Below, piece by piece: positions 1 to 64,000 of a stretch of DNA of 64,000 nt (position 1 is the stretch's first letter; each line of letters starts with the position of its first letter). A model generated the notes under the pieces. It had not been told where the DNA came from. It ran no database searches and worked only from the letters and a program-made list of their open reading frames with translations. The DNA comes from Bacteroidaceae bacterium. Lineage in GTDB: Bacteria; Bacteroidota; Bacteroidia; Bacteroidales; Bacteroidaceae. The stretch covers positions 2,864 through 66,863 of the forward strand of contig JAFWXS010000047.1 of the NCBI GenBank assembly GCA_017517925.1. Reading direction: 5' to 3'. Made by a program: the position numbers and the translations under genes.

Positions 1-807
1 TGGAGTTATATAGTTGTTATAGACAGCCAAAACAGACTCTGATGTAGCAAACTTCAATGTTTGGAATAGATGTTCTGAATTCTTAAATAGGACACCCTCT
101 ACCTCTAATGGGCAAGATGACATATTGGACAATATCCAATGTTCGTCGGTCATTTTGTGAAAGAACACTGATTGTTCAATTGGATAAACTTGGATACCCC
201 AGTATTCGGGGTAATATTTCTTTATGAACTCTGCAATGCGGGTTGAACTCTTCTTTTTCAATTTCCCTTTCTCATCAAGTTCTACTTCTTCTATCTTCTT
301 GATAGCAATAATACTATCATCCAATATAGCAACATTGATTTTACCATTGTCTGGGTTTGATTGTGAATGTGCCCAAACAAGATAAAGAACGCCTATTTCA
401 TATAAGAACTTTGACACCTTAATCTCACCCTCTGTGCTCAATGAACCTATCATTTTTTTGACTGTTCCTTTGTTGCCAAGAAGGAGATTGCCTACATATT
501 TCCTGAAATGTTTCCCTAAACTTTTCGCTTCATCAGGTATCTGCCCAATTTGCTCTTCCACCTTCTCAACGATAGAGTTGTGAGGAGGCTTGGCTGATAC
601 GATATGGTTGGTATCTGTCAGTTCGGGGATTTCAAGGGTATATACATACTTTGTTTCACCCTTGCACTTGCCAGCATAAAGTGCTGCTGTATCATAAACA
701 CTGCTGGCGTAGTGTCCTACACCAAACTTTGATTTCCCCTCGCCCTCTCCAAGATGGGCAAGGTCGAAGTGGTCAAACTTCTTGGTTGTTCCGTGATATA
801 CAATCAT
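1..807 (-). CDS. NADAR (YbiA/DUF1768-like) domain protein with an N-terminal HG[ST]-type ART-fold-like domain; the 3' end of the gene lies outside the window
   Basis: Missing from the ORF track because it has no stop inside the window. Hand translation of the minus strand from the ATG at 807-805 gives 269 uninterrupted codons (MIVYHGTTKKFDHFDLAHLGEGEGKSKFGVGHYASS...VFFHKMTDEHWILSNMSSCPLEVEGVLFKNSEHLFQTLKF...). The C-terminal part matches the NADAR signature seen in E. coli YbiA (F-Y..FSNF...P..VDG....SEHYFQAQKF). Confidence 0.75.
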   Translation of the reverse strand, partial: MIVYHGTTKKFDHFDLAHLGEGEGKSKFGVGHYASSVYDTAALYAGKCKGETKYVYTLEIPELTDTNHIVSAKPPHNSIVEKVEEQIGQIPDEAKSLGKHFRKYVGNLLLGNKGTVKKMIGSLSTEGEIKVSKFLYEIGVLYLVWAHSQSNPDNGKINVAILDDSIIAIKKIEEVELDEKGKLKKKSSTRIAEFIKKYYPEYWGIQVYPIEQSVFFHKMTDEHWILSNMSSCPLEVEGVLFKNSEHLFQTLKFATSESVLAVYNNYITP

Positions 808-811
808 ACTA

Positions 812-819
812 CAAAGATA
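812..819 (-). promoter_or_regulatory. Candidate Bacteroidetes -7 box (TATCTTTG = TAnnTTTG) 5 nt upstream of the ATG at 807, which implies a leaderless or near-leaderless mRNA
   Basis: The minus strand reads TTATCTTTGTAGTATG and matches TAnnTTTG exactly. Confidence 0.4.
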
Positions 820-960
820 ACAAAAAAGTGGGATAGTAATCTGCGAAATAATTATTATTTTTCCTCCACGATATGTGGTTATTTACCTAATTAAATATAT
901 AAGAAATGGTCACCACTTTGCAAAAGGTGACCAAAAGTGACCAAATTTGAGGTTTTGGCA

Positions 961-1006
961 AAAAGAAAAATCCTGCAAGTATTGAAAACCAATCACTTAC
1001 AGGATT
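961..1006 (-). terminator. Intrinsic terminator downstream of tRNA-Leu
   Basis: The minus strand reads AATCCTGTAAGT-(14 nt loop)-ACTTGCAGGATT followed by TTTTTCTTTT. The 12-bp stem has one mismatch. Confidence 0.6.
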
Positions 1007-1012
1007 TTGATG

Positions 1013-1094
1013 TACCCAGACCCGGGGTCGAACCGGGATGGGTTGCCCCACTGGTGTTTGAGACCAGCGCGTCTACCGATTCCGCCATCTGGGC
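1013..1094 (-). tRNA. tRNA-Leu (anticodon CAA)
   Basis: The reverse complement is GCCCAGATGGCGGAATCGGTAGACGCGCTGGTCTCAAACACCAGTGGGGCAACCCATCCCGGTTCGACCCCGGGTCTGGGTA. It has a 7-bp acceptor stem, the anticodon loop CTCAAAC, a long variable arm and a TTCGA T-loop. Confidence 0.93.
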
Positions 1095-1237
1095 GTCCTT
1101 TTACAGACGTTGCTTCTCAAAAGCGGTGCAAAGTTAACACCTTTTTCTGAATCTGCAAGCAGGGGACGGTGATTTTTTTCAAAAAAGCACGTTTGTTGCC
1201 TCTTTTTGTGGTAAAAATCGATATCCTATAGCAAGTT

Positions 1238-1333
1238 TGTCATCCTGAGCGAAGCGAAGGATCCCGCAAGGTGTTCAGGCGAGGCATATTGCCAAATCCT
1301 ATTACGAGATCCTTCACTACGTTCAGGATGACA
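1238..1333. repeat. REP-like imperfect palindrome (TGTCATCCTGAGCGAAGCGAAGGATC ... GATCCTTCACTACGTTCAGGATGACA)
   Basis: The 26-nt arms have 3 mismatches and are separated by 44 nt. Related arms recur at 30935-30985 and 31552-31668. Confidence 0.7.
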
Positions 1334-1356
1334 CTAAGAAGTCTTTTCTTCCCTCT

Positions 1357-2067
1357 TTAGTTGTGCACGTAGGTGCCGATATTCTCGCCCTCCATGACCT
1401 TCTTGAGGTTGCCCACGACATCCATGTTGAAGACGTAGATGGGGAGGTTGTTCTGCTTGCACATGGTGGTGGCGGTGAGGTCCATCACCTTGAGTCCGCG
1501 GGTGTAGATCTCGTCGTAGGTGATCTCGGTGAACTTGGTGGCGGTGGGGTCCTTTTCGGGGTCGGCGGTGTAGATGCCGTCGACGCGGGTGCCCTTGAGC
1601 ATCACATCGGCCTCAATTTCGATGCCGCGAAGCGACGAGCCGGTGTCGGTGGTGAAGTAGGGGTTGCCGGTCCCGCCGCTGAGGATGACCACCTCGCCGG
1701 CCTCCATGCAGTCGATGGCCTTCCACTTGGTGTAGAGCTCACCGATGGGCTCCATACGGATGGCGGTGAGCACGCGGGCCTTGACACCGATGGCGGTGAG
1801 TGCCGAGCTGAGTGCAAGGCTGTTGATGACGGTGGCGAGCATACCCATCTGGTCGCCCTTGACGCGGTCGAAGCCTTTGCCAGCGCCGGTGAGTCCGCGG
1901 AAGATGTTACCACCACCGATGACGATACCTATCTGTACGCCCATGTCATGGATTTCCTTAATCTGGGCTGCATATTCGCCCAGACGCTTCTCGTCGATAC
2001 CGTAGCGCTGCTCGCCCATGAGGCTCTCGCCACTGAGCTTGAGGAGGATTCTGTTGAATTTTGCCAT
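1357..2067 (-). CDS. pyrH: UMP kinase
   Basis: 236 aa. It begins MAKFNRILLKLSGESLMGEQ and continues with GIVIGGGNIFRG, which is typical of PyrH. Confidence 0.95.
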   Translation of the reverse strand: MAKFNRILLKLSGESLMGEQRYGIDEKRLGEYAAQIKEIHDMGVQIGIVIGGGNIFRGLTGAGKGFDRVKGDQMGMLATVINSLALSSALTAIGVKARVLTAIRMEPIGELYTKWKAIDCMEAGEVVILSGGTGNPYFTTDTGSSLRGIEIEADVMLKGTRVDGIYTADPEKDPTATKFTEITYDEIYTRGLKVMDLTATTMCKQNNLPIYVFNMDVVGNLKKVMEGENIGTYVHN

Positions 2068-2227
2068 GTTCTTTTTGAGTTTATTGGTTTATGAGTTGGT
2101 TCTCGTCTTTGTTTCAAAGGCAAAGCTACAGTTTTTTGCTCAAAGATGCAACGCGACTCTTATATTTCGTTAAAAAAACGGTCACTTTGTATCTACTGAC
2201 AGCGATAATGCGTATCTTTGCACCACT

Positions 2228-2443
2228 ATGAAGATATACAAGAAACCTCTGCTGATGTGTCTGGTACTCGTCCTCTATGTCACGGGTATGGCCATCTACT
2301 TCGTGCCGCGCAATCATGAAATGACCTCCACAGGGAAGGCGGTCACCGTGGTGCTGGCCTATGTGCTGGTATTGGCCCTGTGGATAGCCATGCAGTACCG
2401 CGAGAAGTTGCGGCACAAGCGCGGTGATAATGAGGGGAAATAG
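2228..2443 (+). CDS. Small two-TM membrane protein, hypothetical
   Basis: 71 aa with two hydrophobic segments. A TATCTTTG -7 box lies just upstream (around 2211-2218). Confidence 0.5.
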   Translation: MKIYKKPLLMCLVLVLYVTGMAIYFVPRNHEMTSTGKAVTVVLAYVLVLALWIAMQYREKLRHKRGDNEGK

Positions 2444-2568
2444 GCGGATTGTTCACGGGAAATCATTAAAAATACTCAAACGCATAGTTTTTTTTGGCTG
2501 ATTGCGTTCGAATGACTATTTTTGCAGACGAAAATGCAATAATATTCACTAACTAATAACGCAATTTT

Positions 2569-4224
2569 ATGTTTGAAGGACAACCGAAAGGACTTTATGC
2601 ATTGGCCTTAGCGAACACAGGTGAGCGCTTCGGCTACTACACGATGCTTGCAATCTTTACACTCTTCTTGCAAGCAAAGTTCGGTTTCTCAGCTGCTGAG
2701 GCCGGACAGTTTTATTCTATCTTCTTGGCAGGCGTATACTTCCTGCCCATGGTAGGTGGTATCCTCGCCGATAAGTTTGGCTATGGCAAAATGGTTACCA
2801 TCGGTATTTTCATTATGTTTCTCGGCTATGCTCTGTTGGCTATTCCCACCGGTGCCGATACTATGGGATTGACCTTGATGATTGGTGCTCTCGCACTGAT
2901 TGCTTTGGGTACGGGTCTGTTCAAAGGTAACCTTCAAGTGATGGTAGGTAACCTTTACGATGAGGCAAAGTATTCATCGCGTCGTGACTCAGGTTTCTCA
3001 CTCTTCTACATGGCTATTAATATCGGTGCAATGTTCGCACCTACTGCAGCTACTGCCGTTACCAACTGGATTCTTGGCAAGGCAAACTTTACTTACCATG
3101 CTCGTATTCCTGAGTTGGCGCATCAATTCTTGAATGGCGACATCAACCCTGAGAACCTCGCAGCCCTTGGTCGTTTGCAGGCTGAGCAAGGTTTTGTGGG
3201 TGATATGTCGACATTCTGCCACACTTATCTTGACCAATTGGCACAATCTTATCACTATGGTTTTGCTGTAGCTTGTATCTCACTCGTGGCCTCTATTGCT
3301 ATTTATTATGGTTTCCGTAGCACATTCAAGCATGCCGACTACAATGCCAAGACACAGCCCAAGACTGGCGATATGGCTGTTGAGGAGTTGACACCGAAGC
3401 AGACCAAAGACCGTCTCGTGGCTCTCGTGCTCGTGTACATCGTAGTGCTCTTCTTCTGGATGGCTTTCCACCAGAATGGTGTGACTCTGACTTTCTTTGC
3501 TCGTGATTACACGGCTCCCTTTGCTACAGGCTTCATGAGCCTCGGCATCAGCGTATGGAACCTTGCAGTAGCTGCCATTGCCGTATATGCACTCTTCGGC
3601 ATTTTCCAGAACAAGAACAAGATGGTTCCTTCTGTGATTGCAGTCGTATGCTTAGGCTTCCTCGTGTATCAGTACATTGGCCTGCCTGAATCTACCCCTA
3701 TCTTGCCGCAAATTTTCCAACAATTCAATCCCTTCTTTGTAGTAGCCCTTACGCCCGTTTCGATGGCCGTATTTGGTGCATTGGCCAAGAAAGGTAAGGA
3801 ACCTTCTGCTCCTCGCAAGATAGGTCTTGGTATGCTTATCGCCTCACTAGGCTTTGTTATTATGGCTGTAGCCTCTTTCGGTCAGCCTAATCCCACGGCC
3901 CTCAGTGCCGGTGCCGAAGCCAACCTCGTATCGCCTAACTGGCTTATCTCAACTTACCTTGTGCTTACTTTCGGTGAGTTGTTGCTCTCTCCAATGGGTA
4001 TCTCCTTTGTGACTAAGGTAGCTCCTCCCAAATATAAGGGCTTGATGATGGGTGGTTGGTTTGCTGCTACAGCTATCGGTAATTATCTTACTGCTATTGG
4101 CCCGACATTGTGGGATAGAGATATTCCTCTTTGGGTAGTATGGGCTGTATTTATTGCCGTATGCCTCATTTCGTTTGTCTTCATCTTCTCTATTATGAAG
4201 AAGCTTGAGGCTGTAGCGAAGTAA
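2569..4224 (+). CDS. POT/PTR2-family di/tripeptide:proton symporter
   Basis: 551 aa and polytopic. The GERFGYYTM and ADKFGY motifs are typical of the POT family. Confidence 0.9.
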   Translation: MFEGQPKGLYALALANTGERFGYYTMLAIFTLFLQAKFGFSAAEAGQFYSIFLAGVYFLPMVGGILADKFGYGKMVTIGIFIMFLGYALLAIPTGADTMGLTLMIGALALIALGTGLFKGNLQVMVGNLYDEAKYSSRRDSGFSLFYMAINIGAMFAPTAATAVTNWILGKANFTYHARIPELAHQFLNGDINPENLAALGRLQAEQGFVGDMSTFCHTYLDQLAQSYHYGFAVACISLVASIAIYYGFRSTFKHADYNAKTQPKTGDMAVEELTPKQTKDRLVALVLVYIVVLFFWMAFHQNGVTLTFFARDYTAPFATGFMSLGISVWNLAVAAIAVYALFGIFQNKNKMVPSVIAVVCLGFLVYQYIGLPESTPILPQIFQQFNPFFVVALTPVSMAVFGALAKKGKEPSAPRKIGLGMLIASLGFVIMAVASFGQPNPTALSAGAEANLVSPNWLISTYLVLTFGELLLSPMGISFVTKVAPPKYKGLMMGGWFAATAIGNYLTAIGPTLWDRDIPLWVVWAVFIAVCLISFVFIFSIMKKLEAVAK

Positions 4225-4248
4225 TACCGGCTGTCAGCAATATCATTC

Positions 4249-4281
4249 AGAGCCGCATCCATCAGGGTGCGGCTCTTTCTT
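4249..4281 (+). terminator. Intrinsic terminator after the POT transporter gene
   Basis: AGAGCCGCA-(10 nt)-TGCGGCTCT followed by TTCTT. Confidence 0.6.
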
Positions 4282-4365
4282 ATATAGTCTCTCCGTTAAA
4301 AAACAATAAATATCACTCCTCGGCATGTGAGGAGAATGGATTTATATGTACCTTTGAATCTGTAA

Positions 4366-5079
4366 ATGCCATCCTCCCCTATGGAATACACAATGTATAA
4401 CACGCTGCTGCAGCTTCCCCTGTTTCAGGGGATGAGCCGTATCGAGCTGTCCGAAATCATCGAGCGTACCAAGTTCCACTTCGTGAAGATAGAGGCAGGG
4501 GGCACCGTCTTCGCGCAGGGCGAGCCGTGCACCAAGCTGGCATACCTCCTCGGGGGCGAGCTGACGGCCGAGACCGTGGCACCCTACGGCACCTTCTCGT
4601 TCGTGGAGGTACACGACACGCCGATGATGATAGAGCCCTACTCCCTCTTCGGCCGCCGCCCCTGCTACAAGGCTACCTACACGGCGCAGGGCGAGGTATC
4701 GCTCCTCACCATCGACAAGCAATACCTGTATGGTGTGCTCGACTCGTACGAGGTATTCCGCATGAACTTCTTCAACCAGCTCAGCGCGAGGGCCGAGCAG
4801 CTGCACGAGCGCGTGTGGAGCATCACGCCCCAGCAGCTCGAAGGACGGCTCATACACTTCATCCACAGCCTGTGTACTACGCCGCGAGGCACCAAGATAC
4901 TATGTGTGAAGATGGAAGACCTCGCCCGATTGCTCGACGATACCCGCCTCAACGTCTCCCACATACTCAACCGTTGGCAAGCCGAGGGACTCATAGCGAT
5001 GAGGCGCAAGGAGTTCCTCTTTTACAAGGTCGAGTTCCTCTTCGATAGGGAATATAAAAGGCACTGTCCCGCGGGGTAG
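4366..5079 (+). CDS. Crp/Fnr-family transcriptional regulator (cNMP-binding domain plus C-terminal HTH)
   Basis: 237 aa. The N-terminal sequence LPLFQGMSRIELSEIIERTKFHFVKIEAGGTVFAQGEPC is typical of this family. Confidence 0.85.
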   Translation: MPSSPMEYTMYNTLLQLPLFQGMSRIELSEIIERTKFHFVKIEAGGTVFAQGEPCTKLAYLLGGELTAETVAPYGTFSFVEVHDTPMMIEPYSLFGRRPCYKATYTAQGEVSLLTIDKQYLYGVLDSYEVFRMNFFNQLSARAEQLHERVWSITPQQLEGRLIHFIHSLCTTPRGTKILCVKMEDLARLLDDTRLNVSHILNRWQAEGLIAMRRKEFLFYKVEFLFDREYKRHCPAG

Positions 5080-5105
5080 TGCCTTTTAGTTGGTTCAGCG
5101 TGAAA

Positions 5106-6443
<1,338 letters not shown>

Positions 6444-6622
6444 ATATTTTAGGAGTTAGGAGTATAGGAGTTGCCTTTGGCCCCAACGGGCGGCGAACTT
6501 CGTTTCCGACCGCGAAGATACGGCTATTTTGCGAATAAATTGCCAAAAACCATGTATTTAGAAGCTTTTAGACTCGAAAATATGCACAAAGTTACTTTTT
6601 TCGGAAAATTTCATGTTTTTTC

Positions 6623-6653
6623 TTTGTTATTAAGAAAAAAAGCCTCACCTTTG
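6623..6653 (+). promoter_or_regulatory. Candidate promoter (-33 TTTG, 19-nt spacer, -7 CACCTTTG) for a short orphan transcript
   Basis: TTTG lies at 6623-6626 and CACCTTTG at 6646-6653. The -7 box is imperfect (CA instead of TA). Confidence 0.3.
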
Positions 6654-6698
6654 CACGTAACATTAGATTTTTTCATAGTTAAGGTTTAGGTTAAAAAG

Positions 6699-6735
6699 GA
6701 AGAGAGGGGCTGTGAAGTTCCTCTTTTTTTATTTT
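6699..6735 (+). terminator. Orphan intrinsic terminator between the divergent miaB and dcp genes
   Basis: A stem pairing 6699-6710 with 6717-6728 (GAAGAGAGGGGC / GTTCCTCTTTTT, with G-U pairs) is followed by a T-run. Confidence 0.45.
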
Positions 6736-6802
6736 TGTATGGCTATATCGGGATTATGCCCAGCCTTGTCAAAATAAACCTTGTTTATTCAGTCGTTTTT
6801 TG

Positions 6803-6810
6803 TACCTTTG
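6803..6810 (+). promoter_or_regulatory. Candidate -7 box TACCTTTG for dcp
   Basis: Exact TAnnTTTG match 36 nt upstream of the ATG at 6846. Confidence 0.4.
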
Positions 6811-6845
6811 CAGTTTGAAAACATATAATCTTCAATATATAAGCA

Positions 6846-8963
6846 ATGAAATTAAAACAACCCAAGGTGACCCTCTGTGCATTGGCACTTGCAGGTGCAA
6901 CCCTAAACATGACCTCTTGTATGGACAACAACAAAAACCCCTTCTACAGCGAGTATGACACACCGCATCAGACGGTGCCGTTCGATAAGATAAAACTGGA
7001 GCACTACGAGCCCGCCATCATGGAGGGCATCAAGCAGCATGCTGCCGAGGTGGAGGCTATCATCAATAACCCCGATGAACCGACATTTGAGAATACCATT
7101 GTAGCCTTGGAGTATGCAGGTGACCTGCTCGATCGCGTATTGACCGTGTTCTTCACACTCAACAGCGCCGAGACATCGGATGAAATGCAGGCTCTGGCAC
7201 AGAAACTCTCTCCCGTACTCACCGAGCACTCTAACAACATCTCGCTCAATGAGAAGCTTTTTGCACGTGTCAAGGCTGTGTATGAGTCTACCGACATGAG
7301 CACTCTCACCACCGAGCAGCAGCGACTGTTGCAGAAGAACTACGATAGCTTTGCCCGCAGTGGTGCTAACCTTAACGATGAGGACAAGGCCAAGTATCGT
7401 GAGCTGACCACCGAACTGAGCCAGGCGACTCTGGCTTTCGGGCAGAACACGTTGAAGGCGACCAATAATTATGCACTGAATGTTACCGACTCGACCCGCT
7501 TGAAGGGACTTCCCGAATCGGTGCTCGAGGCTGCCGCACAGACCGCCAAGGAGAAGGGGCATGAGGGATGGACCTTCACTCTGCATGCGCCCAGTTACAG
7601 CCCCTTGATGATGTACTGCGAAGACCGCGACCTGCGCCACGAGCTCTACATGGCCTACAACACACAGTGTGTGCAGAGCAATGACTACAACAATGAGGAG
7701 CTGGTGAAGAAAATCGTCAACCTCCGCCTCGCCATCGCCCAGCTCCTGGGTTACGAGAGCCATGCCGACTATGTGCTTGAGAACCGCATGGCCGAGAACG
7801 CTGCCAACGTGAACAACCTGCTCGACGAACTGCTCGTAGCTTACCTCCCTGCAGCCAAGGAAGAGGTGAAGGCCGTGCAGGAGATGGCAGCCCGCACTGA
7901 GGGCAAAGACTTCGAGCTGATGCCTTGGGACTGGTCGTTCTACTCAGAAAAACTTCGTGTAGAGAAATATAGCCTCAACGACGAGATGGTGCGCCCCTAT
8001 TTCAAACTCGAGAATGTAACCGACGGTGTGTTCGGCCTCGCCACACGCCTCTATGGCATCACCTTCGTGGAGAACAAGGACATCCCCGTATACCACCCCG
8101 ACGTGAAAGCCTATGATGTGCTTGACAAGGATGGCTCGTACCTCGCTGTCATCTACACCGACTTCTTCCCCCGTGCCGGCAAGCGCTCGGGCGCATGGAT
8201 GACCAGTTTCAAGGAGCAGTACGTGAAGGATGGCGTAGACAGCCGACCCCACGTGACCATCACGATGAACTTCACCAAGCCTACAGAGAGTAAGCCTGCA
8301 CTGCTCACACAAGATGAGGTGGAAACCTTCCTTCACGAGTTCGGCCACGCCCTGCATGGCATCTTCTCTGCAACAACTTATCCCTCAATGGGTGGTACCA
8401 ATGTATACCGCGACTTCGTGGAGCTGCCCTCGCAACTGATGGAGAACTTCTTGCCCAAGAAGGAGTTCCTCGCCACCTTCGCCTACCATTATGAGACGGG
8501 CGAGCTCATCCCCGACGAGCTCATCGAACGTATCGTACGTGCACAGAACTACAATGCCGCTTACCTCTGTATCCGTCAGTTGAGCCTCGGCATCCTCGAT
8601 ATGGCATGGTACTCACGCACCACACCGTTCGAGGGCGATGTGCTGGCCTACGAGCAGGAGGCATGGAAGTCAACCCAATTGTTGCCCTCAGCCCAAGGCA
8701 CAAATATGACCACTCATTTCGGGCATATCATGTCGGGCGGCTACTCGGCAGGCTACTATAGCTACAAGTGGTCCGAGATGCTTGATGCCGATGCCTTCTC
8801 GCTCTTCGAGGAAAAGGGCATCTACAATGAGGAGGTAGCCACATCGTTCCGTGAGAACATCCTCGAGAAGGGCTGTTCGGAGCATCCGAAGGAGCTCTAC
8901 CGCCGCTTCCGCGGGCAGGATGCCACCATCGATGCGTTGATGAAGCGGGACGGGATCAAGTAA
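6846..8963 (+). CDS. dcp: M3-family peptidyl-dipeptidase (Dcp-like), lipoprotein/secreted
   Basis: 705 aa. It has the HEFGHALHG zinc motif, an M3 layout and a signal peptide with Cys. Confidence 0.9.
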   Translation: MKLKQPKVTLCALALAGATLNMTSCMDNNKNPFYSEYDTPHQTVPFDKIKLEHYEPAIMEGIKQHAAEVEAIINNPDEPTFENTIVALEYAGDLLDRVLTVFFTLNSAETSDEMQALAQKLSPVLTEHSNNISLNEKLFARVKAVYESTDMSTLTTEQQRLLQKNYDSFARSGANLNDEDKAKYRELTTELSQATLAFGQNTLKATNNYALNVTDSTRLKGLPESVLEAAAQTAKEKGHEGWTFTLHAPSYSPLMMYCEDRDLRHELYMAYNTQCVQSNDYNNEELVKKIVNLRLAIAQLLGYESHADYVLENRMAENAANVNNLLDELLVAYLPAAKEEVKAVQEMAARTEGKDFELMPWDWSFYSEKLRVEKYSLNDEMVRPYFKLENVTDGVFGLATRLYGITFVENKDIPVYHPDVKAYDVLDKDGSYLAVIYTDFFPRAGKRSGAWMTSFKEQYVKDGVDSRPHVTITMNFTKPTESKPALLTQDEVETFLHEFGHALHGIFSATTYPSMGGTNVYRDFVELPSQLMENFLPKKEFLATFAYHYETGELIPDELIERIVRAQNYNAAYLCIRQLSLGILDMAWYSRTTPFEGDVLAYEQEAWKSTQLLPSAQGTNMTTHFGHIMSGGYSAGYYSYKWSEMLDADAFSLFEEKGIYNEEVATSFRENILEKGCSEHPKELYRRFRGQDATIDALMKRDGIK

Positions 8964-9078
8964 TTTACAATTTGACAATTTACTATTTACTATTTACCAT
9001 TTGTTGATGCAAGAAGTAAATTGTCGAATAACCAAATTGTAAATCAATTGTAAATTGTAAATGATTAAATCGTAAATC
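8963..9078. repeat. Word-repeat palindrome built from ATTTAC/AATTGTAAAT-type units
   Basis: The left arm at 8963-8984 (atttacaatttgacaatttact) pairs with the right arm at 9015-9044 (agtaaattgtc..aaattgtaaat). Further tandem aattgtaaat words run to 9078. Confidence 0.65.
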
Positions 9079-9084
9079 AAAACG

Positions 9085-9501
9085 ATGACCGACAAATTCG
9101 ACAAACGCTATATGCGCATGGCCACCATCTGGGCCGAGAATTCCTACTGCGAGCGCCGCAAAGTGGGTGCCCTCGTAGTGAAGGACAAGATGATTATCTC
9201 TGACGGTTACAATGGTACCCCCTCGGGATTCGAGAATGTATGCGAGGACGAGAACAATGTAACCAAGCCCTATGTTCTGCATGCCGAGGCCAATGCCATC
9301 ACCAAGATTGCCCGCTCCAACAACAACAGTGAGGGAGCTACACTGTATGTCACCGCATCGCCCTGTATCGAGTGTGCCAAACTCATCATACAGGCGGGCA
9401 TCAAGCGGGTGGTATATGGAGAGAAGTACCGCTTGACCGATGGCATAGACCTGCTGGAACGTGCCGGAGTGAAAGTAGAATATTTACCTATAGAAGAATG
9501 A
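9085..9501 (+). CDS. dCMP deaminase (ComEB-type cytidine/deoxycytidylate deaminase)
   Basis: 138 aa with the HAEANAI and PCIECAKLI zinc-ligand motifs. Confidence 0.9.
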   Translation: MTDKFDKRYMRMATIWAENSYCERRKVGALVVKDKMIISDGYNGTPSGFENVCEDENNVTKPYVLHAEANAITKIARSNNNSEGATLYVTASPCIECAKLIIQAGIKRVVYGEKYRLTDGIDLLERAGVKVEYLPIEE

Positions 9502-11087
9502 GACATCAACATATAAAGTTCAGCGTACTCACGCTTTCCGTACTCCTATTGGGCTGCTTCAGCTCATGCTTCGATTATGGTAGGCCTCAAGGGAGCGATA
9601 AACTGTCGGCTCTGCTGCATGTCATCGGCAACCAGTATGTAGATACGGTGGATATGGATGACCTCGTCGAGAAGACCATCCCCAAAGTATTGGCCGAACT
9701 CGACCCCCACTCGGTGTACATACCAGCCAAGGATGCCGAGGCTGCCGACCAGGATTTGCGTGGAAGCTTCAGCGGCATCGGCATACAGTTCATGATACAG
9801 GCCGATACCATCTATGTAAGTGATGTCATCCCTGGAGGTCCTGCCGAAAAGGTGGGCTTGATGGCCGGTGACCGTATCGTCACCATCGATGATTCACTTT
9901 ATGTGGGCAAGATTGTCAACAACGATGGAGCCATGAAACGCCTCAAGGGTCCCAAGGGAAGCGAGGTACGACTCGGCATCAAGCGCTATGGAGAGAAAGA
10001 CTTGCTCCAATACACTATTGTACGCGGTAACATTCCCGTCAAGAGTGTAGATGCCGCTTATATGATAGATGACCGCTGGTGCTACATCAAGATCAACAAG
10101 TTCGGTGAAACCACCTATCCCGAGATGCTCATTGCTCTCGCACAAGGCATGCAAAAAGGGTTGCAGGGCTGCATCATCGACCTGCGTGGTAATACGGGTG
10201 GTTACATGGGCGCTGCCATACAGATGGTCAATGAGTTCCTCCCCAAAGGCGATATGATTGTCTACACCGAAGGTGTCAATTCTCCGCGCTACGAGGAGCA
10301 TGCCAACGGAGGCGGCAGCTTCCAGAAGCTCCCTATTGTGGTACTCACCGACGAGACCTCAGCGTCGGCAAGCGAAATCTTTGCCGGTGCCATCCAGGAC
10401 AACGATCGCGGCACCATCATCGGTCGCCGCACCTTCGGCAAGGGCCTGGTACAGCAACCTATCGAGTTCTCCGACGGTTCATCCGTACGCCTCACCATCT
10501 CGCGCTACTACACCCCTTCGGGACGCTGCATACAGAAGCCCTACACCAACGGACACAACGAAGAGTATCAGCTCGACCTGCTCAATCGCTACGAGCATGG
10601 AGAGTTCTTCATCCAGGACAGCATCAAGCAAGACGAGAGCGTGGCATACAAGACCAAGAACGGACGCACTGTCTATGGCGGCGGTGGCATCATGCCCGAT
10701 ATCTTCGTACCTGAAGACACTACGGGCTACTCCTCATACTATGCCAACGTGGCCAAGATGGGACTCTTCACCCAGTTCCCCTTCCAGTATACCGACAAGA
10801 ACCGCCAACGTCTGTCGCAGTATACCACGATGGAGGAGTTGCTGCAATACCTCAAGACCCAGGACCTGCTGGAACAGCTCGTGCAACAAGCCACAAACAA
10901 AGGTGTCAAGCGTCGCAACAACCTCATCCGCCAGTCACGCACCTTGATGGAAGAGATACTCTACGGCAACGTCATATATAATATGCTCGGCATGGAGGAG
11001 TATGTAAAATATCTCAATCGAACCGACCCCGCTGTACTAAAAGCGGTAGAGGTGCTCGACCGGGGAGAATCGAAACCACAAAATTGA
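9498..11087 (+). CDS. S41-family C-terminal processing peptidase
   Basis: The track ORF 9372..11087 starts out of context inside the deaminase gene. The plausible start is the ATG at 9498 (MRHQHIKFSVLTLSVLLLGC), which makes an ATGA overlap with the deaminase stop. It has a PDZ region and the S41 motifs DLRGNTGG, SASASEIFAGAIQD and FGKGLVQ. Confidence 0.88.
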   Translation: MRHQHIKFSVLTLSVLLLGCFSSCFDYGRPQGSDKLSALLHVIGNQYVDTVDMDDLVEKTIPKVLAELDPHSVYIPAKDAEAADQDLRGSFSGIGIQFMIQADTIYVSDVIPGGPAEKVGLMAGDRIVTIDDSLYVGKIVNNDGAMKRLKGPKGSEVRLGIKRYGEKDLLQYTIVRGNIPVKSVDAAYMIDDRWCYIKINKFGETTYPEMLIALAQGMQKGLQGCIIDLRGNTGGYMGAAIQMVNEFLPKGDMIVYTEGVNSPRYEEHANGGGSFQKLPIVVLTDETSASASEIFAGAIQDNDRGTIIGRRTFGKGLVQQPIEFSDGSSVRLTISRYYTPSGRCIQKPYTNGHNEEYQLDLLNRYEHGEFFIQDSIKQDESVAYKTKNGRTVYGGGGIMPDIFVPEDTTGYSSYYANVAKMGLFTQFPFQYTDKNRQRLSQYTTMEELLQYLKTQDLLEQLVQQATNKGVKRRNNLIRQSRTLMEEILYGNVIYNMLGMEEYVKYLNRTDPAVLKAVEVLDRGESKPQN

Positions 11088-11137
11088 AATGAAGCGGTTT
11101 GAAACTCTTCATTCTTCACTTTTAACTCTTCACTTAC

Positions 11138-12091
11138 ATGAGCGTTATAGACTCTATCACCAACACTACACGCACGGCATTCTCCTTCGAGGTATTGCCG
11201 CCGCTCAAGGGTACGGGTATCAATACCCTGTTCCGCACCATCGACGAGCTGCGCGAGTTTGACCCACGCTATATCAACATCACCACACACCGCAGCGAAT
11301 ATGTATACCAAGAGTCGCCCGAAGGTGTCTTCCATAAGGTATCGCTCCGCCGCCGCCCCGGCACCGTGGCCGTAGCGGCAGCTATCAAGAACAAGTATGA
11401 TATTCCCGTGGTGCCTCATATCCTCTGCAGCGGTTTCACTCGCGAAGAGACCGAGTATGTACTGCTCGATCTGCAGTTTCTCGGCATTACCGACCTGTTG
11501 CTGCTTCGCGGTGACAAGGCCAAGCACGAGTCGGTGTTTACCCCTACGGCAGACGGCTACAGCCACGCCATAGAACTCCAAGGGCAGATCAACCGCTTTA
11601 ATGAGGGCTTCTTCTGTGACGGTTCGCCCATCAAGGAGCCGGGCCAACCTTTCTCCTATGGTGTGGCCTGCTACCCCGAGAAGCACGAGGAGTCGCCCAA
11701 CATGGAGATGGACCTCTACTGGCTGAAGGAAAAAGTGAAGGCCGGTGCCCAATATGCCGTCACACAGCTATTCTACGACAACGACAAGTACTTCCGCTTC
11801 GTGGAGCGTGCCCGTGCCGAGGGTATCACCATCCCCATCATTCCCGGTATCAAGCCCTTGAAGACCGCCCGCCAACTCAGCATCATCCCCAAGACCTTCA
11901 AGGTAGACTTGCCCCAAGCCCTGGCTACCGAGGTGCTCCGCTGCAAGAGCGACGAGGAGGTGCGCCAAGTGGGCATAGAATGGTGTACGGCCCAATGCCG
12001 CGAACTCATTGCACACGGCGTGCCCAGCATACACTTCTATGCCATGGCAGCCACCGACAGTGTAAAGCAGGTAGCCAAAGCAATCTATTAG
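11138..12091 (+). CDS. metF: 5,10-methylenetetrahydrofolate reductase
   Basis: 317 aa. It begins FSFEVLPPLKG and the overall pattern is MetF. Confidence 0.9.
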   Translation: MSVIDSITNTTRTAFSFEVLPPLKGTGINTLFRTIDELREFDPRYINITTHRSEYVYQESPEGVFHKVSLRRRPGTVAVAAAIKNKYDIPVVPHILCSGFTREETEYVLLDLQFLGITDLLLLRGDKAKHESVFTPTADGYSHAIELQGQINRFNEGFFCDGSPIKEPGQPFSYGVACYPEKHEESPNMEMDLYWLKEKVKAGAQYAVTQLFYDNDKYFRFVERARAEGITIPIIPGIKPLKTARQLSIIPKTFKVDLPQALATEVLRCKSDEEVRQVGIEWCTAQCRELIAHGVPSIHFYAMAATDSVKQVAKAIY

Positions 12092-12266
12092 TATAGTTGA
12101 GTTGCATCTATACTGACAGAAGGTATCATACTGTCCACTATCTTGGGGGTCGTTGCCTTCTCCTCTTTCTGGAGCATATTGGAGGTGTTCGAACAGCGCA
12201 AACGTGTTCGCAAAGGATGGTTCCCTGAAGGGCCCGGACACAAAAGATAAAAAAACCTTAACATAT

Positions 12267-12872
12267 ATGAAATTCCGTACATTGATTATTTGTCTTCTTT
12301 TATTTACTGGTGGGGCAACACTGTATGCCCAAGATAATAAAGTAATAAAAGGTTTCTCAGGCGGCATGATGGTCCACAGCGGATACCAATATGGCTGTGA
12401 CAATCCTTTTTGCTTAGAAATCAGTGCTCCCACATTCGGCATCGGAGGGTGTGCAAAATTGCACCTTTCCGACCACTTCCGCACGGGATTCGAAGGGTAC
12501 TTCTCTACAGCCCCCATCAAACGTGGTGCCCAAAGTGGCAGTCATAACAAACTCTTTTGGACAGGAGCGCTTGCCGATTTCTTTTGGGGACATGGCAAGC
12601 TTATCCCATACATCGGCACTACCCTTGGAGGAGGTATGGAGACCGCTTTCTTCATGTTTGAAGGTGACAAACATGATTGGGCGCTCGAAGGATCTACCGT
12701 ACTTCACAAACAACCCTTCTTCGCCATAGATCCTTACGTTGGTGTTGAATATATCATTGGCGCGGCTCTGCGCCTCACACTCAAGGCCGACTGGATGCTC
12801 GCTCTGAATTCTGACGGCCTCAATAAACCTATGGGTCCGCGCATCTACTTCGGCTTCATCTTTGCACACTGA
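12267..12872 (+). CDS. Outer-membrane beta-barrel (porin-family) protein
   Basis: The internal ATG at 12267 gives the signal peptide MKFRTLIICLLLFTGGATLYAQ. The sequence has an alternating beta-strand pattern and a C-terminal aromatic residue. Confidence 0.7.
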   Translation: MKFRTLIICLLLFTGGATLYAQDNKVIKGFSGGMMVHSGYQYGCDNPFCLEISAPTFGIGGCAKLHLSDHFRTGFEGYFSTAPIKRGAQSGSHNKLFWTGALADFFWGHGKLIPYIGTTLGGGMETAFFMFEGDKHDWALEGSTVLHKQPFFAIDPYVGVEYIIGAALRLTLKADWMLALNSDGLNKPMGPRIYFGFIFAH

Positions 12873-13023
12873 TCAAGTGGCATGGGAATCAGAGATTGCC
12901 TTTGATTGTTTTTATGACTTCAAGATGAATAAATAACGTCTATTTATTACGCTTAACCGAAAAATATCTGTAACTTTGTACACTTAAAGGTGTAAACAGA
13001 GTAATCACTAAAAACAGAACATA

Positions 13024-14547
13024 ATGTCGGACAACAAAAGAATGAAAACGGCCCTTGTATCGGTATTCCACAAGGACGGATTGGATGAGATCATTACCAC
13101 GCTCCATAAGGAGGGCGTACAGTTGCTTTCTACAGGCGGTACTCAGGAGTTCATCGAGTCGCTGGGCGTTCCCTGCCAGCGTGTAGAGGACTTGACAGGC
13201 TATCCCTCAATCCTTGGCGGACGTGTGAAGACACTCCACCCCAAGGTGTTCGGTGGTATCCTCGGTCGTCGCGACAACGAAGGCGACCAGGTGCAGATGG
13301 TCAACTACGAGATTCCCGAAATCGACCTCGTGATCGTAGACCTCTACCCCTTCGAGGCTACCGTTGCATCGGGCGCTTCACATGAGGCTATCATCGAGAA
13401 GATTGATATAGGCGGTATCTCGCTCATCCGCGCAGCAGCCAAGAATCACAAGGATGTGGTTATCGTAGCCAGCAAGGACCAGTATGCAGCACTCGCAGAC
13501 ATCCTTCGCAACAAGGGTGCACAGACCACCCTTGAGGAGCGCGTATGGTTCGCCAAGGAGGCATTTGCCGTATCTTCACTCTACGACTCTGCCATCTTCA
13601 ACTACTTCGATGGTGACAATGCCTCTATGTTCCGCAAGGCGGTGAACCATCCCAAATCACTCCGTTATGGTGAGAACCCCCACCAGAAGGGTTACTTCTA
13701 TGGTGACTTCGAGGCTATGTTCGACCAGATTCACGGCAAGGAGATTTCATACAACAACCTGCTCGATATCAACGCTGCCGTAGACCTCATCGACGAGTTT
13801 GACGAGACCACCTTCGCTATCCTCAAGCACAACAACGCTTGTGGCCTCGCTTCACGCGAGACCTTGCTTGAGGCTTGGACCGACGCTCTCGCTGGCGACC
13901 CCGTATCGGCTTTCGGTGGTGTGCTCATCACCAACCGCGCTATCGACAAGGCTACTGCCGAGGAGATCAACAAGATCTTCTTCGAGGTAATCATCGCTCC
14001 CGACTACGACGTGAATGCACTTGAGATTCTTACCCAGAAGAAGAACCGCATCATCCTCGTTCGGAAGGAGCCCGAGATGCCCCGTCAGCAGTACCGCTCT
14101 GTACTCAACGGTGTGCTCGTACAGGACCGTGACCTCAAGACCGAGACTCCCGAGGACTGCAAGCCTGTAACCAACAAGGTGGCTACAGCCGAGGAGATTG
14201 AGGATATGCTCTTCGCCAACAAGATTGTGAAGAACAGCAAGAGCAACGCTATCGTATTGGCCAAGAACAAGCAGCTGCTCGCCAGCGGTGTAGGTCAGAC
14301 CTCACGCGTAGATGCACTGAAGCACGCTATCGAGAAGGCTCAGGGCTTCGGCTTCGACCTTCAGGGTGCAGTGATGGCCAGCGATGCCTTCTTCCCCTTC
14401 CCCGACTGCGTGGAGATTGCCCACGAGGCAGGTGTTACCGCTGTCATCCAGCCCGGTGGCTCTGTACGCGACGCTGAGTCTGTACAGTACTGCAACGACC
14501 ACGATGTGGCAATGGTAATCACTGGTTTCCGTCATTTCAAACATTAA
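13024..14547 (+). CDS. purH: Bifunctional AICAR formyltransferase / IMP cyclohydrolase
   Basis: 507 aa. It begins ALVSVFHKDGL and continues with LSTGGT and TLHPKVFGGIL. Confidence 0.95.
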   Translation: MSDNKRMKTALVSVFHKDGLDEIITTLHKEGVQLLSTGGTQEFIESLGVPCQRVEDLTGYPSILGGRVKTLHPKVFGGILGRRDNEGDQVQMVNYEIPEIDLVIVDLYPFEATVASGASHEAIIEKIDIGGISLIRAAAKNHKDVVIVASKDQYAALADILRNKGAQTTLEERVWFAKEAFAVSSLYDSAIFNYFDGDNASMFRKAVNHPKSLRYGENPHQKGYFYGDFEAMFDQIHGKEISYNNLLDINAAVDLIDEFDETTFAILKHNNACGLASRETLLEAWTDALAGDPVSAFGGVLITNRAIDKATAEEINKIFFEVIIAPDYDVNALEILTQKKNRIILVRKEPEMPRQQYRSVLNGVLVQDRDLKTETPEDCKPVTNKVATAEEIEDMLFANKIVKNSKSNAIVLAKNKQLLASGVGQTSRVDALKHAIEKAQGFGFDLQGAVMASDAFFPFPDCVEIAHEAGVTAVIQPGGSVRDAESVQYCNDHDVAMVITGFRHFKH

Positions 14548-14551
14548 TAAT

Positions 14552-14672
14552 CAGGAGTTCAGGAGTCAGGAGTATAGGAGTTCAGACGATACTTATGACT
14601 GATGTCTTCGTTTCAAACATTCATTATTCAGAACTATTGTCTGAACTCCTGAACTCCTGACTTCTGAACTCC
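14552..14672. repeat. Long word-repeat hairpin (CAGGAGT/TCAGGAGT heptamer-like units) between purH and mreB
   Basis: The left arm at 14552-14587 pairs with the right arm at 14639-14672 over about 34 bp, with a few mismatches and a loop of about 50 nt. Confidence 0.75.
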
Positions 14673-14687
14673 CCAAAAGACAAATAC

Positions 14688-15710
14688 ATGGGACTTTTCT
14701 CTTTCACACAAGAAATAGCAATGGACCTCGGCACGGCCAACACCATTATCCTGCACAATGGCAAGATTGTGGTGGATGAGCCCTCTGTCGTAGCCCTCGA
14801 CCGCCGCACAGAGAAAATGGTTGCTGTGGGCGGACGTGCAAAACTGATGCACGAGAAGACCAATGAGAATATCAAGACCATCCGTCCGTTGCGTGACGGC
14901 GTGATTGCCGACTTTAATGCTTGTGAGCAGATGATGCGCGGACTCATCAAGATGGTGAATACACGTGCCCGCCTGTTCACTCCTTCATTGCGCATGGTTA
15001 TCGGTGTGCCTTCGGGTAGTACTGAAGTGGAACTGCGTGCTGTACGCGACTCGGCCGAACATGCTGGAGGACGTGACATCTACCTCATCTATGAACCTAT
15101 GGCTGCAGCTGTGGGTATCGGTCTCGACGTAGAAGCCCCCGAAGGCAACATGGTGGTAGATATAGGTGGTGGTTCTACCGAGATTGCCGTTATCTCACTC
15201 GGTGGTATTGTAAAGAACAGCTCTATCCGTGTAGCGGGTGATGATTTCACTGCCGACATCCAGGAGTATATGGGACGTCAGCACAACTTGAGAGTCAGCG
15301 AACGTATGGCCGAGCGTATCAAGATACATGTAGGCTCTGCTTTGACCGACCTCGATGAGGATGCCCCTGAAGAATACATCGTGCATGGCCCGAACAAGAT
15401 TACCGCTCTGCCTATGGCTGTGTCTGTATGCTATCAGGAGATTGCGCACTGCCTGGATAAGTCAATTGCCAAGATTGAGAATGCTGTGCTCAACGCACTC
15501 GAAGAGACACCGCCTGAAATCTATGCCGACATCATCCATAACGGCATCTATCTCGCTGGTGGTGGTGCCCTGCTGCGTGGCTTGGCCAAGCGTTTGCAGG
15601 ACAAGATCAACATCCCCTTCCACGTGGCCGATGACCCCTTGCACTGCGTTGCTCGCGGTACAGGCATCGCGCTGAAGAATGTGGAGAAGTTCTCGTTCTT
15701 GATGCGATAA
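14688..15710 (+). CDS. mreB: Rod-shape-determining actin homolog
   Basis: 340 aa with the MreB motifs DLGTANT and VVDIGGGSTE. Confidence 0.95.
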   Translation: MGLFSFTQEIAMDLGTANTIILHNGKIVVDEPSVVALDRRTEKMVAVGGRAKLMHEKTNENIKTIRPLRDGVIADFNACEQMMRGLIKMVNTRARLFTPSLRMVIGVPSGSTEVELRAVRDSAEHAGGRDIYLIYEPMAAAVGIGLDVEAPEGNMVVDIGGGSTEIAVISLGGIVKNSSIRVAGDDFTADIQEYMGRQHNLRVSERMAERIKIHVGSALTDLDEDAPEEYIVHGPNKITALPMAVSVCYQEIAHCLDKSIAKIENAVLNALEETPPEIYADIIHNGIYLAGGGALLRGLAKRLQDKINIPFHVADDPLHCVARGTGIALKNVEKFSFLMR

Positions 15711-15711
15711 A

Positions 15712-15815
15712 AAGACCCACCCCCAACCCCTCCCTCTATGGAGGGGCTTTGCGGATATCGCGGAGCCTTCTCCCCATAGAGGGGGAGATGCCCATAGGGC
15801 AGAGGGGGTCTTTCT
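15712..15815. repeat. Composite palindromic element containing CCCTC-TATG-GAGGG units
   Basis: The sequence runs agacccaccccc...ccctctatggagggg...ccccatagaggggg...gggggtct. Related copies lie at 37114-37146 and 37218-37241. Confidence 0.65.
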
Positions 15816-15830
15816 TTATTTATTTTATCC

Positions 15831-16691
15831 GTGAACTCCATTTTCCAATTCCTATACAAGCACCTTCATTGGATAGTCTTCATCGTGTTGGAGATTATCT
15901 GTTTTGTGTTGCTGTTTTCTTACAACAGCTTCCAAGGTAGTGTATACTTGTCTACAGCGGGTAACGTGACTGCGCGTATGCTCAATGGCAAGGATAAGGT
16001 GACGACTTACTTTGGTCTGGCCGAAAAGAACCGAGCCTTGGCCGAACAAAATGCTCTGCTGCAGCAACGTATTGTGGAGTTGGAGATGTTGTTTACGGAA
16101 CACCAATTGGATAGTCTTTCTCGGGCAGAGGCCATTACCCGCATACACCGTGCAGGCTATCACATCAGTCCGGCACAAGTGATTGCCAAGTCGGTCAACA
16201 AGACTGACAATTATTTAACCATCGACCGTGGAACGGCCGATGGTGTGGAGCCTGATATGGGTGTGATAGGTATTGATGGCGTGGTGGGCACCGTATTCAA
16301 GTGTACGGAACATTATTCATTGGTGATGCCACTGCTCAATAGTGATAGTTACACCAGTTGCAAGGTGCTGGGGAGCAAAGACATCGGTATACTTCAATGG
16401 AACGGCGGCGATGCCCGTTATGCCATGTTGTATGATCTTCCCCGCTATTCCGATGTGAAAGTAGGCGATACTATTGTGACCAGCGGGAATTCCTCATTCT
16501 TTCCTGAAGGTGTGATGGTGGGCAGAGTAGAAGAGGCTTATCCCTCTACCGATGGCTTATATATGACTCTGAAGATACAGTTGAGTACACAGTTCTCCAA
16601 GTTGGAGCATGTCTTCATCATGCGAAAGATGGATGCCGACGAACTTTCCGCGTTGAAAGAGTTGTTGAACCCGACGAAAAAGAAGAAGTGA
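15831..16691 (+). CDS. mreC: Rod-shape-determining protein MreC
   Basis: 286 aa with an N-terminal TM segment and coiled coil. It sits directly after mreB. Confidence 0.85.
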   Translation: MNSIFQFLYKHLHWIVFIVLEIICFVLLFSYNSFQGSVYLSTAGNVTARMLNGKDKVTTYFGLAEKNRALAEQNALLQQRIVELEMLFTEHQLDSLSRAEAITRIHRAGYHISPAQVIAKSVNKTDNYLTIDRGTADGVEPDMGVIGIDGVVGTVFKCTEHYSLVMPLLNSDSYTSCKVLGSKDIGILQWNGGDARYAMLYDLPRYSDVKVGDTIVTSGNSSFFPEGVMVGRVEEAYPSTDGLYMTLKIQLSTQFSKLEHVFIMRKMDADELSALKELLNPTKKKK

Positions 16692-16692
16692 T

Positions 16693-17193
16693 ATGGAAAG
16701 GATACTTGCCCGCATAGCATGGTTTGTGGCATTGGCTTTGGTACAGGCACTGCTTCTCAATAATATCAGCCTGTTCGAGTTGGCTACACCCTTTGTCTAT
16801 GTCTATTTCATCTTGGCATTAGATAAAGATACCGACCATATTTCCCTGATGGTGATGGCCTTTGCGTTGGGTTTGGTTGTCGATATATTCAGCAATACAC
16901 CGGGAGTCAATGCGGGTGCCTCAGTACTCATAGCTTTTCTACGTCCCAGTCTGCTGCGCTTGTTCTCTCCACGTGACGAGTATGAGAACTTCGAGCCTGG
17001 CATCTATACTTTAGGGATATGGCCTTTTGTGCGCTATGCTTTTGTGTCGGTTCTGTTACACCATACGGTACTGTTCTTCCTCGAAGCCTTCTCGTTTGTT
17101 CATATAGGCTATCTGTTGCTCCGCATCCTTTGCAGCGCACTGCTCACGGTGGTGTTGATAATGGCCATTGAGTTTGTCCGTCATAAACGATAA
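16693..17193 (+). CDS. mreD: Rod-shape-determining protein MreD
   Basis: 166 aa and polytopic. It sits between mreC and mrdA. Confidence 0.8.
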   Translation: MERILARIAWFVALALVQALLLNNISLFELATPFVYVYFILALDKDTDHISLMVMAFALGLVVDIFSNTPGVNAGASVLIAFLRPSLLRLFSPRDEYENFEPGIYTLGIWPFVRYAFVSVLLHHTVLFFLEAFSFVHIGYLLLRILCSALLTVVLIMAIEFVRHKR

Positions 17194-17202
17194 TTCTCGA
17201 AG

Positions 17203-19050
17203 ATGAACAACGATTATCGCTACGAGAACCGCAAGTTTGTGATTGTAGGCATCGTGCTTACTATTGTCTTCGTATTTATCGGTCGCCTGTTCAGCCTCCA
17301 GATATTGAGCGACGACTATAAGAAGCATGCCGACTCCAATGCCTTCCTCGACAAGACGGTATATCCTTCGCGAGGAGTGATGTATGACCGCAACGGCAAG
17401 TTGCTCGTGTCCAACCAGCCGGCCTATGATGTGATGGTTTGTATGCGCAACGTCAAGGAACTTGACACATTGGCATTCTGTCAATCATTGGGAATCACCC
17501 GTGAGTTTTTCGACAAGCGCATGAGCGATGTCAAGAACCGCCGTATCAACCCTGGCTATTCATCGTATACCGACCAACTATTCCTCAGCCAGCTCACCGC
17601 CGAGGAGTTTGCCATGTTTCAGGAACAACTCTATAAGTTCTCGGGCTTCTCCATTCAACGCCGTTCTATCCGGCAGTACGAATACCCTGTTGCCGGACAT
17701 ATCTTCGGTGATTTGGGTGAGGTGTCGAAGAACGACATTGCTAAGGATGAGTACTACAGGCGTGGCGATTACATAGGCAAGCAAGGCATAGAGGGTTACT
17801 ACGAGAAGCAGTTGCGTGGCGAGAAGGGTAAAGAGGTGCTGCTACGCGATGCTCATGGGCGTATCAAGGGGAAGTATATGGATGGCGCTATGGATGTGGA
17901 TGCCATTCCGGGACGGAATCTGACGCTAAGCCTTGACATCGAATTGCAGGCCTTGGCCGAGCGCCTGCTTCAGAACAAGATAGGCAGCGTAGTGGCTATT
18001 GAACCTTCGACGGGCGAAGTGCTTTGTATGGCTTCATCGCCAACCTTCGACCCGCAATTGCTGGTAGGGCGCAAGCGTGGTGAGAATCACCGTATGCTGT
18101 CAAAAGATACGCAGAAGCCACTGCTCAACCGTGCCATTATGGGAACCTATCCACCCGGCTCTACCTTCAAGACCTCGCAGGCACTTACCTACCTGCAAGA
18201 GGGAATTGTTACTCCTGCAACACAGTTTCCCTGTGCACTGGGCTTCAGACACAGAGGCCTTCATGTGGGGTGTCACGAGCACAGCTCGCCCATAGCCCTG
18301 GCACCTTCGTTGGCAACCTCCTGTAACAGTTATTACTGCTGGGGGCTCTACCGCATGATTGGTGATGAGAAGTACGGCTCTTCTCAGGCAGCACTCACCC
18401 GCTGGAAAGACCACATGGTGGCCATGGGCTTCGGGTATCGGTTGGGTATTGATCTGCCAGGCGAGGCACGTGGCTTCATCCCCAATGCTGCATTCTACGA
18501 CAAGTGGTATGGCAAGCGTTGGAACGGACTCACCATCATCTCCATCTCTATCGGCCAAGGTGAGGTAACGCTGACTCCGTTACAGATTGCCAATCTTGGT
18601 GCTACTATTGCCAACCGCGGATACTATATCACTCCCCATATCGTGAAAGAGGTGCAGGGCGAGGTGTTAGACAGCCTCTATCGTACTCCCAAATATACGA
18701 TGGTCGAGAAGATGCATTACGAGACCGTCATCCAAGGTATGCGCGAAGCTGTGCTCAACGGTACCTGTGCAGCAGCCAACCTGCCAGATATCGAGGTGTG
18801 TGGCAAGACGGGCACGGCTCAGAACCGTGGCAAAGACCACTCGGCATTCATGGGCTTTGCCCCGATGCACGAGCCCAAGATTGCCGTGGCCGTATACGTG
18901 GAGAACGGAGGTTTTGGCGCCGTGTATGGTGTACCCATCGGAGCACTTATCATGGAGCAATACCTTACAGGCACACTGAGCGAGGAGAGCGTGGAGAAAG
19001 CAAAAACAATACAACAGCGTATAATCTATTATGGCGATCAGGAACGTTAA
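17203..19050 (+). CDS. mrdA: Penicillin-binding protein 2 (elongasome transpeptidase)
   Basis: 615 aa with the STFK, SCN-type and KTGT motifs. Confidence 0.92.
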   Translation: MNNDYRYENRKFVIVGIVLTIVFVFIGRLFSLQILSDDYKKHADSNAFLDKTVYPSRGVMYDRNGKLLVSNQPAYDVMVCMRNVKELDTLAFCQSLGITREFFDKRMSDVKNRRINPGYSSYTDQLFLSQLTAEEFAMFQEQLYKFSGFSIQRRSIRQYEYPVAGHIFGDLGEVSKNDIAKDEYYRRGDYIGKQGIEGYYEKQLRGEKGKEVLLRDAHGRIKGKYMDGAMDVDAIPGRNLTLSLDIELQALAERLLQNKIGSVVAIEPSTGEVLCMASSPTFDPQLLVGRKRGENHRMLSKDTQKPLLNRAIMGTYPPGSTFKTSQALTYLQEGIVTPATQFPCALGFRHRGLHVGCHEHSSPIALAPSLATSCNSYYCWGLYRMIGDEKYGSSQAALTRWKDHMVAMGFGYRLGIDLPGEARGFIPNAAFYDKWYGKRWNGLTIISISIGQGEVTLTPLQIANLGATIANRGYYITPHIVKEVQGEVLDSLYRTPKYTMVEKMHYETVIQGMREAVLNGTCAAANLPDIEVCGKTGTAQNRGKDHSAFMGFAPMHEPKIAVAVYVENGGFGAVYGVPIGALIMEQYLTGTLSEESVEKAKTIQQRIIYYGDQER

Positions 19051-20494
19051 TCTTTGGCGGTCGATAGACTGGATTACCATCATCCTCTATTTTGCGTTGG
19101 TGACGTGCGGATGGCTCAGCATCTGCGGAGCCACGTACGACTTTGGCGAGCCCGACTTTCTGCGTTTCGACACATTCACCGGCAAGCAATTGGTGTGGAT
19201 AGGGTGTGCTGTGATACTCTCGCTTGTGTTACTCAACATCGAGAAGAAATACTACGAGATGATGGCCTATCCTCTCTACGTGGGGTTCATCATCCTATTG
19301 GCCGTCACTCGTTTTCTTGCAGGTGATGGTATCAACGGCTCCTACTCGTGGATAAAGATAGGACCTCTAAGCATACAGCCCGCCGAGTTTGCCAAGTTTG
19401 CCACCGCTATAGCTTTGGCGCGCCTGATGAGCACCTATGGCTTCTCTATGGCTAAGTGCAGCGATGTAGTGAAGATGCTTGCCATCATCGTGCTTCCCAT
19501 GCTGCTCATTGTGTTGCAGAATGAGACCGGCTCGGCACTTGTATACCTCTCCTTCTTCCTCGTGCTCTACCGTGAAGGGATGAGCGGTTCGCTCCTTGCC
19601 GTCGGTGTGTGTGCCATTGTCTACTTTGTCATCGGTGTAGGACAGGGCGATAAGCTCTTCGCAGCGATGCCCGTATGTGTAGGTGAATTTATTGTCTTCT
19701 TGCTCATACCGCTCTTCACGGCGCTTATGACAGGTATCTATGGTAAGCGTCTGGTGCGCGCCTGGTGGATAGCCGGAATCAATCTCGGGGGCACACTTAT
19801 TGCCTGGATATTCTCACGCTATGTGGTGCCGTTCGACATCTGCATCGTACAACTTGTGTTATGCGTATGCACAGCCCTATACCTACTGTATATATACATA
19901 CTCGAACGTCACACCTCGTACCTGCTCGTTGCGCTCTTTGCGTTGGGCTCTATAGGTTTCTATTACTCGTGCAACATGCTTATCAACAAGCTACAGCCGC
20001 ATCAACGATTGCGTATCGAGGTCCTATTGGGCTTAAAGGACGATCCTACGGGTGTGGGATACAATATCAACCAGTCAAAGATTGCCATCGGCTCGGGCGG
20101 TCTGTGGGGAAAAGGCTTCCTTAATGGCACTCAGACCAAGCTCAACTATGTTCCCGAACAGCATACCGACTTCATCTTCTGCACCATCGGTGAAGAGCAG
20201 GGCTTCATAGGGTGTACCTTTATTCTGTTGCTCTTTGCCGTCTTCATCATCCGTATCATCATGCTTGCCGAGCGGCAAGGTAGCAATAAGTTTACCCGAG
20301 TCTACGGCTACTCGTTAGCCTGCATCCTCACGTTCCACCTGTTTGTCAATGTGGGTATGGTCATCGGCTTAGCTCCAGTGATAGGCATCCCCCTACCTTT
20401 CTTCAGCTATGGAGGATCTTCTTTGTGGGGGTTCACCATCTTGCTCTCCATCTTGCTTCGCCTCGATGCCGAGCGTGAGAGTCGTTTCAGATAA
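19031..20494 (+). CDS. rodA: SEDS-family peptidoglycan polymerase RodA
   Basis: 487 aa, polytopic and FtsW/RodA/SpoVE-like. It overlaps the end of mrdA by 20 nt. Confidence 0.9.
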   Translation: MAIRNVNLWRSIDWITIILYFALVTCGWLSICGATYDFGEPDFLRFDTFTGKQLVWIGCAVILSLVLLNIEKKYYEMMAYPLYVGFIILLAVTRFLAGDGINGSYSWIKIGPLSIQPAEFAKFATAIALARLMSTYGFSMAKCSDVVKMLAIIVLPMLLIVLQNETGSALVYLSFFLVLYREGMSGSLLAVGVCAIVYFVIGVGQGDKLFAAMPVCVGEFIVFLLIPLFTALMTGIYGKRLVRAWWIAGINLGGTLIAWIFSRYVVPFDICIVQLVLCVCTALYLLYIYILERHTSYLLVALFALGSIGFYYSCNMLINKLQPHQRLRIEVLLGLKDDPTGVGYNINQSKIAIGSGGLWGKGFLNGTQTKLNYVPEQHTDFIFCTIGEEQGFIGCTFILLLFAVFIIRIIMLAERQGSNKFTRVYGYSLACILTFHLFVNVGMVIGLAPVIGIPLPFFSYGGSSLWGFTILLSILLRLDAERESRFR

Positions 20495-20530
20495 GTTCCA
20501 TTATTGTTTGACATCATTCCTGAATATAAA

Positions 20531-20562
20531 AGTACTGCCGCGAATCACTTCGCGGCAGTACT
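20531..20562. terminator. Bidirectional terminator between the convergent rodA and pnp genes
   Basis: A perfect 14-bp stem, AGTACTGCCGCGAA-TCAC-TTCGCGGCAGTACT. Confidence 0.65.
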
Positions 20563-20612
20563 GGTTGGAAGCAATATTGCTTCACTATCTTGGGGAGGGA
20601 ATGTACTCCTTA

Positions 20613-22829
20613 TTACTCCTCACGACGGCGGGGACGACGGTCGCCACGCTCGGGACGCTCGCGACGGGGACGCGCAGCACGCTCCTCGTAGCCTTCAGGC
20701 TTCTCAATGAGTGCGCGGTGTGAGAGCTTGAACTTACCAGTCTTGGGGTCGATGTCGAGGAGTTTCACCTCAATCTCGTCACCTTCCTGGATGCCAGTCT
20801 CCTCCATGGTCTCGAAGCGCTTCCAGTCGATTTCTGAGATGTGGAGCAAGCCGTCGCGACCAGCCATGAACTCTACGAATGCACCGTAGGGCATCACGCT
20901 GCGTACCTTACCGGTGTATACTTCACCCACCTCGGGTACAGCCACGATAGCGCGAATCTTGGAGAGGGCGCTGTCGATAGCCTCCTTGCAGGTGCCGGCA
21001 ATCTCTACCTTACCTACGCCGTCAATCTCATCAATAGCGATGGTAGCACCGGTCTCTTCTTGAATGCCCTGGATAATCTTTCCGCCCGGGCCAATGACAG
21101 CACCGATGAACTCCTTGGGTATGGTGATAGATACGATGCGGGGAGCGTGGGGCTTGAGATCGGCACGGGGCTCGGCGATGCACTCGGTAATCTTGCCGAG
21201 GATGTGGAGACGTGCGTCACGTGCCTGGTAGAGAGCCTTCTCGAGAATCTCGTAAGAGAGGCCGTCACACTTGATGTCCATCTGGGTAGCGGTAAGACCG
21301 TCGGCAGTACCGGTGGTCTTGAAGTCCATGTCGCCCAAGTGGTCCTCGTCGCCGAGGATATCGCTCAGTACGGCATACTTCTCTTCGCCAGGGTTCTTGA
21401 TAAGACCCATGGCGATACCTGAAACCGGCTTGCGGATGGGCACACCGGCATCCATCAGCGCGAGGGTACCGGCACATACGGTAGCCATAGATGATGAGCC
21501 GTTTGACTCGAGGATATCAGATACCACGCGTACGCAGTAGGGATAGTCGGCAGGAAGAACCTCCTTCAAGCCACGCCATGCGAGGTGGCCGTGACCAATC
21601 TCACGACGGCCTACACCGCGCTGGGCCTTGGCCTCACCGGTTGAGAAGGGAGGGAAATTGTAGTGGAGGAGGAAACGCTCGCGTGACTGGTTGAGCACAT
21701 CGTCGATGATCTTCTCATCAGACTTGGTACCGAGTGTCACTGAGGTGAGTGACTGAGTCTCACCACGGGTAAACACAGCTGAGCCGTGAGGACCGGGCAA
21801 GTAGTCAACCTCGCACCAGATGGGACGGATATCGGTAGTAGAGCGGCCGTCGAGACGCTTGCCCTCGTCGAGGATGCAGCGACGCATAGCGTCCTTCTCT
21901 ACGTCGTGGTAGTAGCGGTTGATGAGCGACATCTTCTCGGCGAGTTCGTCGGCATCCATCTCGGCGTGAGCCTCGGTGTAAGCTACCTTGAACTCCTCAC
22001 GTACAGCCTCGAAAGCCTCGGCACGAGCGTGCTTGTCGCGGTTACCCTCAGCAGCGATAGCGTAGGCCTTGTCATAGCAAGCAGCCTTCACCTCGGCGCG
22101 GAGCTCCTCGTCGTTCACCTCGTGGCAGTACTCGCGCTTCACGGTAGAGCCTACAGCCTCCATGAGCTCGATCTGAGCCTGGCACTGCACCTTGATAGCC
22201 TCGTGAGCAGCCTTCAGAGCCTCCAAGAGGTCGAGCTCTGAAACCTCCTTCATCTCACCCTCAACCATCATGATGTTGTCGATAGTAGCACCTACCATGA
22301 GGTCCATATCGGCCTTCTCGAGCTGTGCGAAGGTGGGGTTGATAACGAACTCGCCATCGATACGTGCTACGCGCACCTCAGAGATGGGTCCGTTGAAGGG
22401 GATGTCAGATACTGCCAACGCAGCAGAAGCAGCGAAGCCAGCCAATGCATCGGGCATGTCAACGCCGTCAGCAGAGAAGAGGATGATGTTCACATACACC
22501 TCAGCGTGGTAGTTGTCGGGGAAGAGAGGACGCAGAGCGCGGTCAACCAAACGACATGTCAGAATCTCATTGTCCGAAGCTTTACCCTCGCGCTTGGTGA
22601 AGCCACCGGGGTAACGGCCGAATGAGGCATATTTTTCTCTGTACTCAACCTGTAAAGGCATGAAATCTGTACCGGGAACTGCATCTTTGGCGGCGCATAC
22701 GGTAGCCAACAGCACGGTGTTACCCATGCGGAGCACTACAGAGCCGTCGGCCTGCTTGGCCAATTTCCCGGTTTCCAACGTGATGACTCTTCCGTCAGGC
22801 AGAGTCACTGATTTTGTAATCGGATTCAT
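20613..22829 (-). CDS. pnp: Polyribonucleotide nucleotidyltransferase (PNPase)
   Basis: 738 aa with two RNase PH domains, KH and S1 domains, and a basic C-terminal tail. Confidence 0.96.
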
Positions 22830-22984
22830 CTTAACTTATTTATATAAAACGTCTAATGTTGATATTTTCATCCAAAATTCGGGCAAAGATAGTGAAAAGT
22901 TAGCACTATCCCCACGAAAAGGGGGAAATATTATCTCAGATTCATTATTTTTAGTTAGATTTGCACATAAAATCACATAAAAAG

Positions 22985-24139
22985 ATGAAAAAACTATCAA
23001 ATATCCTTATTTTATCTGCGCTTGTGAGTGTCGTGAGTTGCACCAAGGCTCCGCAAGCCACTATTGAGGGCACCATTACCGAAGCTGCCGGCAAGGTACT
23101 CTACCTCGACTATATTGGTGTGGAGAAGACCACTGTGGCCGACTCCGTGAAATTGGACAAGGAGGGCGCGTTCCGCTTCCGCGTGGCGCAGCCCGAGTGT
23201 TTCGACTTCTATCGATTGCGCATAGGTAAGGAACTGGCCTACCTCTCTGTCGACTCCACCGAGACGCTCACGGTAACCGCTGCACTGCCCACCCTGAGCA
23301 TTGCCTACGAGGTGGAGGGCTCTGAAGACAACCTCATGCTGAAGGCCCTGGTAATGAAGCAGCGCGAGCTCCAGCACGACGTGCAGCAGCTGATGCTGAA
23401 TGCCACCAATCTGGCTACCGCACAGACACGTTTTGACGAGCTGGTACTGGACTACAAGAAGTCGGTACGCATGGAGTATATCTTCCCCGACCCGGGCAAG
23501 CCCTACGCCTACTTCGCGCTGTTCCAGCGCTTGGGTGGGCGATACATCTTCGACCCTACGGCCACGCGCGATGACATCCGCTGCTTTGCTGCCGTAGCCA
23601 CCAACCTCGACCTCTTCTATCCCGAGGCCGAGCGTACCAAGAACATCAAGAGTATCACGCTCAAGGGTATGCGCAACACGCGCCCCACACAATCTGTAGA
23701 CTATAGCGTGCTGGAAGGTAAGATACACGAAGCGAGCCTCATCGATATTGCCCTGCCCGACATCGACGGGCAGGAGCGTCGACTCACCGACCTCAAGGGT
23801 AAGGTGGTGATGCTCGACTTCAATGTGTACGGCCACCCGCAGTCATCGGCCCGTGTGCTCATCATGCGCGAGCTCTATGAAAAGTATGCTGCCCAGGGGT
23901 TCGAGATATACCAGGTTTCGCTCGATGAAAACGAACATTTCTGGAAGACAGCCGTTGAGAGTATACCTTGGGTATGCGTGCGCAGCACCGAGGCACCCTA
24001 TTCCAAAGAAGCCAACCTCTACGGTGTGCGCGAGGTGCCCACCTACTTCCTTATCAACCGTGCCGGTGAACTCGTGATGCGAGATACGATGGTAAAAGAG
24101 TTGGAGCAGGAGTTGGAGCGATTGTTAGCGGAAAAATAA
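22985..24139 (+). CDS. DUF4369-type N-domain plus TlpA-like thioredoxin-fold lipoprotein
   Basis: The ATG at 22985 gives a lipoprotein signal (MKKLSNILILSALVSVVSC). The C-terminal half is AhpC/TSA/TlpA-like. Confidence 0.75.
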   Translation: MKKLSNILILSALVSVVSCTKAPQATIEGTITEAAGKVLYLDYIGVEKTTVADSVKLDKEGAFRFRVAQPECFDFYRLRIGKELAYLSVDSTETLTVTAALPTLSIAYEVEGSEDNLMLKALVMKQRELQHDVQQLMLNATNLATAQTRFDELVLDYKKSVRMEYIFPDPGKPYAYFALFQRLGGRYIFDPTATRDDIRCFAAVATNLDLFYPEAERTKNIKSITLKGMRNTRPTQSVDYSVLEGKIHEASLIDIALPDIDGQERRLTDLKGKVVMLDFNVYGHPQSSARVLIMRELYEKYAAQGFEIYQVSLDENEHFWKTAVESIPWVCVRSTEAPYSKEANLYGVREVPTYFLINRAGELVMRDTMVKELEQELERLLAEK

Positions 24140-24151
24140 AGATATAAAGCC

Positions 24152-26320
24152 ATGGGAAAATCAGCCAAGAAAAACCAGCAGCGCATGACCAAGCGCATGA
24201 TGTTCGATGCCCTCATCGACCTCTTCCAAGAGAACAGTGACCGCGCCCTCACCTATAGCCGCATCTGGAAGGAGCTACGCCTCACCACGCATCCGCAGAA
24301 GATGCTCTGCGGTGACATCATCGGTGACATGCTCATCGACGGCAGCATTGTGGAAACCAAGAACGGGCACTTCCGTCTTGTGTTCCAAAGGCGCGAACTC
24401 ATAGGCACCATCCAGCGCACTGGCAGCGGCCGCATCCTCTTCGCCCCCGAGGAGGACGAGGAGTCGGTATACATTGCCGAGCGTCACTCGATGCACGCCC
24501 TGCATGGCGACCGCGTGCGCGTGAGCCTCTTTGCCCGCCGCCGTGGCCGCAGCATGCCCGAAGGCGAGGTGGTAGAGATCCTCGAGCGGGCCAACGATAC
24601 TTTCGTAGGTATCCTCAAGGTGGAGCGCAACTATGCCTTCCTGCTCACCGAGAGCCGCACGCTCGACAATGACATCTTCATCCCTCGCGACAAGCTCAAG
24701 GGCGGCAAGAGCGGCGACAAGGCCGTAGTGAAGATTGTAGAGTGGCCCGAGACTGCCCGCAACCCCATAGGTCAGGTAGTGGACATCCTTGGTAAAGCTG
24801 GCAACAACGACGTGGAGATGCACGCCATCCTCGCCGAGTTTGGACTTCCCTACAAGTATCCTCTTGCCGTGGAGAATGCCGCCAACCACATCAGCGACGT
24901 CATCCCTGCCGACGAGATAGCCCGCCGCATCGACATGCGCGACGTGCTTACCTTCACCATCGACCCCCACGATGCCAAGGACTTTGACGATGCCCTCTCC
25001 ATCCGTCCCCTCGGCAAGAACCTCTGGGAGGTGGGCGTACACATTGCCGACGTCACCCACTACGTAGGCGAGAACGGCATCATCGACAAGGAGGCACAGC
25101 ACCGCGCCACCTCGGTATATCTCGTCGACCGCACCATCCCCATGCTTCCCGAGCGCCTGTGCAACTACATCTGCTCGCTCCGCCCCGACGAAGACAAGCT
25201 CACCTATTCCGTGCTCTTCCATATCGATGACAAGGGGCGCGTGAAGTATCATCAGATAGCCCACACCGTCATCCGTAGCAACAGGAGGTATGCTTACGAG
25301 GAGGTGCAGGCCATCATAGAGCGCCAGCAGCGCGGCACCAAAGAGACCTTGCCTGGCGATGAATATACCAACGAACTGCTCTTGCTGAACGGCTTTGCCC
25401 AGCAGATGCGTGCTGCTCGCTTTGCCGGTGGCGCCATCAACTTCGACCGCGTGGAGGTGCGCTTCGACATCGACGAGACGGGCCACCCCGTGAGCGTACA
25501 CCTCAAGGAGTCCAAGGAGGCCCACCAACTCATCGAGGAGTTCATGCTACTGGCCAACCGCACCGTGGCTGAGACCATCGGGAAGGTGCCCGAGAAGAAG
25601 AAAAAGGTGTTCCCCTACCGTATACACGACGTGCCCGACCCCGAGAAACTCGACAATCTGGCACGCCTCGCTCTCCCCTTCGGACATAAGGTGCGCACTA
25701 CGGGCGACAAGGTCGACATCGCCAAGTCGTTCAACCGCCTGCTGGCCGATGTCAAGGGCAAGCGCGAGCAGCACCTCATCGAGACCGTGTCGCTCCGCGC
25801 CATGCAGAAGGCCCGCTACAGCACCGACAACATCGGTCACTACGGCCTTGCCATGGACTACTACACCCACTTCACCTCGCCCATACGCCGCTACCCCGAC
25901 ATGATGGTACACCGCCTCCTCTCGCGCTACTTAGACGGTGGCCGTTCGGGCACCAAGAGCAAGTATGAGGCCCTGTGCGAACACTCATCACAGATGGAGC
26001 AGCTCGCCGCCTCGGCCGAACGTGCCAGCATCAAGTACAAGCAGGTAGAGTACATGGCCGACCGCATGGGCATCACCTACGACGCCATCATCAGCGGCGT
26101 CACCGAGTGGGGACTCTATGCTGAGATCATCGAGAACAAGTGTGAGGGTCTCATCCCCATGCGCGACCTCGACGACGACTACTACGAGTTTGACGAGCGC
26201 AACTACTGCCTCGTAGGCCGCCGCACCCACAAGCGCTACGCCTTGGGCGACACCGTCAAGATCCAGGTAGCCCGCTGCAACCTTGAAAAGAAACAACTCG
26301 ACTTCGCTCTAGTAGAGTGA
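24152..26320 (+). CDS. rnr: Ribonuclease R
   Basis: 722 aa with an RNB catalytic domain (DPHDAKDFDDALS) and a C-terminal S1 domain. Confidence 0.95.
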   Translation: MGKSAKKNQQRMTKRMMFDALIDLFQENSDRALTYSRIWKELRLTTHPQKMLCGDIIGDMLIDGSIVETKNGHFRLVFQRRELIGTIQRTGSGRILFAPEEDEESVYIAERHSMHALHGDRVRVSLFARRRGRSMPEGEVVEILERANDTFVGILKVERNYAFLLTESRTLDNDIFIPRDKLKGGKSGDKAVVKIVEWPETARNPIGQVVDILGKAGNNDVEMHAILAEFGLPYKYPLAVENAANHISDVIPADEIARRIDMRDVLTFTIDPHDAKDFDDALSIRPLGKNLWEVGVHIADVTHYVGENGIIDKEAQHRATSVYLVDRTIPMLPERLCNYICSLRPDEDKLTYSVLFHIDDKGRVKYHQIAHTVIRSNRRYAYEEVQAIIERQQRGTKETLPGDEYTNELLLLNGFAQQMRAARFAGGAINFDRVEVRFDIDETGHPVSVHLKESKEAHQLIEEFMLLANRTVAETIGKVPEKKKKVFPYRIHDVPDPEKLDNLARLALPFGHKVRTTGDKVDIAKSFNRLLADVKGKREQHLIETVSLRAMQKARYSTDNIGHYGLAMDYYTHFTSPIRRYPDMMVHRLLSRYLDGGRSGTKSKYEALCEHSSQMEQLAASAERASIKYKQVEYMADRMGITYDAIISGVTEWGLYAEIIENKCEGLIPMRDLDDDYYEFDERNYCLVGRRTHKRYALGDTVKIQVARCNLEKKQLDFALVE

Positions 26321-26404
26321 AACCTACAGGAGCAGAGGTGAGTTGAACCTGTTCCACTCACCGACTTCGCTCTAGTAGAGTGAAATCTACGGGAGCAGAG
26401 GTGA
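26299..26404 (+). repeat. Tandem duplication (43-nt units, 63-bp offset) that includes the last 22 nt and stop codon of rnr
   Basis: 26299-26341 (cgacttcgctctagtagagtgaaacctacaggagcagaggtga) compared with 26362-26404 (cgacttcgctctagtagagtgaaatctacgggagcagaggtga) shows 2 mismatches. Confidence 0.9.
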
Positions 26405-26631
26405 ATAAGTGAAGTTCAAATAAGGAGAAATGTGTAAATCGCCCCATAAATAGCACGGATTATATAAAATAATAGACTTTTTGTGCACAGATTCCGTGAA
26501 AAGTTGCATCCTGCTGAGGAGATTCTTTTCGGAGAGGAAAAGGATATAAAACACCCACGCAATCTGCTACACAAACCCGAGAAATCCATCATCCACCATA
26601 GGGAGCAGGGGCATTTATGCCGATTTCTCTC

Positions 26632-26669
26632 AAAAAACAGAGGGTATGTCATCCCTGACACACCCTCTG
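26632..26669 (-). terminator. Intrinsic terminator of the LRR operon
   Basis: The minus strand reads CAGAGGGT-(16 nt)-ACCCTCTG followed by TTTTTT. Confidence 0.7.
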
Positions 26670-26737
26670 TCCCACTTCATTTGGTAGGAATTCATATTTG
26701 GATATCCTTCACCTAATGGATATACTTTTCAAATCTC

Positions 26738-29700
26738 TTACATTACCACAAACTTCTTTCCGTTTTGGATGTAGATACCGGTAGGCAGAGTTTCCCGAGT
26801 TCCACTTACGCGCATACCCTTCAGATTATATATAGGAGTATCGTCAGCATCCATAATGACATTCTCAACACCATCTACTACATCATCCTCAATGAAGAAG
26901 AACTCCTTCCACTGGTTAGCAACCATATAAGCATTGAGGCTTCCTACAGGTACTTTAAGCACACAGCTCCACTTATTAATATCATCAAGAGCCTGTGAGC
27001 CACAAACAGGAGGAGTTACTGCATAACTGGTGATTGCTGTTAGGTTAGTACAATCAGAGAAGGCTTCAGTACCAATTGTTTTCATGCTACGACCAAACGA
27101 GAACCCTTCAAGGCTACTACAACCCGAGAAGGCATAGTTTCCGATACTTTTCACGCCATTACCGATGGTCACATCCTGCAAGTTGGTGCAGCCATAGAAC
27201 TCATTGTCGTAAATCTGCTCCTCACGATCGGTAATTACTATCGTGCGCAGCGAGGTATTGCGATAGAAAGGAGAGTAACCCTCACTGCTCGTGGTGCTAT
27301 AGGTAATCTTACCACCGATATATACCGAGTCGAGCGGGCAATCGGCGAACAACGCTGATGAGCCGTTGCTACCCAAACTTAATGCTGTGATGCGGTCTTC
27401 GATGATGACATCGGCCAACTTGCTGCAGCCAACGAATACATTGTCACCTATCTTCGTCACGGCTTGTGGTATCGTGATTGTGGGGAGGGATGAGCAACCT
27501 TGGAAAGCATAGTTGTTGATGGTGGCTACACCACTGCCTATCTTGACATCCTTCAATGAAGAGCAACCAGAGAAAGCATTTGCTTCCAATATCTTAACCT
27601 TATAGCCAATCTCAACGTTCTCCAATCCTATGCAGCCATTGAACATTGTCCCATTAACCTTAATCAAGCCATTGCCCAATACTGCACTCTTCATACCTCT
27701 ACATTCCTTAAAAGCATAGTTGCCGATTGAGGTTATATTATCGCCAATGATAATCTTTTCCAATCCGCAATTGGCAAAGGTATATTCCTTCACATTCTTC
27801 AGTCCATCGCCTATCACCGCATTCTTCATCACTGTGCAACCATAGAAGCAATACGTACCTACCGACTTTACAGAATTGGGGATTACGATTTCTTGCAAAC
27901 TTGTACATCCGCGGAACGCATCATTGCCCAATGAAGTGACCTTATCGCCCAATGTCGCCGACTTCAATGAAACGCAGTCGTAGAAAGCTGAACTATTAAC
28001 GGCACCTGTATTAGCAACAATGGCCGTTTCCAAAGCACCGCAACCACGGAAAGACTTATCGCCTACATATCCAACATTAGATATATCCAGTGACTTGATT
28101 CCATCGCAATCATAAAATGCTTGGCTTTCGATATTTCCTTGGTTTGAGATTGTAGCAGCCAACATTCCATCGCAATCATAGAATGCCTGACTTCCCACAT
28201 TGCCTTCGTTAGAAATCTCTACACTTTGTACACTATCACAATCGTAAAAAGCGTAATCACCGATATTCCCTTTGTGTGAAATATTCACCTCTTTGATATG
28301 CTTGTTCCCATAGAACGTGTATGGCATCACCTCCTTCACAGTCATGGCAATACCCTTGAACGAGGCCGTCTCGCTGACGTTAATCGACTCTGCAGTACTA
28401 TCGTATGCACAATCAATCGCATGACAAGTGCGCTCCGATGGACTTACGGGCACATACTTCACCCCATCCACCTCGAACATGCTGCTCAGGTAGGGATATA
28501 CTTTTACATTGCTAACTCTTGTATACAGGTCGTTAGCCACATAGTTGATGCTTCCCTGAGCATTGGCATAGCCCGTAGGGGGCGTATTGGTCAGCCAAAT
28601 GACCTTTTCGGGAGTACTGAATGCACCGTTGCCAATGGACAGTACGCCACTGCCTATAGTTACAGAATACAAGCTGCTGCAATTATAGAAAGCCTTGTCT
28701 CCAATGCTCGTCACGCCCTCGGGGATGGTGATGGAGGTGAGGCTGCTGCAATTTTGGAAAGTATATTCTTCGATGCTCGTCACGCCCTCGGGAATGTTAA
28801 TGGCCTTGAGGCTGCTGCAACCAGAGAAAGCATACTCGCCAATACTCGCCACACCCTCGGGGATGGTGATGGCGGTAAGGCTGCTGCAAGAATAGAAAGC
28901 GCAATCTCCGATTTTATAATTCTCCCCATTGTAACTATCCGGCAATACGATTTCGGTATCATTGCCTATGTAGTTCACTAATGAATAAATGCCATTGGAA
29001 GTATAGAATTGATAGTCACCAACAGTGGTAAGTTCACCTCCTTGATATACTGCTTTTGCAAAATAGGCGACATTGCCATAGTTGCTTGAGCCTTTAGATA
29101 ATGACAGATTGGAATAGTTGATCACTTTATAGAGGCTGCTGCAACCACTGAAAGCAATGCTTCCAATGCTCGTCACGCCCTCGGGGATGGTGATGGTGGC
29201 GAGGCTGCTGCAATCACTGAAAGCAATGCTTCCAATGCTCGTCACGCTCTCGGGGATGGTGATGGCGGTGAGGCTGCTGCAATTAGAGAAAGTATAGCTT
29301 TCAATGCTCGTCACGCCCTCGGGGATGGTGATGGCGGTGAGGCTGCTACAATCAGAGAAAGCATACTCTCCAATGCTCGTCACACCCTCGGGGAGGATGA
29401 TGGAGGTGAGGCTGCTACAATCAAAGAAAGCATACTCTCCAATGCTCGTCACGCTCTCGGGGAGGGTGATGGCGGTGAGGCTGCTGCAATCACGGAAAGC
29501 AAAACTTCCAATACTCGTCACATTATCACCAATGGTTAGAGTTGTCAACTTTCCTTTGTTATAGAACGGAGAATAGCCATAAAAGCTACCGCTACTGTAA
29601 CTCAAGTTACGTCCCAAGTAAACCTCTTCTAACGGGCAGTCATAGAACAGACCTTCGCCAGTACTAATGCTATAATAATAATAGTTATATCCCAACGATA

Positions 29701-30070
29701 AGGTTGTGTTGCCATCCTCGATGATGACTTTCTTGAGAGCGGTACAATTGCCAAAAGCATAGTTTCCAATGCTCGTCACGCTCTCGGGGATGGTGATGGC
29801 GGTGAGGCTGCTGCAACCATCGAAAGCCCTCTCTCCAATGCTCGTCACACGATACGTCTTGCTATTATAGGTGACGGTGGTGGGGAGGGCGATGGAGCCG
29901 GAGTAATCTTCGTTGCTGTACGAATTTCCCTTGAAGGTCACACCGACCGTGCGCGCAGCTTCAGAGGTGATGTTGTAGTAGATACCCTCTACCGAAAAAT
30001 CATGTGCACTTACCGTGAGGCTGCACAATAGCGTGGCTATCGTGGTCAGCCAAAGTTTAAATGTTTTCAT
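26738..30070 (-). CDS. BspA-type leucine-rich-repeat (LRR_5) surface protein with a T9SS C-terminal sorting domain
   Basis: 1110 aa with a signal peptide. It carries dozens of ~23-aa units (SLTAITIPEGVTSIGxYAFxxCSSL). The C-terminus (IYNLKGMRV...GIYIQNGKKFVVM) looks like a Por secretion tail. Confidence 0.9.
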   Translation of the reverse strand: MKTFKLWLTTIATLLCSLTVSAHDFSVEGIYYNITSEAARTVGVTFKGNSYSNEDYSGSIALPTTVTYNSKTYRVTSIGERAFDGCSSLTAITIPESVTSIGNYAFGNCTALKKVIIEDGNTTLSLGYNYYYYSISTGEGLFYDCPLEEVYLGRNLSYSSGSFYGYSPFYNKGKLTTLTIGDNVTSIGSFAFRDCSSLTAITLPESVTSIGEYAFFDCSSLTSIILPEGVTSIGEYAFSDCSSLTAITIPEGVTSIESYTFSNCSSLTAITIPESVTSIGSIAFSDCSSLATITIPEGVTSIGSIAFSGCSSLYKVINYSNLSLSKGSSNYGNVAYFAKAVYQGGELTTVGDYQFYTSNGIYSLVNYIGNDTEIVLPDSYNGENYKIGDCAFYSCSSLTAITIPEGVASIGEYAFSGCSSLKAINIPEGVTSIEEYTFQNCSSLTSITIPEGVTSIGDKAFYNCSSLYSVTIGSGVLSIGNGAFSTPEKVIWLTNTPPTGYANAQGSINYVANDLYTRVSNVKVYPYLSSMFEVDGVKYVPVSPSERTCHAIDCAYDSTAESINVSETASFKGIAMTVKEVMPYTFYGNKHIKEVNISHKGNIGDYAFYDCDSVQSVEISNEGNVGSQAFYDCDGMLAATISNQGNIESQAFYDCDGIKSLDISNVGYVGDKSFRGCGALETAIVANTGAVNSSAFYDCVSLKSATLGDKVTSLGNDAFRGCTSLQEIVIPNSVKSVGTYCFYGCTVMKNAVIGDGLKNVKEYTFANCGLEKIIIGDNITSIGNYAFKECRGMKSAVLGNGLIKVNGTMFNGCIGLENVEIGYKVKILEANAFSGCSSLKDVKIGSGVATINNYAFQGCSSLPTITIPQAVTKIGDNVFVGCSKLADVIIEDRITALSLGSNGSSALFADCPLDSVYIGGKITYSTTSSEGYSPFYRNTSLRTIVITDREEQIYDNEFYGCTNLQDVTIGNGVKSIGNYAFSGCSSLEGFSFGRSMKTIGTEAFSDCTNLTAITSYAVTPPVCGSQALDDINKWSCVLKVPVGSLNAYMVANQWKEFFFIEDDVVDGVENVIMDADDTPIYNLKGMRVSGTRETLPTGIYIQNGKKFVVM
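28690..29830. repeat. Near-identical ~69-bp DNA repeats encoding consecutive LRR units
   Basis: Repeated strings such as ccaatgctcgtcacgccctcggggatggtgatggcggtgaggctgctgcaa occur many times. Confidence 0.85.
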
Positions 30071-30267
30071 TGTTGTTTGTATTTAAAATTAGGGATAAAA
30101 ATTCTTTCCATAGTGTTTAAAACAAGTTCCTCATTGCTTTCTTCATATAGAAATTTTCCGTCTTCATACGATAATAGGCCTGTTTGTAACAATTCTTCCT
30201 CGAATTTCTGAAGCTTATCGGGGCTAATCTGTTCTATAATGAACATGATGGATAACTGTTTCTTCAT
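30067..30267 (-). CDS. Small acidic hypothetical protein (66 aa)
   Basis: Its start and stop make ATGA overlaps with both neighbours (30264-30267 and 30067-30070). It is very AT-rich and has no signal peptide. Confidence 0.55.
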   Translation of the reverse strand: MKKQLSIMFIIEQISPDKLQKFEEELLQTGLLSYEDGKFLYEESNEELVLNTMERIFIPNFKYKQQ

Positions 30268-30716
30268 AATTCATTTACATTGTTATTTATTATGTTTATA
30301 AGCTCCATAAACAGATTGTAATCCATGGCTCCTCTAGCAGAAAATGATGTAGGTTTAACAGTAGAATAATCTGCAATGATTATCCGTTGGTCTTCCCTAA
30401 AAATTAGTCCGTGCGCAATGGAGTTACGCAAATGTGATAAAAATGATAGGACTTTATCCTTATTTTTAGATTTAGTGAAACAAATTTTATTTTTGAATGT
30501 ACTCAAGTCTACTTTTTGGATTTCCCTTAACCCTGTTTTCGATAGTTCTAAATTCCCAAGAAATAAGGGAAGAATGTGTACTAATTGAGGATGACAACGA
30601 TATACATCTTCTAAAGCATAGAAAAACCCAAATCCGCCCTTTTCATACATACAGATAAAACGATAAAGATCCTTTACCTCATCTTTTGTAAAGCCATTGA
30701 TTTCTTCTTGTTTCAT
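30264..30716 (-). CDS. Hypothetical 150-aa protein with an R-x4-H (HEPN-like) motif
   Basis: The motif LSHLRNSIAHGLIF (R97...H102, nt 30411-30428) matches the HEPN Rx4-6H / RNxxAH signature. The gene is AT-rich, cytoplasmic in type, and first in the three-gene unit. Confidence 0.6.
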   Translation of the reverse strand: MKQEEINGFTKDEVKDLYRFICMYEKGGFGFFYALEDVYRCHPQLVHILPLFLGNLELSKTGLREIQKVDLSTFKNKICFTKSKNKDKVLSFLSHLRNSIAHGLIFREDQRIIIADYSTVKPTSFSARGAMDYNLFMELINIINNNVNEL

Positions 30717-30801
30717 AGTTGCCTAAATTCTTGCCTACCACTCTCCCCGCTTCAGCATTAAGTTAATACTACGGTTATGGATCCTGTTCACGTAGGGACA
30801 T

Positions 30802-30843
30802 AAAAAAGACGTGGGAGAAACTTTCTTGCTTATCCCAATCGTC
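30802..30843 (-). terminator. Intrinsic terminator at the 3' end of structured-RNA copy 1
   Basis: The RNA reads GACG-AUU-GGGAUAAGC-AAGAAA-GUUUCUCCC-A-CGUC followed by UUUUUU. Confidence 0.6.
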
Positions 30844-31225
30844 CGGCCTTCGCATTGCCTATGTACAAGGATAAGCAACTCAGCCAGCCCACGCCGTGCG
30901 GTTTATAAACAACCATCGCCTATGGCACTGCGCGAGATTTTTCACTTCGTTCAAAATGACAAATTTGTTCAGAATGACAAAGCGAGGCCTCGCGGCCATA
31001 GGTTAGGGGTAATAAACGCCCGAAGTGGACGCTTCGTTGCGGTATCTTCTTGTACATAATCAAAGTTGCGAAGTTTGACGATCAGAAGATAACGTTCAGA
31101 AAACGTCCTTTTCCTGCTCCTCGGCGAGGCTCGGTGCTGACGCGAAGTCTGCGGTGAGCGATGCGCTCTCAAAGCACGGAATCCAATATGTCTTGACCCA
31201 CCCATCCCTTGCGAGCTGGCTGAAT
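30802..31225 (-). ncRNA. Candidate structured noncoding RNA or cis-regulatory leader, copy 1 (~420 nt), family unknown
   Basis: It has its own TAnnTTTG box upstream, a terminator at the 3' end, no credible ORF, and a diverged paralog at 60686-60978 that keeps the same helices. Confidence 0.6.
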
Positions 31226-31230
31226 CGCAG

Positions 31231-31238
31231 CAAATGTA
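31231..31238 (-). promoter_or_regulatory. -7 box TACATTTG for structured-RNA copy 1
   Basis: Exact TAnnTTTG match on the minus strand. I did not find a clean -33 TTTG at the canonical spacing. Confidence 0.45.
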
Positions 31239-31299
31239 GTAAATAATTAGGAATTAGGAGTTAGATTTTACAAATTATTCATAAAAATTGCCTTTGGCC

Positions 31300-31607
31300 C
31301 CTTGCTTTTCCCCTACGGGCCAGCGACCTAAAGGTTCGGGCGGCGAACACGTTTCACGGGAAATTCATGGAAATTCATGTTTTAAACGCAAACCGAAGTT
31401 CGCATGAAACAAAAAGCTGTGGGGAACTTGAATATTTTTATAATACGTTTCCCTGCGCGGTAGTTAGTGAGGTATTCCGCGGTAATTAGCGAGGTACACC
31501 GCGATAGTTAGCGAGGCATTCCGCGGTAGTTAGCGAGGTATACCGCGATAGTGTCATCCAGAACGAAGTGAACCTTTAGGTCGCTGGCCCGTAGGGGAAA
31601 AGCAAGG
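31300..31607. repeat. Perfect 38-bp inverted repeat (31300-31337 / 31570-31607) enclosing 232 bp; MITE-like or cruciform element
   Basis: CCTTGCTTTTCCCCTACGGGCCAGCGACCTAAAGGTTC and its exact reverse complement. Confidence 0.9.
31456..31553. repeat. Tandem array of 4.5 copies of the 22-bp unit CGCGRTARTTAGYGAGGYAYWC
   Basis: The units lie at 31456-31477, 31478-31499, 31500-31521, 31522-31543, plus a partial unit at 31544-31553. Confidence 0.9.
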
Positions 31608-31668
31608 ATCTCGCAAACGTCTCATGCTAAGTCCCAGCGCGAGATCCCTCTCTAAGCTCGGGATGACA
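31552..31668. repeat. REP-like palindrome of the same family as 1238-1333, with nested modules
   Basis: tgtcatccagaacgaagtgaacc pairs with gagatccctctctaagctcgggatgaca. The interior contains the IR GGATCTCGC...GCGAGATCC. Confidence 0.6.
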
Positions 31669-31697
31669 GAGACTTCTGGGTAAACTCTATATTATTG

Positions 31698-31733
31698 CCA
31701 AAAACAATAGGGGCAGGCACAAGGCCTACCCCT
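31698..31733 (-). terminator. Intrinsic terminator of pepC
   Basis: The minus strand reads AGGGGTAGGC-CTTGT-GCCTGCCCCT followed by ATTGTTTTTGG. Confidence 0.7.
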
Positions 31734-31765
31734 ACGGATTGTTTGGCTAACAAGAGAGCGTGGAA

Positions 31766-33154
31766 TTACTCCTCACCCATGAACATGGGGTCCCAGCAGG
31801 GGAGCATGATGGGCTTCTGCTTGGCGGCCTTCAGTACCTCGGGGGTGGCGTACTTCTTGTTCACCACTAAGCGGAACATGTACTCATTGAACCACTCGTC
31901 GGTCATGATGAGATGTCCGTTGTGGCCTGAGGCGGCACCCCAGCTGTTTTCCACTTTCCACATGGTGGGACGACCCTCTGCATCTACGTCGACAGCCATC
32001 ATGGTCATGGCATGCGACGAGCCGCTGTCGAAGGTGCGGATGCGCTGTGCCTTGTCCATGCCGAACTTGATGCCGAGGAGCGACTCGTAGTCGTAGTTGT
32101 CCATATCGAGCAGGCCGCGCTTGCTGTCGAGCTCCTTGGCCACGTCGCAAGAGAAGTACATCATCACGGAGTCCTTGATGGAGGCGATGGCCATCTCTTT
32201 GATTTCGTCGAGGGGGAGGTTGAGGTAGAGCCAGTTGTGACCGTCGTAGGTGTGGCGGTCGTACTGTATCTCGTAGGTCTTCCAGTACTCGCGGGTGGGG
32301 TCGTTCATGAGCATGATGTAGTCGTTCTGGTAGTCCTCGCCTACGAACTCGGCGTAGAACGACTGCGGGGTGTACTCCTTAGGCTCCCACATGTACTTGC
32401 CCTGGGCATCCTTGGGAGCCCACTTGAAGGTGGTGACGGGCTCGCCGAAGCCGAGCACGAGGATGCGATATACCTCGCTCAGCATGTCCTCCTTGAGGGC
32501 CTGCAGCTCTTTCTTCTTGGCACCGGCGGCAATACGGTCGCGCAGGATGAGGCCATCTTCACGCAGCTTGCGGGTGATGAGTCCGGTGAAGCGTGAGGTG
32601 TTGTTGCTGGCATAGGTCTCGGGCATCACGCCGGAAGGCACGATACCATACTTGGCTACGAGGTCGGCCACACCGGTGAAGGTACCGCCGTCGCTCAGGG
32701 GGTGCTTGAAGAGCCACTCCACGGTCTTGTCTTCCATAGGTTTGTCGCCCGTGTCGATAACGGCCTGGAGGAAGAGGTTTGACTTCTCCAACTGGTCGTA
32801 GAAGAAGTTGTACACCTGCGAGAAGGTGAGCCCGGGTAGGTTGTGCTCGTTGATGACACGGCTACGCATCACGTTGAGGCCGGTGAAGAGCCAGCAGCGG
32901 CCCGATGACTTCTGGTCGGTGATGCCGCGTGAGGGCACGCTGTGGGCAAAGTAGGTGTCCATCTCTACCTGGTTGGCCTGGTTCACGGCCAGGTTGCGCA
33001 CGTCGTTGGTGGCCATGGCATTGTGGATGGCGCGGTCGGTAGCGGTGAGCGCATTGTCGGTTTTGAACTTCTCCAGCATCTGCGGAGTGATACTCTGTGC
33101 TGCAGCGCCGAGGCTCATGACGGCGAGGGCGGCTGCGAATAGTGTTTTCTTCAT
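31766..33154 (-). CDS. pepC: Aminopeptidase C (C1-family, bleomycin-hydrolase-like), secreted
   Basis: The internal ATG at 33154 gives the signal peptide MKKTLFAAALAVMSLGAAAQ. The SSGRCWLF active-site Cys motif is present. Confidence 0.9.
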   Translation of the reverse strand: MKKTLFAAALAVMSLGAAAQSITPQMLEKFKTDNALTATDRAIHNAMATNDVRNLAVNQANQVEMDTYFAHSVPSRGITDQKSSGRCWLFTGLNVMRSRVINEHNLPGLTFSQVYNFFYDQLEKSNLFLQAVIDTGDKPMEDKTVEWLFKHPLSDGGTFTGVADLVAKYGIVPSGVMPETYASNNTSRFTGLITRKLREDGLILRDRIAAGAKKKELQALKEDMLSEVYRILVLGFGEPVTTFKWAPKDAQGKYMWEPKEYTPQSFYAEFVGEDYQNDYIMLMNDPTREYWKTYEIQYDRHTYDGHNWLYLNLPLDEIKEMAIASIKDSVMMYFSCDVAKELDSKRGLLDMDNYDYESLLGIKFGMDKAQRIRTFDSGSSHAMTMMAVDVDAEGRPTMWKVENSWGAASGHNGHLIMTDEWFNEYMFRLVVNKKYATPEVLKAAKQKPIMLPCWDPMFMGEE

Positions 33155-33185
33155 ATTGTGCTTATTTTTAAAGGTAAATGTCTTT

Positions 33186-33596
33186 CTATCGCATCTCCAA
33201 GGCGCGGTTCTCGGCAGCTTCCATAATCTCGCGCTCGCCGGGTCCCTTGTCGTTGATACCGCAGAGGTGGAGGATACCATGTATGATGGTACGGTGCAGC
33301 TCCTCATCGTACTCGGTGGCAAACTGTTCGCTGTTGGTCCTCACCGTGTCGAGGCTGATGAAGAGGTCGCCTCCGATAGTGTCGCCCTCGGTGTAGTCGA
33401 AGGTGATGATGTCGGTATAATAGTCGTGCTGCAGGTACTCGCGGTTGACCTCGATGATACGCTCATCGTTGCAGAAGATGTAGCCCACGTCGCCCACCTT
33501 CTTGCCGTAGGTGGCTGCCACGCGGCGTATCCATGCTGTAGTCTCGCGCTTCTTGATGTTTGGCATCCGAGTGCCGTCGGTTTGGTAGGTTATCAT
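33186..33596 (-). CDS. ybeY: rRNA maturation endoribonuclease YbeY
   Basis: 136 aa with the zinc motif HGILHLCGIND. Confidence 0.92.
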   Translation of the reverse strand: MITYQTDGTRMPNIKKRETTAWIRRVAATYGKKVGDVGYIFCNDERIIEVNREYLQHDYYTDIITFDYTEGDTIGGDLFISLDTVRTNSEQFATEYDEELHRTIIHGILHLCGINDKGPGEREIMEAAENRALEMR

Positions 33597-33659
33597 GTTT
33601 TGTTTAGTGTTAGAGGTTAGAGTTTAGGGATTCCCCGCATTCATCTCTCATCGTAAAAA

Positions 33660-34892
33660 TCATCCGAAGAACAAATAACAAATGAATATTGCCGATACGA
33701 TACCTGCCAGGTCGGCCAGGAGGCCGCAGGTGACGGCATGGCGAGTCTTGCGTATGCCTACACTGCCGAAGTACACGGCCAGTATATAGAAGGTGGTATC
33801 GGTAGCCCCCTGGAATAGGCAGGCAAGGCGACCCACAAAGGAGTCGGCACCATAGGTGGTCATGGCATCGACCATCAGTCCGCGTGCACCGCTACCGCTC
33901 AGGGGCTTCATCAGTGCCGTAGGCAGAGCACCTACAAACTCGGTGTCGCCACCCAAGAATGCCACGAGCCAGGCGATGCCGTCGATGAGGAAGTCCATCG
34001 CGCCCGATGCACGGAACACGCCGATGGCCACCAATATGGCCACTAAGTAGGGGATGATGCGCACGGCTGTCTGGAAACCCTCCTTGGCTCCTTCGATGAA
34101 GGTCTCGTATACATTGATCTTCTTACGCATTCCCGCCAGAATGAAACAGGCGATTATGCCGCAGAGGAACACGTTCGCAAAGGTAGACGACACCACATCC
34201 ATCTGCTCGCGCGGCATGGCACTGAAGCCCCAGATGATGAGGGCTACCAGGGTACACAAGGCACCGAGGAAGAGCAGTAGCGTGCGGTTCAGGAGGTTGA
34301 TGCGCTGATAGAGGCAGGTGATGATGAGTCCCACCACGGTAGAGAAGAAGGTGGCGAGGAGGATGGGTACAAACACATCGGTAGGCTGCGCGGCACCCAG
34401 CTGGGCACGATACACCATCACGCTGATGGGTACGAGCGTAAGCCCCGAAGTGTTGAGCACGAGAAACATGATCATCGGGTTGGTGGCGGTATCCTTCTTG
34501 GTGTTCAACTCTTGCAACTGCTCCATCGCCTTAAGCCCCATGGGCGTAGCCGCATTGTCGAGCCCCAGCATATTGGCGGCAAAGTTCATAAAGATGGTAC
34601 CTGTCACGGGATGCCCTTTGGGTATGTCGGGGAAGATTTTGGAGAACACGGGAGCCAACCACCGAGCCACTACATTGACCACCCCACCCTTCTCGCCAAT
34701 GCGCATGATGCCGAGCCATAGGGAGAGCACTCCCGTGAGGCCGAGCGAAATCTCGAAGGCCGACCGTGCCGACGAGAACGTAGAGTTCATGATAGCGGGG
34801 AACACCTCGGTGTCGCCCATGAAGATGAGGCGCACCAATGCCACGGCAAAGGCCACGAGGAAGAATGCTATCCAGATATAGTTGAGTACCAT
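33660..34892 (-). CDS. Nucleoside-recognition (Gate) domain membrane protein, SpmA/SpmB-like
   Basis: The likely start is the ATG at 34892 (MVLNYIWIAFFLVAF). The track ORF begins at an upstream TTG. Confidence 0.8.
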   Translation of the reverse strand: MVLNYIWIAFFLVAFAVALVRLIFMGDTEVFPAIMNSTFSSARSAFEISLGLTGVLSLWLGIMRIGEKGGVVNVVARWLAPVFSKIFPDIPKGHPVTGTIFMNFAANMLGLDNAATPMGLKAMEQLQELNTKKDTATNPMIMFLVLNTSGLTLVPISVMVYRAQLGAAQPTDVFVPILLATFFSTVVGLIITCLYQRINLLNRTLLLFLGALCTLVALIIWGFSAMPREQMDVVSSTFANVFLCGIIACFILAGMRKKINVYETFIEGAKEGFQTAVRIIPYLVAILVAIGVFRASGAMDFLIDGIAWLVAFLGGDTEFVGALPTALMKPLSGSGARGLMVDAMTTYGADSFVGRLACLFQGATDTTFYILAVYFGSVGIRKTRHAVTCGLLADLAGIVSAIFICYLFFG

Positions 34893-35003
34893 GAGGACAA
34901 AATTAGTGCAAGCCGAGCGGAAATGCAAATTTATTTGCAATTTCCCGAGGCGCAGCCTAATTTCTGCAACACAGTTGCTAAAAATTGCATGAAACAAACA
35001 AAG

Positions 35004-36005
35004 TTATTTACGCAACATTTCTCCGAGACCTTTCTCTAAATCGTATTGCGGCTGATAATCCAGTTCATCCACAAGCGGTGTGATGTCGCACGTCCAGTTG
35101 CGCTGCTTGAGGATACGGTATTTGTCTCTGTTGAGCACGAAACTCTTGCCCATAAGCTTACCCACAACATCGCAGAGGGTGGCGGCTATGGAGCCTATCC
35201 ACAGCGGGAGGGTGATGTGCATGACGAAGGGATGACCCAAAGCCTTGCGCACCGCACGGCCAAAGTCGTGGGCGGTGTAGACATTGCCATCAGTGACAAA
35301 GTAGCTGCGGCGGACGATGCCGCGGGAGATGGCGCAGAAAACGGCTTGTACCAAGTCGCGGACGTAGACAAAGGTAATCAATTGGCGGCGATAGCCTAAG
35401 CGCAGATCTACATGGTGGCGTATAGAGTTTATCAACACTTGATAGTCCTTGTCGCGTGGACCGTATACGCCTGTTGGGCGGAAGATGACGTAGGGTAGGG
35501 TGGGGTGCCCTGTCAGATAGGCTTCGGTGGCGTGCTTGCTCTGCCCGTAGACTGTGTCGGGCTGCGGAGTGTCGGCCTCTGTGATGCGCTGAAAAGGCGG
35601 TGTCTCGTGTATGGGACCATATACGCCAAGGGTGCTGAGGTAAATGAATTGCCGGGGAAGGATATTCAAGGCTTGCAACGCATCGACAAGACGGTGTGTG
35701 CCCATATAGTTGGCCTCGTAGAACTCTTGCTTGTACAGACACTTGGTGGCGCCTGCGCAATGGATGATGATGTCCCATGCGCCATGAAGCAGGTAGTGCT
35801 CGTGGAGCTGCGCGGTGAGCGTGGCTGCATCCGTGTAGTCCAGTTCGATAAAGTGTATGCGGCTATCTGTCAGGTAGCGGCGGTTACTGGTAGTACGTAC
35901 GGCAGCCCATGTCTCATAGCCACAGCCCAAGGCCTGCTCTACCATGTGGCTCCCGACAAAGCCGGAGGCACCGGTGACAAGGATGCGTGTGTGAGTGTTG
36001 TCCAT
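35004..36005 (-). CDS. NAD-dependent epimerase/dehydratase-family (extended SDR) protein
   Basis: 333 aa with the Rossmann motif VTGASGFVGSH and a YxxxK (YGQSK) motif. Confidence 0.85.
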   Translation of the reverse strand: MDNTHTRILVTGASGFVGSHMVEQALGCGYETWAAVRTTSNRRYLTDSRIHFIELDYTDAATLTAQLHEHYLLHGAWDIIIHCAGATKCLYKQEFYEANYMGTHRLVDALQALNILPRQFIYLSTLGVYGPIHETPPFQRITEADTPQPDTVYGQSKHATEAYLTGHPTLPYVIFRPTGVYGPRDKDYQVLINSIRHHVDLRLGYRRQLITFVYVRDLVQAVFCAISRGIVRRSYFVTDGNVYTAHDFGRAVRKALGHPFVMHITLPLWIGSIAATLCDVVGKLMGKSFVLNRDKYRILKQRNWTCDITPLVDELDYQPQYDLEKGLGEMLRK

Positions 36006-36064
36006 CTATGAAGGATAACAGACAGAAAGCGAAATTGTTGTCAGGATGACACGAGGGCTTGGGA

Positions 36065-37186
36065 TTAGTTTCCCCTCTTCATCTTACGGATGGTGGCGGG
36101 AGTCTTCTTGTCTTTTTTCTCCGGTTTCTTCTCCTCGGTGAGTTCTCCGACTTTTTTGTCCAATGCCTCGCCATAGAGGTCAATAGCCTGTATGCGGCGT
36201 GAGGGGTTGAGCAAGAAGTTGGCAGGCAGATGATGCACCTGCATGCGCTCCACGATACCCGTCTGCCATCCGTCGAAGTCACATGCCTGACGCCAAGTGA
36301 CCGAGTCTTCGGCGATGGCCTGCAGCCAAGCTTCACGGTCGGTATCGAGCGATACGCTGAGGATGTCGAAGTTGTGCTTCTCGTATTTCTCTTTCAAGGC
36401 AATGAGCTCGCGCTGACGCCGACGGCTCTCTTCATCCCATGATGCCCAGAAGGTGATGAGCAGGTAGGTGTCCTTATAATCCGATGAACTCACGTTCTTC
36501 CCCTCGCTATCGCGCACGCTATAGCTGCTTACCGAGTTGTTCTTGGCCAAGGGCTTGTAGGTGCTGAGGGTACGCTGCAACTGCTTTATGTAGTTGTTGT
36601 CCTGCAGGTTGCCGCTCATGGAACCGATGAGGGTCTTTATCTTCGTATTCTCAGGTTTGGGCTGCTGTACAAAATACTCGCGCAGCAGATAGATGCTCAC
36701 CTCTGAGTAGGGATTGGCACGGATAAACGAGTCGGCCACAGCGGCAAGCTCCTTGGTATCGGTGATGCTGTCGGTACGATAATAGAATGCCTGCAGCAAG
36801 GCATTCTGCTCGCCGCCCGTGATGCGTATGTTTCCTGCAACTGCCGTATCGCCCTGCATAGTCACCGACAATCCCTTGTGGGCAAAGAGCATCTCACGGT
36901 GCATATTGGGGAAGAGCACCCACAGTGGGGTCACCGTGTCGACCTCAGCCGTGTAGTGGAACACGCCACCCTGAGCCATCACCGTATCGAGGCGTTCATA
37001 CAGTGCATCGGCACCATATATATAGATGGTATCGTGCGCGAGGCGGCCTATGTTGCCTTCGAGGACAAAAGTATTTGCCTTGTCATTGCACGAACAAAGA
37101 CAAAGCAAGAAAATCCATCCCCAACCCCTTCCTCTATGGAGGGGGGCAAGGAATGTAGCCCTCAGTCTCTGTGCAAACCTACACAT
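36065..37186 (-). CDS. DUF4369-type N-domain plus TlpA-like thioredoxin-fold lipoprotein
   Basis: 373 aa. The TlpA-like C-terminal half contains LITFWASWDEESRR. The n-region of the signal peptide is encoded by a CCCTCTATGGAGGGG repeat element. Confidence 0.75.
   Translation of the reverse strand: MCRFAQRLRATFLAPLHRGRGWGWIFLLCLCSCNDKANTFVLEGNIGRLAHDTIYIYGADALYERLDTVMAQGGVFHYTAEVDTVTPLWVLFPNMHREMLFAHKGLSVTMQGDTAVAGNIRITGGEQNALLQAFYYRTDSITDTKELAAVADSFIRANPYSEVSIYLLREYFVQQPKPENTKIKTLIGSMSGNLQDNNYIKQLQRTLSTYKPLAKNNSVSSYSVRDSEGKNVSSSDYKDTYLLITFWASWDEESRRRQRELIALKEKYEKHNFDILSVSLDTDREAWLQAIAEDSVTWRQACDFDGWQTGIVERMQVHHLPANFLLNPSRRIQAIDLYGEALDKKVGELTEEKKPEKKDKKTPATIRKMKRGN
37114..37146. repeat. CCCTC-TATG-GAGGG palindromic unit lying inside the 5' end of a CDS
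   Basis: atccatccccaaccccttcctctatggagggggg resembles 15717-15746. A further unit lies at 37218-37241. Confidence 0.6.
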
Positions 37187-37248
37187 ATTTTTATCTCCTA
37201 TTATCTAAACTCTGCTACTCCCCTCCATAGAAGAAGGGGAGGCTCCTT

Positions 37249-39048
37249 TTAGCTGCGATTGGCACGCTTGCGCTCTATCTCATCAAGGATGACCTTGCGC
37301 ATACGCATCGACTTGGGAGTAACCTCCACGTACTCATCTTCCTTGATATACTCAAGTGCCTCCTCCAACGAGAATACGATGGGCGGTACGATACGGGCCT
37401 TGTCGTCAGAGCCGCTGGCACGCATATTGGTGAGCTTCTTGCTCTTGGTCACGTTGATGACGAGGTCATTGTCGTGCACGTGCTCGCCCACTACCTGACC
37501 GGCGTATACCTCATCCTGTGGATTGATGAAGAACTTGCCGCGGTCCTGCAACTTGTCGATGGCATAGGCAAATGCCGTACCCGACTCCATGGCAATCATC
37601 GAGCCATTGGTACGGCGGTCGATGTCGCCCTTGTAGGGTTCATAGCCCTTGAAGCGGTGTGCCATGATGGCCTCACCGGCCGAAGCGGTGAGCACATTGG
37701 TGCGGAGGCCGATGATACCGCGCGAAGGAATATTGAAGGCAATGTTCACACGGTCACCCTGCGTCTCCATCGAGGTGAGCTCGCCCTTGCGGCGGGTCAC
37801 CATATCAATCATCTTGCTTGAGTACTCCTCGGGAACGCTGATGGTGAGTTCCTCGATGGGCTCACACTTCTGTCCGTCGATGGTCTTGTAGATTACCTGA
37901 GGCTGACCCACCTGCAGCTCGTAGCCCTCGCGACGCATGGTCTCGATGAGCACCGAGAGGTGCAGCACGCCACGGCCATAGACAATCCACTTGTCGCTGT
38001 CCTCCTCCTTCACCACACGCAGGGCAAGGTTCTTGTCGAGCTCCTTCATCAAACGGTCGTGGATGTGGCGTGAGGTGACGAACTTACCCTCCTTACCGAA
38101 GAAGGGCGAGTCGTTGATGGCAAAGAGCATACTCATCGTAGGCTCGTCGATAGCGATGGTGGGCATGGGCTCGGGGTTCTCGGCATCGCATACAGTGTCG
38201 CCAATCTCAAAGTTCTCCAAGCCCACGATAGCGCAGATGTCGCCCGAGCTTACCGACTCGGTGCGCTTGCGGCCCAGTCCCTCGAAGGTATGCAACTCCT
38301 TGATCTTAGCCTTCTCCATCTCGCCATTGCGATGAGCAAGAGTGATGGTCATGCCCTCGGTAAGTGTGCCACGATGTACGCGACCCACAGCGATACGTCC
38401 CGTGTAAGAGGAGAAGTCGAGCGAGGTGATGAGCATCTGCGGTGTACCCTCCAGACGCTCAGGACCGGGAATATGCTCAAGTATGACATCCAAGAGGTAG
38501 TTGATATTGTCGGTCGGAGTCTTCCAGTCGGCACCCATCCAGTTGTTCTTGGCCGAGCCGTATACCACGGGGAAGTCGAGCTGCTCTTCGGTAGCTTCAA
38601 GGGCAAACATCAGGTCGAACACCATCTCGTACACCTCCTCGGGGCGGCAGTTGGGTTTGTCCACTTTGTTGACCACCACGACGGGCTTGAGACCTATCTG
38701 CAACGCCTTCTGCAACACGAAGCGTGTCTGCGGCATGGGACCCTCGAAGGCGTCGACCAGCAAGATACATCCGTCGGCCATATTGAGCACGCGCTCTACC
38801 TCGCCACCGAAGTCCGAGTGGCCCGGGGTGTCGATGATATTGATCTTCGTACCCTTGTAGTTGATGGACACGTTCTTGGAGAGGATGGTTATTCCTCGTT
38901 CGCGCTCCAGGTCATTGTTGTCGAGTACCAACTCCCCACCGTTCTGGTTCTCACGAAACAGGTTCCCGGCGAGCATCATCTTGTCTACCAGCGTAGTCTT
39001 TCCGTGGTCTACGTGCGCAATAATGGCAATGTTTCTGATGTCCTGCAT
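37249..39048 (-). CDS. typA: Translational GTPase TypA/BipA
   Basis: 599 aa. It has the [20 protein letters not shown]1 motif and an EF-G-like layout. Confidence 0.96.
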
Positions 39049-39137
39049 ATGTAGTATACTAAATATTCTGCAAAATTAGTGCAAGGCGAGCGGATATGCA
39101 AAAAAATCCCTAACTTTGGCAGTCAAATACATACACT

Positions 39138-39473
39138 ATGAACAACGACATCACCCTAAGCGACGCGCAGCGCCAGGCCGACGAATGGATTAAGACCTAC
39201 GGCGTACGCTACTTCAACGAACTCACCAACATGGCCATCCTCACCGAGGAGGTAGGTGAGCTGGCCCGTGTCATGGCCCGCACCTACGGCGAACAGTCCT
39301 TCAAGGAGGGCGAAACACCTAACCTTGCCGAGGAGATGGCCGACGTGCTGTGGGTGCTCGTCTGCATAGCCAACCAAACGGGCGTAGACCTCACCGAGGC
39401 TTGGCGACAGACCATCGAGAAGAAGACCGCACGTGATAACATGCGGCACAAGAACAACGAGAAGCTGAGGTGA
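39138..39473 (+). CDS. MazG-like nucleotide pyrophosphohydrolase
   Basis: 111 aa with EEVGELARV and EEMADVLWVL, the EExxE/D motifs of the all-alpha NTP-PPase fold. Confidence 0.85.
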   Translation: MNNDITLSDAQRQADEWIKTYGVRYFNELTNMAILTEEVGELARVMARTYGEQSFKEGETPNLAEEMADVLWVLVCIANQTGVDLTEAWRQTIEKKTARDNMRHKNNEKLR

Positions 39474-39772
39474 CTTTGCTTGGAATAACTTTCTTTTTCT
39501 TCTTGGCGCACTTTATCCAATAATTTAGGAAGGCTCCAGCGAGGATTTCGCAGTAATGAAGGAGGTTTTTCTCTCCATCCAAATCAAATGTCTTCGTTAT
39601 AATCTTCGTACACGCTGAGAGTGTTTACTTTGTCCTTTGAGAAACGAATATCTCGGAGCGTTTGCATTGTGTTTGAACAAAAATCAAGTGCATTTCTTGT
39701 ATTTTTAAATCACTAATTTTAGCTTGCTGCGCAATCTGAAGATAGGCTGCGCCTCAGAAATGCTCAAATAAA

Positions 39773-39804
39773 TTTGGCAGTTCGTTCGGCTTGCACTATC
39801 TTTG
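39773..39804 (+). promoter_or_regulatory. Candidate promoter (-33 TTTG, 20-nt spacer, -7 TATCTTTG) about 470 nt upstream of the lipoprotein pair
   Basis: TTTG lies at 39773-39776 and TATCTTTG at 39797-39804. The hairpin CCGAGG-GGAGAAAT-CCTCGG follows at 39811-39830. Confidence 0.4.
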
Positions 39805-40281
39805 CAGCATCCGAGGGGAGAAATCCTCGGTTCAAGAATGCGTTTCTTGCTTTATCCTTTTTATCGAAATCTGGAAAATTTCAAACAACAGAGGGATGGA
39901 GACAATGCAACGCTCATTCTGTTTGTATATCCCATGTACAGCCCCTGCTGTACCCTACGAGGTATATACGACAGCGTGGGGTATTTGTTTCTCAGTTCAT
40001 TTCTGTTGTAGGTTTTCCAGAGCCTGATAAAAGATGAGCGCGACAAGTCTCTACGCTTTTCTTGCATCTGTTAATCAAGCACAAAATTTATTAACGCTGA
40101 TTTCGGGAGACTTATAAGCAATAAAGAGGGGTAAATCTCTAATAAGTCCTACGATTATGATGTACGCGAACTTTTTCCTTCGCGTCACATATTCCTCTAT
40201 GCATTGTAGCATGCCAGCACATCTTATCAATTAATACATAACATCTACTACTTAATTACTAACCATTTAATTTTATTTATT

Positions 40282-40941
40282 ATGAAAAAAGCTTTTTTAC
40301 TGACAATCGCTTTGGTTCTATCGCTATCTTGCTCAGCTCAGTTACTCGGCAAAGTAAAAACAATTAATGTTGTGCCTGACAAGGCAAAAATTATTATGGG
40401 CGGTGCTGAGGTAGGTCAGGGCTCGTATAGTCTGAATATGGGTCGTCAGGACTATGTTATGCTACGATTAACTTGCCCGGGCTATGTGGACCGTGTTGTG
40501 CGTGTCTATCGCAATGATAAGCGTAATGCGATAAGTTTTACGCTCGAAGAGGATGAGTCATTCTCTGCATCTGAGGCAAATTCCGACTTGGCAAATAAGT
40601 ATATGACCGTAACTGTTCGTGAGGGTCTAACATCAGATGTTGTATGGAAACGTCTTATCCTTACTATTTCGGATCTCTTTCCCAACCTCGAAGTTAACGA
40701 CAAAGAGGCTGGCTGGATTCGCAGTGCATGGGAGGTTGAGCGTTTTGCCTATGTGACGGTAAGAACACGCATAGAAATTAAGGAGGTCATGGGATTTGAC
40801 ACCCCGCGTTACAGAGTACGTTTGCAGTCCGAGATAGCAAGTAACGAGTGCGGTACACATGACGAGTGTTACAAAGCATGGGACAGAGTGCTCAAAACAT
40901 ACATCGAGAGTATAACCGACTTGATTAGTTCTATACAATAA
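40282..40941 (+). CDS. Hypothetical lipoprotein (PEGA-like N-terminal region)
   Basis: 219 aa with the lipoprotein signal MKKAFLLTIALVLSLSC. The gene is AT-rich. Confidence 0.7.
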   Translation: MKKAFLLTIALVLSLSCSAQLLGKVKTINVVPDKAKIIMGGAEVGQGSYSLNMGRQDYVMLRLTCPGYVDRVVRVYRNDKRNAISFTLEEDESFSASEANSDLANKYMTVTVREGLTSDVVWKRLILTISDLFPNLEVNDKEAGWIRSAWEVERFAYVTVRTRIEIKEVMGFDTPRYRVRLQSEIASNECGTHDECYKAWDRVLKTYIESITDLISSIQ

Positions 40942-40958
40942 CTTAACAACAACTTATT

Positions 40959-41489
40959 ATGAAGAAAATACTGTTATTTTCAGTCCTTATTTTTTGTTCG
41001 CTGGTATGTAACGCACAAAAGAAAAAATCATTTTACTATGATGGTATAGAGATACATAACGTAAAGGGTTGGACTATCGCTCCCTCAAAAGATGCGAACG
41101 TTACGACAATAACCGCTGTGTTGCTCCCTTCTCAGTTACAGATTACTAAACAGGGTTTGCCGCAAAATTTCAATGCGGAGAGGTATCTCGAGAAAACGAT
41201 AGAGCAACTAATGGAGATGAGTGTAATGGCGGGGCGTAAAGAACCCAAGATTAAATCGGTTGGCGATGTCTCGGATGGATACATTAATAGCATTCCTGCC
41301 AAGTATGTCGATATTACATACAGTAAGGATATTGTTAAGCGCATATACACTTTCTCAATGCACGACCAATTGTTTATAGTGCAGTGGACGGGAAAAGGTA
41401 AAATAAATAAGGTTTCCAAGGTATTCGATAAAATACTATCGACCTTTACTTATAATCCCGAAAGAAGCCCATACGGCTCGCTTATGTAA
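40959..41489 (+). CDS. Hypothetical secreted protein
   Basis: 176 aa with the signal peptide MKKILLFSVLIFCSLVCNAQ. The gene is AT-rich. Confidence 0.7.
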   Translation: MKKILLFSVLIFCSLVCNAQKKKSFYYDGIEIHNVKGWTIAPSKDANVTTITAVLLPSQLQITKQGLPQNFNAERYLEKTIEQLMEMSVMAGRKEPKIKSVGDVSDGYINSIPAKYVDITYSKDIVKRIYTFSMHDQLFIVQWTGKGKINKVSKVFDKILSTFTYNPERSPYGSLM

Positions 41490-41519
41490 GAAACGGGATC
41501 TATTGGTAAAAAAACAGAA

Positions 41520-41553
41520 TAGGGCGTGTCGCAGTGACACGCCCTAATTTTTC
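41520..41553. terminator. Bidirectional terminator between convergent genes
   Basis: TAGGGCGTGTC-GCAGT-GACACGCCCTA is flanked by an A-run upstream and a T-run downstream. Confidence 0.7.
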
Positions 41554-41573
41554 TATGCATTCATCAGGTGCTT

Positions 41574-43067
41574 TTATGCCAGTTCGCTCCAGTTGGTGAG
41601 GCGCATATCGCCCTTCTCCATGAGTGCCTGGTGCATGCCGAAGGCGGCACGCAGGTTGTGGCAGGTGTGTCCCTTGGTGGAGTGGTGCAGGTAGTCCCAC
41701 AAGAGCTGGCGGTAGTCGGGGTGTGCGCAGTTCTCGATGATGGCCTTGGCACGCTCCATGGGGCTCTTGCCGCGGAGGTCGGCGATACCCTGTTCGGTGA
41801 TGAGGATGTTGACGCTATGCTCGTTGTGGTCGACATGTGACACCATGGGCACGATGGCGCTGATGGCACCGTTCTTGGCTGTTGAGGGGCATGAGAAGAT
41901 AGAGATGTAGGCGTTGCGGGTGAAGTCGCCCGAGCCTCCGATACCGTTCATCATCTTCGTGCCACATACGTGGGTAGAGTTCACATTGCCATAGATGTCG
42001 GCCTCGAGGGCGGTGTTCATCGAGATGAGACCTATGCGGCGTGCCACAGCGGGGTGGTTGGAGATTTCCGAGGGACGCAGGATGAGCTTGTCCTTGAAGA
42101 AGTTGATGTCCTCGTAGATGCTCTTGAGACCCTCGTTGCTCACGCTGAGCGAACAAGTACTGCCAAACTTACAACGGCCCGAGCGGATGAGGTCGATGAC
42201 GGAGTCTTGGATGACCTCGGTATACATCTCGAAGGCGGGCACGGTGGGGTCGGCACCGAGGGCACCGAGCACGGCATTGGCCACGTTGCCCACACCACTC
42301 TGCAAGGGAAGGAAGCTGGGAGGGATGATGCCACGCTTAAGGTCGCTGATGAGGAACTGTGCCACGTTGTGACCTATCTGCTGTGTGATGGGGTCGGGGT
42401 CGGTGAAGGGGCGTGCCTCGTCGGGGAGGTTGACCTCGACGACACCCACGATCTTGGCGGGGTCTACCTGGATGTAGGGCGCACCGATGCGGTCGCTGGG
42501 ACGGTATACGGGAATCTCGCGGCGCAGAGGTTGGTCGAGGGGTTCGTAGATGTCGTGCAAGCCCTTGGGCGCAGTGCCGTAGGCGCTGTTGAGCTCGATG
42601 ATAATCTTGTCGGCCATGCGAGCCACGGTAGGGGCGATACCCACACCGGCAGTGAGGTATATCTTACCGCAAGGAGTTACCTCGCAAGCCTCGAGGATGG
42701 CCACGTCGACCTTGCCCAGGAAGCCATAGCGCAGGTCCTGCGCCATCTGTGAGAGGTGTATGTCGTTATAGGCAATCTCGCCTGCATTGACCGCCTTGCG
42801 GAAGTCGGCATTCGTAGTATAGGGAGCACGGTAGCGCAATGCCTTGGCTCGGGTGAGCGCACCGTCACACGAGTCGCCAGTGGAAGCACCAGTGAACAGA
42901 CCTATCTGGAAAGGGCGACCTGCCGCATGCTCGGCCTCGGCCAAGCGTGCAATCTCTGCTGTTACAGTCTTGGGGGTACCGGCTGGAGTGAAACCACCCA
43001 AACCTACATTATATCCATGCTTTACATAGCTCGCAGCTTCGGCTGCAGTAATAATTCTGAAACTCAT
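41574..43067 (-). CDS. Acetyl-CoA hydrolase/transferase-family enzyme (succinate/propionate CoA-transferase-like)
   Basis: The internal ATG at 43067 gives MSFRIITAAEAASYVKHGYNVGLGGFT, which is typical of this family. Confidence 0.88.
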   Translation of the reverse strand: MSFRIITAAEAASYVKHGYNVGLGGFTPAGTPKTVTAEIARLAEAEHAAGRPFQIGLFTGASTGDSCDGALTRAKALRYRAPYTTNADFRKAVNAGEIAYNDIHLSQMAQDLRYGFLGKVDVAILEACEVTPCGKIYLTAGVGIAPTVARMADKIIIELNSAYGTAPKGLHDIYEPLDQPLRREIPVYRPSDRIGAPYIQVDPAKIVGVVEVNLPDEARPFTDPDPITQQIGHNVAQFLISDLKRGIIPPSFLPLQSGVGNVANAVLGALGADPTVPAFEMYTEVIQDSVIDLIRSGRCKFGSTCSLSVSNEGLKSIYEDINFFKDKLILRPSEISNHPAVARRIGLISMNTALEADIYGNVNSTHVCGTKMMNGIGGSGDFTRNAYISIFSCPSTAKNGAISAIVPMVSHVDHNEHSVNILITEQGIADLRGKSPMERAKAIIENCAHPDYRQLLWDYLHHSTKGHTCHNLRAAFGMHQALMEKGDMRLTNWSELA

Positions 43068-43202
43068 AGCTTTTGCTATTTTTTGATTTCTTTCTGTTAA
43101 CTTATAATTTGCGGGCAAAATTAGCACATGACAAGAGAAAAAGCAAATTTATCGTGACTTCTTTGTATCTTTGCATTTAAAGAACAATCAACTTGGGACC
43201 AA

Positions 43203-44141
43203 ATGAGAGGTATTACAGAACATCTTATTGAGGAAGAAGCTTTACGTTTGGGTTTTTCGGCCTGCGGCTTTGCCAAGGCCGAGTCGGTGGGCGAGGATAT
43301 GGCCTGCGTGCTCGACCGCTGGACGGCCAATGGCTATCATGCCGACATGGGCTATATGGAGCGTAACCGCCACCTGCGACTCGACCCCACACAATTGCTC
43401 CCCGGGTGCCGTACGCTCATCGTTGTGGCGCTCAACTATTATCCCAAGCAGTTGCTCCCGAGAGAGAACTACCAGATTGCCTATTACGCCTATGGGAAGG
43501 ACTATCACCGTGTGGTGAAAGACAAGCTGTACCAATTGCTGGCCTATATAAAGACCATTGTGCCCGATGTCGACGGACGTGCCTTCTGCGATACAGCACC
43601 CCTGCTCGAACGCTACTGGGCGGTGAAGGCGGGGTTGGGATTCATCGGTCTCAACCACCAGCTCATCATCCCTGGCAAGGGCAGCTATTTCTTCTTGGGG
43701 GTGTTGGCTGTAGATGTTGCGCTGCAGGCAGATTCTCATGCAAGATCACTTTCTTGTGGCAACTGCAAGCGTTGTCTTATCGCCTGTCCTACAAAAGCAC
43801 TTACGGCGGAGGGTATCGACTGCCGCCGATGTCTCTCGTACCTTACCATCGAACATCGTGGCCCGATACCCGATGAAATGGCACAAAAACTTGGTCGACG
43901 CATCTATGGGTGCGACACCTGCCAGCAGGTGTGTCCGCACAACAGGTATGCTCAACCGACTGAGGAAAGCACTTTCGAGATGTCGCCCGAGGTGGCCGCA
44001 ATGACGCCCGAGGACTGGCACGCGCTCACTCCCGAACACTACAAGGTGCTATTCAAGCATAGCGCCATGGAACGTGCTGGCTATGAGGGGCTGATGCGAA
44101 ATGTCTCTTTAATGGACAACGGACAACAGACAACGGACTAA
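43203..44141 (+). CDS. queG: tRNA epoxyqueuosine(34) reductase
   Basis: 312 aa with two 4Fe-4S motifs (CGNCKRCLIACP and CDTCQQVCPHN) and a QueG layout. Confidence 0.9.
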   Translation: MRGITEHLIEEEALRLGFSACGFAKAESVGEDMACVLDRWTANGYHADMGYMERNRHLRLDPTQLLPGCRTLIVVALNYYPKQLLPRENYQIAYYAYGKDYHRVVKDKLYQLLAYIKTIVPDVDGRAFCDTAPLLERYWAVKAGLGFIGLNHQLIIPGKGSYFFLGVLAVDVALQADSHARSLSCGNCKRCLIACPTKALTAEGIDCRRCLSYLTIEHRGPIPDEMAQKLGRRIYGCDTCQQVCPHNRYAQPTEESTFEMSPEVAAMTPEDWHALTPEHYKVLFKHSAMERAGYEGLMRNVSLMDNGQQTTD

Positions 44142-44191
44142 GGTCACTTCCCTGATGAAAGTACGCCGTCCGTTGTCCGTTGTCTGTTGTC
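44114..44191. repeat. Word-repeat hairpin (GGACAAC heptamers / GTTGTCC complement)
   Basis: The left arm at 44114-44138 lies inside the last codons of queG (MDNGQQTTD). The right arm lies at 44168-44191. Confidence 0.75.
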
Positions 44192-45246
44192 TATTGTCCT
44201 AAAAAAGACCATAAGTTCAAGTCGTACGCCTGCTCCTCGCGTCGCAGGGGGTAATTGCCGCGCAGGAACTCGAATTGTGAGGGAGCATCTTTCAAAGCCT
44301 TGCTATCGGTGTGTGGGTTGTAGATGCTGAGCAATGCCTCTGCCCGGCTCTTGGCATGGATTGTAGTCTCAGACGGTAGGGGAGGCTCAATGCTGGGGAC
44401 ATCGCCCAATCCGAAGTGGCGGGACAAGGCCTCCAACGACATGCGTGTGGCGTTGGCCTTGCCGTCGGCAGAATAGCCGGCGATGTGTGGAGTACCAATG
44501 TAGCAGCGATTGAGCAGATTGAGGTTGATGTGTGGCTCGTGTTCCCAGACGTCGATAATGCTCCCGGCAATCTTACCACTTTCAAGAGCGTGCAGAAGGG
44601 CTGCGGTATCTGTGGTTTCTCCACGTGATGTGTTGATGAAGTAGGGCTTTCGCTGCAGGGAGTTGAAGAAAGTCTCATCGGCTAAATGGAAGGTAGGGTA
44701 GGGCCCCTCCTTGGTGAGCGGTGTATGCAGGGTGATGATATCGGCTTCGCGGGCTATCGTTTCCAAGGAGACGAACCCCTTTTCACCTCGTTCGGCCCGT
44801 AGGGGGTCACAGCAGAGTACACGCATGTTCCATGAGCGGGCCATCTCTACCACTAATGTGCCTACATGGCCTACTCCCACCACACCCAATGTCGCTTCTG
44901 GGAGCTTGACCCCCTGCTCACATTGCAGGAGCAGCAGGACCGACTGCACATATTGGCGTACCGAGGCGGCATTGCAGCCCGGTGCATTGGTCCAACAGAT
45001 ACCATGTGCAGCACAGTAGCCGGTGTCGATATGGTCATAGCCGATGGTGGCAGTGGCAATGAACTGTACACGGCTACCATCGAGCAGCGCTGCATCACAA
45101 CGGGTGCGGGTGCGCACGATGAGTGCGTCGGCATCGCGCACCGCCTCAGGAGAAATCGTGCTGCCGGGGAGATAGACAGCCTCTACGCCCATCGCACTCA
45201 AGGCTTCGCGGATATAGGGTATCTTGTCATCTACTATAACTTTCAT
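44191..45246 (-). CDS. pdxB: 4-phosphoerythronate dehydrogenase
   Basis: 351 aa. The N-terminus MKVIVDDKIPYIREAL and the D-2-hydroxyacid dehydrogenase core are typical of PdxB. Confidence 0.85.
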   Translation of the reverse strand: MKVIVDDKIPYIREALSAMGVEAVYLPGSTISPEAVRDADALIVRTRTRCDAALLDGSRVQFIATATIGYDHIDTGYCAAHGICWTNAPGCNAASVRQYVQSVLLLLQCEQGVKLPEATLGVVGVGHVGTLVVEMARSWNMRVLCCDPLRAERGEKGFVSLETIAREADIITLHTPLTKEGPYPTFHLADETFFNSLQRKPYFINTSRGETTDTAALLHALESGKIAGSIIDVWEHEPHINLNLLNRCYIGTPHIAGYSADGKANATRMSLEALSRHFGLGDVPSIEPPLPSETTIHAKSRAEALLSIYNPHTDSKALKDAPSQFEFLRGNYPLRREEQAYDLNLWSFLGQ

Positions 45247-45259
45247 GATAATTCACTTT

Positions 45260-45889
45260 TTATTTGTTTCCGTTCAGTATGATGATGCTCTCAGGCCCCA
45301 TATTGAACAGCAGGTCTGCGATACTCAGGTTGGGGATGAAGCCGTGCTTCTCCTTGAATACCTGATAATACTCCATAGGACGGAATTCCTTGTCCTCTTC
45401 CCACGAGGTTTTTGGGGTAATCAGTGAACGGAAATCGGCCATTCCATCGGGATTATTCTGATATTCATCGGTAGGTTTCAGTAGGGCATCCAATCCGATG
45501 AGGCCGCATATCAGCTGTGTCAATTGCATGTTGAAATCGTAGAGAAAGGGAATCTTCCTCTCATAGAAGGGACGGAAGTCATCCTCATAGTATTGGAAGA
45601 AGGGCGTATGGCGATAGGCGGCTTCGAGGGCGTTCCAATGTCGGTGGCGCCAGTTGCCGTGGTCGCTGATGCGGATGTCGCGCATCAGGCACTTCCCCTC
45701 GGCCGTCTTCTCAGTGGGAATGGTGAGTGCCAACGGACCGTTAGCATCGGCAATGACGCATCGGTTACGATAGGTCTGCTTGGTGTAGTTGTCCCATGCC
45801 TCAATGTATGCGGTGCCCGATCCGCATTGCGGCAGTTTGGTATAGTATTGTATAGGGGCCAGATAGGCCGATGAGAGTAATACGTTCAT
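45260..45889 (-). CDS. WbqC-family protein
   Basis: The internal ATG at 45889 gives MNVLLSSAYLAPIQYY, which is typical of WbqC-like proteins. Confidence 0.75.
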   Translation of the reverse strand: MNVLLSSAYLAPIQYYTKLPQCGSGTAYIEAWDNYTKQTYRNRCVIADANGPLALTIPTEKTAEGKCLMRDIRISDHGNWRHRHWNALEAAYRHTPFFQYYEDDFRPFYERKIPFLYDFNMQLTQLICGLIGLDALLKPTDEYQNNPDGMADFRSLITPKTSWEEDKEFRPMEYYQVFKEKHGFIPNLSIADLLFNMGPESIIILNGNK

Positions 45890-45900
45890 AGTTATCCGTA

Positions 45901-47982
45901 TCAGTTGACGCTGAGGTTGACCTGCATGGTGGCCCGGTATTCTTTTCCGTCGGTATGTTTGTAGATGATGGCCTGGCGGATGGTGTAGGTCTTTCCGCGT
46001 GTAAGGCGTCCGGGGTATTGCCCTATGTAGCATCCGTACTTGTCGGGATAGAATTCGGCAAAGATGCGGGCGTTGCTGTTATAGCCGCATACGTTGCCCG
46101 CTGCATTGAACCAATGGCCGTAACAGGTGGATGAACTGGTCGATGTGGTGGTACTTTCCTTCAATGATCCATTGGTGCTGACCCCGGCAAAGCGTATCGT
46201 GTTTGACGTGCCTACCTTAACCGACGCGAGCTGCGCTGTGCTGAGTCCCAAGGCCTGGCTTATGGCATCCATATCGTACTGTACGCGCACAGAAGAATAG
46301 CTCGAACTGCTGTATGCCAATGTGGCATTGATCACTACCGTAGTGTCGTGCCGTACATAGTCGGTCGGGAATTCCCCGTAGGTGCGGTTAGCCCCATAGG
46401 GGTCTGAACCGGAGAACTTGACCGCGTATGGCCACTGCTCATCATCGGCTACATTGCCGTTCCACGAGTGAGTCCACCATTTCGTCGGGGCTCCCATCAC
46501 GACAAACCATAGGTGGGTGCAACCTTCGGGAATGGTGATGCTTACCTCTCCCTCTGCATCGCGCCCGGTACTGCTATAGGTGCGTGTGCCGTCGGCCGAG
46601 TAGGCCACGAGTCCGTAGCGCCATCCGGCACGCTCGGGGTATATCGAGCGATAGCCTGTGGCACCTACAAGTCCTTTGAATGTGGCGGTCACCACTGTGC
46701 CGGCGACAGGGACTTTCAGTGGGTTGGCATTGTAACCATAGTTCTGGGGGCAATACTCGGGCGATACCACCCACCAGTTCTTCTCACTATTGAGGTGAGA
46801 CTGCACGATGGCATCGGGAGCATCGGTCAGGCGCTGCTGTTCGCTGCCAATGAGTCCCTGCCCATATTTCTTCCACAAGTCAATGTCCATAGCTGCGATA
46901 TGGGCATATCCTTCAAACTGCTCATCGGCAAAGGTCGAGTCGTTGAGGTCGAATATACGCATATAGGCCTGTATGGGATCTTCGGGATTGACGGACTCAC
47001 GCCACACCCGGCCTATGGTGTTGAGTCCATGCTTCTGGCACCACCAGTCTTGATAATAGCAATTGTTGTATCGGGCATCTTCGTGGATGATGTTGAGGTG
47101 ATGCATGTCTTGATTGTTGTTCCAATTGGTGGCAAACTGCTTGTCGGGGTATACCTTATGAGCTTGCCAGTTGGCGCAGTCTTCCCACCACTCATTACCG
47201 CTGGAGTTCTCGCCCAACACGTAGTTCAGTCCGTGGTTCATACCCAGATCGGCACTGACGAGGTACTGGAACGTGTGTCCTATCTCATGCGCCACGGTGA
47301 CATTGTCGCTGGCTGCCCATGCATTGCAATGGAAGAGGCCGACCTTCTGCGATTTTGCGGTCTTCGTAGTGCCCGTCCCTGCAGTCCATACGGTACCGTC
47401 GACACCGCTTCCATCGGCACGCCAGTCAGACTGGTTTACGACGAACATCTCTATCTTCACCTTGTCTGTCGTCGATTTTCCCGGCACAAGGAAACCAAGG
47501 TCGCCCACATACACATCCCATATCTTCTCGGCATTGCGTAGCAGTGTGTTTACATTACATACGGAGTTCGAGGCCCCTCCTGTGAGGTTACCGTTGCTCT
47601 GCTTCTTCAGCCCTTTGGCCCAGAATACCACGAAATGCTCGCTTTCGGCACTGCGCTGGAAGCAGTAAGTGGAGTTCTCGTCGGTGAAGTCGTTTGAAGC
47701 ATATGTAGAGGGTTTCACAAGATAGCGTTCCAACTCGTCGAAACGATATTTCCCGTTAGTGCGATAACTTTTCGAACGAGCAGTCGTACGGTCTGCTCCC
47801 GCGTGGTATTTATATAGTTTATAGGTCGAGGAGAGAAACTCTATTGAGTCGATGTTGGTGAGATCGATGATTTCGTTTTCCACGAAGCGGTCGTCAAACT
47901 GCACCCACATGGTGTCGGGTTTCTCTTGTGCGAAGGCATTATAGCATAGTGCTATGCTTAGGGCAAGCAGTATATTTCTCAT
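45901..47982 (-). CDS. Secreted zinc-metalloprotease-like protein (HExxH)
   Basis: 693 aa with a signal peptide and the motif VAHEIGHTFQY. Confidence 0.7.
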   Translation of the reverse strand: MRNILLALSIALCYNAFAQEKPDTMWVQFDDRFVENEIIDLTNIDSIEFLSSTYKLYKYHAGADRTTARSKSYRTNGKYRFDELERYLVKPSTYASNDFTDENSTYCFQRSAESEHFVVFWAKGLKKQSNGNLTGGASNSVCNVNTLLRNAEKIWDVYVGDLGFLVPGKSTTDKVKIEMFVVNQSDWRADGSGVDGTVWTAGTGTTKTAKSQKVGLFHCNAWAASDNVTVAHEIGHTFQYLVSADLGMNHGLNYVLGENSSGNEWWEDCANWQAHKVYPDKQFATNWNNNQDMHHLNIIHEDARYNNCYYQDWWCQKHGLNTIGRVWRESVNPEDPIQAYMRIFDLNDSTFADEQFEGYAHIAAMDIDLWKKYGQGLIGSEQQRLTDAPDAIVQSHLNSEKNWWVVSPEYCPQNYGYNANPLKVPVAGTVVTATFKGLVGATGYRSIYPERAGWRYGLVAYSADGTRTYSSTGRDAEGEVSITIPEGCTHLWFVVMGAPTKWWTHSWNGNVADDEQWPYAVKFSGSDPYGANRTYGEFPTDYVRHDTTVVINATLAYSSSSYSSVRVQYDMDAISQALGLSTAQLASVKVGTSNTIRFAGVSTNGSLKESTTTSTSSSTCYGHWFNAAGNVCGYNSNARIFAEFYPDKYGCYIGQYPGRLTRGKTYTIRQAIIYKHTDGKEYRATMQVNLSVN

Positions 47983-47986
47983 GGTA

Positions 47987-48445
47987 TTATTTCTTTAAGA
48001 TTTTCAATGACGTTTCTCCTGCAGTGATGATGTAGGCCCCTTGGGGGAGTGGGCTCAGGTCGACAACGGTTTTGTCGCCAACCCATCGGGGATATACATT
48101 CATCTCGTTGCCGCCAGACGAATACACCTTAACCACAAGGGGTTTGTCGGTGTCGAATATCACCATATTGTCATTATATTCGGCCATCGTGCTGTTTATG
48201 GTATGTTCGATGCCATTAGGGTCATCAGTGGCCGATATATAGAAGTTCTTTATTCCGCTGAACTCATAGATATCGGTATCGACTTTGATTTTTCCGTCGA
48301 CAAACCGTATCATCGGATTGGTATCTTCACCGAGAAGATAGTATACCAATGCTCCGTTCTCCAAGGTAAGCACTAAACTTTTGGCCGGCAATGCGCCCAC
48401 AGCCAGCGACAAGGATATGGCGAAGGCAATAGTTCTTCCTTTCAT
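47987..48445 (-). CDS. Small secreted protein with a T9SS-type C-terminal domain
   Basis: The internal ATG at 48445 gives MKGRTIAFAISLSLAVGALPA. The C-terminus is LPQGAYIITAGETSLKILKK. Confidence 0.6.
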   Translation of the reverse strand: MKGRTIAFAISLSLAVGALPAKSLVLTLENGALVYYLLGEDTNPMIRFVDGKIKVDTDIYEFSGIKNFYISATDDPNGIEHTINSTMAEYNDNMVIFDTDKPLVVKVYSSGGNEMNVYPRWVGDKTVVDLSPLPQGAYIITAGETSLKILKK

Positions 48446-48542
48446 TTTCGATGTCAAGATTGAATGGTATAAATGTGTGTCTGCAAAAATATCCAAATCT
48501 TTCGAAATGAACAAATTTTCTCCTCCCCTATTACCTTCCGGG

Positions 48543-49616
48543 CTACAAGATTTGAATTTGTCGCTGTATCCACGTCCCCAGCAAAATCAGTACGTCAGAA
48601 GATATTGGAGATTTTATCTGTCTATATTCTTCAGGAGTTCCAGTTTCGCAAGGTAACAATATATGATTTAGCCCAGGAAAAATATGTGATTCCACCAACG
48701 GATTATGGGACAAACACCTCAGGGCATTGTTCGAGTGTATCTGGGCATTAACCATAATATCCTTTTCTGCATTTATAAGTAGCACGGGAACCTCTATTTT
48801 TGACAAATACTCTGCTGGGTTATAACGTATATGGAATCTATACCAAGGAGAGGTCGCGGTCATTGTATACATATAGATACTAAAGCGTATATGGGCATTC
48901 GTGGTATCTGTCCTCCAGTGATTGTAAGCCTCCATCAGTTTCTCGTCCAAATTGTCAGAATCAGCATAATGAAAGGCTGTGTGAAACATCTTTTCATTAA
49001 TTTCATTGTAAAGCATTTTATCCTCTTCGGACATGGGATAAGTATCGATTAGGTCACGATTCTGACAAATGAGAGCATTCAAGCCATCGAGCATCAATCC
49101 TGATAGGCTAACCATGAATGCAACATCAGGAGATTGCGAGGTGGCGATGGATACGGCAGCACCTCCTTCGCTATGCCCTATGAGACCAATCTTTTTGGGG
49201 TCTATATCAGTACGAGACTTTAGGTATTCGACCGCAGCGAGTGCGTCAAGAGCAAAATCATAGGTTGTTGCAGCATCGTAACATCCAGTGCTTCCTCCAA
49301 CCCCACGGTCATCACTGCGCAATACTGCAATACCTTGCGATACCAAATAGTCTGATATCTCTTTGAAAAGCAAATGACCTGCTATATTGCAGTCACGGTC
49401 TTGCTTTCCCGTTCCAGAGACGAGAACTACTACAGGATGCCTTTCCTGTCCATTTGTGGGAATAGCCAATGTTGCGGATAGACGGACAGTATCGCACGAG
49501 ACATAGACAATGGTCGAGTCTTCAATAAAAGGATGTTTTTCCTGTCCCCAACAGGTCAACGAATAACCTGCAACAATCACAAAGGCAAGCACCTTTAGAC
49601 AAGTTTCCCTACTCAT
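48543..49616 (-). CDS. Alpha/beta-hydrolase (serine hydrolase, GHSEGG nucleophile elbow)
   Basis: 357 aa with a signal peptide and a GxSxG motif. It overlaps the upstream gene by 4 nt. Confidence 0.8.
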   Translation of the reverse strand: MSRETCLKVLAFVIVAGYSLTCWGQEKHPFIEDSTIVYVSCDTVRLSATLAIPTNGQERHPVVVLVSGTGKQDRDCNIAGHLLFKEISDYLVSQGIAVLRSDDRGVGGSTGCYDAATTYDFALDALAAVEYLKSRTDIDPKKIGLIGHSEGGAAVSIATSQSPDVAFMVSLSGLMLDGLNALICQNRDLIDTYPMSEEDKMLYNEINEKMFHTAFHYADSDNLDEKLMEAYNHWRTDTTNAHIRFSIYMYTMTATSPWYRFHIRYNPAEYLSKIEVPVLLINAEKDIMVNAQIHSNNALRCLSHNPLVESHIFPGLNHILLPCETGTPEEYRQIKSPISSDVLILLGTWIQRQIQIL

Positions 49617-51643
49617 TTTTCGTTTTTCAGATATTCAATGATATAGGATATCTCATCTGCCATACCGACAGGACTCCCCTTATAGCCAGACCCCATCCAG
49701 CGGATGTGCCCTCTGCCATCAACAATGACTTTCAAAGGTATCCCCGATGTATGAAGGGCAGCACACATCGTTTTGTATAATTTATTCTGACTCTTGAGTT
49801 CACCTTCGTCAAATAAGACATTGAGGGAGTACCCTTTTGAATGAATAAATTCCTCAGCTTTCTTACGGTAGTCCGCTGTATTTTCCTCCGTGTCTACAAA
49901 ATAAAACTCTACATCGGAGTCATCAGCCCAACGGTCTACGAGCATCTGTCCGCCAGCCATAGAAGCCTTACACGGAGCACACCAGGTAGCCCAAAAATCC
50001 AAAAAGAGTATCTTACCCTCTTTCTTGTTTAGTTCCGTTATTCCTCCTTCCATATTCTCAAGCGCACAGAGTTCTATGGGGATGTCAATGAGCTGAGATA
50101 TGGCCTTTTCGCGTTCTTGCGCAATCTTCTCTGCGCTCTTCAACGAATATAGGTAATCTTCAAACCCCTCATAACTTCCCGAGTTCTTTCGATAGTCTTC
50201 ACGCAACAAATCCAGCATCTGTTGTGTAGTGGCATCGGTCGACACACATTTCTTTATGTATGGGATAACTTCCTCATCACGCCCCAGGTTCTGTAACAAA
50301 GCGACATAGATATTTGCATATTCAGCCTTGTCTGCATACAATGGATACACCATCTCCATGTACTTCATAGCTTCATCTGCTCTTTCCAAAGCATCTAGCA
50401 CTCGAGCATGCGCATACAATGCCATTGCACGGATCTTCACAACGTGTTTCTCCCACTCATTAGGCGAGTATACCAACATAGAGTACTCATCCCTCGGACG
50501 GGTTAACATCTCGTTTACAATCAGTTCAGAAAGCGGAAGAGCCTTTTCTGCAGAGATTTGTCCATTGGTAAAGGGTATCTCCACTACATGCCAATGAGTT
50601 GATACCAACTCATCGAAAGGAATGTCATGAATATATTTATAGACATTACTGTAATCATCGGCACGCATAATGCGGTCATAGTTGACTGCACGGAAGATTT
50701 TAGAATAGAACAAATCCGACACAAAGGAACGTGCATTTCTGAAATTTTCTGTAGGGAATCGCTTGAGGAAAGCTTCAAACTCCACTTGTGCCAACGCTGC
50801 TATGGAATCATCCGGTTCGCGGGTTTTGACACTTCCAAAAAGGTTCTGTATTCGAAGCAATTCTTCATCTCTCGCCATTATCCCATCGGGATAGAGCGCT
50901 TTTGTGCGTTCTTTTATCTGTCTCGCCAACGTCGTGTCAGACAATGTCCGCTGGGCTATATCATACATGTCACTCCATTGCTGGTCTGTAAGAGAGAGGC
51001 TGTCGTTGGCCAAGAAGAACAGGATACTCTCTTTTAGCTGTTGGTTCTTTTCACCAGGCTTTACTCTACCTAATGTATTCACCAAATAACGCAGTTGGTG
51101 GAGTTGTGCTTGGGGAAATTGTTGTAACTCATTATTGAGCCACATCAGCTGCACCTCTCCTGCAATGGGCTGTGCCCCTTCTGCTTCCATCATTCCAGGT
51201 AAGTTCAGTCCAGAGTTTGGCGTGCGAAGCATGGCCCACCCTAATCGTGAACCCTCCTTGTTCTGTTTGTTCTTGTCCAAAACGAACGTGGCATAGGTGG
51301 CAGGCCAACCCCAATCGGCCTTTTCTTCAGTATAGAATTTACTACATAATAATACTGCATCTTCAGGAACCTCGAACGTTGCAGTCCATCGGCCTCCCCT
51401 TTTCTTAAGATCCAAATCCGTCGCTTCCCACCAATAGTTGCGCATTATGTACAACACACCTTTCACCTTCTTTTCGTTTTCAAGAACTGTGCCTGCAGGG
51501 TTGTAAACGACCTTCTGTTTAGCTGCTCCCTCAATGACATATTGAGGTTCATATTGCACACCACTCGGAATGTCCTTTTTTGAACAAGATACAATCATCA
51601 GACATCCGATGACTAAAGTACTTAAGATAAAGATTCTTTTCAT
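49613..51643 (-). CDS. Lipoprotein with a C-terminal TlpA-like thioredoxin domain (WCAPC)
   Basis: 676 aa. It has LDFWATWCAPCKASM in the C-terminal region and a large N-terminal domain I could not assign. Confidence 0.8.
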   Translation of the reverse strand: MKRIFILSTLVIGCLMIVSCSKKDIPSGVQYEPQYVIEGAAKQKVVYNPAGTVLENEKKVKGVLYIMRNYWWEATDLDLKKRGGRWTATFEVPEDAVLLCSKFYTEEKADWGWPATYATFVLDKNKQNKEGSRLGWAMLRTPNSGLNLPGMMEAEGAQPIAGEVQLMWLNNELQQFPQAQLHQLRYLVNTLGRVKPGEKNQQLKESILFFLANDSLSLTDQQWSDMYDIAQRTLSDTTLARQIKERTKALYPDGIMARDEELLRIQNLFGSVKTREPDDSIAALAQVEFEAFLKRFPTENFRNARSFVSDLFYSKIFRAVNYDRIMRADDYSNVYKYIHDIPFDELVSTHWHVVEIPFTNGQISAEKALPLSELIVNEMLTRPRDEYSMLVYSPNEWEKHVVKIRAMALYAHARVLDALERADEAMKYMEMVYPLYADKAEYANIYVALLQNLGRDEEVIPYIKKCVSTDATTQQMLDLLREDYRKNSGSYEGFEDYLYSLKSAEKIAQEREKAISQLIDIPIELCALENMEGGITELNKKEGKILFLDFWATWCAPCKASMAGGQMLVDRWADDSDVEFYFVDTEENTADYRKKAEEFIHSKGYSLNVLFDEGELKSQNKLYKTMCAALHTSGIPLKVIVDGRGHIRWMGSGYKGSPVGMADEISYIIEYLKNEK

Positions 51644-51666
51644 AATTATTTGTTTTTAAGATTCAG

Positions 51667-53343
51667 TTATTCTAAGGTATCCCCACGTCCTTGGGGTTTC
51701 ACGCACATATCTACAACCCTTCCGAATCCACCAAAGACATTGTATGGTGCCTTCAGATTTCCGTTGGCATCACTTCTGTTGTTTAGTCGCAACGTCGTTC
51801 TGTTAATCGGAAATTCATAGATTTTACCTTCCTTCCCATTCCATGTAGCGACATACAGCAATGTGCCACTAATATCACTTAAATTAGGAGTATAATACTC
51901 CACATTGTATATGCAGAAATCCGTAATCTCTTCATCCTCAGGGAATGGCTCGTTTATCAGGATTCCCCTTTTGGCGCTGAAGTCATAGGAATAGATATTC
52001 TTGGATGAAGCATACAGCATTGTGTTTGCGGCATAGCGCCCACATTCAAAGAATTTTGCATCGTCTCCCTCCGTTGCTGCCGAGAAATCATATTTGGCTG
52101 CAGCTTGCTTGTATACTTGCGGATTAATGACCTCTTCCCCATTCTCTGTTACCGTGCTGGCAACGTTAAATCTCATGCGATAGAGATGACGCTTCGACCC
52201 ATCGGTGAATACGGCATAGGCCAAGGCTCCGTAGTTCTTTCCCATCCACACCATGTCCATCCCGATGTTGTTCACGTCAAAATACTTGGTTTTATTCTCC
52301 TCGTCCTGTTCGTTGAAGGCAAAGAGGATGGGCTCCACATCATAACTTTCTGCAACTTTCACGAAGCGTTTCCCTATCTCATCATATAGGATGGCCGAAT
52401 ACCCTGTTTGCGAGCCGAACAGATCTGGTTGGTACACATAAGGGGCAAAACGCATCTCTCCCGTCAAGCTGGCATTGGGTTTTAGTGCTCTTGAGAATTG
52501 ATATCCATACGACATCGTTGCCTGTTGGTTAAGGACATGCGCCTGTCCATCGTTCAGCATTACCGTCATATGCGTATTGCTGACCGAGCGAACCATTGCT
52601 GTTATGTCTATTTTATCAGGAGCCACCATAAACAGGTCCCCGTCTGCATGTTCCAAAGAGAAGTCCGAAGAATTTATACGCACCACCTGCTTATCGGTCC
52701 ATACGTAAAGGTTCTTCACCTGTGGCTCATAACTGCTCTTTGTCACCAAAGAGAAACTTACCCCCCTTGGCTCTCCATCCAATGGCTCTCCATGGTTATT
52801 TATGGCATAGACATTTGATATATGTCGGTTGCTTGCAAATGAGGGCTCGGCATAGGTCGAAGCGAGATAGTCCAAACGACATGTCCCATTATCATCCTGT
52901 AGCACCATCAGCCCCGAAAGGACACTCGGTAGGACACTTACATAGTACTTGAATCTATAACTTGCCCCAGTACTCTTCTCCGTCACCGTCAGCACCACGG
53001 CATAGTCGGTCGTGCTTGCTGGGCGAGTTATCTGTGCCCTAAGGTTCTTCTCTGTGCCAAGGACTATGGACTGTGTCTCTGTGTTAGCCCAATCATCCAG
53101 ATAGATTTCCCATTTATAAGCCATATCGTCATCGGCCAGTTGCTGCTGCGAGAAACCGAATTGCGGTTCTATACGCAAGGTGTCATAGCGGTCAATGACA
53201 TAACGGGACCCCTCAACGGGAGCATTCAAAAAGACCTCATTTAATTTCACATAGTCATAATTCCCCTTATCCTCATAGCATGACACCAAGAAGAGGGTGA
53301 GGCCGATAAGCAGAACGGGGAAATGGTTTTTATCTTTTATCAT
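51667..53343 (-). CDS. PKD-like-family lipoprotein (PUL accessory)
   Basis: 558 aa with a lipoprotein signal (LFLVSC). Its position and composition match the PKD-like proteins that follow DUF4843 genes. Confidence 0.65.
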   Translation of the reverse strand: MIKDKNHFPVLLIGLTLFLVSCYEDKGNYDYVKLNEVFLNAPVEGSRYVIDRYDTLRIEPQFGFSQQQLADDDMAYKWEIYLDDWANTETQSIVLGTEKNLRAQITRPASTTDYAVVLTVTEKSTGASYRFKYYVSVLPSVLSGLMVLQDDNGTCRLDYLASTYAEPSFASNRHISNVYAINNHGEPLDGEPRGVSFSLVTKSSYEPQVKNLYVWTDKQVVRINSSDFSLEHADGDLFMVAPDKIDITAMVRSVSNTHMTVMLNDGQAHVLNQQATMSYGYQFSRALKPNASLTGEMRFAPYVYQPDLFGSQTGYSAILYDEIGKRFVKVAESYDVEPILFAFNEQDEENKTKYFDVNNIGMDMVWMGKNYGALAYAVFTDGSKRHLYRMRFNVASTVTENGEEVINPQVYKQAAAKYDFSAATEGDDAKFFECGRYAANTMLYASSKNIYSYDFSAKRGILINEPFPEDEEITDFCIYNVEYYTPNLSDISGTLLYVATWNGKEGKIYEFPINRTTLRLNNRSDANGNLKAPYNVFGGFGRVVDMCVKPQGRGDTLE

Positions 53344-53353
53344 GATGTAAGCC

Positions 53354-54124
53354 TTAAGTTTCAGGTGAATAATGAATTTCTACTTTCTCCTCGGCCTTAT
53401 CATCCACATAGATAGGAGCGTGCGTTTTTCGATATTCGGCATAGTGCTCATTCAGTTGGGATGCAAACAACTGCAACTGAGCCGAGGTATAGAGGCCTGG
53501 TTCACTACCGTTGCTGAACCGGTCGGCTTGTGGCCAATCGGTAAGCCCGAGAACATCTATGGCAAACTGATACTTGCTATTGCTATACACACCAAAATAG
53601 TAGGGCCAGTGTGCGGGTCTCATCAAGATGTCACCCCACGAGAGACGGAAATGTATCGCATCGGCATTTCCTGCTGCCAGTTCTCCACCATTGGTTATCT
53701 CCAGATAAAGGCTCACGCTTTGTACCTTGGTGTCTTCCGTACGCTTAATGAGTATCGGCAAGTAGCCTTTATACTCATGGGCAGGGATTACTCCATTTAG
53801 AATCTCATAGTGCGTAGGACTCACCGCTGTCGTACTATCGGGAACGGCTATCGCACAGAATGTGCGATCATGGTCGGCAAGGCGTCCCATAAGCCAAGTT
53901 TCAATGTATATGGTATCTTCCATCAACATAGAGGGCTGAAGCGCAAACGAATAATTCTTCTCCCATACGTTCTTCTCTACGGACAATACTTCTTCCGTTT
54001 CATGAAAGTATACACGATCGTCCAATGCGTATACCAACCTCTCGTTCTCCTCGCATGCCATGAATATACTTAGCGCGCAAGCAATGCAGATGGTATATAT
54101 ACCTTTTAATCCTCGTTGTTTCAT
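53354..54124 (-). CDS. DUF4843-like lipoprotein (PUL accessory)
   Basis: The internal ATG at 54124 gives the lipoprotein signal MKQRGLKGIYTICIACALSIFMAC. It lies directly after the SusD gene. Confidence 0.65.
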   Translation of the reverse strand: MKQRGLKGIYTICIACALSIFMACEENERLVYALDDRVYFHETEEVLSVEKNVWEKNYSFALQPSMLMEDTIYIETWLMGRLADHDRTFCAIAVPDSTTAVSPTHYEILNGVIPAHEYKGYLPILIKRTEDTKVQSVSLYLEITNGGELAAGNADAIHFRLSWGDILMRPAHWPYYFGVYSNSKYQFAIDVLGLTDWPQADRFSNGSEPGLYTSAQLQLFASQLNEHYAEYRKTHAPIYVDDKAEEKVEIHYSPET

Positions 54125-54134
54125 AGTGTCCTTA

Positions 54135-55643
54135 TTATTTCTCGTTTTCTCTTTCACCGAACTCGACCTCGTCATCGGGCAATGGGAAGGTATAGTTGGG
54201 GGCTACATAAGTCGTGCTGATAGAACTACCCACAGCAGTTTCTATAGGGATGCGTTCGTAGTTCAATCTCTTGTAATAGTAATATATCTGACCTTCACAT
54301 ACGAATTCTTTCAGGTACTCCTTGCGTATTTCCTCGTAAGCCTCCTCCTTTGTTAAATTCAGCGGTAGGTCGTCGATTAGGTTTCTATGACTGCGCACAG
54401 TATTCAGATGACGGATACAAGATTCAATGTTTTGGTTGGCAACCAATTCACACTCTGCAGCAATGTAATATGCTTCTGAAAGTCTCATCAAGGGAATTCG
54501 ATGCATATATCTCGTGTTCCCGCTCATAGGTTGCATATATTTCGTGTTGTATCTCTTTCCGTCCAGTTCCTTGTTTTGGTAGGCATAGCGATAGTCTCCG
54601 AAATATCCCGTATTGAAAAGTTCATAGATGGCATGGTAACTTGTTTCATTCATGATGAGCGACATCTGATTACTTGATGTGAAATAAGACGAATATCTCG
54701 TTCTCAAGTCACTGTCATAGAGCGCAAACACCAATTCCTCGGCAAAGATTCGATTACGCTGTTCATCTTCTGCCACATTTATCTCCTCGTCGGGGGTCCA
54801 ATAGAAAGTGCCCTGTTGTATTACAGATTCTGCAGCAACCAATGCCTCATCGTGCAATCCCATATAGAGATATATTCGAGCCTGCAACAGTTTGACCCCA
54901 TAATAGTTCAACTTGAAGGTACGATCCCTCTCATAGTTGACATCGGCATTTTCAACCTCCTTCTCCGTAGAGGTGTTGCCTTCACCGACAATCACCGGAT
55001 CTCGCGAGAGTTCATGCTCTGCCACAGCCAGATCTTCGAGGCATAAGCCAAGAGCCTCCTCCACAGTGCTGAGTGGGGTGACATCGGCCGTGACACTCTT
55101 CATGTATGGGATGCATTTGTCATTCTTGTCCTTGGCATAAGATGCTCCCCACAATTTGGTGAGGTCAAAATGCAAGAATGCTCTCAAGGCATATGCTTCA
55201 CCACGAATAAGATGATAGTTGCGTCCTGTGAATATTGTGCTATCAGCCTCGTCAATGTGCACAATCAACTCATTGTCATTGCTTAAAGCCGTGTAGGCCT
55301 TACTCCAGATTGAGTTTATGCGCTGTTCACATTCAGCATTCTCATAATCAAATGCTGCATCGTACTTATAGGTGTTATTCGTTGCCATTCCGGTATAGTA
55401 CTGCCCCATGGCGTCCAGCATACCGAAGGTGAGTTCCTTGCCATAGAGGGACTCATCAGTCAGCAAGAGATATACTCCCGTCAGTGCATCCTTATACCCT
55501 TGTTCCGTACTGAAGTTGTCATCAGACTTGATTTGTGTTTTAGGGCTCACGTCAAGCCAATCTTCGCATCCTGTCAAGCAGAGCGATACGAGCAGCAAGC
55601 CATAGGATAAGATATTCTTCTTGATGTTCTGCATAGTTGTCAT
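54135..55643 (-). CDS. RagB/SusD-family nutrient-binding outer-membrane lipoprotein
   Basis: 502 aa with a lipoprotein signal (LCLTGCEDW) and a TPR-like SusD pattern. It lies downstream of the SusC gene. Confidence 0.9.
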   Translation of the reverse strand: MTTMQNIKKNILSYGLLLVSLCLTGCEDWLDVSPKTQIKSDDNFSTEQGYKDALTGVYLLLTDESLYGKELTFGMLDAMGQYYTGMATNNTYKYDAAFDYENAECEQRINSIWSKAYTALSNDNELIVHIDEADSTIFTGRNYHLIRGEAYALRAFLHFDLTKLWGASYAKDKNDKCIPYMKSVTADVTPLSTVEEALGLCLEDLAVAEHELSRDPVIVGEGNTSTEKEVENADVNYERDRTFKLNYYGVKLLQARIYLYMGLHDEALVAAESVIQQGTFYWTPDEEINVAEDEQRNRIFAEELVFALYDSDLRTRYSSYFTSSNQMSLIMNETSYHAIYELFNTGYFGDYRYAYQNKELDGKRYNTKYMQPMSGNTRYMHRIPLMRLSEAYYIAAECELVANQNIESCIRHLNTVRSHRNLIDDLPLNLTKEEAYEEIRKEYLKEFVCEGQIYYYYKRLNYERIPIETAVGSSISTTYVAPNYTFPLPDDEVEFGERENEK

Positions 55644-55655
55644 TCCTAAATGTTA

Positions 55656-58600
55656 TCAAAATCTTGCCGAGAGTGTGAATGAGAACTGTCTCGCTCTGGG
55701 GTAGGAGGTACCCCACTCTTTCTTTACGGTAGAGAGCCTGCCAATATCATTCATAGTAGCACTCAATTTAAGGTAGTTGAGCGGACTCTTCTGAATCAAC
55801 GGGAACGAGGAAAAATCATATCCTACAGAGATTACAGAAAAAGCCAGTTCATTAAAGTCCTCGACAAATCTACTGGTCGGTTTGGTCGTGCTTGTATCCT
55901 TGATTGATTTGTACTTGGCAACCTGTCCAGGTGTGTTCCAACGTTCGGTCAACACACGGCGGTCAACGTTCCAATTGTTTACATCCACGTTCTCCACCTT
56001 TTCTACCAAAGTCGAATTATATGTCTGTCCACCGAATTTGTAGGCAAATGAGATATTCGCATCCAAGTTGCCCCAGCGTGCCGAACTTCCGAAGTTCCCT
56101 TGGAATGTGGGTTGTGCATCACCACACACAACTTGGTCGGCACTGTTCCATTCAAAGGTCGTTGTTCCATCTTTCTTGATAAAGACCTCCTTACCCGTGG
56201 TCGGGTCTATGCCTGCCGAGCGTACGGCCCAGATGGCGGTCATGCTTTGTCCCTCCTCATAGCGGGTAGACACTTTGCGCTGGACACTCTTTTGCTCCTC
56301 CGTTCCTGCGTAATCATCCTTGATGGCATCCTGTTCTTCATTGTATGCCCTCAATGCATTGGATATCTTTGAAATTTTATTGGTGTTGTGCGATATGTTC
56401 CAGAAGAGGTTTACTGTAGTCCTGCTTGCAGGAAGTGTGAGCAAGCGATAGTTCAATGAAAGTTCAAAACCCTTATTGAGCGTTTCGCCCAAATTCTCTT
56501 TGTAGGAGCTGAATCCTGAAGATGGGGCAAGGGTAACGTCGGTCAATAGATTCTCGGTCAGGTTGTTGTAATACTCAAATCGTCCAGACAGGTACTTCAT
56601 GATGGTGATGTCAAACCCTACGCTCTTTTCCAATTGGTATTGCCATCTCAGGTTGGGATTGGCCAATGCCATCTGTATCACTCCCATATCACCATTGTAG
56701 GTCTTATCGGTGATATAGCTATATGTTGAAAGAGCCTGATAGGAGTTGAAGTTCTGCGAGCCGGTGCGTCCTACCGAGCCACGTATCTTTAGGTAGGTCA
56801 CGACCTGTTGTTTCTTGAACCATTCTTCGTGATGCAAGTTCCATCCTGTACCCACCGACCAGAAATGTCCCCATTTGTTGTGGCTACCAAATTGCGATGA
56901 AGCATTCAGGCGATAAGATACATCGGCCAGATATCGGTCGTCATAAGAGTAGTTGACCGCACCGATGACACCGACGCTACGTACCGTGCTCTCAGAGCCA
57001 CTGGGCTTGGAGCCGGTTTCATACCCATTACCGAAGGAGATAAAGTCCATCCGGTCGCTCGGGAAGCCAATCGCGGTAAACGTCTGGTTGTTGCTGGTCG
57101 ACTCCTCAATCGAGTATTGCGCGTTGCTGAACAATTGGTGCTTCTTCAATTGAAGGTTATAGTTGATACCCACGTCGGCACTCATCTGGAGCATCTCTCC
57201 ATGTCCTTGTGTATAGGAACCTCTTTTCAGATACTCCTCCGATGAGGGCAAGATGCTGGCATACTTGGTACTCGTTGCCGGCACAAATACGTCGCTACCC
57301 TCTTTTCTCTTGTTTATACCTAAGCGTGCAGTCAGTTTTAATTGCTTCAACACGTTCCATTCCGTATAGAAGTTTTCGGTAATCAGCGTATACTTTGATT
57401 GGTTCTTGCTATTCAGTCCGGCATCGTACAATGGGTTGTAAGTACCGTTGCTATATTGTTTGATGAGTTGTCCATTGGCATCGTAAATGCGCCAATAGGG
57501 GTTCATACGTGAATGCTGGGAGAAGTCTCCATAGGGTGAGTTGTTGGCAACATTGTCATCGACGGTCAGTTGGCTGCGAAAGATGAAGTCCTTGACACGG
57601 TATGACAGGGTGATGTTTCCACTTATCGTTTGTCTTTCACTCCCTTTCATTACTCCTTGTACATTGTTATATGACATGTTTGCCGAATACAGCATGGCTC
57701 CATCGCCACCGTCCACCATCAGGGAATGCTTCTGCCCCAATCCTAAGTGCAAAGGTTGCGACATCCAGTAACTGTCCACTCCCCGAGCCACTTCATTGAA
57801 CAGTTCATAGTAGGCTGCCGTCAAGTTGGATTGGTCGTAAGCATTGGCGGTGTTGGTATATTTCCCTGCCAACACCTCTGCCTGTAGTTTTTCCGAGGCA
57901 TTACACAGGTTATAACTATTCAGGTCGGGCACGGTAAGATCCATGCTGGCATTGTATGACACCCGCAGACTTCCCGACTTGGGTTGCACGGTTTCGACCA
58001 CAACAACTCCATTGGCCGCCTTCGAGCCATATATCGCTTTCGCGGCAGCGTCCTTGAGTATGGTGATGCTGGCAATCAGATTCATGTCCATGTCTACAAT
58101 CTTCTCGAGCGAGGTCTCAAATCCGTTCAAGATGAATAGAGGTTGGTTGGGAGCAGTCTCATAGTCTCCACGAAGGTCTATGCTGCTTTGGCCACGGATC
58201 TGTATGTCAGGCATGGTGTTGGGGTCGCTACCCAACTCTGCACTTTCATTGATAATGAATGAGGGGTCTAAGTTCTTAAGGCTCTGAATGGCATTCATGC
58301 TTCCGTTGAGGCGCAGTTGGTCGCCACTATAGGTTGTGGCTGCGCCCGTGAAGGTTTCGCTCCTTCGCATAAACATACCATTGCCGATGACCTCGACATT
58401 GTTCAGCTGCACGGCGTCTTCCTTCAATGCTACGTTTATCACTTTGGACTTACCTATTTTCACCTCTTGCGATGTCATTCCCACGAAACTATATACCAGA
58501 ATCGCATCCTTGGCGTCAGGTATCGTTATCGCATAGTGGCCATCCATATCCGACACACAAGCTACCGAAGTGTTCCCTTTCATTACGACATTGGCTCCAG

Positions 58601-58718
58601 GCAGCACCTCACCTTTTGTGTCGGTAATCTTTCCTGTGACGACGATACTGGTCTGTGCCCACACCGCTTCGGTGAAGAGCAAGAGCAATAGGAGTATTTT
58701 CCAAAGTTTCCGATTCAT
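55656..58718 (-). CDS. SusC/RagA-family TonB-dependent outer-membrane transporter
   Basis: The internal ATG at 58718 gives MNRKLWKILLLLLLFTEAVWAQ. It has a carboxypeptidase-regulatory-like N-domain, a plug and barrel, and a terminal F. Confidence 0.93.
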   Translation of the reverse strand: MNRKLWKILLLLLLFTEAVWAQTSIVVTGKITDTKGEVLPGANVVMKGNTSVACVSDMDGHYAITIPDAKDAILVYSFVGMTSQEVKIGKSKVINVALKEDAVQLNNVEVIGNGMFMRRSETFTGAATTYSGDQLRLNGSMNAIQSLKNLDPSFIINESAELGSDPNTMPDIQIRGQSSIDLRGDYETAPNQPLFILNGFETSLEKIVDMDMNLIASITILKDAAAKAIYGSKAANGVVVVETVQPKSGSLRVSYNASMDLTVPDLNSYNLCNASEKLQAEVLAGKYTNTANAYDQSNLTAAYYELFNEVARGVDSYWMSQPLHLGLGQKHSLMVDGGDGAMLYSANMSYNNVQGVMKGSERQTISGNITLSYRVKDFIFRSQLTVDDNVANNSPYGDFSQHSRMNPYWRIYDANGQLIKQYSNGTYNPLYDAGLNSKNQSKYTLITENFYTEWNVLKQLKLTARLGINKRKEGSDVFVPATSTKYASILPSSEEYLKRGSYTQGHGEMLQMSADVGINYNLQLKKHQLFSNAQYSIEESTSNNQTFTAIGFPSDRMDFISFGNGYETGSKPSGSESTVRSVGVIGAVNYSYDDRYLADVSYRLNASSQFGSHNKWGHFWSVGTGWNLHHEEWFKKQQVVTYLKIRGSVGRTGSQNFNSYQALSTYSYITDKTYNGDMGVIQMALANPNLRWQYQLEKSVGFDITIMKYLSGRFEYYNNLTENLLTDVTLAPSSGFSSYKENLGETLNKGFELSLNYRLLTLPASRTTVNLFWNISHNTNKISKISNALRAYNEEQDAIKDDYAGTEEQKSVQRKVSTRYEEGQSMTAIWAVRSAGIDPTTGKEVFIKKDGTTTFEWNSADQVVCGDAQPTFQGNFGSSARWGNLDANISFAYKFGGQTYNSTLVEKVENVDVNNWNVDRRVLTERWNTPGQVAKYKSIKDTSTTKPTSRFVEDFNELAFSVISVGYDFSSFPLIQKSPLNYLKLSATMNDIGRLSTVKKEWGTSYPRARQFSFTLSARF

Positions 58719-58862
58719 AAGCAATCGTTTTTTATCAAGAAGGGCCACACCAAGATGTGGCAGAACAATAAGAAAAAGTATAGGGAGCATCCTCCAACCC
58801 TTATCCTCTTTTATGGCAAGGGGTGGTGAAGAATGCTCCCCATGTGAGTTTTGTCTAATGGA

Positions 58863-60452
58863 TTACTTCATCACTTTCTTCACCATGCCACCCTGCTTGA
58901 TGATATAAATCTGGGGTGTAGCATCTGTGGTGTAGATACGCTGGCCTGCAAGGTTGTACATCTCTACCTCTTCATTGTTGTCGGCATCAACCATATCCAC
59001 AGAGGAAGCCTTCTGTGCCAAGTCATAGATGTTAACCTCCACTACGTTAGAGGGAGCCGACTCGCCTGTTGCATAAACCGCACAGATCCAAACCTTACAA
59101 TCAGGACCTGATCCCAAGCTTACATTCTGATAGGTGTCAGGGTCATATTCTGTATTCTCAAAGTTGGTCCACCAGAATCCCTGCTTGGTTTCCCATGCAT
59201 TCACATTGTTGTAGACACCGGTCTTCTCCTCAGCAGTGAGGCCGTAGGTATAGCCTGTGCTTGCATTGTATGAACTTCCAAAGTCAACATATACCTTATA
59301 CTCGGTAATGTCCGAAGCCTCGGCGGGAACATCCCACTTCATGTTCAACTCATAGTATGTGCTTACATATCCGTTATTATCATAATCAACCTTCTTGGCA
59401 CCCAGTATCTGGAAGTTCTGCATGGGGAGGTTACCCTCGTCCTTCACGCTCACTACAGTAAAATCAGAGATGTTCTTCTTCTCGCCATTTACCACAGCAA
59501 GAACTGCCACCTGATGTTCACCGTCGAGGAGCATGGGAGTTGTGTATTCGGTTGTTTCTACCTCGACCACATTGTTGTCATACATTACTACATAGGTGGT
59601 AGCACCAGCTACGGCATCCCATGTCACCTTCACCAAGTTACCCTTGAGTGCCTCGGCCTTTACGTTGGCAGGAATCAATGATGCGTCCAATGTTGCATAT
59701 ACATATCTCCACTCCTTTTCAGTCACGCCATAGCGAGAGCTTGCCCATTCTGTTTTGGTCTTTGTCATGCCGTTCTCATAGGTATATGTGGTCTTACCTT
59801 GCAGTGTTGACCACTCCTGACCCTCACCCAAGTTAGGATTATAGTAGGCCTGTGTCATCTCAATCAAATAGCTATTCGCGTCGTAAGTATAGAACTCACC
59901 AAGACCCTTTGAATCGAACTCGCCTGTAGAATAGTTCTTATTCATCTGAATCCTTGACACGAGTTGTTTGTTCTCATTGAAAGTAAGTTCGTAGTGCACC
60001 TCATAGGTAGCCTCTCCCTCTGCATTAGTGTTCTTCATCACCTTGTAATGGCCATTCTCGAATTCCTCAAAAAGTTGACCGCCTGTCGATGTCACCTCAC
60101 CAGCCTGATCAAGGTATTGTAATGTAATCTCTGTGTTGTTGCCTTGGGTATCATACTTGTAAGTGGCAATCTGAGACTTGTAGAAAACACCGCTTGTATT
60201 CCATGTCTCTTTGGTGGCTACAGTACCGTTTTCGTTATAGGTGTAGCGATAATGGCCATAGGCACTGATTTCAATAGCCATCTTGTTGTTACTATCATAG
60301 TAATAGCAGTTAGAAGTCTCATACACCGGCTCCTCCAGTTTTTCTCCTGTAGTAGCATCGAGTGTGTTGTAGCCCTTCTGCTCCACAAGATACTGAGCCG
60401 AAAGACTTGTTGCAGCCATTACGGCAGCGAAAAGAAGTAAAGTTTTCTTCAT
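58863..60452 (-). CDS. T9SS-secreted protein with YD-like repeats and Fn3-like region
   Basis: 529 aa with a signal peptide. It carries repeated YxYDxxG/YTYENG motifs. The C-terminus (MYNLAGQRIY...IYIIKQGGMVKKVMK) looks like a Por secretion tail. Confidence 0.8.
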   Translation of the reverse strand: MKKTLLLFAAVMAATSLSAQYLVEQKGYNTLDATTGEKLEEPVYETSNCYYYDSNNKMAIEISAYGHYRYTYNENGTVATKETWNTSGVFYKSQIATYKYDTQGNNTEITLQYLDQAGEVTSTGGQLFEEFENGHYKVMKNTNAEGEATYEVHYELTFNENKQLVSRIQMNKNYSTGEFDSKGLGEFYTYDANSYLIEMTQAYYNPNLGEGQEWSTLQGKTTYTYENGMTKTKTEWASSRYGVTEKEWRYVYATLDASLIPANVKAEALKGNLVKVTWDAVAGATTYVVMYDNNVVEVETTEYTTPMLLDGEHQVAVLAVVNGEKKNISDFTVVSVKDEGNLPMQNFQILGAKKVDYDNNGYVSTYYELNMKWDVPAEASDITEYKVYVDFGSSYNASTGYTYGLTAEEKTGVYNNVNAWETKQGFWWTNFENTEYDPDTYQNVSLGSGPDCKVWICAVYATGESAPSNVVEVNIYDLAQKASSVDMVDADNNEEVEMYNLAGQRIYTTDATPQIYIIKQGGMVKKVMK

Positions 60453-60685
60453 AATGTAAATGTTTTTGTTAGTAAAGTTAGTAAATAGTGGTTATATATA
60501 ATATAATATCTTCAAGCATTGAATCAAATAGACACAACGGAAGTTGTGCAAAGGGAATCATGAACTTTTTAGTTCATCAACTGTTGTAGGTTTGTATTGC
60601 AGAGTAGCTTGAATGGTGTTTTATAGTGTCCGCCGATGCCCAATACGGAGATATTATCGTGCTATATTCTTCCATTATACATAAC

Positions 60686-60721
60686 AAAAAAGCGGGGCAC
60701 CCCACTTGCTGCTTATCCCGC
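60686..60721 (-). terminator. Intrinsic terminator at the 3' end of structured-RNA copy 2
   Basis: The RNA reads GCGGG-AUAA-GCA-(GCAAGUGGGG)-UGC-CCCGC followed by UUUUUU. Confidence 0.55.
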
Positions 60722-60978
60722 GTCCAAGGCTCTCGCATTGCCTAAACCAGTCTGGATAAGCAACACAGAAGCCCACGCCGATATGTATAATATACCACAC
60801 TCCACATCCGTGGAGATTCTCAGTGGCAATTAACACATCACGTAGACATCTACCGTTGCTCTGCTTTGACTGGTTTCTTAGAATTTGCGAGATTCTGGAT
60901 CGCCAAAGACAAAACGTCAAGTAAACGTCTTTCTCATTATGTATACCGCCCACCCTCGAAGCCCGTCGGGATGAACGA
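60686..60978 (-). ncRNA. Candidate structured noncoding RNA or cis-regulatory leader, copy 2 (~290 nt), family unknown
   Basis: It has a canonical promoter (60984-61014) and a terminator, no credible ORF, and it is collinear with copy 1 (30802-31225) with compensatory helix changes. Confidence 0.65.
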
Positions 60979-60983
60979 TGTGG

Positions 60984-61014
60984 CAAAAGTAATGCAATTT
61001 GAAGAAAAAACAAA
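60984..61014 (-). promoter_or_regulatory. Bacteroidetes-type promoter: -33 TTTG, 19-nt spacer, -7 TACTTTTG
   Basis: The minus strand reads CATTTG-(19 nt)-TACTTTTG. It lies downstream of the tRNA-Asn terminator, so it starts an independent transcript. Confidence 0.55.
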
Positions 61015-61078
61015 TGAAAATATCGTTTTTTTTTGGCAGAGCGTACAAAGTGCCTACAAGTCTCTTCCATTAAGTCAA

Positions 61079-61110
61079 ACAAAAGAGGCTCATCTCGCGA
61101 TGAACCTCTC
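61079..61110 (-). terminator. Intrinsic terminator of the tRNA-Asn pair
   Basis: The RNA reads GAGAGGUUCAUC-GCGA-GAUGAGCCUCUU followed by UUUG. The stem is 12 bp with a GNRA loop. Confidence 0.75.
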
Positions 61111-61113
61111 TTG

Positions 61114-61187
61114 CTCTTCGTCTTGGACTTGAACCAAGGACCCTCTGATTAACAGTCAGATGCTCTAACCGACTGAGCTAACGAAGA
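61114..61187 (-). tRNA. tRNA-Asn (anticodon GTT), copy 1
   Basis: The reverse complement is TCTTCGTTAGCTCAGTCGGTTAGAGCATCTGACTGTTAATCAGAGGGTCCTTGGTTCAAGTCCAAGACGAAGAG, which folds as a canonical cloverleaf. Confidence 0.95.
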
Positions 61188-61209
61188 ATATTCTAACCCT
61201 TAAATCTTG

Positions 61210-61283
61210 CTCTTCGTCTTGGACTTGAACCAAGGACCCTCTGATTAACAGTCAGATGCTCTAACCGACTGAGCTAACGAAGA
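61210..61283 (-). tRNA. tRNA-Asn (anticodon GTT), copy 2 (identical sequence)
   Basis: The same 74-nt sequence, 22 nt upstream of copy 1. Confidence 0.95.
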
Positions 61284-61452
61284 ATATTTGCGCAAAAAAG
61301 TAGTTTTGTCGGTTTTATTTCACTTTTTTGCTTGCGACTGAAAGAAAAAACGATTTTTTCTCTCAATTGCGCTGCAAAAGTAATAGGATATTTTGAAATA
61401 AGCAATAACTTTGTGGAAAAATTTACAGAAAACGACAAATAACGCTACAAAA

Positions 61453-62439
61453 ATGAAGAAAATTATAGGAATCGGCAATGCTTTGGTCGATGCGTTGGTC
61501 AGTTTGCCCAATGATGACTTGCTCCACACCTTTGGACTTCCAAAGGGTAGCATGACGCTTATCGGCGACGGGGAGCAGCAGCGTATACAGGAATGTTTCG
61601 TATCGCTCGATGTGCAACGTGCTACAGGCGGTTCGGCCGGCAACACGATGTTGGCATTGGCAAATCTTGGAGCGAAGCCCGGCTTTATCGGCGCTGTGGG
61701 TGACGATGCTACGGGACAGTTCTTCGCCACCAATTGCGAGCAATGTGGTATCGTCCCTTATCTGACAACCCTGCCTGTCCAGTCGGGAGTGGCCTACACC
61801 TTTATCTCTCCCGATGGGGAGCGCACCTTTGCCACCTATCTCGGCGCTGCTGCTATGATGGGTCCGGAGAGCCTCACTGCCGGAATGTTCGAGGGGTACG
61901 ACTACCTCTACGTGGAGGGTTATCTGGTGCAGAATCATGCGCTTATCCTCCGTGCTGTGGAGCTGGCTAAGGAGATGGGGTTGAAGGTGTGCCTCGACCT
62001 CGCGAGCTACAATATCGTGGCAGCCGACCACGAGTTCTTCACCCGACTGGTGACCGACTATGTAGACATCGTCTTTGCCAATGAGGAGGAGGCACGTGCC
62101 TTCTCGGCTGCCGACCCTGCCACTGCGCTCGAGCACTTGCACTCATTGTGCGAGGTGGCGGTAGTGAAGCTGGGTGCTGCCGGCTCTACCGTCATGTGTG
62201 AGGGTGAGAAGGCATTTGCTCCTGCAATGAAGGTCGACAAGGTGGTTGACACCACAGCGGCCGGTGACTTCTATGCAGCCGGTGTCATGTATGGTCTGAT
62301 GAATGGTTATACCTTGACCCAATGTGCTGAGATTGGCACTTTGCTCTCGGGTCACGTGATACAGACCGTGGGTACCCGCTTGCCCGAAGAGATATGGGGT
62401 AATATCAAATCTGAAATATCCAAAATAGTAGAACGATGA
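61453..62439 (+). CDS. PfkB-family adenosine kinase-like carbohydrate/nucleoside kinase
   Basis: The internal ATG at 61453 gives MKKIIGIGNALVDAL. The PfkB motifs GGSAGN and DTTAAGD are present. Confidence 0.85.
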   Translation: MKKIIGIGNALVDALVSLPNDDLLHTFGLPKGSMTLIGDGEQQRIQECFVSLDVQRATGGSAGNTMLALANLGAKPGFIGAVGDDATGQFFATNCEQCGIVPYLTTLPVQSGVAYTFISPDGERTFATYLGAAAMMGPESLTAGMFEGYDYLYVEGYLVQNHALILRAVELAKEMGLKVCLDLASYNIVAADHEFFTRLVTDYVDIVFANEEEARAFSAADPATALEHLHSLCEVAVVKLGAAGSTVMCEGEKAFAPAMKVDKVVDTTAAGDFYAAGVMYGLMNGYTLTQCAEIGTLLSGHVIQTVGTRLPEEIWGNIKSEISKIVER

Positions 62440-64000
62440 AGCATTTCCGTAAATCCGTGGTATGGTTGCTTGCCATACCGCTTGTATGTACTGCATTGGT
62501 GAGTTTCAAAGGAGATGATCGCAACTTCCTTATTTCAAAATATCTTGACATCTTCCACTCGGTATTCCGCGAGCTTGACATGATGTACGTTGACACCCTT
62601 GACGTGCCCGATGCCATAGAAACAGGTATTCACGCTATGCTTGCCGACCTCGACCCCTATACTGTATATTATCCCGAGGAGGATGACGATGACCTGAAGA
62701 TGATGATTACGGGCAAGTATGCCGGTGTGGGAGCTGTTATCCGCTACCACAAGAAGCATGACCGCGTGGTCATCGTAGAACCCTACGAGGGTATGCCGGC
62801 TCTTGATGCAGGTCTTCGTGCCGGTGACATCTTGCTCTCCATCGACGGTGAGGACCTCAAGGGGCTACCTGTAGACGAGGTGAGCTCACGTTTGCGTGGC
62901 GAGCCGGGTACCACACTTTCGGTGCGCGCCAAACGCCAGGGCGTGGCCGACAGCATCATCGAGGTGAAACTTTCGCGTGCCAATATCGCCCTTCCCTCGG
63001 TACCATATTATACGATGTTTGCCGACAGAGTAGGCTACCTCATCCTCAACAGCTTCACCGAGAACTGTGCCCGTGAGGTACGTCTGGCACTCGTGGAGCT
63101 CAAGAACCGCGGTGCCCGTAGCTTCATCCTTGACCTGCGTGGCAATGGAGGAGGTTCATTGGCCGAGGCCGTGGACATCACCGGAATGTTTGTTCCCAAG
63201 GGTACTACCGTAGTCTCTACCAAGGGCAAGATTCCCCAGGCATCGCAGACCTATAAGACCCGTCGCGAGCCGCTCGATGAGAATATGCCGCTCGTCATCC
63301 TTGTCGACGGACAGAGCGCATCGGCCTCAGAGATTGTTGCTGGTGCCATACAGGACCGTGACCGCGGTGTCATCATGGGTACTCGCACCTTCGGTAAAGG
63401 CTTGGTGCAGTCGGTACGAGAACTTCCCTATAACGCTTCGCTCAAGATTACAACTTCAAAGTATTACACTCCCTCGGGGCGTTGCGTGCAGAAGATTGAC
63501 TATTCGAAGAAGCGCTCGGCATCGGACAAGGAGGATAGCAAGGCCGACAGCGTGAAGGCTACGTTCTATACCCTATCGGGACGTCCCGTACACGAGAGCG
63601 GTGGCATAGCTCCCGATGTGGAGATTACCGCCAATCGCCTGCCCAACCTGCTGTTCTACTTGGCCAACAGTGATGTGCTGCTCGACTTCGCTACCGACTT
63701 CACACGTCGCCATGCCGCCATCGCTCCCATCGAGGAGTTTGAGGTAAGCGACAGTCTGTTCTTTGCATTCAAGGAGGCAGTCAAGGCATCGGACTTCACT
63801 TACGATCGCCAGAGCGAGAAGGCGCTGGCAGCACTCAAGGAGGTGGCCGAGTTTGAAGGTTACACCACCGATGCCGCTGCCGAGTTTGCCGCTCTGGAGA
63901 AGAAGCTCAGCCACGACGTTGACCGTGACTTCGATATTTTCAGGGATGACATCTGCCAGTTGCTTGCCGATGAACTCGCCACCCGCTACTACCATCAGCG
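62436..64000 (+). CDS. S41-family C-terminal processing peptidase (second paralog); the 3' end lies outside the window
   Basis: Missing from the ORF track because there is no stop in the window. The ATG at 62436 makes an ATGA overlap with the kinase stop. Hand translation is open to 64000 and contains the S41 motifs DLRGNGGGS, SASASEIVAGAIQD and FGKGLVQ. Confidence 0.85.
   Translation, partial: MKHFRKSVVWLLAIPLVCTALVSFKGDDRNFLISKYLDIFHSVFRELDMMYVDTLDVPDAIETGIHAMLADLDPYTVYYPEEDDDDLKMMITGKYAGVGAVIRYHKKHDRVVIVEPYEGMPALDAGLRAGDILLSIDGEDLKGLPVDEVSSRLRGEPGTTLSVRAKRQGVADSIIEVKLSRANIALPSVPYYTMFADRVGYLILNSFTENCAREVRLALVELKNRGARSFILDLRGNGGGSLAEAVDITGMFVPKGTTVVSTKGKIPQASQTYKTRREPLDENMPLVILVDGQSASASEIVAGAIQDRDRGVIMGTRTFGKGLVQSVRELPYNASLKITTSKYYTPSGRCVQKIDYSKKRSASDKEDSKADSVKATFYTLSGRPVHESGGIAPDVEITANRLPNLLFYLANSDVLLDFATDFTRRHAAIAPIEEFEVSDSLFFAFKEAVKASDFTYDRQSEKALAALKEVAEFEGYTTDAAAEFAALEKKLSHDVDRDFDIFRDDICQLLADELATRYYHQ

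Follow-up and report, generated by a model that had tools for sequence, protein, structure and literature searches.

ON-type transcriptional riboswitches, such as the pbuE/ydhL adenine riboswitch, withhold the 5' strand of a terminator by means of the helix that closes the sensor, and organise their fold through a loop-loop contact. A second kind of control in the leader is antitermination by specialised NusG paralogs, represented by RfaH with ops, Bacteroides UpxY with opsX, and LoaP; an opsX site is a short element that causes pausing, has a pause hairpin, and lies 9-42 nt (with outliers up to 111 nt) from the upxY start codon (PMC11685472). The HMP-PP/thiS riboswitch is described as an aptamer embedded in a terminator (PMC6478431). 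Bacteroides also has two small RNA families with sigma-ABfr-type promoters and intrinsic terminators, GibS and FopS; FopS RNAs are short, combine a single-stranded 5' R1 seed with a terminator, act in trans on susC mRNAs, and are represented by an Rfam model (PMC11697453).

Surface variation in gut Bacteroidales, affecting capsules, adhesins and lipoproteins, involves promoter inversion and NusG paralogs, and its control at the RNA level is barely charted. Here we describe a leader RNA that adjoins surface genes and in which several covarying helices compete for the terminator. Two copies, both read from the minus strand, lie in the 64-kb window (the whole stretch of DNA analysed; Table 1). 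An earlier sequence-only reading had interpreted their 3' ends as a riboswitch or attenuator with two competing helices.

A multi-copy leader RNA in the Bacteroidales

We conclude that the hairpin and U-tract of copy 1 form the 3' end of a widespread and apparently undescribed structured leader RNA of the Bacteroidales (30802-31238). A scan of one genome per species for an exact pattern, which fixed the P1 5' arm, gave at least 120 loci, nearly all of them in Bacteroidales, with leaders of ~260-430 nt. Among the matches listed, carriers include Prevotella/Segatella, Bacteroides, Parabacteroides, Paraprevotella, Muribaculaceae and Paludibacteraceae, single genomes contribute several loci, and one locus has two leader units in tandem; Phocaeicola is also a carrier genus, and cultivable carriers include Segatella copri, Xylanibacter rarus, Paraprevotella clara and Phocaeicola dorei CL06T03C03. 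These exact-pattern matches are our homolog set: helix statistics refer to 115 distinct homologs aligned from the matches listed, and full-length fold statistics to 40 diverse homologs, covariation in both sets being assessed with phylogeny ignored.

Searches for a described counterpart returned nothing over the element. At the gathering threshold Rfam 15 matched only tRNAs in the whole window, a permissive Rfam 15 scan of 30500-31400 gave no match at E <= 10, and 18 homologous loci gave no Rfam 15 match over the leader element; ARAGORN found only tRNAs in the window, and no tmRNA over the element. A literature search of incomplete coverage, which included the invariant sequence strings, found no description of the leader RNA. 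The covariance-model match of copy 1 ends at 30804, and a covariance-model search found no third copy in the window. Scanning a plasmid collection revealed two Phocaeicola plasmids, each with an unannotated copy; viral contigs gave three matches, two of which provided informative P1 variants, and a phage collection gave no match to the leader RNA.

The homologs share their two ends. A TAnnTTTG box lies 190-380 nt upstream of GGCGTGGGC in nearly all of them, and from the position of this -7 box we deduced transcription starts. At the 3' end nearly all have a U-tract, CCCACGYC being followed by at least 4 U in the 115 homologs. Both window copies place a G+C-rich stem directly before the U-tract, as an intrinsic terminator does: P1 (8 bp) or T followed by U6 in copy 1, and P1 with a bulged U, or a local 7-bp hairpin, followed by U6 in copy 2.

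Downstream of the U-tract, a same-strand ORF typically begins after 50-100 nt in the homologs. The sequence-only reading had found the stretch from the copy 1 U-tract to the ATG at 30716 free of any TAnnTTTG box; we confirm this, and find such a box in just 1 of 98 U-tract-to-ORF spacers across the family, the other 97 being without one. Because a same-strand ORF follows at this distance and the spacer is without a promoter box, expression of the downstream gene by read-through of the terminator is plausible, as had been suggested for the copy 1 operon. In copy 1 the first ORF is followed by a 66-aa ORF and then by a 1110-aa BspA-type LRR protein. First genes as a whole (n = 111) are diverse and tilted towards cell-surface functions, with BspA-type LRR proteins (10), NusG/UpxY-like proteins (5 of 111) and LytTR proteins (3) alongside outer-membrane barrels, DUF3575, glycosyltransferases, UDP-galactopyranose mutase, capsule genes, and many lipoprotein-like proteins without a family. 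A functionally coherent association was sought among these 111 first genes and not found; a typical metabolite riboswitch would control a narrower range of downstream genes.

Table 1. Features of the two leader copies in window coordinates; arrows follow the transcript.
Feature	Positions	Strand	Sequence and description	Basis
Copy 1 promoter -7 box	31231..31238	-	TACATTTG, Bacteroidetes TAnnTTTG type	sequence
Copy 1 C0	31211..31227	-	CGAUUCAGCCAGCUCGC, 5'-terminal, mimics terminator 3' strand; candidate anti-terminator or aptamer-closing strand	duplex energies
Copy 1 G0	31195..31208	-	GGGAUGGGUGGGUC, G-rich G1 mimic, local partner of C0 (hairpin P0)	predicted folds of 5' region
Copy 1 5' domain	31027..31108	-	Pa (GGACGUUUU 31108->31100 with GAAGCGUCC 31035->31027) around Pb and hairpin Pc	RNAalifold
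Copy 1 Pc loop	31067..31073	-	CUUCGCA, kissing partner of P4 loop	loop covariation
Copy 1 G1	30876..30895	-	GGCGUGGG (P1 5' arm, 30895->30888) and P2 5' strand CUGGCUGAGUUG	pairing counts, compensated variants, C0 pairing
Copy 1 P3 5' arm	30869..30878	-	UUGCUUAUCC (30878->30869), pairs with GGAUAAGCAA (30835->30826), enclosing P4	folds, covariation
Copy 1 P4	30845..30859	-	GGC-AAUGCGAAG-GCC, apical loop UGCGAAG at 30854->30848	folds, loop covariation
Copy 1 Gmid and P3 3' arm	30826..30843	-	GACGAUUGGGAUAAGCAA; pairs with P3 5' arm or with C1 (helix T)	local MFE, T counts
Copy 1 C1	30808..30821	-	GUUUCUCCCACGUC, linker and terminator 3' arm; possible partners G1 (P1), Gmid (T), D	folds, alignment counts
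Copy 1 U6 tract	30802..30807	-		sequence
Copy 1 D element	30741..30747	-	GGGAGAG, 25 nt upstream of ATG, complementary to UUCUCCC of C1	recurs in homologs
First ORF after copy 1	30264..30716	-	150 aa, no Pfam match	ORF and Pfam search
Copy 2 promoter -7 box	60984..60991	-	TACTTTTG	sequence
Copy 2 Pc loop	60886..60892	-	UCUCGCA, complementary to copy 2 P4 loop UGCGAGA	covaries relative to copy 1
Copy 2 P1 5' arm	60772..60779	-	GGCGUGGG	fold, covariance model
Copy 2 P3	60709..60763	-	5' arm 60763->60754, 3' arm 60718->60709, around P4 (60742->60728; loop UGCGAGA 60737->60731)	
Copy 2 3' end	60686..60707	-	P3-independent hairpin AAGUGGG-GUGC-CCCGCUU, diverged C1 GCCCCGC (60698->60692), U-tract (60691->60686)	

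Partners of the terminator strand

Family-wide, the strand before the U-tract reads CCCACGYC (C1) and is complementary to the nearly invariant GGCGUGGG (G1) that lies 5' of P3. The terminator arms of the window copies, CUCCCACGUC in copy 1 and UGCCC-CGCU in copy 2, are both variants of this strand, pairing with GGCGUGGG at 30895->30888 and 60779->60772 respectively; the copy 2 arm is C1 minus one base, and still closes P1 with a bulged U. The two arms had been described as unrelated, and their apparent co-evolution had been used as an argument for a switch; the description does not hold, and the argument rests on mis-homology. In the region from G1 to the U-tract, the MFE structure of both copies is one long hairpin, P1-P2-P3-P4 (-38.6 kcal/mol in copy 1 and -40.2 kcal/mol in copy 2), and the same hairpin is the MFE in 81 of 115 homologs. 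In the 115-homolog alignment 99.6% of cells pair in P1; the search pattern fixes its 5' arm, and its 3' arm changes by wobble-compatible transitions only. A metagenome scan for variants of P1 returned mostly chance matches in G+C-rich DNA, with only four real lineages. In three lineages a change in the 5' arm is matched by one in the 3' arm: U5>C is accompanied by A99>G in two of them, and G6>A by C98>U in the third. Two P1-variant lineages (L126 and L197) have one uncompensated mismatch each. From these pairings we conclude that the predicted main partner of C1 is G1.

The conserved helix singled out by the sequence-only reading is P3, present in both copies and covarying in the 115 homologs, in which it is paired in 93.8% of cells with 6 of 10 pairs changed on both sides. 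The local terminator described as abutting U6 in copy 1 also holds up: folded alone, the 3' segment has T as its MFE structure (GACG..GGGAU.AAGC / GUUU.CUCCC.CGUC, then U6), at -15.2 kcal/mol versus -8.9 +/- 2.5 kcal/mol for shuffles (z = -2.6; 2 of 200 shuffles as good). The equivalent pairing proposed for copy 2 is feasible in an isolated 40-nt piece (-10.3 kcal/mol as drawn, -13.1 kcal/mol optimised), but the copy 2 3' segment shows no stability beyond that of shuffles (z = +0.19; 107 of 200), and its MFE structure in context keeps P3 and places a separate, independent 7-bp hairpin, AAGUGGG-GUGC-CCCGCUU, directly before the U-tract. This hairpin is clear of P3, an arrangement that the sequence-only reading had itself named as counting against a switch.

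Helix T recurs beyond the window. In the homolog alignment 75.8% of cells pair in T (Gmid CGUGGGA with UCCCACG), where shuffles give 71.6 +/- 0.5%, and T covaries at three positions when kinship is ignored. Columns 69 and 99 hold U-A 64 times, C-G 15 times and U.G 8 times, column 69 being unpaired in the long hairpin; their association has a Fisher odds ratio of 10 (p = 6e-6, in a test that ignores phylogeny), and C-G occurs there in at least six P3 sub-families. In 29 of the 115 homologs no more than 4 T pairs are possible. We conclude from the alignment that the predicted T helix is real, maintained and covarying in the family.

Across the family the P1+P3 fold and the T-containing fold are nearly equal in energy (median difference -2 kcal/mol): 52 homologs favour P1+P3, 30 favour T, and in 25 the two are within 2 kcal/mol. 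Both window copies favour P1+P3, by 6.4 and 7.4 kcal/mol. Both conformers put a stem before the U-tract, so their competition alone cannot gate termination; moreover P3 and the terminator stem P1 coexist in the MFE structure of both copies, so P3 versus T alone cannot gate read-through.

G1 has a further potential partner at the opposite end of the RNA. The transcript opens with ~25 nt that complement G1 and the P2 5' strand, forming in copy 1 a predicted C0:G1 helix of 17 bp and -30.7 kcal/mol (31227->31211 with 30894->30876) and in copy 2 a weak one of -11.8 kcal/mol. Family-wide, cognate C0:G1 combinations average -19.1 kcal/mol, versus -16.7 kcal/mol for non-cognate combinations (p = 1.5e-8, by a permutation that ignores phylogeny) and -15.6 kcal/mol when the 5' ends are shuffled (p = 5e-11). 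The P2 part of the helix is variable and carries many different compensatory variants, among them GGCUGGCUG/CAGUCAGCC, GGGCUAACUG/CAGUUAGCCC, GGGCUGGCG/CGCCAGCCC and GGCUAAUG/CAUUAGCC. C0:G1 and G1:C1 are mutually exclusive and covarying, and the terminator-free state is predicted to be costly; C0 is a candidate anti-terminator.

C1 in turn has a potential partner beyond the U-tract. In the homologs the start codon follows D by 20-33 nt, and D, which complements the linker and the CCC of C1, varies between loci in step with the C1 linker. Cognate C1:D combinations average -9.7 kcal/mol versus -7.7 kcal/mol for non-cognate ones (p = 1e-8, kinship ignored). The complementarity of C0:G1 or of C1:D is weak in about one third of homologs, and these cases may arise in part from mis-assigned transcription starts.

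The 5' domain is likewise conserved, and is connected to the terminator domain by a pair of loops. By RNAalifold and pair counts over 40 diverse homologs, pairing in Pa reaches 93.4%, and both partners have changed in 5 of its pairs. A kissing interaction of 7 bp links the Pc loop (YYUCGCA) to the P4 loop (UGCGARR) and is paired in all 40 of these sequences. Its two variable positions covary, giving the P4/Pc variants AG/CU, GA/UC, CA/UG and GG/CC with approximately two exceptions among 115 sequences; the window copies themselves illustrate this change, copy 1 having CUUCGCA/UGCGAAG and copy 2 UCUCGCA/UGCGAGA. Conserved, covarying structure of the kind sought in a sensor domain is therefore found in Pa, Pc, P3 and the Pc-P4 kissing loop. 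We also considered an Mpi-type recombinase site in the 5' domain, and rejected it because the segment is explained by the covarying helix Pa.

A proposed two-condition terminator and its rivals

We propose that the leader is a conditional terminator whose default is termination, and in which read-through would require both C0:G1 and a closed P3. C1 would pair with G1 (P1), with Gmid (T), or, only after read-through, with D; G1 would pair alternatively with C0 or C1. Termination would proceed via P1 when G1 is free, and via T when P3 is open. RNA polymerase would pass only with C0:G1 formed and P3 closed, the latter stabilised by the Pc-P4 kissing loop; C1 would then be left unpaired, and would be captured by D in the full-length mRNA. 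An external signal, whether a ligand, a protein or an elongation factor, would bias the choice. The competition between P3 and T would accordingly be one half of a two-condition gate, decisive only once C0:G1 had formed.

We computed the energies of these states on minimal constructs, since full-length MFE folds are implausible and uninformative, being dominated by long-range pairs. For copy 1, with the energy of the kissing loop not counted, P0+P1 has -54.3 kcal/mol, C0:G1 with T -60.4 kcal/mol, and C0:G1 with P3 and C1 free -54.3 kcal/mol. The three states thus lie within 6 kcal/mol, and the MFE of the C0:G1 state contains exactly the T hairpin. In most homologs the terminator states win, the terminator-free state lying above the best terminator state by a median of +10 kcal/mol; read-through would therefore need outside stabilisation. 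Judged by sequence, copy 1 has every element that the model predicts. Copy 2, with a weak C0:G1 helix and an autonomous terminator, is probably locked off or decaying. Taken jointly, we regard it as an even call that the leader RNA is a multi-copy family, with its own TAnnTTTG box, a two-domain fold and an intrinsic terminator before a same-strand gene, and that it would be gated in this way.

The alternative that survives best, which we consider unlikely but with an appreciable chance of being correct, is a stable non-coding RNA that is constitutively terminated. C0:G1 would be its closing helix, P1 or T its terminator, and the alternative pairings its folding pathway; neighbouring genes would be expressed by leaky read-through, or the RNA would act on D in trans. 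The thermodynamic advantage of the terminator states in most homologs is consistent with such an RNA, as is the strong appearance of the stem and U5-8 tract, and C1:D could be an RNA-mRNA target pair. A stand-alone RNA is difficult to reconcile, however, with a downstream gene that is nearly always on the same strand and 50-100 nt away, with spacers that are without a promoter box in 97 of 98 cases, with the fixed distance of D from the ATG, and with several mutually exclusive helices each kept by covariation.

Rather unlikely, but a serious rival to the conditional terminator, is protein-driven read-through, in which a UpxY-like NusG paralog or an antiterminator that binds RNA would recognise GGCGUGGGCU, GGCAAUGCGA or the folded leader and render polymerase terminator-resistant, and RNA rearrangements would be secondary. 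Pairing alone does not demand the degree of invariance seen in GGCGUGGG and the P4 motif, although the invariance of G1 is also explained by its having two pairing partners. The NusG/UpxY-like first genes (5 of 111), together with many others that are capsule or surface genes, resemble the RfaH and UpxY regulons (PMC11685472), although NusG paralogs account for only a minority of first genes. There is partial similarity between the P4 loop UGCGAAG and the B. fragilis PSE ops sequence CTGCGAAGCATA, ops-like pause sites having a YGCGNAGCR non-template hairpin; this loop, however, covaries with the Pc loop as an RNA-RNA contact, and for this reason we did not adopt an ops-like reading.

We consider very unlikely the two-helix riboswitch or attenuator of the sequence-only reading, in which closed P3 would remove the terminator and open P3 would let T form. 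Much of its anatomy stands: a structured leader with a promoter box and a terminator, and a covarying T that is the MFE of the copy 1 3' segment and that cannot coexist with P3, with which it shares nucleotides. The on/off switch between P3 and T does not, as with P3 closed the 3' arm pairs with GGCGUGGG and P1 still forms, this being the MFE in both copies and 81 of 115 homologs. Further against the switch are the copy 2 terminator hairpin, which leaves P3 free, the 29 of 115 homologs that form at most 4 T pairs, and the homology of the terminator arms.

A DNA-level element in place of a functional RNA, whether a MITE-like repeat or a segment made invertible by the flanking C1/D inverted repeat, is scarcely credible: the element is multi-copy and adjoins diverse, probably horizontally acquired genes, and C1 and D lie on either side of the U-tract as inverted repeats, but strand-specific helices and the kissing loop carry compensatory changes, including G-U-compatible ones, the orientation relative to promoter box and ORF is fixed, and the C1/D repeat is only 6-10 bp, locus-specific and unlike recombinase sites, its shortness and locus-specificity leading us to reject the invertible-DNA reading.

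Returning to the conditional terminator, we suggest more tentatively, and with somewhat less than even confidence, that it represents an undescribed, order-wide class of large leader RNA: an AND-gate built from a mimic-strand relay (C0/C1 versus G0/G1/Gmid/D) and an inter-domain kissing loop, which would place many surface genes under one RNA-sensed signal or antitermination factor. If this is true, BspA adhesins, capsule loci and lipoproteins of gut Bacteroidales would be subject to one global signal or to a dedicated antitermination factor. If the shared leader is functional, it would constitute a new regulon and a new sensor RNA across Prevotella/Segatella, Bacteroides, Phocaeicola, Parabacteroides, Muribaculaceae and Paludibacteraceae. 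The model offers helices for mutation (C0:G1, P1, P3, T, the kissing loop and C1:D), and hundreds of "intergenic" regions in microbiome genomes would gain an annotation.

Comparison with known systems

The leader RNAs share with GibS and FopS their multiple copies in Bacteroidaceae, their non-coding nature, a sigma-ABfr-type promoter and an intrinsic terminator. We rejected identity with either family, as the leader architecture differs from that described (PMC11697453) and has no Rfam match. The HMP-PP/thiS riboswitch shares with the leader a conserved functional structure inside a terminator hairpin (PMC6478431); in contrast to it, the embedded P3/P4 of the leader docks onto a separate 5' domain, and the leader is approximately ten times larger.

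Leaders controlled by NusG paralogs are reminiscent of the present family in being long and in preceding capsule and surface operons in Bacteroides, and some members of the family lie directly upstream of NusG/UpxY-like genes. In contrast to opsX, the leader has a covarying fold of 300 nt with a U-tract terminator at its end, and NusG paralogs are a minority among its first genes.

The parallel with ON-type transcriptional riboswitches lies in the C0:G1 helix, which would use the 5' strand of the terminator stem, and in the kissing contact within the fold. We take this resemblance to be functional only: the first genes of the leader do not show the coherence of the class, any ligand would be hypothetical, and Rfam 15 has no matching family. 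In contrast to these riboswitches the leader is much larger, with variable inserts, and its downstream genes are functionally diverse; its kissing loop joins the sensor domain to a hairpin of the terminator domain; a second, backup terminator, T, would also need to be suppressed, by P3; and a downstream strand, D, would capture the terminator arm once freed.

Genes behind the leader

The minus-strand gene string after copy 1 runs from a 150-aa ORF through a 66-aa ORF to a 1110-aa BspA-type gene. In other genomes, BspA LRR_5 proteins are the most frequent first gene behind the leader among the loci listed (10 of 111 first genes). Five of the listed homologous loci (L013, L019, L070, L096 and L106) have a NusG/UpxY-like first gene; loci of the capsule type are therefore also among those that the leader precedes, and there it lies upstream of any ops-like site.

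Features of the window around copies 1 and 2 of the leader
Feature	Position	Strand	Remark
BspA-type leucine-rich-repeat surface protein, 1110 aa	26738-30070	-	last gene of the string after copy 1
Copy 1 P4 loop, UGCGAAG	30848-30854	-	compared with B. fragilis PSE ops
Extra segment of copy 1, ~130 nt	~30900-31030, including 30950-30981	-	absent from copy 2
Spacer, copy 2 U-tract to first long ORF	60452-60686	-	
tRNA-Asn(GTT)	61113-61187	-	
tRNA-Asn(GTT)	61209-61283	-	

Differences between the two copies

The extra segment of copy 1 sits in the family's variable-insert region; it contains a near-perfect 14-nt direct repeat (ttcaaaatgacaaa / ttcagaatgacaaa, + strand) and a GGCCGCGAGGCC hairpin. 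Directly upstream of copy 2 are two identical tRNA-Asn(GTT) genes in tandem. From the copy 2 U-tract to the first long ORF (529 aa) is 233 nt, against a family norm of 50-100 nt. This long spacer, a weak C0:G1 helix (the candidate anti-terminator pairing of the 5' end with the conserved G1 segment) and an autonomous terminator together suggest that copy 2 is degenerate or uncoupled.

Variant and tandem leaders elsewhere

A divergent relative, L090:7609-7697, retains GGCGUGGG, the conserved helix P3 and the terminator arm, with a different apical loop, GGUUUUGCUAUGACC; it points to sub-classes of the leader that have other kissing partners. On a 95-kb Phocaeicola dorei plasmid (L244, NZ_CP072250.1, 54087-54179), an unannotated leader copy carries GGACAAUGCGAGAGCC, an altered stem of the apical hairpin P4, and is followed ~70 nt on by a hypothetical gene. 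The two matches ~1.2 kb apart on one contig at L025 are complete tandem leader-gene units, each with a different gene behind its leader. In Paraprevotella clara (L004:1546-1638) there is a TPP riboswitch ~1.4 kb downstream of the leader and unrelated to it.

The P4 loop and ops

Covariation with the Pc loop of the 5' domain argues for the P4 loop being an RNA contact. The copy 1 loop also has 7 nt in common with the published B. fragilis PSE ops sequence, CTGCGAAGCATA (PMC11685472). The P4 loop may play a dual role, as RNA contact and as an ops-like element.

What the first reader, a model, noticed from the sequence alone, without database searches (positions are those of the whole stretch)
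60686..61014. Second copy of the structured RNA, with a textbook Bacteroidetes promoter, between the tRNA-Asn pair and a T9SS cargo gene
The tRNA-Asn tandem ends in a strong terminator (61079-61110). An independent promoter follows on the same strand: -33 TTTG (61011-61014), a 19-nt spacer, then -7 TACTTTTG (60984-60991). About 290 nt of RNA follow, ending in a hairpin plus U6 (60686-60721).

The ORFs predicted here (60675..61082 minus, 60866..61132 plus) are low-complexity and overlap each other, so they are not credible.

This copy lacks the ~70-nt and REP-like insertions of copy 1, so it probably shows the minimal core.

Both copies sit upstream, on the same strand, of genes for T9SS-secreted surface proteins: 58863..60452 here and the LRR operon at copy 1. 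That suggests a shared regulatory role. An alternative is a trans-acting sRNA family that happens to be syntenic with surface-protein genes.
Basis: partly seen in the sequence, partly recalled or inferred. Interest (0 to 1): 0.75.

Follow-up and report, generated by a model that had tools for sequence, protein, structure and literature searches.

The report
Large conserved leader RNA of Bacteroidales
This is one copy of a previously unlisted, roughly 300-base folded RNA that gut Bacteroidales carry many times per genome, each with its own promoter and a built-in stop signal just ahead of genes for exported, capsule or defence proteins, so it most likely acts as an on/off leader for those genes.

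Summary
Window 60686-60991 (minus strand) carries the -33/-7 promoter, about 295 nt of strongly folding RNA and a hairpin plus U6. A second copy lies at about 30802-31238.

It belongs to a large family. Rfam 15 has no match, and I found no paper describing it.

On 44 non-redundant members, 60 proposed pairs are 89.8% paired, against 38-44% for slid controls. Thirty-one pairs show compensatory changes. These include a 7-bp loop-loop contact (44/44 sequences), an adjacent long-range helix and a second pseudoknot.

The terminator's 3' arm has several mutually exclusive partners. A further hairpin after the U tract, just before the start codon, pairs with that same arm. That contact needs read-through transcripts.

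In 93 of 116 instances an ORF starts on the same strand within about 350 nt of the terminator, typically 30-70 nt after it. Of these, 70% look like signal-peptide proteins, against 22% of upstream ORFs. Others are UpxY-like NusG paralogues or defence-like genes.

Best reading: a cis-acting terminator/antiterminator leader with an unknown input. The T9SS-cargo label is not confirmed.

The parts
61011..61014 (-). -33 element TTTG of the RNA's own promoter
   Evidence: Read directly. It lies 19 nt upstream of the -7 box.
60984..60991 (-). -7 element TACTTTTG (Bacteroidetes TAnnTTTG type)
   Evidence: Read directly. A TAnnTTTG box sits at the matching position in 98 of 104 homologues.
60686..60980 (-). 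Transcribed leader RNA, copy 2 (about 295 nt). The 5' end is inferred from the promoter and the 3' end from the U tract.
   Evidence: MFE -118.8 kcal/mol, z=-6.5. Family alignment and covariation.
60945..60979 (-). P1, the 5' hairpin (AUCGUUCAUCCCGA ... UCGAGGGUGGGCGGU). Its G-rich 3' arm resembles site A.
   Evidence: MFE structure. A matching hairpin CCCACGCC/GGGCGUGGG occurs in many homologues. It is the most variable part of the family.
60912..60930 (-). P2 hairpin (AGACG-UUUACUUGA-CGUUU). Loop bases 60920-60924 form pseudoknot PK1 with GGUAG at 60850-60854.
   Evidence: P2 is 96% paired. PK1 is 94% paired, with 4 of 5 pairs showing changes on both sides.
60896..60903 (-). 5' strand of the long-range helix H_LR, which pairs with 60720-60726
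   Evidence: helix 4: 95.6% paired, with 6 of 7 pairs compensatory. Sequences differ widely between members (for example CAUUUCAG/CUGAAAUG in L024). Found independently as inverted repeat I6.
60881..60895 (-). P3 hairpin GAAU-CUCGCAA-AUUC. Bases 60886-60892 (UCUCGCA) pair with UGCGAGA at 60731-60737 (kissing contact).
   Evidence: helix 6: 100% paired in 44/44, with two positions swapping UA<->CG in 20-22 sequences. The three kiss bases next to the invariant CGCA are complementary in 98/98 sequences and in 102/102 sequences of an independent sample.
60833..60859 (-). Conserved centre GCAACGGUAGAUG, followed by the 5' strand of P4 (GUCUACGUGAUGUGU)
   Evidence: Near-invariant block. GCAAC is complementary to GUUGC at 60760-60764 (97.7% paired). 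The P4 strand keeps pairing with site A through C/U and A/G changes (helix 7).
60791..60831 (-). Variable hairpin insert enclosed by P4. It is the main site of length variation in the family and is larger in copy 1.
   Evidence: Alignments. It was cut out before making alignment A2.
60771..60780 (-). Site A, CGGCGUGGGC. This switch sequence can pair with the centre (P4) or with the terminator's 3' arm.
   Evidence: Exact in 73/102 independently sampled members. It is 98.4% compatible with the 3' arm. The variant GCGUGAG co-occurs with 3' arm YUCACGC in 9/10 cases, against 1/57 for the standard form, and its centre changes to match.
60708..60764 (-). P5 helix (GUUGCUUAUCC 60754-60764 with GGAUAAGCAGC 60708-60718). 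It encloses P6 (60727-60743, AGGC-AAUGCGAGA-GCCU, the kiss partner) and the 3' strand of H_LR (60720-60726).
   Evidence: helix 9: 89.6% paired, with 6 of 11 pairs compensatory. GGCAAUGCGA is the most conserved block in the family.
60686..60721 (-). Intrinsic terminator: 5' arm GCGGG (60717-60721, 'site B'), 3' arm CCCGC (60692-60696), U6 (60686-60691). The 5' arm overlaps H_LR by 2 nt and P5 by 3 nt. An alternative local hairpin lies at 60690-60707.
   Evidence: helix 2: 89.6% paired, with 4 of 7 pairs compensatory. Terminator scan. A U tract is present across both samples.
60629..60649 (-). Hairpin 2 (UCCGU-AUUGGGCAUCG-GCGGA), located after the terminator. Loop GGGCAUC (60635-60641) is complementary to GGUGCCC (60695-60701) in the terminator's 3' arm.
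   Evidence: Found in many members 20-45 nt after the U tract with loops such as UGGGGAAC or UGGGGAUUC. Loop/arm complementarity is greater for true partners than for swapped ones (5.67 vs 5.01 +/- 0.08).
58863..60452 (-). First downstream gene: a 529-aa protein with a signal-peptide-like N-terminus (MKKTLLLFAAVMAATSLSAQ)
   Evidence: ORF list and translation. Only a weak fn3 hit and no T9SS domain. The start codon lies 233 nt after the U tract, further than the family's usual 30-70 nt.
30802..31238 (-). Copy 1 of the same RNA (-7 box TACATTTG at 31231-31238, U tract at 30802-30807). It is 437 nt long with extra inserts. Its hairpin 2 lies at 30736-30757. The next ORF is 30264-30716.
   Evidence: Its kiss variant CUUCGCA:UGCGAAG is compensatory relative to copy 2.

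Best explanation
The element is a cis-acting leader RNA that works as a transcription attenuator.

A constitutive-type Bacteroidetes promoter starts a structured, pseudoknotted RNA of about 300 nt. Its last helix is an intrinsic terminator placed just ahead of the regulated gene or genes.

Shown:
- The fold is conserved.
- The terminator's C-rich 3' arm can pair with three upstream G-rich segments in mutually exclusive ways.
  - Site A, which otherwise pairs with the conserved centre in helix P4.
  - Site B, which otherwise sits partly inside helices H_LR and P5 of the compact fold.
- After read-through, the 3' arm can also pair with the loop of a further hairpin next to the start codon.

Inferred:
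- When the compact fold forms (P4, P5, H_LR and the loop-loop kiss), sites A and B are occupied. The terminator stem cannot form, so polymerase reads into the downstream gene.
- When the fold fails, site A or site B pairs with the 3' arm and transcription stops, releasing the ~300-nt RNA.
- Hairpin 2 then holds the freed 3' arm in the full-length mRNA.

The input that tips the balance is unknown. It could be a small ligand, as in a riboswitch, or a protein. Because copies sit ahead of exported-protein, capsule-regulator (UpxY-like) and defence-like genes, the family would place many accessory and cell-surface genes under one signal.
For: Independent transcription unit:
- Promoter boxes are conserved in 98/104 members, giving RNAs of 281-510 nt.

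Real RNA structure:
- 60 pairs are 89.8% paired, against 38-44% when partners are slid.
- 31 pairs and 319 cells show double-sided changes, with 0/500 shuffles as high.
- G-U pairs are frequent, which fits RNA on this strand only.

Tertiary contacts:
- The kiss is 44/44 paired with UA<->CG swaps. It holds in 98/98 and in 102/102 of an independent sample.
- H_LR has 6 of 7 compensatory pairs and PK1 has 4 of 5.

Terminator and switch:
- The site B stem covaries.
- The 3' arm always remains compatible with site A, and the two change together in the GUGAG/YUCAC variant (9/10 vs 1/57). The centre changes to match as well.
- The site B arm overlaps H_LR and P5 (coordinates).

Cis action:
- Downstream ORFs lie on the same strand in 233/253 cases. 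The first ORF starts a median 164 nt after the start of the 3' block, which is about 30-70 nt after the U tract.
- Hairpin 2 beyond the terminator pairs with the terminator arm and covaries with it. In copy 2 both sides are atypical yet still match (GGGCAUC/GGUGCCC).

Common cargo theme:
- 65/93 first ORFs are signal-peptide-like, against 57/257 upstream (p=5e-16).
- Cargo includes CsgG-like, caspase, WG-repeat and NusG/KOW (UpxY-like) proteins.
Against: - There are no expression data, so the transcript ends, termination efficiency and read-through are all inferred.
- The typical site B terminator has a 7-bp stem with a 16-20-nt loop, which is a poor match to canonical intrinsic terminators. 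The true terminating helix is therefore uncertain.
- In copy 2 the start codon lies 233 nt after the U tract. A sigma-70-like match (60527-60498) and a hairpin (60549-60532) lie in between, so this gene could have its own promoter.
- No ligand or protein partner is identified. The cargo is so varied that no metabolite suggests itself.
- All covariation counts rest on sequences chosen by exact patterns and on alignments I partly anchored by hand. The variable insert was cut out.
- The GUGAG variant may be one clade, so its Fisher test overstates independence.
- With several competing helices, the order of folding, and hence which state is the default, cannot be derived from sequence.
Confidence: 0.6

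Rival explanations
1. Processive antitermination RNA, working like phage HK022 put or the Bacillus EAR element. The folded leader would bind the transcribing polymerase and make it resistant to its own terminator and to later terminators or Rho. This would ensure expression of long or foreign surface, capsule and defence operons.
For: - The RNA sits promoter-proximal, ahead of accessory, often horizontally acquired operons, including capsule-type loci that begin with UpxY-like NusG paralogues and defence-like genes.
- It is larger and more compact, with pseudoknots, than a simple attenuator needs.
- The cargo theme resembles RfaH/EAR regulons (general knowledge).
Against: - It has no sequence or structure match to EAR or any other Rfam family.
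- The overlap of the terminator arm with helices of the fold, and the alternative partners of site A, point to structural competition rather than polymerase modification.
- Many cargo units are single short genes that need no processivity factor.
Confidence: 0.15
2. A stand-alone, abundant small or medium RNA acting in trans, as a regulatory or protein-binding RNA. It would end efficiently at its terminator, and its position upstream of surface-protein genes would reflect co-inheritance rather than control.
For: - It has its own promoter and terminator.
- It is multi-copy per genome, with at least 5 copies in one assembly under a strict pattern. Other Bacteroides sRNA families such as FopS are also multi-copy (PMC11697453).
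- In copy 2 the downstream gene is 233 nt away.
Against: - Strand and distance to the next ORF are tightly constrained (233/253 on the same strand, usually 30-70 nt after the U tract).
- Hairpin 2 lies beyond the terminator yet covaries with it, which makes sense only in read-through transcripts.
- No exposed conserved single-stranded 'seed' is evident, because the most conserved blocks are engaged in internal pairings.
Confidence: 0.12
3. A 5' UTR module that mainly controls mRNA stability or translation, with little role for termination. In this reading the U tract and stem are structural, and the hairpin 2/3' arm contact gates ribosome access in these Shine-Dalgarno-poor bacteria.
For: - Hairpin 2 sits 10-40 nt before the start codon and pairs with the 3' arm.
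- The typical terminator stem has a long loop, which may make it weak.
Against: A GC-rich stem followed by a run of 4-9 U is kept in nearly every member of both samples. That is the hallmark of an intrinsic terminator and would be unnecessary for a purely translational device.
Confidence: 0.08
4. A DNA-level repeat, such as a mobile promoter cassette, MITE or recombination site, whose conservation reflects spread rather than RNA function.
For: - It is multi-copy.
- It occurs on a Phocaeicola plasmid and on a few viral or prophage contigs.
- Metagenome assemblies break inside it.
- The downstream cargo is very diverse.
Against: - Copies are 60-75% identical yet keep base pairing through compensatory and G-U changes on one strand only. 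Recently spread repeats would not show this.
- There are no terminal inverted repeats, target duplications or an associated transposase.
Confidence: 0.05

Closest known systems
Riboswitches and terminator/antiterminator attenuators with a transcriptional expression platform (for example cobalamin or lysine riboswitches, T-box leaders)
   Same: - A promoter-proximal structured leader.
- A conserved multi-helix fold with long-range loop-loop and pseudoknot contacts.
- A switch sequence shared between a fold helix and an intrinsic terminator.
- A location directly upstream and on the same strand as the controlled genes.
   Different: - No match to any Rfam 15 family.
- No known ligand.
- Cargo is not a metabolic pathway but varied exported, capsule-regulator and defence genes.
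- Many copies per genome.
- The terminator arm has at least three alternative partners, plus a fourth beyond the terminator.
- T-box hallmarks (specifier loop, T-box sequence, aminoacyl-tRNA synthetase genes) are absent.
Processive antitermination RNAs: Bacillus EAR (eps-associated RNA) and phage HK022 put
   Same: These are structured cis-acting RNAs associated with operons for surface or extracellular structures, and they affect terminator read-through.
   Different: EAR and put do not overlap the terminators they suppress, and they are shorter (about 120 nt and 70 nt). Here the terminator is part of the conserved structure. There is no sequence or structure similarity (Rfam scans).
Bacteroides capsule-operon leaders with opsX sites recognised by UpxY (NusG paralogues), PMC11685472
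   Same: - Leader regions lie ahead of upxY-type genes.
- At least 8 family members directly precede a NusG/KOW protein.
- A GCG..AGC-like string occurs in the conserved block UGCGAGAGCC.
   Different: - opsX is a ~40-bp DNA element with the start codon at +41/42.
- Here the GCGAGA string is used in an RNA-RNA kiss that covaries. It lies about 100-130 nt before the start codon.
- Most members have no upxY downstream.
- In upxY-linked members a separate short motif (GUGUC-GAGCAUCG) follows the terminator and may be the ops-like site.
Multicopy Bacteroides sRNA families (FopS/GibS), PMC11697453
   Same: Many paralogous copies per genome, driven by canonical Bacteroides promoters and linked to outer-membrane and surface functions.
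   Different: FopS RNAs are about 65-70 nt, act in trans through a 5' seed on susC mRNAs, and are represented among the BTnc families in Rfam. The present RNA is 4-6 times larger, internally paired, and positioned as a leader.

Membership tests
Any Rfam 15 family (4227 covariance models) | Score at or above the family's gathering threshold at the element | tested here: not met
   The window at gathering threshold returns only two tRNAs. Local scans at E<=10 over both copies give only weak chance hits: the BTnc231 3' terminator over the tRNA terminator, and SAM at 15 bits. Eighteen other family loci show nothing at the RNA.
Riboswitch (general class) | Conserved structured aptamer-like domain upstream of, and on the same strand as, the regulated gene | tested here: met
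   Covariation-supported fold. Downstream ORFs lie on the same strand in 233/253 cases.
Riboswitch (general class) | Expression platform with mutually exclusive terminator and antiterminator pairings | tested here: met
   Site A pairs with the centre or with the 3' arm. Site B overlaps H_LR and P5.
Riboswitch (general class) | Direct binding of a small ligand that shifts the fold | not testable with these tools
   This needs in-line probing, ITC or transcription assays. The gene context gives no ligand candidate.
T-box leader | Specifier loop, conserved T-box 14-mer, and downstream aminoacyl-tRNA synthetase or amino-acid genes | tested here: not met
   No T-box hit in Rfam. The downstream genes are exported, capsule or defence proteins.
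EAR / put processive antitermination RNAs | Similarity to the EAR or put covariance models | tested here: not met
   No Rfam hit, even at E<=10.
EAR / put processive antitermination RNAs | Read-through of unrelated distal terminators | not testable with these tools
   This needs transcription assays.
opsX / ops recruitment site for NusG paralogues | A ~40-bp element with a YGCGNAGCR non-template hairpin, about 41 nt upstream of the upxY start codon (PMC11685472) | tested here: not met
   The conserved string is UGCGA[GAC][AG]GCC, one base longer, and it varies in step with an upstream RNA loop. The spacing to the start codon is more than 100 nt, and most members lack upxY.
FopS/GibS sRNAs | A ~65-70-nt sRNA with the R1 seed | tested here: not met
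   The length is 281-510 nt. No BTnc-family hit covers the RNA. Description taken from PMC11697453.
tRNA trailer / co-transcript | Consistent position downstream of tRNA genes without its own promoter | tested here: not met
   A strong terminator follows the tRNA pair, and the RNA has its own -33/-7 boxes. Among 18 family loci scanned, only one has a tRNA, about 1.9 kb away.
Protein-coding gene (ORFs 60675-61082(-) and 60866-61132(+)) | A reading frame conserved among homologues | tested here: not met
   Homologues differ by frequent indels and paired substitutions. ORFs overlapping the RNA form only tiny clusters of 3-4 close relatives (clusters C10, C13 and C14).
T9SS cargo (downstream protein 58863-60452) | C-terminal T9SS sorting domain (Por_Secre_tail / TIGR04183 type) | tested here: not met
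   No hit in Pfam or NCBIfam for the full protein or for the last 99 aa at E<=10. The tail ...VEMYNLAGQRIYTT...YIIKQGGMVKKVMK looks CTD-like by eye only.

The most novel reading that the evidence does not exclude
This would be a new class of large (~300 nt) pseudoknotted regulatory RNA. It would be either a riboswitch for an unrecognised signal or a polymerase- or protein-dependent antiterminator. It would place dozens of dispersed cell-surface, capsule-regulator and anti-phage genes per genome under one RNA-level switch across gut and rumen Bacteroidales. A post-terminator 'lock' hairpin would couple the transcriptional decision to the state of the mRNA's translation start region.
Probability: 0.4. 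Interest if true: 0.9.

Novelty: new variant of a known kind. Interest (0 to 1): 0.8.

Why it matters
Bacteroidales dominate the human gut and the rumen. Their surface proteins, capsules and phage defences decide colonisation, immune recognition and phage susceptibility.

Known control of these genes is mostly DNA inversion plus UpxY/UpxZ. A widespread, multi-copy leader RNA ahead of exactly these gene classes would add a further regulatory layer at the RNA level. It would also define a regulon that can be read straight from genome sequence.

For RNA biology it offers a large unlisted structured RNA with clear tertiary contacts, an unusually rich set of competing helices around one terminator, and an unknown input. 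If that input is a ligand, this is an orphan riboswitch of unusual size. If it is a protein, it is a new antitermination system.

The element also explains why metagenome assemblies break at these loci.

Tried and rejected
Rfam:
- The window at gathering threshold, both copies at E<=10, and 18 other family loci all gave nothing.

Literature:
- Searches by topic and by the conserved sequence strings found no description.
- The B. fragilis opsX paper, the human-microbiome structured-RNA catalogue, the FopS/RbpB paper and the BT1927 S-layer paper describe different elements.
- Prezza et al. 2022 on Bacteroides RNA families could not be read, so prior description there cannot be excluded.

ops-like reading of UGCGAGAGCC:
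- Rejected, because this string covaries with an upstream RNA loop.

Invertible-promoter idea for copy 2:
- No inverted repeats flank its promoter. Only A/T-rich repeats around the tRNA pair were found.

P6 and ALT helices:
- I first placed these one base out of register and corrected them.

All-against-all column covariation on a raw MAFFT alignment:
- This gave many ambiguous three-way signals, because several segments resemble each other. I replaced it with anchored, spliced alignment A2.

Phage association:
- The strict pattern found nothing in viral contigs.
- A relaxed pattern gave 71 hits, of which only 6 are real members.

Organism identification:
- The downstream protein occurs only on unnamed metagenome contigs.

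Not attempted:
- A covariance model. A full-length model exceeds the calibration limit, and only sequence already fetched could have been searched with it.

T9SS domain tests:
- Negative.
Full report
**1. What is at the coordinates**

On the minus strand the window reads as follows:
- Two tRNA-Asn(GTT) genes at 61283-61209 and 61187-61113.
- A strong hairpin plus a U run at about 61110-61079.
- TTTG at 61014-61011, a 19-nt spacer, then TACTTTTG at 60991-60984.
- About 295 nt that end in a hairpin and U6 at 60691-60686.

The 295-nt stretch folds at -118.8 kcal/mol. Dinucleotide shuffles give -86.9 +/- 4.9 (z = -6.5, and none of 200 folds as well). The terminator scan reports a hairpin plus T run at 60707-60690.

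A weaker but clear homologue lies at about 31238-30802 on the same strand. The most conserved 10-mer, GGCAATGCGA, occurs exactly only at these two sites. Near-matches are at chance level and lack the flanking blocks.

**2. It is a large family**

About 115 of these are true members.
- They come from Prevotella and Prevotellaceae, Paludibacteraceae, Muribaculaceae, Parabacteroides, Paraprevotella, Bacteroidaceae, Phocaeicola and Leyella stercorea DSM 18206. A few sit in bins labelled as other phyla. L004, L036, L050 and L081 were set aside as chance matches, as was L093 (a Nitrospira-labelled bin) from then on.
- Several hits come from the same assembly, at least 5 in one case.
- A second, independent scan of metagenome contigs used a pattern from the other half of the RNA (TCGCAANTT-N12-42-GCAACGGTAGATG). 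It also hit its limit, at 120 stretches.
- In that sample 102 of 112 usable hits carry the 3' block. Site A (CGGCGTGGGC) is exact in 73 of the 102, and GGCAATGCGA is almost invariant. Most read TGGGCAATGCGA, so the first pattern sampled only a subset.
- The RNA also occurs, unannotated, on 92-95 kb plasmids of Phocaeicola dorei and P. vulgatus, and on six of 71 pattern hits in viral contigs.
- Rfam 15 has no match for the window, for either copy at E<=10, or for 18 other members.
- Text searches by topic and by sequence string found no description. One relevant comparative paper could not be read.

**3. Own transcription unit**

Of 104 members with enough flank, 98 have a TAnnTTTG box 190-390 nt upstream of the 3' block. 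Measured from that box to the U tract, the RNAs are 281-510 nt. Copy 2 (306 nt) is near the short end and copy 1 is 437 nt.

Homologues are not next to tRNA genes, so the tRNA-trailer idea fails. The ORFs overlapping the RNA are not conserved as reading frames.

**4. Structure**

I use 'p' for the position counted from the T of the -7 box, so the window coordinate is 60991 - p.

I built alignment A2 from 44 non-redundant members. The variable insert was cut out and both window copies were included. I then counted pairs for a hand-derived model.

Overall result:
- Of 60 pairs in 10 helices, 89.8% of cells are paired, against 38-44% when partners are slid by 1-3 columns.
- 31 pairs and 319 cells show changes on both sides, against 113 +/- 14 cells in shuffles. 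None of 500 shuffles reached the observed values.

Elements in copy 2:
- P1: 5' hairpin, p12-46.
- P2: p61-65 with p75-79.
- PK1: P2 loop p67-71 with GGUAG at p137-141. It is 94% paired, with 4 of 5 pairs compensatory.
- P3a: p80-87 with p123-129. This is the weakest helix, at 73% paired.
- H_LR: p88-95 with p265-271. It is 95.6% paired, with 6 of 7 pairs compensatory.
- P3 hairpin: p96-110. Its loop UCUCGCA (p99-105) pairs with UGCGAGA (p254-260) in the loop of P6 (p248-264).
- P4: p144-158 with p205-220. It encloses the variable hairpin and uses site A, CGGCGUGGGC (p211-220).
- P5: p227-237 with p273-283.
- Terminator: p270-305.

The kiss is paired in 44/44 sequences, with two positions switching between U-A and C-G in 20-22 sequences. 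The three variants are UCUCGCA:UGCGAGA, CUUCGCA:UGCGAAG (copy 1) and UGUCGCA:UGCGACA. They matched in 98/98 sequences of the first sample and in 102/102 of the independent sample. The same contact appears as an inverted repeat in the raw window (I6).

Frequent G-U pairs mean the constraint acts on RNA of this strand.

**5. Competing helices at the terminator**

- The usual terminator stem is CGUGGGA (site B) with UCCCACG, followed by the U tract. It is 89.6% paired, with 4 of 7 pairs compensatory.
- Site B overlaps the 3' strand of H_LR by 2 nt and the 3' strand of P5 by 3 nt.
- The same 3' arm is also complementary to site A in 98.4% of cells. The arm varies only by C-to-U or A-to-G changes. 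These keep wobble pairing with the invariant site A, while site B changes to keep Watson-Crick pairs.
- In the independent sample the site A variant GCGUGAG goes with the arm YUCACGC in 9 of 10 distinct sequences. The standard site A does so in 1 of 57. Fisher p = 2e-9, but this is possibly one clade.
- In those same sequences the centre reads GYCUU, which pairs with GAGGC. Site A is therefore shared between P4 and a terminator base helix.
- GCAAC in the conserved centre is also complementary to GUUGC, the outer part of P5 (97.7% paired).

**6. An element beyond the terminator**

A further hairpin lies 20-45 nt after the U tract and 10-40 nt before the start codon. It is seen in many members, mostly outside the Paludibacteraceae subgroup. 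Its loops read UGGGGAAC, UUGGGGAUUCG or AGGGGAGUC.

The loop is complementary to the terminator's 3' arm plus the 3-4 nt before it (GUUCCCA, GAAUCCCA, GACUCCCA). The longest complementary run averages 5.67 for true partners, against 5.01 +/- 0.08 for swapped partners (maximum 5.28 in 200 permutations).

- Copy 2 has an atypical arm (GGUGCCC, 60701-60695) and a matching atypical loop (GGGCAUC, 60641-60635).
- Copy 1 pairs GGGAGAG with UUUCUCCC.

This hairpin is made only if the polymerase passes the terminator. The conserved contact therefore implies that read-through transcripts exist and matter.

**7. Gene context**

- In 93 of 116 instances an ORF on the same strand starts 100-450 nt after the start of the 3' block. 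The median is 164 nt, which is about 30-70 nt after the U tract.
- Downstream ORFs share the RNA's strand in 233/253 cases, against 145/216 for upstream ORFs.
- A crude signal-peptide test flags 65/93 first downstream ORFs, against 57/257 upstream ORFs (odds ratio 8, p=5e-16).
- Recurrent cargo includes small lipoproteins without Pfam hits, CsgG-like, caspase-domain and WG-repeat proteins. In at least 8 loci the cargo is a NusG/KOW protein of the UpxY type.
- A minority of cargo is cytoplasmic and defence-like. Examples: the HEPN-like ORF after copy 1 (weak hits), an AbiH-like N-terminus (by eye) in L049, and on viral contigs a UvrD-like helicase and an EF-Tu-like GTPase (both by eye).
- After copy 2 comes a 529-aa signal-peptide protein (58863-60452), then a SusC-like TonB-dependent receptor.
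- After copy 1 come the HEPN-like ORF, a 66-aa ORF and a BspA-type leucine-rich-repeat protein.
- No T9SS sorting domain was detected in either window protein.

**8. Interpretation**

Taken together, the evidence is:
- a dedicated promoter;
- a conserved compact fold;
- a terminator whose arms are shared with helices of that fold;
- strict placement ahead of genes on the same strand;
- a covarying contact that spans the terminator.

This fits a cis-acting terminator/antiterminator leader best (confidence 0.6). The fold, the competing pairings and the context are shown. Which state is the default, that termination occurs at all, and what tips the balance are all inferred.

Rival readings:
- a put/EAR-like processive antiterminator (0.15);
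- a trans-acting RNA (0.12);
- a stability or translation module (0.08);
- a DNA-level repeat (0.05).

The resemblance of UGCGAGAGCC to the YGCGNAGCR ops hairpin of B. fragilis capsule leaders (PMC11685472) is superficial, because that string pairs with an RNA loop.

**9. Limits**

- There are no expression data.
- Members were collected by exact patterns, and both scans were truncated.
- Alignments were anchored by hand.
- Pseudoknot energetics were not computed.
- The source organism was not identified. The downstream protein occurs only on unnamed metagenome contigs, all of which end inside the RNA.

Noticed in passing
window 31300-31607: A perfect 38-bp inverted repeat (31300-31337 / 31570-31607) encloses 232 nt that contain four to five 22-nt tandem repeats (31456-31565). 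It lies about 60 nt upstream of copy 1's -7 box. It looks like a MITE or an invertible segment.
   Followed up: partly
window 30264-30716 (-), 30067-30267 (-), 26738-30070 (-): Directly after copy 1 come three ORFs. The first is a 150-aa ORF with an RNSIAH (Rx4H) motif and weak HEPN / Cas13-HEPN-like hits. Then comes a 66-aa ORF, then a 1110-aa BspA-type leucine-rich-repeat protein. The first two may be a small toxin-like pair rather than part of an 'LRR operon'.
   Followed up: partly
L003, L019, L021, L041, L052, L056, L062, L073, L079 (about 0-45 nt after the U tract): Where the cargo is an UpxY-like NusG paralogue, the terminator is followed by a shared short motif (GUGUC-GAGCAUCG, or AUGUCC...). 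The start codon sits in ..CCGAUAUG. This may be the Prevotella counterpart of the opsX recruitment site.
   Followed up: no
L241-L245 (Logan contigs), equivalent to window ~60931: All five metagenome contigs that encode the exact 529-aa downstream protein end inside the RNA, near P2. Assemblers evidently break at this multi-copy element.
   Followed up: partly
L259, L262, L276, L284, L295, L305 (IMG/VR contigs): Six viral or prophage contigs carry true family members. The ORFs behind them are not secreted proteins but look defence-like: a UvrD-like helicase, an EF-Tu-like GTPase and proteins of unknown function.
   Followed up: partly
window 61016-61042 and 61342-61394: A/T-rich inverted repeats (19-26 nt, 77-89% complementary) flank the tRNA-Asn pair together with its promoter region. 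They are probably low-complexity chance matches.
   Followed up: no
window 60532-60549 (-) and 60498-60527 (-): A hairpin GCACAACUUCCGUUGUGU and a sigma-70-like match lie between hairpin 2 and the start codon at 60452. This spacer is unusually long for the family (233 nt), so this gene may have extra signals of its own.
   Followed up: no
window 30925-31000 (-) and 31640-31700 (-): REP-like strings (GUCAUUCUGAAC..GAAGUGAAAAAUCUCGCG and GUCAUCCCGAGC..GGGAUCUCGCG) occur in two places: inside the variable insert of copy 1, and upstream of the 38-bp inverted repeat.
   Followed up: no
L062 2164-2370: A cobalamin riboswitch lies on the same fetched locus as a family member. It is unrelated to that member.
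   Followed up: no
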